Below are positions 1 through 24,223 of a stretch of DNA of 24,223 nucleotides, in pieces. The notes beneath the pieces were generated by a model. It saw nothing but the letters and a program-made list of their open reading frames with translations. It had not been told where the DNA came from and did no database searches. The position numbers were made by a program, and so were the translations under genes. Position 1 is the first letter of the stretch. Each line of letters begins with the position of its first letter. This DNA comes from Spirogloea muscicola (Eukaryota): contig WELB01000013.1 in the NCBI GenBank assembly GCA_009602725.1, positions 321,378 to 345,600 on the forward strand. Reading direction: 5' to 3'.

Positions 1-1794
1 AAGAGGGGAATCCAGTACCCATGAGTATAGCCTCCTCAGTATAGCTCGTCAGATATGCATGTGCTCACTCGGGGTTATTAGTGTCCCCCTTGGCCAGCTC
101 ATTACCCAGTTAACAGGTCATTTGTAAGGCTAGGATTGGCCTCCCTTTCAATTTCATGCGCACCACGCGCCTTCTCTCATGAGTGAGATGTACGACCGAC
201 ACGACACGCTAACTTGGAGAGCTGGAGCACCGCTATGAAAGCCTTTGGCCGGGCTTGACTCAGAGCGTGCCCAGCATGCTGATGAATAGCCAGAGCTTGG
301 GAGCGCTGCAAAATAGCGAAAGCCGCATTCTGGGAAATGCGGATTTCACTAATTTAACTCCAAAGCTCTTGCTACTCATGAGCGAGCTGGGCGCGCCTTA
401 GTCTGGCCACTGGCCTCCATGGTGGTGCTCCGGCTCCCTAGTTTAGCTGATCGGATGAATATGTGCACACTCGTGAGCACTGAAATTTATTTTGAACCTG
501 CATTCACAGTATTACCTAGCCCCCCTTTGCATAGTGCTTCATTTCATGTAGCCCCTATTCTGCACTGGCTTTTGACTGAACAGCGTATTGCCTTCAATAG
601 GCCCCCGTTTCGTTTCATGGGCACCGCCCTCCTTTCTCTCAGAGTGCAACTAACGGCGGCGGAGTGCTGGTATGCACGAGCTGCGTCTAGGACGATGCGC
701 GTCAAATAGCTGGGCCAGATGCTGGAGAAATGACCAATTCTCATCGTAGCCGCCATGTCCACGGTGTCCATAGCGCACGGATAGAAGTAGTCTCCTCGGG
801 AGTAGTCCTTGTTATTAGACTTCTGGACGACTCGTTTGACATCATGTTGAGTCCTTTGCAGGCCCTCACTCGTCCTGAACTCTTTCCTTCTCCGGAAGCT
901 GTCAAGGAGCGCGAGAATCCTTGGCAAACAGCTGTTGCTTTTGACTTTCTGTAATCAACTCCTCAAAGCACGTTGCCCGCACCTAGAAGACGCACATTCT
1001 CGAGTGAAACTACATCTGATACAACGCCTCCTCTGAGCCCTGTGCTGCTGACATGTTTGCGGCAGCAGCTGCAGGCTGTATCCTAGCACCTCTGTGCCAG
1101 GTGCCCACGAGCTGCAGTACTGGGCCGTGGCAAGCGCAAGGGCGTCGATGTAAAATGTCGTCAATAAGTCGAGAAGAAGACAATTGCTGACATGCTAGCC
1201 TACGTAGTACACAATCCCAACGAAGTTGTTGGCCACTTTGACCAGGCTGACATGAAAGAGTCTGATAAGAAACCAACAGTAACAATTATTGTCAGTTGTC
1301 GAAGATCACAACACCGTCAATAAGTCAAGAACGTTTGAAATTTGACTATGTAGCATAAAAGCGTGCTTTAGGGTGCTTGGTAAACTGTCTCCAGAACCAG
1401 GAGTAGCGCAATGCCACTATCTACTGGATATAGTGTTCGCTAGCACTACGCGTGCGAGACCCCCAATCGGCGGCCGCCTATCTCTAAATGTCAATTTCTT
1501 CTCGGTACAAGCCAGCACCTTTTCTGTGTTCGTGAGTTTAGCAAGCAATGCAGCCAATGAATGCACGCAAGCAATCCATCTCGAGACGTGCACTCGAACA
1601 ACGAGCACAACACTCCAGGCGTAAAGACTTGCAAGAACAGTCCAAGGTTAAGATTGCTCACCGCACAGATAGAACGACTTCTCGCAGTTGCAGCGGGTCC
1701 GCGCAAAGCTCGCTATGCGTGCACGCCGTATGCGCCGGGCTCTACGCTCTCGCGGACGAGTGGACGCAGACGCGGGTGGGCGCAGGCGTGGCAG

Positions 1795-1800
<6 letters not shown>

Positions 1801-1825
<25 letters not shown>

Positions 1826-1826
1826 A
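1801..1826. repeat. (GA)13 microsatellite
   Basis: Perfect GA dinucleotide run seen directly; reads as a (TC)n pyrimidine patch on the minus strand. Confidence 0.95.
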
Positions 1827-1835
1827 TAGGGAGAA

Positions 1836-1974
1836 GAGAAGTGGTCCTCCACACTTAGCTTGAATCACCCCAGAGGTGGATGACCAAGCCTAGGAAGCCA
1901 CGGGCAGAGAGAAGTGGTCCTCCATCCTTGGCTTGAATCACACCCAAAGATGCATGAGTCAGCCTAGGAAGCCA
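1836..1974. repeat. Diverged direct duplication, two ~65-bp units
   Basis: GAGAAGTGGTCCTCCA..CTT(A/G)GCTTGAATCAC....AGCCTAGGAAGCCA at 1836-1900 and 1909-1974. Confidence 0.85.
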
Positions 1975-2474
1975 ATTGTCAAGCCAAGCCAGCTGTCCTA
2001 GTGAGATCGACACAAATAGGCCGTCGACTGAATATGGCACGACAAGAGGAGTCATTCACTCTCCTGTCCAATTTGATTGGGGGCCGATTGTGACTTCGCT
2101 TACATGCGAGGGCCAATGAGTTCCATGCGACTGCTGGTTGCATTACACGGTGAAGTGGGCACTCTCTCGCTTGCTTGGGCAGCAAGCGAGGCCCCTTCTC
2201 AACTCACAAGTCGTGCTAGGCGATCCTGTGCTGGCCCCTCACGGCTATGTCACCTTGACAGGTCCAAGTTCCCTCCTTCGTGTGTGGCCTCTACCAGCCA
2301 CCGCTGCCTTCAAAGCGTCCAGAACCATATCAGCGACTGATTCTGTGGTGGCACCTTCAATCTGTGCGAGAAGCTCAAGAGTTGGTGGCCCACAGCGGAG
2401 AGGGCTGCAGCGACAAGTGGTCCATACACCACTTATTGTGGAGCCCAGCCAGCCCAAAGGCGAGCACAAGAAGC

Positions 2475-2910
2475 TGCGGACCTCGTTCAGTCTTTTGTGG
2501 GCTGACTTTCCCAGCCCTTGTCCCCTTTGGAAGAGCTGCTCCTCTCCTCTTTCGGGCTGGCCCTTTGCAGCCCCTCGCCGCCTGCGGAGCCACACCCGTT
2601 TGGACGAGCTTTCTTCTTCAGACCTTGTCCATTCCTTTGGGCTGGCCTCTCCCAGCCACCAGTTGACCTGGCCGCGCTTGCCTTTCTTCTTGGAACGAGC
2701 TTTTCTAATGGAGGAGGTAGGGCTAGCACAGCGCACTATCACAGCTGCCGACTGCTGTCGTAGGCTGCCATTCCTCAGGGCTGGCCTCTCCCAGCCACCA
2801 GTTTATCTGGCCGCGCTTGCCTTTCTGCTTCGGACGAGCTTCTCGAGTGGGGGAGGTGGGGCTAGCACAGGCGCACTAAATCACAGCTGCCGACTGCTGT
2901 CGTAGGCTGG
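2475..2910. repeat. Cluster of a modular dispersed repeat (GGGCTG-loop-CAGCCC hairpin family), including a ~140-bp tandem duplication
   Basis: Hairpin cores at 2499-2517, 2554-2573, 2640-2657 and 2779-2796. Segments ~2630-2768 and ~2769-2908 are tandem copies (GGGCTGGCCTCTCCCAGCCACCAGTT..CTGGCCGCGCTTGCCTTTCT ... GGGCTAGCACAG..GCGCACTA..TCACAGCTGCCGACTGCTGTCGTAGGCTG). 2617-2681 recurs almost identically at 13438-13502. Confidence 0.85.
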
Positions 2911-3123
2911 TCGCCAGCTGGGGGCTTTCAGCAGCCGCCACGTCCTCCGCTTCAGAGCGATCAAGCCGTGTCGGCACACCGAAGCGCGCGCCTGGGCCTC
3001 CGACCCCCCCTCCCCGGCGCCGCCTCAGTCGTGTTACCAGCCCCTGCCCTGCCCCCTCTCCTCAGCAGCCCGCAGTCTCCCTGCTCTCTCCTGCACCACT
3101 GCTGCGAGCTGCAGCCCGAGCTC

Positions 3124-6100
3124 ATGGCCACCGCCGCCGCCGCCGCCGCCGNCGGCCGCCTGGCCGCCGCCGCCGCCGCCGCCGGCAGCACCGTCGCGGG
3201 CGTCAATGGCGAGGTGAAACGAGGGCTCTTACGCCGCCGCCATCGCCGAGCTCGCGTTTCGATCCCGGGTGTCCAGTCTCGCGCCCGCCGCTTCTCGGAG
3301 CAGCGCCACAGCGCCACAGCAGCGCCGCAGCAGCCATTGAATCCGGACTTCCGCCGTCTCTGGCGGCGCAGGTGGCGACGGCGGCGCAGATCCGGGAGGC
3401 CAAGGAGTTCCTCCAGCGCGACGCCGGCAACCTCTTCTCGGAGCAGGTGTGAGCCGGCAGCCTCCGTCGCTCGTGGGACGACGTCGCCGGCTTCAGGGCC
3501 AGGGTCTGGGCTCAGACGTTGATGGCTTAGAGCCACGGCTCTACGCCTAAACCCCCAATCCTTGAATTTTAAACCCTAAAACCTCAAACCCCAGAACCCT
3601 AAGTACACTCCAGTATCTGGGTGCTAAGGATCCGCACAATGCTACGCAAAGACTGGCAGTTCATGGCTGCCTTTGCGCAAGTGGCGCGACGGCTGCTGGA
3701 CTGGTCGCTGCTCGCCAGCGGCAGGGCTTGGAGACCTGTGCAGTGGCCGGTCGTGCTGAGAGCTCCTTGGCTGCCCACCTCGAGGGCTTGCTTGCGGCTG
3801 CTGGCAACTCAGGCCGCCGCAGCTGGCCGCGCTGCGCGGGGGCGCAGGGCATCGACCGCAGCAAGTACGAGGACGTGATGCACTTCATGGACCCCATCAC
3901 CAAGTACGACACGCTGTCCGGCTACCTCCTCAACATCGCCATGCTGCGCCTGCTCTTCCACCCCGTCTACGACCTTCACGGCGTCACGCAGGTTTTCTGC
4001 AGCTGCTGCAGCCTACCCCTTGTAGTGCGTAGCGCATTGCATGCACTACGAGACCTCCCTTGATGAAGCTGCAAAGCTCCCAGGTCTTGCCGCACTTTAT
4101 TAGCACCACAGAGGCCAGCTGCACAGTCTGCCATGGCCTCCATAGTATAGTGGCGAGCTCCCAATGCCTGCATCATGTGGTGGGCTGGGATGCAGACTGC
4201 TCAAGCAGCCAAGCTTTGTTTGTCAAGCGACTGAGTCAAGGCTTCCACTTGACTCTGAAGCCACCTGAAAGCTGCATCCTTGCCACCACTTTGCAAGATG
4301 GGCGCTGACGCGGCGTGTGCGCCCTCCGCAGACCGGGCCTAACGAGCTGACGACGCGGTGGACGATGACCATGGACTTTTGGCTCATTCCCTGGCGCCCG
4401 CAGCTTGTCTTCACGGGCACGTCTATCATGGCCCTCAATCCCGCTACCTCCAAATTCAATTCCCACATTGTGAGCCCCCGAGCTGCACCAGGAGGTTGCA
4501 TGCTGCAGCCGACTGCCAGCCCTTAGTCAAAGACCCTTTGCATCCAGGACACACCCAATTGTTGAATCTATATTCCTCCATGACCCCGTCGCTAAGTCAC
4601 ATAGACTGCTTGCTGACCTCTCGCTCGCCCCCCTGGTGCAACATGTTGGGTCATAACCTCAAGTCAGGCTTTTGTAGAACCTCACTGTCGACTATTAAAA
4701 CTGCATCTCCTATTTGTACCTGCTTATGCTGCTCCTGCCAGTGCCCAGCAACAAAAGTGCAGTGCATCTCCTCCCATGCCATGGCCGACAATAACACAAT
4801 CATGCGAAGGCCAGAGGAGTCTTCGGCTGTTGCCAGTTGTCTCGTTGGTCGAGTAGTACAACTGAGAGAGGTGTGTTGGTGACTTTTGGTCACAAGCCTA
4901 AGCAGGCATAGGAGTATATTCATCTGGAAACGTTTGCTCCTGGGCACACATGCAGGACACGTGGGATTCTATTCATGACCAGGAGTGGTTCTCGAAGCAG
5001 GGGTTCATGGACCTCCTTGCCCAGGTGCCAGAAGGGTTGCCTTTGTCTTACTTACTTGAACATTTATTTTGTTGCAAGAAGCCCAAGTGCTGCATCATGT
5101 TCCTCGCAGGTCAACGACCTGCATGATCAAAGCCAAGAATGGTAGCAGCCGCCTTGGACTCCCTGTTCTCCAGTCAATCACAAACATGTGCTCAATCTTG
5201 CCCACTCATCTTGCTTTGTCGCTTGTAGTTGCTCTCCAGGCCTCACAGCTGAGCTTCGGCAGGAAGCCGTCCACGCATCGCGTCCTCAAGCGGCTGGCTA
5301 CTTATGAGGTATAATACATCCTATGTGGTATACGTGCTGCTGCAGCTTTTTCAAGTCAAGAAGCCCGTCTAGGGAAAGTGGAGAAGCGCTTCTGAAAGTC
5401 CCATTCATTGTTGAGCAACCAGATGTAGTAGGTACAACGCTGTATTGTATTTGGCATGTACTCTGCCACAAAGTCTACATTGACATGTGTTTGAGCTCAT
5501 ACCTTCAACAGGTACACAAGTTTGATCCACTGGGAGCCTCGCACTTCCAGCCGCGAAGCAGGTTACATTCAAGCCTCAAATCTGGCGCAATATCGTTTTC
5601 AAACATTGTGCCTGTTGTGCAATCCGTTGGCAAATGTCAGCAATTGACTACCTTCGCTAGTCCAAGATGAGCAGCGCAGGTCAGAATTTTGTATCAGTGA
5701 GCTACCAATATTGAGTACTCGTTCTGCTGGGTCCTCTGCCTGCAGCTCTCAGCTGGTGGCAATGCTGAGTGTTGCGATTTGTCGTGCTTTCAGTGAGGTG
5801 GCAGATAAATGGTTGAGGTCAGGAGGCGAAGCGGCTGTGAGGAAAATTCGTGGGGGCTCCCTGGGCAATGCCAGGTTGGCGGGAGAGGAGCAGGACCTCC
5901 GGCAGACATTGGTCTCAGACGGCCTGGTGGCCCGAGAGGGCAGCTTCATTTCCGTGCCTGACCCCAGCTTCGTGCCGCCCTTCCTCAAAGTACGCTTTCA
6001 ACTACAGAGCATCGGCTTCCATGGCCTTAGCACTTTTCTTAATTGCTGTGCTACGACCTGCGCTGGCTACCCCAGATTGGGCTGCATCTGCCAGCTGCTC

Positions 6101-6306
6101 ATACTGGAGGCAAGGGCAGGGTTGGCTGGCGCCAATCTGTGATAGCAAGTTGCGTTGCTCCACATTTCTCTCTCTGCTTTAGCAAAGGGCGTTTGGGGTT
6201 TATATCTGAGAATGCAATGAGGAGCCCTGAAGGTTTCTGTCCACCACCTATGCAGACCACGGAGCTCCTCATTTGGTTGGACGATTTTGAGCTTTTGCAA
6301 AAGTGA
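3124..6306 (+). CDS. SOUL heme-binding family protein with N-terminal DUF2358/SnoaL-like domain (HBP5/At5g20140-like), probably plastid-targeted; spliced, ~9 exons
   Basis: Exons: 3124-3213, 3372-3446 (VATAAQIREAKEFLQRDAGNLFSEQ), 3848-3991 (GIDRSKYEDVMHFMDPITKYDTLSGYLLNIAMLRLLFHP..), 4332-4469 (TGPNELTTRWTMTMDFWLIPWRPQLVFTGTSIMALNP..), 4956-5024 (DTWDSIHDQEWFSKQG..), 5240-5308 (..HRVLKRLATYE), 5512-5561 (less sure), 5794-5989 (GGEAAVRK..EQDLRQTLVSDGL), 6256-6306 (TTELLIWLDDFELLQK*). All introns are GT-AG and in phase. Motifs match recalled plant HBP5 (QGID..Y...V.F.DPITK.D...GYL.NI; TTRWTM....LPW.P.LVFTG.SIM..NP; E..IWL.DF). Exon 1 is Ala-rich and transit-peptide-like, and contains an N at 3152. 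Confidence 0.88.
3132..3183 (+). repeat. (GCC)n trinucleotide tracts encoding poly-Ala, interrupted by an N
   Basis: Two GCC runs flank the ambiguous base at 3152 within exon 1 of the SOUL gene. Confidence 0.9.
3545..3602 (+). repeat. Degenerate interstitial telomere-like (CCCTAAA-type) tract with a perfect telo-box AAACCCTA at 3571-3578
   Basis: GCCTAAA..TTTTAAACCCTAAAACCTCAAACCCCAGAACCCTAA inside intron 2 of the SOUL gene; an A/C-rich island in otherwise very GC-rich DNA. Confidence 0.6.
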
Positions 6307-7849
6307 GGAAGAGAAGAGGAAGTCACAGATGGAGGCGAAGTAGTGCATACCTGCCCTGCATGGCTACTCCACTACTCCACCGAAGGCAAAGCGAAACCCC
6401 CGGCTTCAGAAGCTGTTGCCGAGCTCTTTACTTTAGAAAAGGGTTTGCAGGGTAATCTTGAGGCCTTCCTGCCCCCCGTGCCAGCTAGATTACTGATCAG
6501 CTTTGTCCCATTTGGCGGCTGAAAGGCTGCCCAATCCCTTGCACAGATATGGAAGTAAGGGACAAGCACTTGAATGTCTAGAATTCAGAACGTTTAGAAA
6601 TCAACTCTCTTGGAGCGCCACAGACAAACTTTGACGCTGCCATAGCCAGCCCAGCCAGACCCGTCAACAGTGGACCAGGAAAACAGTAAGTATACTAGTG
6701 TGAATTGGTGGTGTACCACTGTGGTAGTGTACCATACCATAAGCGGTACAATATATAAGCCTTATAAGCTCCCTGATCGCAAATGCGAGTTGCTCAAGCA
6801 ACCACAGTGGCACATGCCCCCCGGGAGATCGGGGACAGGCTGACAAATAATAGCAATATACAGCGCGACGCCTCAATGGGAGGCATTCGGGACCAAAATA
6901 AGGGGAGGAGAGAGTACTACTACCTGCACTCAGCACACAATGCAAGAATGCATTGGCAGGCGCGAAGATGCAATGCAGCGCACAAGTGCACGCTCGCATC
7001 TTGCTGGACGCCTGTCCATAGAGGAGCGCTGACACTGTAGAGCAGCCCTGAAACCTGGATGGGGCTCCCACTTTAGGGGAGCCAGAGAAGGGCGTCCCTG
7101 GGGACGTCTCAGATTCAGAGGCAGATATAGGAGAAGCTCATCGCAGGTGGACAGCCCCGAACTGTATCGCTACTGCGCCACTTGATCAGAGGCATCTGCA
7201 CCAAGCACCCTGCATAGCTACCCCGTCCGCCGAGCTCAGGCCCAACGCTCACATTGTGGGCCAAGAGGTCCACAGTGACAAGCCGAGAGCTTGCAGGCCA
7301 CAGCATGGCCTGGCGCCCCACTCACACCTCAGCCTCACACCTCTGATTCCACCAAGAGGAAAGCGCGGGGGGATAGGCTGCTGACAGCATCCTGAGCTGC
7401 TGTGTATGACCTTCCAAGCATTATCCATCCAGGCCTGCTCTGGCCTATGACGGCATCTCAGATTGCATGTTGAGGCCTCCAACAGGAATGTCGGCAACCG
7501 CAGAGGCCCAGTCGCTGCTACAGTGTCTGTGCAGCATTGTCAAGTGCTGGGCGCTTGTTGTACTGTCCTTGAGGCTCCTCTGATCAGGCTGGCTCTCGCC
7601 TCTGACCAGCCTTGGCGACAAAAGGAGCTTCCCTCCTCTGCAGATTCACAGCAACTTTTAAGGTTGTTACATTGCCAAAAGAATTGCGCCCACAGACATT
7701 GCTTGTCCAAGTGCTTGTTACCAACTATACAGTGCCAGCTTCTTGCAGGATCTGAATTATTAGTTGTGCTACTGACAAGCTCACAAGAGGTCCTCCACTC
7801 ATTGCCTGGTGATGGATTTGCCGAGGCAATACGGGCGTCTTGTGCAGAT

Positions 7850-10800
7850 TCAGTGACAAACCCTGCAACAGGAAGAAAATTTGAGAGCTAACCTGTGTAC
7901 TTGTCCACCAGCTTTGGTCGTTGTCTCGGCACCCTCCTCATCCACAGCAACCACGGTCTCCCTCATCGGCGCCTCAAGCACCACCTCTAAAGCGCCGTTT
8001 GTCGGAGTATGGCAGGTGGGCTCTTCACCAGCTGCATGTCCCCCGCTAACCGCAAGCTGCGGCAATGTGGAGCTCTCACTAGTGGAAAGATTATTGTGGC
8101 TTGGGAACCCTCGCAGACTTCCTCCAGAGCCCTTATGCCTTCCGTCCAGGGTATGAATTGATCTGTTCGTACTGCCACCAGTTCCAAACGTAGGGGTGAT
8201 GGGGAGTTGGAACCAAAAAGTGCTCCCTCCACCCGGTGTGCTGATCACGCCACACGAGCCTCCCTGCAATCAAGGAAAGTCCCTTTTGAGACAAAATGTC
8301 TTTTCCTCTTCATCTAGGCCATAAGTCAAAAGCTAGCATAATAAAGCAGGTCTTTCACGCAGAAGGTCTAAAATGACATTGTGCAATATCAACCTTGATA
8401 GAAGGTTCTACAAGGATACGCACCATCAACTCTACCAGCAGTTTGGCAATGGAGAGGCCCAAGCCTGTGCCTCCCCTCAGATTGCTCTTGTCAGGCGTCC
8501 CAAAGAAAGGCATGAAGACCTTTGCCTTGGCCTCCTCAGTCAACCCATCTCCTGTGTCAATGACGTCAAACCTCACACTGCTGGGCACCGCCACAGAAGC
8601 AACAAGTTCAACTGAGCCCGCTTTGGTGAACTTGAGAGCGTTGCCAATGAAGTTGACAAGAACCTGTACAAGATGCACAGCACACAAGCACACACGCAAC
8701 ACAAGATAAACTCACTGTCAGTCCATGCCTTGCACTTCCCAAGCTAAGCTGAGAGGCTGATGAGAGACACACAGCAGAAACACCAAATAAGCTAGGTGCA
8801 CATTTGATCATCAAGAAATGGGACTCCGTCTCATGTACTTCTTAAGATAACCTCAACTAGGTGAGGTTGTAGTTTCTGACTACACCTGCTGGAGGCGGTG
8901 CTTGTCACATGTAAAGTCAAGATCCTCAGTTCCTGAATTCAGGGTGTATGTCAGAGACACATGTTCCTTAGCTTTGACAGTCTCTATTGCTCTCTTCAAA
9001 ATTGGACCAAGTCGAGTGGTCGTCAAGACGACTCTTAGCTTTCCTCCCTCCAGCTTGCGGAGGTCAGACACATCCTCAACCACCTGACATGCCCAGACAT
9101 GGTTGAGAAGATGGCCTTGTAAAAATTACAATGTTGCTGTTGCTGTAATCTCGTGTACATCAGGTACCAGAATGCCAAACATGTCTGTGCATCCTTACAG
9201 GGTGGCTGTGCGATTACCTGCCAGATGCACGTATGGCAGACCCATAGCACCCATGACAAGACAAGCCGACCAGCAAATGCCAAACAGACAAAGAAGCAGA
9301 AAGGACCAAGGACTGCTCTAAACATGCCCACTTGTCAAAGTTCCTCAGTGAGTTGCACACCGTATTCATTACTCGACAACTCTCCTGAGCCTCCTTCAAT
9401 ATTTCAGAAACTGCTTTACAGGTTGCATAGACCTCCACCAATGGCGGCTGACTCCCATACTTTTCCTTGAGCAAAGAGCCAGCTTTCTTCAACCTCCTCA
9501 TCATGGAGCTGAGGGGCTCCTGCAACTCATGGCTTACGTAACTTATTACCAGCAGTGATACTTCTCTTGCCGTGGCTTCCGCTCTGCCACAAGAGTGGAA
9601 GTACAGTCAACGGCTTTGAATACAGAGTTGACACCTCAAGCATTCTACCAGAGCATGCACATTATTTGGCAGCCTGCATACTTGAGAGTGTATAGGCCAG
9701 AAAAACTGCCTCACTTGCATCCAAAGTTTCCTGACTGATCTCCAACAGATATCAGTGTGATGCATACTTAGTACTGCAGGCTCAGGTGATTGAGATGTTG
9801 CAAGCCTTTGACCAGCGACTTCTAAGCTTAGGACTACTTTCTCAGACAAGAGTAAGATGGACTCACGCTAAGCTGGCTCGAAGAAGATCAAAACGCTCTT
9901 CCACAAGGGTTAGCATAGATGCAAGTATTGGCCTGCCATGTAATGAGGAGTCAATGGTCAAGCTTCTGGACTAGGGAAACCGCTGAAAAGCTCCACCTGC
10001 AGGGTCTGAAAGTGCCAGGAAGCAGCTCACTTACCTGATGACAGCAAGGCCTTCTATGATTATTGTGACAATGATGATAGACGTAGTAACCCAGGTAATA
10101 ATTAGGAGGGTGTGCAGATGATCCTTTCCGCGACTTGCATACACTCCGACAAGTATATCCATCTCGTGCAGGAAGGTTACTTCAGAGAGAAGTATGTTGT
10201 TGACTTGTGCCGATATAGCAGCACTGCCACATTCCAATAACACAAGGCCAAGTATTGATCACGGCAGGAGCAAATGCAAGACAAGTTCTGGTGACAACAA
10301 GGAGCCTGACACGTCAAGACCGAAATCTAGGACTGAGGTTCCAGAAACCAGCTGAAGCAAAGGCTGGAAAGGTGGATCGAAGTGACCACCACATCAAAGC
10401 ACCTGGCAGGTGCTTAAAAGGATTGCTGAGATGTCCTTACAAAGGTACCTCACGGAACACACATAATACCTGGATATATTTTTCCGCTCAGCTGCAAGCA
10501 CGGTGAGGATGGACATTGCTGAAGTCACAAGCTCGTCAAACAGGGGCTGGAGATCTGCAGGAAACAAGGCCCTCAACGTTGAGCCCTGTGTCGGTAATGT
10601 GCAGGCAAATCACTGGAAGCGCCAGCATTGTGTCTTCATGAGCTCCATAGGACTTATGCAAGCTTCAGAATGCACTTCTATCCTCCCTACTTACCTTCTC
10701 ATAATACCTTCCACAACGGGCATCATTTGCACACAGGAATAAACCTCATGACTCGGTTCAGTGCAAGATATTAGAAAGAGTTCACATCAATAATGACTTG

Positions 10801-11530
10801 CATGAGATGTACAAACCTGCGAGGTAGTTACGTATCTCCTTATCAGGTGTGTGGGGTATGTGTACGTCATCTCTTTTCCGAATCAGGTCAGCCTGGCCCT
10901 TCTGAAATTTTGTCACGGCTGTTCGCAATTCGGCAATGTAAAAGGTAGCATTCTGTCCCCTCGATGCCAGCAATTGAAGAGCGAGCGCATCCTTCGAAAT
11001 CTGTAAGCCCCAGCATTGTTACTCTCACTTCTATGTATATCAATATCACAGCAATTCAAAGCCTTGAGACCAGTTGATAAATGCTGGGAATCTACAGGAC
11101 GCAATTATCAAAAGCAGAGCACAAGAGTTCCTTCTCACCTGCTGACACAACATCCGCTGGAGGCCAGCTTCATTGACGATTCGAGAGTCATCATACGAAC
11201 TATCTACCCAAACCTGGCCAATGATTTCCAAAGTGCACGATCAGTCAAGATTGGATTGCAAAGCTAGATACAGCTAGTACAGACTAACTTATGCAGTCTA
11301 GTATATTCAAGTGATAATACGCTACATGGAGGATTTTGGATCCCCCAAGAGGATATCTTGTATGCTGCAAGTCCTGGAGGTCAATATCACCTGAACAATA
11401 ATCTGGCCAGCTAGTGCCAGGAGCCCAACTATCAGCATGCAGGCAATGTAAGCGAAAGTCAGCTTCTTGACAAGTCTGGGGTTTTCAAGGCGTCCTGCTT
11501 TGTCGGATCCATCCTTCCAATCATATGCTC
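7850..11530 (-). CDS. Transmembrane sensor histidine kinase: TM1 - NarX/PilJ-like sensor - TM2 - HisKA - HATPase_c - low-complexity tail; spliced, >=10 exons; start codon and exact 3' end uncertain
   Basis: Minus-strand exons: 11530-11391 (KKLTFAYIACMLIVGLLALAGQIIVQ, TM1), 11213-11139 (VWVDSSYDDSRIVNEAGLQRMLCQQ), 11000-10817, 10554-10470, 10223-10035 (FLHEMDILVGVY..LLIITWVTTSIIIVTIIIEGLAVIR, TM2), 9932-9867, 9583-9361 (H-box SYVSHELQEPL), 9083-8886 (VEDVSDLRKLEGGKL..DKHRLQQ), 8663-8424 (N-box VLVNFIGNALKFT, G1 DVIDTGDGL, F-box VFMPFF, G2 GGTGLGLSI), 8263-7850 (GGSCGVISTPGGGSTFWFQLP + tail). Nine GT-AG introns with matching phases and no internal stops. Confidence 0.9.
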
Positions 11531-12618
11531 CTGCACAACATCAGCCGAGTGGTGCAGGGACCAGCTCTGAGCCTCACATTGTTGTGCATCTTTAGAGCCA
11601 AAAACAAGAGAGGCAAACAAATGCTGCAAATCGGATGCACTTTCTACATGTACATAACACATCTCAGTAAGTACACAGCCAGAAAATCTGGCAGACACTG
11701 CTCCACTAGTAATCTGTATTGTCAAAATTGCAGTTGGCTGAGATTCCAGCTATGTGTATCACAGAGAGCCGCCAGTGGACTCCCGAACATTCGCATCACA
11801 TGCCTGAGCAGTCCTGCTCGACTACTTGACATATTGGACCACCAATGACCTGCCTTGAACCCTGGCAATGACAATATGCTCATAAGACCAGTGCATGACC
11901 TCCTACAATCCAACTGCAGCGGCCACATCCTCATGCCTATACCTTGAGATTTGACAGACACTGATGGACACCCGGAAACATCAGCATACAGCGTATACTT
12001 GCTGAACTGAACCCTACTGGCAGTATGGCAGCCCAAAGTGACCGCACCCACCCGTCTGCCACCATCTACATGTCTAGGCTGGCATCACAAAAACATAGTT
12101 GCAAAAGGAACTCAGCCAGCGATGCCTCTTTCAGTCACACCTGACTACAGTGACCAGGATTGTTGAAACACATCCTAAGACTCTATATTGCTGTATAGAA
12201 CCTGTCGTCACAGATGACAGATACCAAGACATATGAACCCCTTGATACGCAAATATGGGGCCACGGCAAAGTACACACGCAATGAGAGAGAGCTCTTCAA
12301 GATGTTGGACACGCAGCTTCCAAACTGGTGGAGGATGGTGTCTGCTTCAGATGACATCGTCCACCCAGCTTCAGATGGGATGACAACCGTGACCAATCTT
12401 GTCGTACTGATGTCAGCCGGAGGAGAGGTCTTGAACCTCGGCTTCAACAACGTTCAAACAAGCTACTATAGCTAAGTCCCAACTTCTCCTGACCACCGCG
12501 CTCCGCAGACTGGTGTGCCAGCTGCACCATGAGCCGCGTAATCACGCGCTCACCTGAGGCGATTTGGCTGAAGGTCGGTACTCGGAGGACGTACTCCGAC
12601 GCTCCGCGACGGCCATAC

Positions 12619-12722
12619 CTCAGGCTACCATCCTCCGAGCTCGCAAACTCCTGGCTTGGCTTCCGCTGGAGGCCGCCTGCATGTGCGCTGTCGCCGTCCT
12701 TGTTGCCTCGTAGAGAGGGCAT
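12619..12722 (-). CDS. Candidate first coding exon of the histidine kinase gene (MPSLRGNKDGDSAHAGGLQRKPSQEFASSEDGSL..)
   Basis: ATG in a GCGCCATG context at 12722, downstream of a GC-rich leader, ending at a good donor AG|GTATGG. It is phase 2, whereas exon 11530 needs phase 1, so at least one intermediate exon in 11770-12520 is required. I could not fix that exon unambiguously. Confidence 0.4.
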
Positions 12723-12919
12723 GGCGCCCGCGTCAGGCGCGAGCCATCGGCAGCCGAGGAGCACGGCACGCGGGCTGCGCAGGGTGGGCGGCCAGCGGCA
12801 GCGCCGCCGCCCGGGGGGCTTGGAGGCAAGGGAGGCTGTGAGCAATGGCAGCGCCGCCGCTTCAAGCGGCGCCTCATCATCATCATTCGTGTGGGCCAGT
12901 CGTCACCCCCCTGCCTTTG

Positions 12920-14370
12920 TACATTCTTTTCTGGGCTGGCTTTTTCCAGCCCCTATCCTCAATGGGCGAGCCCTTCTCCCTGCGCACAGCCGCATCGCCG
13001 CTAGCTGGGTTGGCGGCTCCACCAAGTTGGCGGCGTGCTCTCCGACCGTCATCTTCAAGGCACCGGCTGCGAACCGTCCGTGGCCCCACAAACGTGCCGC
13101 TGGCCCCGCCAGATTAGCTCCGGGTCAAAGAAGTAAGCTCATCCAGGTGGCGAGGAGCTGTGAAAAGCTCCTCGCCACCTGGCCAGCCCGAAAAGATTGG
13201 AAAAGGTCCGAAGGTGCCAGTCAATGGAGATTCTCTTCATCTAAACAAAAAACAAAAAAAGGATCAAATCTCTTCCCAAAAGGGGGGCTGTAAAGAAGAA
13301 GTGAAATTTTCCGAAAGGGAGGGGTGCTGTGAAAATGGAAGTGGCTTTCCAAATAGGTGCAAGGGCGAAAACGGGATGAGCTCTTCCAAAGGAGAAGCCA
13401 GCCCGAAAGGAGTCTCAGTCCTTAGCACTCCGACTCCTTCAGACCTTGTCCATTCTTTTGGGCTGGCCTCTCCCAGCCACCAGTTAATCTGGCCGCGCTT
13501 GCTTCTTCAGCCCGAAAGGAGTCAACGAGGTCCAAAGGGGCCGAAAAGCGGTGGATGAGATTAGCAAGCAAGGACCATGTAGGATAATCTATTATAACCT
13601 CTAGTTAGTCGCCGCAAGTCAGAATTACTAGCCGCCGGGAAGAAAGTGGCTCTCCCTAAGGGGCGAGTGGAAACAGCTCTTTGGAGTACTTCATTTGGGC
13701 TGGCCTCTCACAGCCACCAGTTAATTTGGCAGCGCTTTTCTTTTGGAAAGAAAGAAAGTGGCTCTCCCAAGGGGGCAAGGGCTGTGAATAGCCAGCCAAA
13801 AAAGAGCTACAAGGTCCGCAGGGGCCAAGAAGCGCGTTTTCATAATATCCCGGTAAGATATTCACTAAGTAACCTCTAGTGAGAAGCCGCAAATCAGAAT
13901 GAAAAACACAAAAGAAAGACTAGCAGCTGGAAAGCAATCCCCCTGACGAAAGCCGGAGGCTGCAGCTAGAGCACGGCCAGCACGCAGATGCACGGCGTGG
14001 GCCATAGACCGCTGGAGTGATAAGGACAGGCGCATGCGAGACAGCTGCGCTAGCGAGCCAGCGGTGTTGAAGTTGGTCGCTCGCCTCGCCTCCGGGACAC
14101 AGCACGTCGCGCAGGCAGGGCCAACAGGCTGGAAAAGAGAAGAAGAGCTCTTCCAAAGGAGGAGCTCACTTCTTCAAAGGGAATGCTTTCTGGCGGCTAG
14201 CCTTTCTGACTTGTGGCTATTAACTAGAGGTCACTAGGTGAATATCCTACAAGATCCTTGCTTAGTCATGTCTTATAGCGCTTTTCGGCCCCTTTGGACC
14301 TTGTCAATTTATTTCGGGCTGGCTGTTCACAGCCCGCGCCCCCTTTGAGAGAGCCACTTTCTCTTCCAAA
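12920..14370. repeat. Second cluster of the same modular repeat family, in both orientations; possible non-autonomous transposon remnants
   Basis: Hairpin cores at 12933-12952, 13460-13478, 13697-13715, 13779-13797 and 14315-14336. A longer module (CAGCC..AAGGTCC..AGGGGCC..AAGCG..AACCTCTAGT..GCC(G/A)CAAGTCAGAA..CTAGC) occurs at ~13508-13640 and ~13790-13940, and inverted at ~14180-14325. Confidence 0.8.
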
Positions 14371-15526
14371 TATTGAGCTCCCGCCACATTCTTCCAGTGA
14401 AAGTGGCTTCTCCCAAAAAAGAAGGAATGGAGTTTGTATTGATTGGTGGAGGGCCTGAGTAGTCCAAGTGCAAAGGCAAGCACATGACAGATGTAAATCA
14501 CCTGCTGCTAAGCTGACCCGCTCAGTACCCATGAGTCAGCACATAGAGGTCGCTAAGCGATGCCCGAATACCGGACGGCTAATGACAGTAGTGGAGGTGT
14601 TTACGAAGGTCCGAAGAGAAAGCGCGACCATATTTACTGGTGGCAGTGAGAGCTCTTTTTCTTGCTGGGTCCGGATGCGCCGCCAGCCGCAGGGCCGCCG
14701 CCGCTACATGTGGCGGCAAGGTGGTCAGGCCGCAGCCCCCAATGCCGTACCGCGCGAGCGGCGGCCGTCCCGTGGACGGACCACGGGGGTCACCCTATGG
14801 AATCCCCCTCCCGGCAGCCGCAGAAGCCTCGCCGCCGCGGCGGCTCGAACCCTCTCGGCCGCCCGAAGGTATCTATCTGTCTTATCGACGGTACGATCAG
14901 CCACTCCGACTCCGCGCCGCTTGGAACCCACGCCCCAGCCGACGAGACGCAACGGCGTCTCGCTCGACGCTGCCGTTTTCGTCCAAGGCACGTCGCCGTG
15001 GCCTCCCGCCTTCAGCTCCCGCGGGCCCGCCATTCCCCGTCGCTTCGAATCTCCACCGCCGTCGACATCGGCCCGGCTCCGCCGTCAGCCGCACTATACC
15101 GCGGGCGGGCGACCTGGCCTTTGCCGCACCCGGCGCAGGACCTCGCGCCTGCGTTGATCACCTTTGGCGCTACCACTGGAGTGGCCTTGTTTGTTAGCTT
15201 TGCAGCGGATAACCAGTTTCCAGGAGGACATGAGCAGCCTGCCAAATTGCTGCGTTGCGCCGTAGGGCCGAACACTCCTAGGTCGGGCCCCCAGCGTCGA
15301 GACTTCATTGTTACCGCTGGCAGCGATGCAGTCTTCACGCTCCTCAGGTGGCCAAGTTGCAGCAAGCACCGGCAGTCGGAGGCGGCGATGATGGCTGCCG
15401 GTCACTACGACCGGCCTCTGCGGCTTTCCAACACTAAGCGACAGCATTAGACTCCACTTGCGAGTGGAAAACCGACGCGTCTTGCTCATCGCTGCGGCGG
15501 TATGATTGTAGCCTGAAAGCGTGAGC

Positions 15527-18500
15527 ATGGGCACACAGAGCTCCCTTAGGAATTTCTTTGCAGCCAGAAGGGCGAAGGATGAAGTCAGCAGCGGCGAGGG
15601 TACAGGAGCCGGCCAGGATGTCGGCGCCAGTCAGTCGCAGCTGTTGCAGCTTGAGAGCCCCTGTCTGACGACTGGCATACGCGTCTCTCCGGTGAGGAAG
15701 AGAAGGACATGCCTGGTGCCAAGGGTGAAAATTGTTCTTGACGAGGACAAGCTTGTCCTCAACGAGGAGAATGCTGAGGAGGTGCAAGAGAATGTCGATG
15801 AAGGCTTCAAAAGGCGTGTAGGAAACTCAGAGGATGACAGGCATGCAGTGGCCGCAGACGAGAAAAGGCAACGCCTTCTCTCAGCTTTGGGAGAAGACGA
15901 CAATAGCAAGAAGAGCGCCTGGACTGAAGCAAAGCAAAGGTTTGACTGGCTTCAGCCAGACAAGATTAGAGACGGCAAGGGTCGCCGGGCTAGCGATGAA
16001 GAATATGACTGGAGGACTGTACGAGTACCAAGCAGCCTCCTGGCAAGCATGAGTGCCTCACAGCGGCAGTACTGGGATACCAAGTGCCAGTACATGGATG
16101 TGGTGCTATTCTTCAAAGTGGTACACCCCCTCAACTCCGTAGGCAGACAGTACTTTCTTGTGCAGCGCTTTTCTTAAGGAGCAGGTTGTCCGCTTGACAC
16201 TCTCACACATCCTGCCATTGATCTCAGCTTTTACCCCAGCTGCACGGCACACTGCTGTGCTTGGAGCAATTGTTCAGAGCAATAACTAAAAATGCTCTAT
16301 TGTACAGGGGAAATTTTATGAGCTATATGAGATCGATGCAGAAATTGGACATAAGGAGATGGGCTGGAAGCTTACCGTGACTGGAGTTGGTAGATGCCGC
16401 CAGGTATTCTTAATACTTGCACGCCATTGTGCAGGGAGATACTTGACTGCGACTGTCTGCGCTCCAAGTGCTTGATTAACATTTATGCTGAGACCTGCAT
16501 CATCTTGAACACCTAAGTTTGTTCAGACAGCTGCAGCTTGAGATCACTGCCAGACTGAGATTCAGCAAGGTTGCAGGTCGGCGTTCCTGAGAGTGGCATT
16601 GATGAAGCTATTAGGAAATTGGTTGGTCTAGGGTACGTTCTCTGATTTAACGCTCTTACCCACTTCACACATCTGGTCTTTATACCAATGCAGGTACTTG
16701 AAGTACAAAGTCTTGGAATTACAATGCATTGATGGCACAGTGCATGCAGACATGCGTCCTGTTTCTTGTGATCTGCCATGAATGTGCACTTATGCGATGT
16801 GAGGTGACTGTAGGTACAAGGTGGGGCGAATGGAGCAAGTCGAGACTGCTGCTGAAGCCAAGGAGAGGCGTGGCAATGCAGCAGTCAGTATATCCGATGC
16901 CTCAAGTTCTTTGATGCAGAGCTTTCCAATACAATCTTGTCTCGCAGCTTCATATCATGTTGCTCGTCTGCTCGATACTCAAGATCCTGAGCCAGCTCAG
17001 GGTAGGTTGGGCTTGTGAATCTGTCAAGTGCTCTGGTCCCAAGGCGTGTTATTTGCTATTGGTACTGATATACATATATCTTTCTGCTAATTACCAAAGA
17101 GAGAGATAGGTACGTACATACTTTCTCATAAGTATATCTGTAAGCTGGTGTGTGCAGGTAGTAAAGCGAGCTCTTGTCAAGGTCTTCACACCAGCTACAG
17201 TGACTGACGATTTTGTGCGCCCTGAAGCTTATCACCTGCTGGCCGTTAAGGAGGTACTGCAGTGCAGACACCAAGCAGATACCTTTCTTTGATGGGTATA
17301 TTAGAAACATGAATCTGTGGGCTTTGGTGTTGATGAAGCTTCGGCTCAGGTTTGAATGTACGCTAAAGATACTCCGACAATTGTGACGCTTGCTATGCTG
17401 AAGATCACCTTTGCATGGGCTTTGCAGAGTCCAAGTCCAACTGCAGGAGGAAGTCACTCTGTAGAGTTGGGTGAAGTCATGTACGGGTTTGCCTTCGTTG
17501 ATGCTGCAGCTGGAAATTTCTTCCTGGGGACCATCAAGGATGATGAGTCACGAGGAGCATTAGGAGCACTTCTGCAGCAGATTAATCCCCAAGAGGTCTT
17601 GTTTGAGAAGGGATGTAAGTGCCATCAATCTCCATCTTACAACTTTGCCCTCTCCTACGAGGAAGTGCTACTGCAGTAGTATAGGACTTTTGCTCTTGCT
17701 GCACGGGTCTCTCTCTACAACATAGTAGCCTCCTGTTTGACTTCGTACGCAATATTCTTACAGGTCTCTCTCCAGAGACAAAGCGAGCTCTAGCGAGGGC
17801 GTCAGGCCCAGGTACCACCACCTTCATGCAATGTTGGGACCATGTACCTCTATCTATTGTGTCGTCAAGCATATGCTTGGTGTTTTCAAGAGGAGTTGAT
17901 GCAGCTTTGCCTGAGGCAGGGCCATTGATCCATATTGCCTGCCTCATGGGCTGCAATAATGACTACAAGGCAACTATTTGCTCTTGCAGGACTTCTACCT
18001 CTCCAGCTGACGCCTCTTCTGCCAACTTCTGAATTCATAGACGCTCAAGAGACGCTCCGACGAATACACAAGAACTCGTACTTTCATGGCTCCACTAATA
18101 GCTTTGACTTAGACGACCTCCGAGAGCAAATTCTTCAGGGAAACATAAGCTGTGAGGTGGTAGCCAGCGCGCTTGGTGCCGTTATCTCGCATCTCCAAAG
18201 AATGAAGGTGTTGTGCATTCCAAGAGAAAGCAGTCCTCTCTTTCCCTGAAGGATCCTATGTCATTGCAAGCTACAGCATTTTTTTGATTGTTTGCCTATT
18301 TGCGCTTCGCTTTATCATCAGCTGATTTGGAATAGGAAGTAATGATATACAATGACATGGCCAAAAGTCAGGGTGAAAGTTTCAGATATCCAACTCACCT
18401 GCTTCGCTACTTTGTCATGTGGCAGTTTGACATTGAGCTCCTGCGACATGGAGATCTCCGTCGCTACGAAGTCTATGCTGGATCTCTGCGCCTGGATGGC

Positions 18501-21500
18501 CAGACCTTAGTCAACCTGGAGCTCCTGGGAAATTCGGCAGATCATGGCAAAGCAGGTGCCTACTGCTCTGTATTCTTGTGGTAGCAATGCCATCTCGTGC
18601 AACGTCCATGACTTGCAAGTACGTTTGCCTTATGCGGGCAAGGTTACCGCTTCTTGAGAGAACCTAGGCCTACTTAAATGGCCAACATTGCCCTCCCTGA
18701 AAAGCGCAAGCTTTTGAAGATGTCATCGTGTTCCTGCACTGTATGCCAGTAGACTCCAACACCAATACCTATTGGCTGCTACTGCAGGCACATTGCTTGG
18801 CCATCTTGATACCTGCGTCACACCTGCTGGCAAACGCCTGATTCGACGATGGATCTGCCACCCCTTGCGATCCATCACTGCAATAGAGGCTAGACTAGAT
18901 GCGGTGGACGTGCTCCTGGCGGATTTCCAGTGGGCCACAGAGACGCGGTCAAAGTTGAGACGACTACCCGATCTCGAGAGATCACTAGGTAGAATTCGAA
19001 GGATAGCAGCCGGGTTGACTGTTGAGGGTGCATCTATGGGGGTGGCTTCCAAACTTCACGAGCAGCGGGTGAGTCACCTAAAGACGCACACTTTGAATTA
19101 GGCGGATGAAAACGAGATATGGTCAGGCGGCTGAGTCTTGACGACAAGTTGTACATCTACTCACAGCATACGTGCTGACTGGCGGGCTGTGCATGTCTTT
19201 GACTTAAAAATTAAGATGTTTGCTGCACAGATGAGGACGTTCGGCAGTACAGTCCGAGCAATATCAGACACCTTGTTTGTCCTAATGACGGTGCGTAAGG
19301 AGGTAGAACGTGGACGAGCAGACAAAAGATCGGCACTTTTGGAGTCCTTAACAAGCATCCCGCTGAAGGAAAGAGCAGCTTGCGGAGTGCTTGATGAGAT
19401 TGAGGGCATTCTTGAGCTCAAGCCGTCAAGCAAGACTACCACTCAGTGGTCTCTACGTGTTGAGGTGCAGATGCTCAACCCTTCTGTGCACACCAGTGAA
19501 GTAGATTATTCTGACTGCTTGCAACTTGTTATGCCAACTCAATTAACAGGCTCTTAGTGGGTCCACCTCAGAGTGCCATGTCTTGATAATTTCTCACTTT
19601 GCAGGAAGGTGGACGTGTGGAAGCAGAGGAGGAGTGGGAGTGGGAGGCCCGAGCACTCAGCGAGCTCTTAGTCCTATTCAACGGGCACATGCGAGCCTGG
19701 ACAGAGATTGCACAAGCAGCCACTCAAATTGATGTCTTGATAGCCTTTGGTCAAGCAGCCCGAGCCTCAGCTGGAGCATGCTGCAGGCCCACTTTTGTAG
19801 CCTGTCAGGCTTCGGAGGGAGGGTTGTCAGCCTCCGGCTGCCTGCTCAACCTTCAAGGCTTGTGGCATCCATATGCTGTTGGCGGCGGGGGTGGAGCTGT
19901 TGTTCCAAACGATGTGGTGTTGGGGCCCACCTTGGATGGCACCACAGCCCCAAGGGCCATGCTGCTGACTGGGCCAAACATGGGCGGCAAGTCGACCTTG
20001 CTAAGAGCAACCTGCGTGGCAGTGATCATGGCCCAGGTGCTTGCATTCCCACAGCCAGCCTTACTCTGAACAACTCATGTATGTGCAATCAGTGTGTGCA
20101 CATCATACACACATGATGGCTCTTTTGCCGCAAGGTGCATGAGGTTGCTTATCACTAGTTCAGTATCCGACTATGAAGCGTTGCATGAAAGTTGTTTGTC
20201 TTTGCACAGTTGGGGTGCTATGTACCAGCAGCGAGGTGCACGATGTCGGTCGTGGATACCATCTTCACGCGCTTGGGAGCCAGCGACCGGATCATGTCTG
20301 GAGAAAGTGAGTAAGGAGGAAGAGGAGTGCCTCCAAGAGTTAGACTAGTGATATCTGATGGCAGGTTCTTGGGCACAAGTCTGGCAATATTTACAATACA
20401 TTTCTGAGGCGTCACAAGAAGTTCTACCACATGGAGCATCATTGGAAATCGTTTCTTGCAAATTTCAACTCTGGTGGCATGAAGAGGTGTACTTCAGTGT
20501 CTCTGCAGGTACCTTCATGGTGGAGTGTAACGAGGCTGCCTCAGTGTTGCGACATGCAACCCCCCAGTCCTTGGTCATCCTTGATGAGCTAGGACGGGGA
20601 ACTTCCACCTTTGACGGCTATGCAATAGCATATGCGGTATGCTTTTGCATAGAGAAGAAACCTCAGGGTGTTATGGCGCATAGTTATGTATCTGCCAGGG
20701 TGACAAGATCAGACGATTGCTTACATGGACATCTTGCTGGCGGCTTTGTTGGCTCTTATGTCTTACAATCTTGCTTGTGGTGGACGAATAGCAATTAAGA
20801 GCTTGTGCTTCTTGACTAACATCACCAAGCATTGTCTAACAAGTGTGAGACCAAGATGATGGCTAACCATTACTGAGTGCATTCAGTCAGACATAAGCAT
20901 CATATAGCTGACATTGGGCTGAGCTTCTTCTGTGAAGGTGTTGAAGCACCTCACTGAGACCCTGGACTGCCGGCTCCTGTTTGCCACACACTACCACCCG
21001 CTCAACGACGAGTTTGCCAAGTCGACTCGAGTGAAACTTCTCCACATGGCATCCGCCTTGAGGGGCCCAACAGGCGACCAAGAAGTCGTCTTGGAAGAGC
21101 ACCAGGCCCCTGCAAAAGCCACAATGGAGATGGACGGTGGAATACTGCAGCCAGTTGAGGGGCTCTCAAGGGATCAGCTTGTCTTCTTGTATAAGTTGAG
21201 AGAGGGTCCTTGCCCAAAGAGCTACGGCCTCCACGTCGCGTTGTTGGCCGGCATCCCAGAAAGTGTGGTGCACGCAGCATCCCGCTCAGCCTCCAGGATG
21301 TGCACAACAATGGGTCCTACACATGGTAATGCGCACTGGCAAGAGGCAGGGGTCCTTGGAGAAGGGATTGCAAGCACTGGTGCGTTTGGCAATAGTGGGG
21401 TGTATACCCACTGGTTCTCGCAGCTGTTGGTCGCCCAAGGAGCGGCTCATGAATGGCACAGCAAGGTGCTGTCTGTTTGGAAGGAGTTGCAGGTGACAGA

Positions 21501-21516
21501 CCTCACGAGTCCATGA
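15527..21516 (+). CDS. MSH7: DNA mismatch repair protein MSH7 (MutS-gamma subunit, plant-specific MSH6 paralogue), 15 exons, ~1081 aa
   Basis: Exons 15527-16120, 16308-16403, 16577-16632, 16814-16883, 17158-17253, 17428-17614, 17764-17811, 17990-18207, 18426-18555, 18788-19068, 19231-19464, 19605-20036, 20210-20306, 20509-20636, 20938-21516, all GT-AG and in phase. N-terminal PIP box QSSLRNFF. Mismatch motif [15 protein letters not shown]7-type MSASQRQYW and [18 protein letters not shown]. Walker [61 protein letters not shown]. The lever/clamp region is short, as expected for MSH7 rather than MSH6. Confidence 0.95.
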
Positions 21517-21647
21517 CACCTCTGTACAGGTCACAATGTCCTCAGACTACTGAGAAATTGGAGCACTGTCCTCTTCAAGTATGCTAAAATGAAGATATTC
21601 CATGAGAAACACATCCCCTTGCCTCTCCCAAGAAGCTGAGCTCAATG

Positions 21648-21699
21648 CCTTGCTGCATGCTTTCCTTTTCATCCCTTGCTGCATGGCTTCCTTGTCATT
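21648..21699. repeat. Short tandem duplication (2 x 26 bp) between the convergent MSH7 and sufC stops
   Basis: CCTTGCTGCATGCTTTCCTTTTCATC followed by CCTTGCTGCATGGCTTCCTTGTCATT. Confidence 0.75.
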
Positions 21700-21955
21700 C
21701 CTTTCATACCTCTGCATGCTGTAGTTGCCTAATCAAGTGATTGGCAGCTTGATGACGTACATTCCATTAATTGATTATGGTGAGGTCAAGCAGGCACGCA
21801 TTCCAGGTCAACCGATGGGCATCTTGGCAAGTGCTGGGTGCATTGTTCACTATACCTATAAGCTTCAGCTTCTAATGCAGCCTGCTGAAGAACCCATGTA
21901 GACCATAAAAAAGCGGAGCAAGGCCAGTAACAACACAAGAAGTCCTCAAATAGGG

Positions 21956-24223
21956 TCAACTTCTAATGGCAGCATACCCGCCAGCTTCTAACTCCCTAGC
22001 TAATGATTTGTCGCCAGTCTTCACTATCCTCCCGCCCTCCTGGAGGTACACACTGACACTTACAATCACTGCCAAATCACCTGTTCTGAGGACTCGCAGA
22101 GTGCCATCGCTACTTCTGACATGGCATTCTTTGGACACATAACACGAGGTCATGAGACTTTCACGACATTACCAATCAGGGCAATCCGGAATGTGAAAGA
22201 CTTCTCGTAGTATTCAGATACTAGGGAGCCAGAGAAAGCAGCAGGTGGACATGCTCTGAGAAGGAATGGCCAATGCTCACCATGATGTGCACAAAATTGG
22301 GCGTGATGTAATCAAGCAACCGTTGATAGTGTGTGATCATCAACACAGCCTTCTCGGGCTTCTTGAGCCCATTCACAGCCCCGGCAACGTCCCTGAGGGC
22401 GTCAATGTCAAGACCAGAGTCAATCTCGTCGAGGATGGCCAGGTCGGCATCAAGGACCTGCACCAACGTATAGCTAACATTATTAGCGCCACTAGTACTC
22501 ACACCCATCAAGGGCAGTCACGGTTGACTCAATCTTTCGACCCGTGGTGCTGAATGTCAAGCACGTGAGACACCCCTATACCAGTGCTACGTACACGGAC
22601 ATGCTCAAAAGACCTTGGACCTTGAAACTTCTGCAGCTGTTCATCACTTACTCTGTCAGTCACTCAGTACCTAGAATAAGCAATTGCCTCCTGATAAGCA
22701 TGACCAATGTAGCCGGGAGCTGCTAGCTTCCTGAGAGCTGGAGGCCTGATTTGAGGTGATATGAAGCACAAGTCTACATCCAGCTCAGGAAACCATACCT
22801 AGGGGTAAAGCTACGAAGTGAGCTTGGTATTAAACAAGTAGTCAACAATCACCTTCTCCATCAAAGTGATAAAGGCCCTGCTTGCGATGTGGGACGATTT
22901 GGCAGTGACTTGCGAAATGGCAGCACTGCGTGGCTAGAATGGCAACTCACGGCCAATTGAAGTATCTCATTGCGCTTCTTCTCGCCCCCGCTGAAGCCCT
23001 CATTGACGTTCCGCGACAGGAAGCTGATGTCCATCTTCAGCTCGTCCAGCTTGGGCGTCAGGAATGCATAAAACTGGCCGGCAATGGAACAGCAAGCCAA
23101 TCAGCAAGCAGGCAGTGGGAGCCGGCTCAGCAGAGTGACTCCATAAGCTGTTGCTTGCCATGATTGACATGCTTGTGGCAAACGGCAACACTGAAGTAGA
23201 TACTGCATAGGGAACCGGACTGGGAGGGGTTCTGCCAGAGGCTTTGGAGGAGGGCTTCAAGATGGAATGGGGCCTGAGAGTCTCTTAGCACTCACAGAGT
23301 AAGAACCGTGACCAGATGCATCAAGAGCCCACAAGGCGGCGGCAACGGCAGCAGAGGCAGACAGCTGCGCACCTCCAGGGGGTCGAGCTCAGGCTGGCCG
23401 AGGGCGGCGCGGCGGGCGTTGGCGGCGAGGCGCAAGAAGTCGGTGTTGGACACGCCGGGGACCTCGACGGGCGACTGGAAGGAGAGGAAGAGGCCGGCGT
23501 GCGAGCGCTCCTCAGGCTCCAGCTCGAAGAGGTCGCGGCCCTTGTACAGCGCAGTGCCGCCTGTGACCTCGTAGTCCGGGTGGCCCACCAGCACCTGCGC
23601 CAAGGTGGCCATGGCCATGGCCAGGCCGTCCTACCACTGTGAGTATCGCCCGAAGCCCGTTCTGCCAGCAAGAGCAGCTCCGGCAGCACATTGCAGCTGC
23701 TCTACTGGGACCGGCCGAGGCCCGCAAGCGGCGAGTGCACCGGCGCGCCACCAGAGAGCGGCAGGCCGAGCGGCGCGCACCTTGGACAGGGTGCTCTTGC
23801 CGGACCCGTTCTTCCCCATGATCGCGTGAACCTGCCCACACAAGCGGCGGCACGTTAGATGCGTCCGGACAACGACGTCCAGAGCTGCTAACGCAACATC
23901 ACGTTGGCCTCAAACAAAGCCCCGTACAGTCGGTTGGGCGGGCTGCCGAACCCAGAAGGCTACGAGACGGCGTGCAGGCGCGCGGGGCCAGCACAGCCAA
24001 GCGCAGCGGCTGGCCGCCTGGAGGCTGACATTGCCACTATCCACACCATCTGGATGTAAACCCAGCAGCCCCCACCTCGCCCTCGCGGATGAGGAGGTCG
24101 ACGCCGGCCAGGATCTCGCGGCCCCCGTCGGCAATGGCCGCCGTCAGGCCCCGCACCTCCAGCAGCGGCGTCGCCGCCGCCGCCGCCGCCGTCTCCCCAG
24201 CCGGCGCTGCCGCCGCCGCGGCC
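21956..24223 (-). CDS. sufC: Plastid Fe-S cluster assembly ATPase SufC (ABCI6/NAP7); 5' end (start and transit peptide) lies beyond the window
   Basis: Minus exons: >24223-24076 ([31 protein letters not shown]), 23831-23781 ([17 protein letters not shown], Walker A), 23594-23373 ([28 protein letters not shown]), 23073-22951 ([21 protein letters not shown]), 22457-22281 ([27 protein letters not shown]), 22039-21956 ([27 protein letters not shown]). All introns GT-AG, phase 0. Confidence 0.97.

Follow-up and report, generated by a model that had tools for sequence, protein, structure and literature searches.

A NarX/PilJ-type sensor domain in a spliced histidine kinase of the streptophyte alga Spirogloea muscicola: a candidate receptor for nitrate or nitrite

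Nitrate perception in flowering plants is attributed to NRT1.1 and NLP7. For sensors of the NarX/PilJ type, a 12-position N-box pattern has been proposed as a mark of nitrate-binding PilJ domains (PMC6381276), and the Gly-x-x-Arg has been described as the set of residues that contact nitrate (PMC8199190, PMC7247690). In 2019, Kabbara et al. (PMC6324907) listed NarX-like kinases in Klebsormidium (KniteHK29, GAQ84772.1; KniteHK44, GAQ88426.1), Selaginella (SmoelHK12, SmoelHK15), Physcomitrella (PpateHK38) and Physarum (PpolyHK39) and suggested for them a role in nitrate/nitrite sensing that was acquired by horizontal transfer; in the accessible part of that paper the idea is developed by sequence only and no functional test is reported. 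A literature search found no follow-up of it. An earlier note on the locus analyzed here had called a receptor of this kind undescribed, which fails at the level of the class, as streptophyte NarX-like kinases had thus already been named. Spirogloea is an alga closely related to land plants, and the locus bears on the perception of external nitrate in algae and in early land plants.

The window, i.e. the whole stretch of 24,223 nucleotides that we analyzed, contains the Spirogloea muscicola gene SM000013S26429 on its minus strand (positions 12722-7445), with 12 exons and a product of 710 amino acids (Table 1). It corresponds to database protein P0001, whose locus length of 5,278 nt equals this span and which is 100% identical to the 61-aa translation of exon 4. 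The interval 10035..11530 to which the earlier note had drawn attention is real, but it covers only exons 2-6. These five exons have AG/GT borders and translate in frame, which bears out the spliced order of TM1, N-box helix, helical domain and TM2. All 11 introns, with CT..AC ends on the plus strand, were found as joints in intron-less contigs of run X1, a presumed RNA run that carries no RNA label on record; each joint was seen separately, could stem from any of three near-identical gene copies, and no contig spans the whole gene. The introns on both sides of exon 3 are among these joints. The kinase gene is spliced and transcribed. Its neighbors are spliced DUF2358 and MutS-family genes; the DUF2358 gene has no indel and gives an in-frame Pfam match.

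Table 1. Features of SM000013S26429, in positions of the window
Feature	Position	Strand	Basis
Exon 1 (CDS start, aa 1-57), cytosolic N-terminal tail	12554..12722	minus	borders, joint 11529/12553, match to P0001 N-terminus
Exon 2 (aa 57-103), TM1 at about aa 80-103	11391..11530	minus	hydropathy peak up to 2.41; joints
Exon 3 (aa 104-128), start of sensor helix H1	11139..11213	minus	sole Pfam match PilJ, E 0.065; joints on both sides
N-box/P-box (aa 116-127); Gly120 at 11165-11163, Arg123 at 11156-11154	11142..11177	minus	11/12 of published pattern
Exon 4 (aa 129-190), H1 end, H1-H2 loop, H2	10817..11000	minus	P0001 match; model helices
N-glycosylation sequon Asn146, H1-H2 loop, exon 4	10949-10947	minus	sequon count
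Exon 5 (aa 190-218), helix H3	10470..10554	minus	borders, joints, model
Exon 6 (aa 218-281), H4 into TM2 (about aa 257-282)	10035..10223	minus	borders, joints, model
Exon 7 (aa 281-303), helical linker from TM2 to DHp, without HAMP	9867..9932	minus	borders, joints; no HAMP match
Exon 8 (aa 303-377), DHp/HisKA-like, His321 at 9531-9529	9361..9583	minus	HisKA E 4.8e-4, under cut-off; joints
Exon 9 (aa 378-443), DHp end and start of catalytic domain	8886..9083	minus	borders, joints
Exon 10 (aa 444-523), HATPase_c with N, G1, F and G2 boxes	8424..8663	minus	HATPase_c E 2.3e-17 (reading frame alone); joints
Exon 11, HATPase_c end and tail without Pfam match	7893..8263	minus	joints 8262/8423, 7637/7893; no receiver match
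Exon 12, C-terminus and stop	7445..7637	minus	joint 7637/7893; reading frame 7445-7645 matches P0001 C-terminus

The observed order of domains is TM1, a PilJ/NarX four-helix sensor, TM2, a HisKA-like helix and HATPase_c, with neither HAMP nor receiver. The Pfam profile search proposed in the earlier note, run with the spliced whole protein, yields PilJ (PF13675) at aa 108-213 with 34.2 bits (curated cut-off 26.6; E 2.9e-8), and profile, fold and splice evidence agree on a PilJ/NarX-type sensor that lies between two TM helices and is fused to a streptophyte histidine kinase. The TM1-sensor-TM2 stretch matches 1,416 proteins at E<=0.001 among 1.84 billion. A profile of the sensor family finds McpN with E 5e-9; PilJ, which does not bind nitrate, scores as well (E 3.7e-10). 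PDB sequence searches with the full protein and the full-length profile retrieved kinase domains only, and a word-index search with the sensor region, a method that is insensitive here, gave only 2 proteins among 5,904 candidates. That bacterial contamination, chimeric gene modeling or a pseudogene underlies this architecture is very improbable: bacterial proteins are indeed the nearest relatives of the sensor outside its own clade, but the eleven GT-AG introns are confirmed in intron-less contigs, the genes on both flanks are spliced, Spirogloea has three full-length, near-identical copies, and other algae have relatives with this layout, all of which group in a single clade.

The N-box agrees with the McpN-type pattern at 11 of 12 positions and thus falls short of the full pattern, with Cys126 in place of Ser/Thr. 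In the alignment, Asn117 and Met124 are retained, both of which differ in the non-binding PilJ. The arginine that the earlier note had described as intact is present (Arg123), yet it is weaker evidence than was implied, since Pseudomonas aeruginosa PilJ also has the Gly-x-x-Arg. All clade sequences (14/14) have the same Gly, Gln, Arg, Gln and Lys in H1, and the three Spirogloea copies differ from one another at 16 sensor positions, none of which falls within aa 104-138 (p ~0.01, for a window picked post hoc). A strict N-box occurs in 107 of the 155 proteins that we collected, and the Mesotaenium paralogue P0006 has one; the probable Mesotaenium orthologue P0010 has 10/12 positions and the Klebsormidium protein 9/12. 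Three residues in SM000013S26429 are rare at their places: Glu118 (I/V/L/M in 135/142 relatives), Leu121 (R/K in 137/142, L in 2) and Cys126 (S in 136/142, C in 1).

It is possible, though less likely than not, that the PilJ/NarX fold has been kept while the protein senses another ligand or none, the Gly-x-x-Arg being retained for dimer packing, as its presence in the non-binding PilJ would allow. The three rare substitutions, by which a basic residue is lost and an acidic one gained near the anion site, would fit such a change, but the published patterns leave N-box positions 3 and 6 open (McpN has Ala at 6). A literature search brought no confirmation of a role of position 3 in nitrate/nitrite discrimination by NarX. 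Although 22 of 53 conserved columns are changed (31 are kept; H2 is without the Trp, His and Gly residues that most relatives retain) and the N-box of the Mesotaenium orthologue is altered as well, every named nitrate-contact residue is preserved apart from variable position 6. Glu118, moreover, is not among the predicted interface residues of the modeled dimer, an absence that is itself uncertain.

In the AlphaFold model (pLDDT 92) the sensor is predicted as an antiparallel bundle of four helices that are continuous with the two membrane helices, and in the structural comparison proposed earlier this predicted fold resembles those of NarQ, McpN and PilJ. Three NarQ entries stand within four of the five top Foldseek ranks, with none reaching E<=0.001; VIA gives Z 16.0 against PilJ (rmsd 2.5, 131 aligned) and Z 12.7 against NarQ (rmsd 4.3, 194 aligned), values to be read in the light of helical bundles scoring high generically and of four-helix sensors for many other ligands reaching similar Z, which would also suit a ligand other than nitrate. 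The predicted dimer scores 0.71 (best of 3 controls: 0.01), with at least 79% contact agreement between runs and pLDDT of at least 79, and it places Gly120 and Arg123 within the H1-H1' interface and the Gly-x-x-Arg at the dimer axis. The mark used for dimers is reached by 21/30 microbial homodimers, 17/29 eukaryotic homodimers and 0/23 monomers; as only 1/7 eukaryotic homodimers without an older solved relative reach it, the result may reflect memory of the solved NarQ and McpN dimers.

The kinase half had been described as a complete core. HATPase_c is strong (E 2.1e-25 in the whole protein), an acidic residue comes directly after His321, and none of the N, G1, F and G2 boxes is missing. HisKA, however, reaches only 20.6 bits (cut-off 26.9; E 4.8e-4) and HisKA_3 gives no match. 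Many relatives have a Thr in the H-box at a place that is Glu here. Closest to this half are hybrid kinases such as TorS and BarA rather than the HisKA_3 type, and the 25 best of 48 NCBIfam hits include neither the NarX nor the NarQ model. About 40 aa lie between TM2 and His321, HAMP and GAF-like domains have no match in SM000013S26429, and no receiver domain was detected in P0001 or in the 7 relatives scanned. From its motifs the kinase core is predicted to be active.

All kinase motifs are kept in only two of the eight full-length lineages, SM000013S26429 included; because they are damaged in the other six, phosphorelay may not be the main output of this receiver-less family. Nitrate might then be bound and the signal passed on mainly without phosphorelay, through a scaffold or through mixed dimers formed with paralogues whose kinase is dead but whose N-box is better. 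Degenerate plant ethylene receptors offer an analogue. The six lineages without the His or the ATP-binding motifs still keep the H1 residues, no scanned member has a receiver match and Mesotaenium has one member in each subclade; even so we regard this reading as unlikely for the Spirogloea protein, as it and its orthologue keep the His as well as the N, G1, F and G2 boxes, and these intact motifs suggest selection for catalysis. Among the Spirogloea sequences covered here, moreover, there is no paralogue from the second subclade.

The receiver-less proteins of Spirogloea, Mesotaenium, Closterium and Klebsormidium (GAQ86381.1) form a clade of their own on a long branch in both the sensor tree and the kinase tree, the latter taken without plant AHK/ETR sequences, and this clade appears to be new. 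GAQ86381.1 does not figure in Table S1 of Kabbara et al. (PMC6324907) and has only one of the three domains demanded there. As many pseudokinase members escape a filter for two of three domains, our data suggest that the family is larger than catalogued. Among 80 bacterial loci with related sensors, which were chosen for an intact motif and counted without a random control, 24 carry genes for nitrate/nitrite assimilation at distances of up to 6 kb (Bacteroidota 17/23, Cyanobacteria 0/19, Pseudomonadota 0/14). A pair of Ktedonobacteria is sister to the algal sensors under LG+G4 (SH-aLRT 94). We nevertheless rejected Ktedonobacteria as donor: the placement is lost under a mixture model (quick tree), and their kinases score 33-41 bits vs up to 106 bits for hybrid-type kinases.

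Taken together, we give about even chances to the explanation that SM000013S26429 encodes a two-TM histidine kinase whose dimeric NarX/McpN-type sensor binds nitrate or nitrite on the non-cytosolic side of the membrane and signals to a predicted-active kinase; by analogy, nitrate/nitrite sensing is the most likely function. As in NarQ, NarX and McpN, Arg123 and Arg123' would together hold one anion, which would be stacked between the two Gly120, and its binding would rotate H1 and shift the membrane helices. Since there is no HAMP, TM2 would lead into the DHp domain without a break in the helix, an arrangement that has been described for some Cytophagales sensors. Autophosphorylation at His321 would follow and, as the protein has no receiver domain, the phosphate would be passed to a receiver on another protein, which could be a response regulator or else a hybrid kinase that feeds an HPt relay. 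The sensor would be of bacterial descent, with a single acquisition before the split of Klebsormidium and Zygnematophyceae.

More tentatively, and at less than even odds, a bacteria-derived family of glycosylated extracellular receptors for the direct perception of nitrate might span the streptophyte algae, from Klebsormidium up to the land-plant sister group, with one kinase-intact branch (the Spirogloea gene) and several pseudokinase branches, separate from NRT1.1/NLP7 and from the hybrid NarX-like kinases of 2019. If this is true, a third, older route of nitrate perception would run through a membrane receptor kinase with a bacterial nitrate pocket.

Compared with known systems, the Spirogloea protein shares with E. 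coli NarX/NarQ (NarQ 5IJI) the arrangement of TM1, four-helix sensor and TM2, the Asn-x-x-Gly-x-x-Arg-Met in H1 and, in the model, the H1-H1' dimer. It differs from them by an N-terminal cytosolic tail, a glycosylation sequon and introns, and by lacking what defines the NarX/NarQ (NSHK) family, namely a DHp of the HisKA_3 type (here HisKA-type) and HAMP plus GAF-like domains (absent in the Bacteroidetes class). With the ligand-binding domain of McpN (PF13675; 6GCV) it has in common the PilJ match above cut-off, the nearly complete N-box and the profile similarity, but its output is a kinase rather than a chemoreceptor tip, and it has Cys at N-box position 11. The HAMP-less bacterial N-box kinases (Bacteroidota, Planctomycetota, Ktedonobacteria, Cyanobacteria), which often adjoin nitrite/nitrate reductase genes, are colinear with it over TM1-sensor-TM2 (~24-35% identity) and likewise join TM2 straight to the output; many of them carry receiver, PAS or HPt domains, however, and the algal proteins stand apart as a separate long-branch clade. 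The kinases of Kabbara et al. (PMC6324907) resemble it in being eukaryotic, largely streptophyte, and in having a NarX-like sensing region at the N-terminus. According to the layouts given there, KniteHK29/44 and SmoelHK12/15 have two receivers (H-A-R-R), which sets them apart from the Spirogloea family with none. Receivers are absent from PpateHK38 and PpolyHK39 too, and the former may be a member of the receiver-less algal clade.

The kinase gene comprises 12 exons totalling 2,133 nt, and the translation of exon 4, used as query, retrieved a single protein, P0001 (Spirogloea muscicola SM000013S26429, 710 aa), at 100% identity; two more copies share 94-95% identity. The annotated locus length equals the span of the gene in the window. 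The interval of the earlier note spans only exons 2-6 of the 12. All 11 introns are present as GT-AG joints on the gene's strand in contigs of sequencing run X1, and within the first intron (1 kb) all four depth bins have zero coverage. While X1 was only guessed to be RNA, these intron-less joints point to cDNA. Each joint was seen separately, and its source may be any of the three Spirogloea copies; two X1 pieces (6675-7637 and 7962-8264) show zero differences from the window's copy. The gene is real and transcribed, and both introns that border exon 11213-11139 are among the joints.

Layout of P0001 (residues, aa) and features of the window (nt)
Feature	Position	Remarks
Cytosolic tail	~80 aa	N-terminal
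TM1	about aa 80-103	
Sensor	aa 104-252	
TM2	about aa 257-282	
Short helix, then DHp domain	C-terminal of TM2	with His321
HATPase_c	aa 437-546	
C-terminal tail	beyond HATPase_c	without Pfam match
Kinase gene	12722-7445 (-)	12 exons
DUF2358 gene	3120-6500 (+)	spliced; domain in exon 4332-4469, E 2.3e-7
MutS-family gene	15530-21520 (+)	multi-exon; MutS_I and MutS_V matches
ABC-ATPase gene	21900-24223 (-)	spliced; interrupted by window end
Dispersed near-repeated blocks	2480-2900 and 12900-14430	upstream of DUF2358 gene and kinase gene

The proposed PilJ/NarX-type sensor was confirmed by the Pfam profile (PilJ, 34.2 bits; curated cut-off 26.6). HATPase_c matches with E 2.1e-25, HisKA stays under its cut-off (20.6 versus 26.9 bits), and neither HAMP nor receiver was found in P0001 by the Pfam scan. 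The best NCBIfam ranks are hybrid-type kinase cores (TorS, BarA), every one under cut-off. A sensor-only profile matches PilJ (E 3.7e-10), McpN (5e-9) and NarQ (0.02), and the best ESM Atlas match is a PilJ cluster (0.96). In the AlphaFold2 model of aa 72-295 (140-sequence alignment, pLDDT 92) TM1-H1 and H4-TM2 are each predicted as one uninterrupted helix. In a wide structural search the modelled fold resembles PilJ with Z 16.0 and, over 194 residues, NarQ with Z 12.7, but unrelated bundles also reach 12-15; with Foldseek, NarQ entries rank 1, 3, 5, 8 and 10, all at E>0.001.

According to the available text of PMC8199190 and PMC7247690, an Arg holds nitrate at the H1-H1' interface and a Gly pair stacks around it. 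In the two-copy prediction, Gly120, Arg123, Met124, Gln127 and Lys131 would lie within this interface. The dimer scores 0.71 versus 0.01 for the best of three controls (runs share 79% or more of their contacts, with pLDDT of 79 or higher), a mark passed by 21/30 microbial homodimers, 0/23 monomers and 17/29 eukaryotic homodimers, but by just 1/7 of the latter without an older solved relative, so the score may echo memorised solved dimers. In favour of nitrate, the sensor satisfies 11 of the 12 positions of the N-box pattern (H1 motif) of PMC6381276, and the strict N-box occurs in 107 of the 155 proteins collected. Against nitrate, few of 142 presumed-bacterial relatives share Glu118, Leu121 or Cys126, 22 of 53 conserved columns are altered (many clade-wide in the algae), and Gly-x-x-Arg is retained in the alignment by P. 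aeruginosa PilJ, which does not bind nitrate according to the available portions of PMC6381276 and PMC10896506. Residue 240 on H4 is Asp here and in 73% of relatives but Asn in one Spirogloea copy; from its position, Asp240 may be the counterpart of NarQ Asp133.

Gene, domains and conservation are demonstrated, and fold and dimer are predictions. For ligand, catalysis and partners we infer that, most likely, the sensor dimer would take one nitrate or nitrite on its twofold axis, and that the ligand would drive H1 rotation and a membrane-helix shift, as in NarQ (PMC7247690, in part). The signal would then travel along a continuous helix into the DHp domain, like in HAMP-less Cytophagales sensors (PMC8199190, in part), and His321 would give its phosphate in trans, because a receiver is absent. 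The Thr/Asn which the same portion of PMC8199190 ties to phosphatase activity of HisKA kinases is absent from the Spirogloea kinase; judged from sequence, the protein may thus be kinase-only, with no phosphatase role.

Among 1.84 billion representatives, 1,416 match the sensor stretch at E<=0.001. Apart from the query itself, the top six (108-131 bits; the next has 98 bits) are two jgi/Mesen1 proteins, a prefix we take to mean Mesotaenium, the Klebsormidium nitens GAQ86381.1 cluster, a EukProt transcript and two Logan proteins; two Closterium proteins were gained by profile search. The streptophyte label of P0005, P0007, P0009, P0038 and P0087 rests solely on clade position. No named land-plant or chlorophyte members occur among the 20 of 149 non-self matches checked by name (from the best 150 of 1,416). 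In quick trees without bootstrap, the algal sensors form one clade versus bacteria (SH-aLRT 100 in three trees of 40, 96 and 34 rows), as do the kinase cores (SH-aLRT 99, 56 rows), where the probable Mesotaenium protein P0010 is the orthologue of the Spirogloea gene (support 97). An N-glycosylation sequon in the H1-H2 loop is found in 12/12 clade sequences, which are not independent of one another, versus 14/139 bacterial ones, in keeping with a sensor exposed to the secretory lumen or to the outside of the cell.

Counting the Spirogloea copies and the Closterium pair as one lineage each, the clade has eight full-length lineages, and only Spirogloea and P0010 keep His and the N, G1 and G2 boxes. 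Asn replaces His in three lineages (P0154, P0007, P0009), and G boxes are altered in the remaining ones (P0005, P0006, P0171, P0172). P0005, P0006, P0087 and Closterium carry the strict N-box, and all of them belong to the branch with degenerate kinases; most clade members look like pseudokinases with ligand-site residues retained. Several members also share a conserved cytosolic motif directly before TM1, which could be a partner-binding site.

Also in favour of nitrate, among bacterial loci chosen by an intact motif in a bacterial alignment (best 80 of 541; 41 representative neighbours annotated), a raw count of 24/80 have a gene for nitrite reductase, a nitrate reductase-like protein or a nitrate transporter within up to 6 kb: 17/23 in Bacteroidota, 4/7 in Planctomycetota, 2/6 in Chloroflexota, 0/19 in Cyanobacteria and 0/14 in Pseudomonadota. 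The cyanobacterial loci (L005-L039) hold N-box sensor kinases of marine filamentous species, and none of the 19 adjoins nitrate-assimilation genes. A Ktedonobacterales locus (L017, 3097-8109) encodes a response regulator, an N-box sensor kinase, an MFS transporter and a second N-box sensor, the C-terminal part of which resembles a Cys/His zinc-finger, not a kinase.

In the window, the DUF2358 gene is transcribed (GT-AG joints, with several alternative joints close to its 3' end) and converges on the 3' end of the kinase gene; contigs cover 6384-7637. By eye, we take the MutS-family gene to be MSH7-like and the ABC-ATPase gene SufC/ABCI6-like. Many unrelated contigs match around 12770-13000, which suggests that the near-repeated blocks belong to a repeat family.

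The earlier note considered that the receptor may be undescribed; at class level the idea is already published from sequence analysis. In the available text of Kabbara et al. (PMC6324907), NarX-like sensing regions are reported for KniteHK29, KniteHK44, SmoelHK12, SmoelHK15, PpateHK38 and PpolyHK39, and nitrate/nitrite sensing is proposed to have been gained horizontally during terrestrialisation. Apparently this idea is sequence-based throughout: the literature covered, with few subscription journals, holds no functional study and no account of the Spirogloea clade. A 2026 zygnematophyte kinase phylogeny (PMC13730384) gives CHASE, MASE1, GAF and PAS as inputs; PilJ, NarX and nitrate are absent from its main text, and its supplements may bear on the clade. 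GAQ86381.1 does not occur in the Kabbara et al. kinase table (whole supplement), as would fit a protein in which just one core domain can be detected. The receiver-less clade, in which one kinase branch is intact and several are degenerate, appears so far uncatalogued, and PpateHK38, also receiver-less, may be a member. The Klebsormidium and Selaginella kinases of Kabbara et al. differ from the Spirogloea clade in layout: they carry two receivers, whereas P0001 and the seven relatives scanned have none.

Follow-up and report, generated by a model that had tools for sequence, protein, structure and literature searches.

A streptophyte algal membrane histidine kinase without a receiver, probably derived from bacteria and a candidate nitrate receptor

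Gene structure and protein architecture

The window (the whole stretch analyzed, 24,223 nucleotides of Spirogloea muscicola contig WELB01000013.1) encodes a membrane histidine kinase on its reverse strand, bordered on one flank by MutS I, II, III, and V domains and on the opposite flank by a sub-threshold DUF2358 match. The features of the gene, numbered from the first letter of the window, are:

7445..12722 (-): whole coding span, 12 exons and 11 GT-AG introns, 710 aa, equal to P0001
12722-12554, 11530-11391, 11213-11139, 11000-10817, 10554-10470, 10223-10035 (-): exons 1-6
9932-9867, 9583-9361, 9083-8886, 8663-8424, 8263-7893, 7637-7445 (-): exons 7-12
12554..12722 (-): exon 1, outside the range 7850-11530 annotated earlier; opens a 79-aa hydrophilic, probably cytosolic N-terminal extension
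11391..11462 (-): transmembrane helix 1, aa 80-103, from hydropathy; preceded by basic residues; putative signal anchor
10484..11201 (-): sensor domain of the PilJ/NarX type with four predicted helices, aa 108-213 (Pfam E 2.9e-8; model pLDDT 92)
11142..11177 (-): N-box / P-box VNEAGLQRMLCQ, aa 116-127; G120 and R123 form the G-x-x-R pair, Cys126 is the sole departure
10944..10952 (-): first sequon, N145-A-T, between helices 1 and 2; position kept across the algal family
10472..10480 (-): second sequon, N215-I-S, between helices 3 and 4; conservation weak
10037..10111 (-): transmembrane helix 2, aa 256-280, from hydropathy; continues into a HAMP-less helical linker
9042..9549 (-): HisKA-type DHp domain, aa 315-391; phospho-acceptor His321 (9531-9529)
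8195..8906 (-): HATPase_c domain, aa 437-546 (E 2e-25); all four boxes (N, G1, F, G2) intact
7448..8194 (-): C-terminal tail rich in Ser and Gly, aa 547-710, where a receiver would stand; spans intron 11 and exon 12

The translation of the 12-exon model matches the S. muscicola protein P0001 letter for letter, and all 11 introns were recovered as GT..AG joints with the modeled lengths in the contigs of a single run, presumed to be RNA. The first-pass annotation had described at least nine GT-AG introns between 7850 and 11530, four of them in the sensor region; nine do lie wholly within that range and four (introns 2-5) fall in the sensor, introns 3 and 4 interrupting the domain and introns 2 and 5 lying at its edges. 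The range itself is inside the true gene but too short, the gene running from 12722 to 7445 with two extra introns (12553-11531 and 7892-7638) not wholly covered by it. S. muscicola carries two further copies of the gene that are 94-95% identical. Bacterial contamination was ruled out because the 11 introns are spliced, three diverged copies exist, and relatives occur in other algae, in agreement with the earlier assignment to the nuclear genome.

The protein is a TM-PilJ-TM-HisKA-HATPase kinase without a receiver; hydropathy and Pfam bear out the TM-sensor-TM-HisKA-HATPase layout proposed earlier. The sensor matched PilJ (PF13675) between the two transmembrane helices at 34.2 bits vs. a cut-off of 26.6 (E 2.9e-8, aa 108-213), while the HisKA match (PF00512, aa 315-391, E 4.8e-4) fell under its own cut-off. 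The motifs of an active HisKA kinase are nevertheless present, namely an acidic residue directly after the phospho-acceptor His and the N, G1, F, and G2 boxes, with Glu in place of the usual Thr/Asn at position +4 from His321. His321 stands 39 aa beyond the Arg-Pro that closes transmembrane helix 2, and Pfam detected no HAMP, S-helix, or GAF-like region in this 39-aa link or elsewhere in P0001. At E<=1, Pfam likewise found no HisKA_3 domain and no receiver in P0001, and a receiver was absent from all seven algal relatives scanned. The view that the sensor lies outside the known input domains of plant kinases also held, as only the PilJ family was found and CHASE, ethylene-binding/GAF, PAS, MASE1, and bilin domains gave no match in P0001 (Pfam, E<=1). 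The best NCBIfam matches of the kinase core, all under cut-off, were TorS and BarA.

The sensor and its nitrate-binding motif

The predicted sensor model consists of four long helices (pLDDT 92). Among PDB entries, a profile of the algal sensors matched PilJ at E 1e-7 and McpN at E 1e-4, the non-nitrate chemoreceptor PilJ thus scoring above McpN on the whole profile. Foldseek placed NarQ first for the P0001 model (E 2.7e-3) and McpN first and NarQ second for a paralogue model (E >0.001), so neither model had a match at E 0.001, four-helix bundles being common. A VIA search with the paralogue model only returned PilJ (Z 16.7), McpN (13.2), and NarQ (12.7), a range common for helical bundles, and an Atlas search with the Klebsormidium protein returned generic prokaryotic kinase clusters.

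The main point of the gene, overlooked by the first-pass annotation, is the nitrate-binding motif in this sensor. P0001 agrees with the strict N-box pattern [IVL]-[ND]-x-A-G-x-Q-R-M-L-[ST]-Q (PMC6381276; PMC8199190) at 11 of 12 positions and fails it at position 11, where Cys126 replaces Ser/Thr. Residues G120, L121, R123, and M124 align to G58, A59, R61, and M62 of McpN, which PMC6381276 names as contact residues. The complete motif (12/12) occurs in the algal relatives P0004, P0005, and P0078 and in Closterium, and G-x-x-R is present in 9/9 rows of alignment A2 that cover the motif. Among the three Spirogloea copies, none of the 39 positions at residues 104-142 varies vs. 16/113 elsewhere in the sensor; the HATPase varies at 4/110 positions. 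The Leu and Glu at free positions of the P0001 box are also found in the bacterial-type rows P0167 and P0129. A glycine-asparagine stretch after helix 2, conserved in the relatives, is substituted in P0001. PilJ domains without an N-box have been reported not to bind nitrate (PMC6381276), and the presence of the motif in the algal sensor is the reason that nitrate sensing is considered its likely function.

Both N-x-S/T sequons described earlier in the extracytoplasmic loop are present (N145 and N215). Their number was dropped as evidence, since 2854 of 20,000 shuffles (14%) of the 170-aa loop held at least two, i.e., chance level. The position of N145 is a different matter: a sequon at offset 22-36 occurs in 10/10 algal-type sensors vs. 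14/186 bacterial sensors, the window having been picked after inspection of the algal rows, which are mutually related, and one of the three Spirogloea copies lacks it. The proposed integration into the secretory pathway is therefore not helped by the sequon count but fits the positionally conserved sequon, which suggests that the kinase is likely glycosylated.

Distribution in algae and bacteria

Relatives of the kinase were found in Mesotaenium, Closterium, and Klebsormidium. P0001 and Mesotaenium P0007 are approximately 46% identical and both keep the His and the N, G1, F, and G2 boxes. Three of the seven full-length rows of alignment A2 have no His and five have a degenerate G2 box with G-x-x-R retained, indicating that the family can survive loss of kinase activity. 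The family seems to have divided early, with P0001 and P0007 on an intact-kinase branch and other members showing degenerate motifs, some of them His-less.

A word-based search with the P0001 sensor retrieved only itself among 2510 candidates. A profile search that scored 7994 candidates gave no land-plant match, a weak absence because the same search missed P0006, P0007, P0008, and P0153 from its own alignment; the algal-type proteins P0004, P0006, P0008, P0012, P0078, and P0100 may include a land-plant protein. Apart from the algal clade, all relatives recovered look bacterial, as judged from the best 150 of 1433 matches, the other 1283 of which could include more distant eukaryotic relatives. 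No chlorophyte, red-algal, or glaucophyte protein was present among the matches that carry names.

In bacteria, 47 of 80 named loci adjoin nirB, nirD, nasA, narK, or ntrB in the flanking sequence that was retrieved, the loci having been chosen by the strict N-box and the count made without control loci. This neighborhood is mostly a Bacteroidota trait (41/48 loci), and only 1/13 loci whose kinase a sequence pattern assigned to HisKA, as in the algal protein, had a nitrate-gene neighbor. N-box sensors are joined to HisKA kinases in 5/6 cyanobacterial loci. The HAMP-less layout is bacterial as well, with an Arg-Pro-to-His spacing of 42 in 13/29 measured bacterial rows vs. 39 in 10/10 measured algal rows. 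The best bacterial match of the kinase half was 36% identical over 257 columns.

Origin of the gene

The algal proteins were monophyletic in separate phylogenies of the sensor and the kinase. They formed one clade in a sensor tree (17 of 200 rows; FastTree support 1.0), in a second sensor tree (100/100), and again in a 60-row kinase tree built without plant kinases (SH-aLRT 99). One of the sensor trees was a quick calculation, and bootstrapping of the AU-tested sensor tree had not converged. The P0001 branch was among the longest of its clade (1.01-1.04). No tree of either half picks out a donor lineage. With one algal clade and otherwise bacterial-looking relatives, the gene was likely acquired from bacteria long ago. 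The earlier proposal of a bacterial acquisition thus stands in that part, and both routes it named, horizontal and endosymbiotic, are compatible with the AU test, which addressed the cyanobacterial grouping only and did not reject it (algae + cyanobacteria, p-AU 0.248).

An origin from the cyanobacterial plastid ancestor, or by fusion of a bacterial sensor to a resident algal hybrid-kinase core, as opposed to uptake of a single complete gene from a soil bacterium, concerns the source of the gene only and is possible but doubtful. The non-rejected grouping, the HisKA-linked sensors of cyanobacteria, the sub-cut-off NCBIfam likeness of the kinase core to TorS and BarA (a hybrid type also used by plants), and the missing plant kinases in the kinase tree all favor it. 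However, the best sensor tree keeps the algae apart from the cyanobacteria, the named matches hold no protein from chlorophytes, red algae, or glaucophytes, and the entire layout with near-equal spacing already exists in bacteria. Bacterial hybrid kinases also ranked above Arabidopsis ETR1 in the PDB search, the ETR1 chain being an ATP-binding fragment only.

Comparison with known nitrate sensors

The closest characterized sensor is the ligand-binding domain of McpN from Pseudomonas aeruginosa (PDB 6GCV), which (PMC6381276) shares with P0001 a PilJ-family sensor, modeled as four helices in P0001, between two transmembrane helices, the N-box (11/12), and the aligned contact residues. McpN is a chemoreceptor, whereas P0001 is a eukaryotic, intron-bearing protein with a histidine kinase output, a Cys at box position 11, and a longer domain with sequons. 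The G-x-x-R P-box and the TM-sensor-TM-kinase order are common to P0001, NarX/NarQ, and the Bacteroidetes nitrate/nitrite kinases, and the Cytophagales class resembles P0001 in its absent HAMP and GAF-like domains (PMC8199190). P0001 differs from these kinases in having no adjacent NarL-type regulator and a box of the McpN pattern. The earlier suggestion of a likeness to the PilJ-domain kinases of Bacteroidetes and cyanobacteria is right for the PilJ-family sensor, but for Bacteroidetes it is limited to the sensor because every nitrate-sensing kinase reviewed in PMC8199190 has HisKA_3, unlike the HisKA DHp domain of P0001. Nearer in layout are uncharacterized N-box HisKA hybrid kinases of Planctomycetota, Cyanobacteriota, Chloroflexota, and other bacteria, which share the sensor, the kinase class, and the HAMP-less link (42 vs. 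39 aa). Most of these have a receiver, often with an Hpt domain as well, whereas the algal family has neither and has gained the N-terminal extension and the conserved sequon.

Horizontally acquired NarX-like kinases in streptophytes have already been proposed in print: Kabbara et al. (PMC6324907) list such kinases in Klebsormidium, Selaginella, Physcomitrella, and Physarum and regard those of streptophytes as possibly horizontally acquired and possibly nitrate-sensing. Four of their five plant proteins (KniteHK29, KniteHK44, SmoelHK12, and SmoelHK15) are drawn with two receivers and PpateHK38 and PpolyHK39 without. The receiver-less P0001 is set apart from all of them by accession and from the four two-receiver proteins by layout; their accessions were not among the named matches of our relative searches, and GAQ86381.1, the Klebsormidium member of the P0001 family, does not occur in their supplement text (PMC6324907). 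A literature search outside subscription papers returned no paper on the P0001 family and no test of a plant NarX-like kinase. The plant nitrate sensors NRT1.1/NPF6.3, a transporter, and NLP7, a transcription factor, perceive what is likely also the signal of the P0001 family but are unrelated to it, and neither is a surface receptor kinase (PMC12502328).

Proposed function

The reading that best explains these data, to which we assign a probability of about 0.58, is that streptophyte algae have a domesticated membrane histidine kinase with no receiver, likely bacterial-derived and likely a nitrate receptor. Transmembrane helix 1 would anchor the kinase in the ER with its sensor facing the lumen, and N145 would receive a glycan there before transfer to the cell surface. 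There, a sensor dimer would clamp one nitrate at the twofold axis by two Arg123 side chains and the Gly120 backbones, as in McpN and NarQ. The resulting shift of helix 1 would reach the DHp domain via transmembrane helix 2 and the unbroken HAMP-less helix, altering autophosphorylation of His321. The kinase would then hand the phosphate in trans to another component of the algal phosphorelay, either a separate receiver protein or a hybrid kinase partner, with the tuning of nitrate uptake and assimilation as the most plausible output. Counted against a nitrate receptor were Cys126 in the strict N-box, the long branch, the copy without the conserved sequon, the 1/13 HisKA-class loci beside nitrate genes, PilJ outranking McpN, and no fold match at E 0.001.

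Several of these points would also suit a former nitrate sensor in which the diverged P0001 now answers a different small anion, be it nitrite or some other, or no ligand at all, which we regard as unlikely. The Cys126 substitution, long branch, replaced glycine-asparagine stretch, and scarcity of nitrate genes at HisKA-class loci are all in its favor, as is the reported failure of N-box-less PilJ domains to bind nitrate (PMC6381276). However, G-x-x-R and the adjacent contact positions are intact, 0/39 positions vary around the motif in the three copies, and the Leu and Glu at the free positions are shared with bacterial-type P0167 and P0129.

Receiver-less ethylene receptors act through Raf-like kinases, and P0001 could similarly bind nitrate with no phosphorelay, serving as a scaffold or in heterodimers with its kinase-degenerate paralogues. 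Its missing receiver, Glu at +4 from the His, and long Ser-rich tail are compatible with such a role, as are the A2 rows without His (3/7) or with a degenerate G2 (5/7) that keep G-x-x-R. It is nonetheless improbable, given that P0001 and Mesotaenium P0007 retain the His and all four boxes at approximately 46% identity and that the HATPase varies at only 4/110 positions among the three copies.

More tentatively, and at somewhat short of even odds, the nitrate-receptor reading may extend to a third, cell-surface class of nitrate receptor in streptophyte algae, distinct from NRT1.1 and NLP7. In this view, a bacterial N-box kinase would have been gained before the split of Klebsormidium and Zygnematophyceae, would have added a glycosylation site and formed active and pseudokinase branches, would work receiver-less in the plant phosphorelay, and would have been lost in flowering plants. 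If nitrate is bound, the closest algal kin of land plants would sense external nitrate via a receptor kinase unrelated to both known plant sensors, which would inform the question of how nutrient sensing took shape at about the time plants moved to land, and of what land plants lost. The family would also clearly exemplify how a periplasmic domain from bacteria acquires a conserved glycosylation site after transfer, and would offer a eukaryote-adapted nitrate-sensing module for plant biosensors. The proposal, made in passing, of NarX-like kinases in early streptophytes (PMC6324907) thereby takes concrete form as a delimited family that can be tested and whose putative binding residues are named. 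Members of this family occur in cultured algae, e.g., Mesotaenium and Closterium.

Gene Structure and Protein Architecture

The kinase gene is an old, domesticated bacterial-type sensor kinase, and it is real. Its model came from a three-frame reading of the minus strand combined with checks of GT/AG junctions, with the 3' end set by P0001, the 710-residue product and the only protein matched by exon 6; P0001 agreed with the initial exon model over the first 647 residues and added an extra 3' exon.

12722 to 7445, minus strand: kinase gene, 12 exons, 11 GT-AG introns of 102-1023 nt

Translation of the 12-exon model reproduced P0001 exactly and bore out the nine introns within 7850..11530, four of them in the sensor region, counted by the first-pass annotation. 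In contigs of one run that is probably RNA, all 11 introns were spliced out; their ends were GT..AG and their lengths those of the model, in support of the earlier view of a nuclear gene rather than contamination. Silent changes made up 10 of the 18 coding differences listed for the sensor-kinase core, with 36 further rows outside the listing, against an expected 29% (p 0.017). The gene is a genuine nuclear one and is under constraint. The P0001 cluster comprised three Spirogloea muscicola proteins (EukProt) with 94-95% mutual identity, presumably the product of genome triplication. In the third copy, P0003, the conserved sequon was lost and a Gly in the ATP-binding N box was replaced by Ser, which hints at possible divergence between the three copies.

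The gene fragments P0012 and P0100 both stopped at the counterpart of Ala303, whose codon is split by intron 7 (window 9866); this suggests that the intron may be common to both and the kinase gene. P0012 was uninterrupted across the sites of introns 3-6, suggesting intron gain or loss between lineages.

Hydrophobic helices at about 80-103 and 256-280 flanked a Pfam PilJ domain above cut-off (E 2.9e-8), with HisKA (below cut-off) and HATPase_c further along the chain, as expected from the TM-sensor-TM-HisKA-HATPase layout and PilJ-type sensor proposed before. No HAMP, CHASE, PAS, GAF, MASE1, or receiver match was found in P0001 (Pfam, E up to 1). The predicted structure of residues 71-302 had four long helices (mean pLDDT 92), with TM1 continuous with helix 1 and helix 4 continuous with TM2 and the linker. 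His321 and the N, G1, F, and G2 boxes were all intact, and the best-scoring models for the kinase core were of the hybrid type, TorS and BarA among them, every one under cut-off.

Probable Nitrate Binding and Proposed Signaling

The nitrate N-box of McpN is [IVL]-[ND]-x-A-G-x-Q-R-M-L-[ST]-Q, with contacts at G58, A59, R61, and M62 and binding abolished by R61A (PMC6381276), and the binding pair of nitrate-sensing kinases is G-x-x-R (PMC8199190). The corresponding stretch of P0001, VNEAGLQRMLCQ, is encoded by exon 3 and agreed with the N-box pattern at 11 of the 12 positions, including the contact Gly, Arg, and Met. McpN ranked first, weakly (E 0.1), when the PDB was searched with the single sequence, and behind PilJ itself (1e-7) at E 1e-4 with the algal profile.

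Among 80 named bacterial loci from 11 phyla, picked by the strict N-box motif, neighboring families included NirB, NirD, a NasA/NasC-like reductase, NarK, NtrB, and a NarL-like regulator. At least one of five nitrate genes lay in the flanks of 47 of these motif-picked loci, some on short contigs (Bacteroidota 41/48, Planctomycetota 4/7, Cyanobacteriota 0/6). Of the loci whose kinase was assigned by pattern to the HisKA class, only 1 of 13 had such a neighbor. Filamentous cyanobacteria (loci L002, L025, L031, L061, and L073) carried N-box sensors joined to HisKA kinases, and the flanks fetched for them showed no nitrate gene; these kinases are candidates for an uncharacterised nitrate-sensing system.

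By analogy with NarQ and McpN, a dimer would clamp a single nitrate between two arginines, and binding would shift helix 1 and act via TM2 and the continuous helix on the DHp. Phosphate would pass in trans to a separate receiver protein, since P0001 has no receiver of its own, and the output would concern nitrate uptake or assimilation. This mechanism as a whole is given a probability of about 0.58. The ligand of P0001 is most likely nitrate, and its change or loss is considered unlikely: residues 104-142 had 0 of 39 positions variable across the three Spirogloea copies vs 16 of 113 in the remaining sensor.

Nitrate binding with an output other than a phosphorelay is less probable still. P0001 and Mesotaenium P0007 kept every kinase motif; five of seven full-length family rows had a degenerate G2 box and three of seven had no phospho-acceptor His, with G-x-x-R kept by all. 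Judged from these motifs, P0004, P0005, P0006, P0008, P0153, and P0154 (degenerate G2, three without the His, G-x-x-R kept) are candidate nitrate-binding pseudokinases.

Distribution and Origin

The top matches listed in an exhaustive sensor search (best 150 of 1433) included proteins from Mesotaenium (two genes, by gene ids) and Klebsormidium nitens GAQ86381.1, and Closterium members were recovered by profile search. Among the matches listed, no named one came from land plants, chlorophytes, or other eukaryotes, one search having skipped known members. The acquisition proposed at first pass was in line with separate sensor and kinase-half trees, in each of which the algal proteins formed a single clade. 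The 17 algal-type sensors did so in a 200-row tree and again in smaller model-based trees (SH-aLRT 100; 100/100), and for the kinase halves, a tree of eight algal proteins and bacterial rows only (the top 50 sensor-linked plus two other kinases) gave the algal clade an inner order compatible with the sensor trees.

The algal layout, sensor to HisKA without HAMP, was also present in bacteria, which favors transfer of the whole gene with probable later loss of the receiver. The distance from TM2 to the His was 42 residues in 13 of 29 measured bacterial rows; all 10 of the algal rows measured had a spacing of 39. No tree built singled out a donor lineage, and a cyanobacterial origin was not rejected (AU test, p-AU 0.248).

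The general idea of horizontally acquired NarX-like nitrate-sensing kinases is already in print as a proposal: Kabbara et al. described sensors of NarX type in a Physarum kinase and in KniteHK29, KniteHK44, SmoelHK12, SmoelHK15, and PpateHK38, and put forward a horizontal acquisition that would serve nitrate sensing (PMC6324907). Their accessions differ from those of the algal N-box family, four are drawn with two receivers, and GAQ86381.1 was not found in the supplement text (PMC6324907); compared by accession and drawn layout, the two sets could have a common origin or separate ones. PilJ, NarX, and nitrate are not mentioned in the main text of a 2026 zygnematophyte kinase survey (PMC13730384), and the literature searched contained no report of an N-box family lacking receivers, of its division into active and degenerate branches, or of the conserved sequon.

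Sequons and Surrounding Window

Both sequons of P0001 (N145-A-T and N215-I-S) were placed in loops at membrane-distal ends of the predicted structure. Their number had been taken as evidence for the secretory pathway and proves little, because at least two arise in 14% of shuffles of a loop of the same make-up. A sequon 22-36 residues past the N-box Asn occurred in 10/10 algal-type representatives (omitting seven near-duplicate or partial rows) vs 14/186 bacterial sensors, in a range chosen after the data were seen and with algal rows related by descent. It was present in 12 of 13 full-length algal proteins. Its exact offset, its middle residue, and the choice of Ser or Thr differ from protein to protein. 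This positional conservation would be consistent with selection for a site glycosylated in the ER lumen.

Further genes recognized in the window include:

about 15500-21516, plus strand: gene of the MutS family; the ORFs scanned contained domains I, II, III, and V
about 21950-24200, minus strand: gene for an ABC ATPase, interrupted by introns (ABC_tran E 2e-5), by its motifs presumably similar to plastid SufC

One contig passed the kinase stop codon by about 770 nt, to 6675, meeting the contig of a convergent DUF2358 gene, and the 3' ends of the two genes may overlap (window 6400-7637). Contig depth was high, with loose ends, at 12914-12975. At 2629-2870 and 13182-14323 lay a dispersed repeat family, with a 54-103 nt core in up to four copies, and two inverted-arm pairs, possibly representing a small non-autonomous transposon; the second of these sets is upstream of both the kinase and MutS genes.
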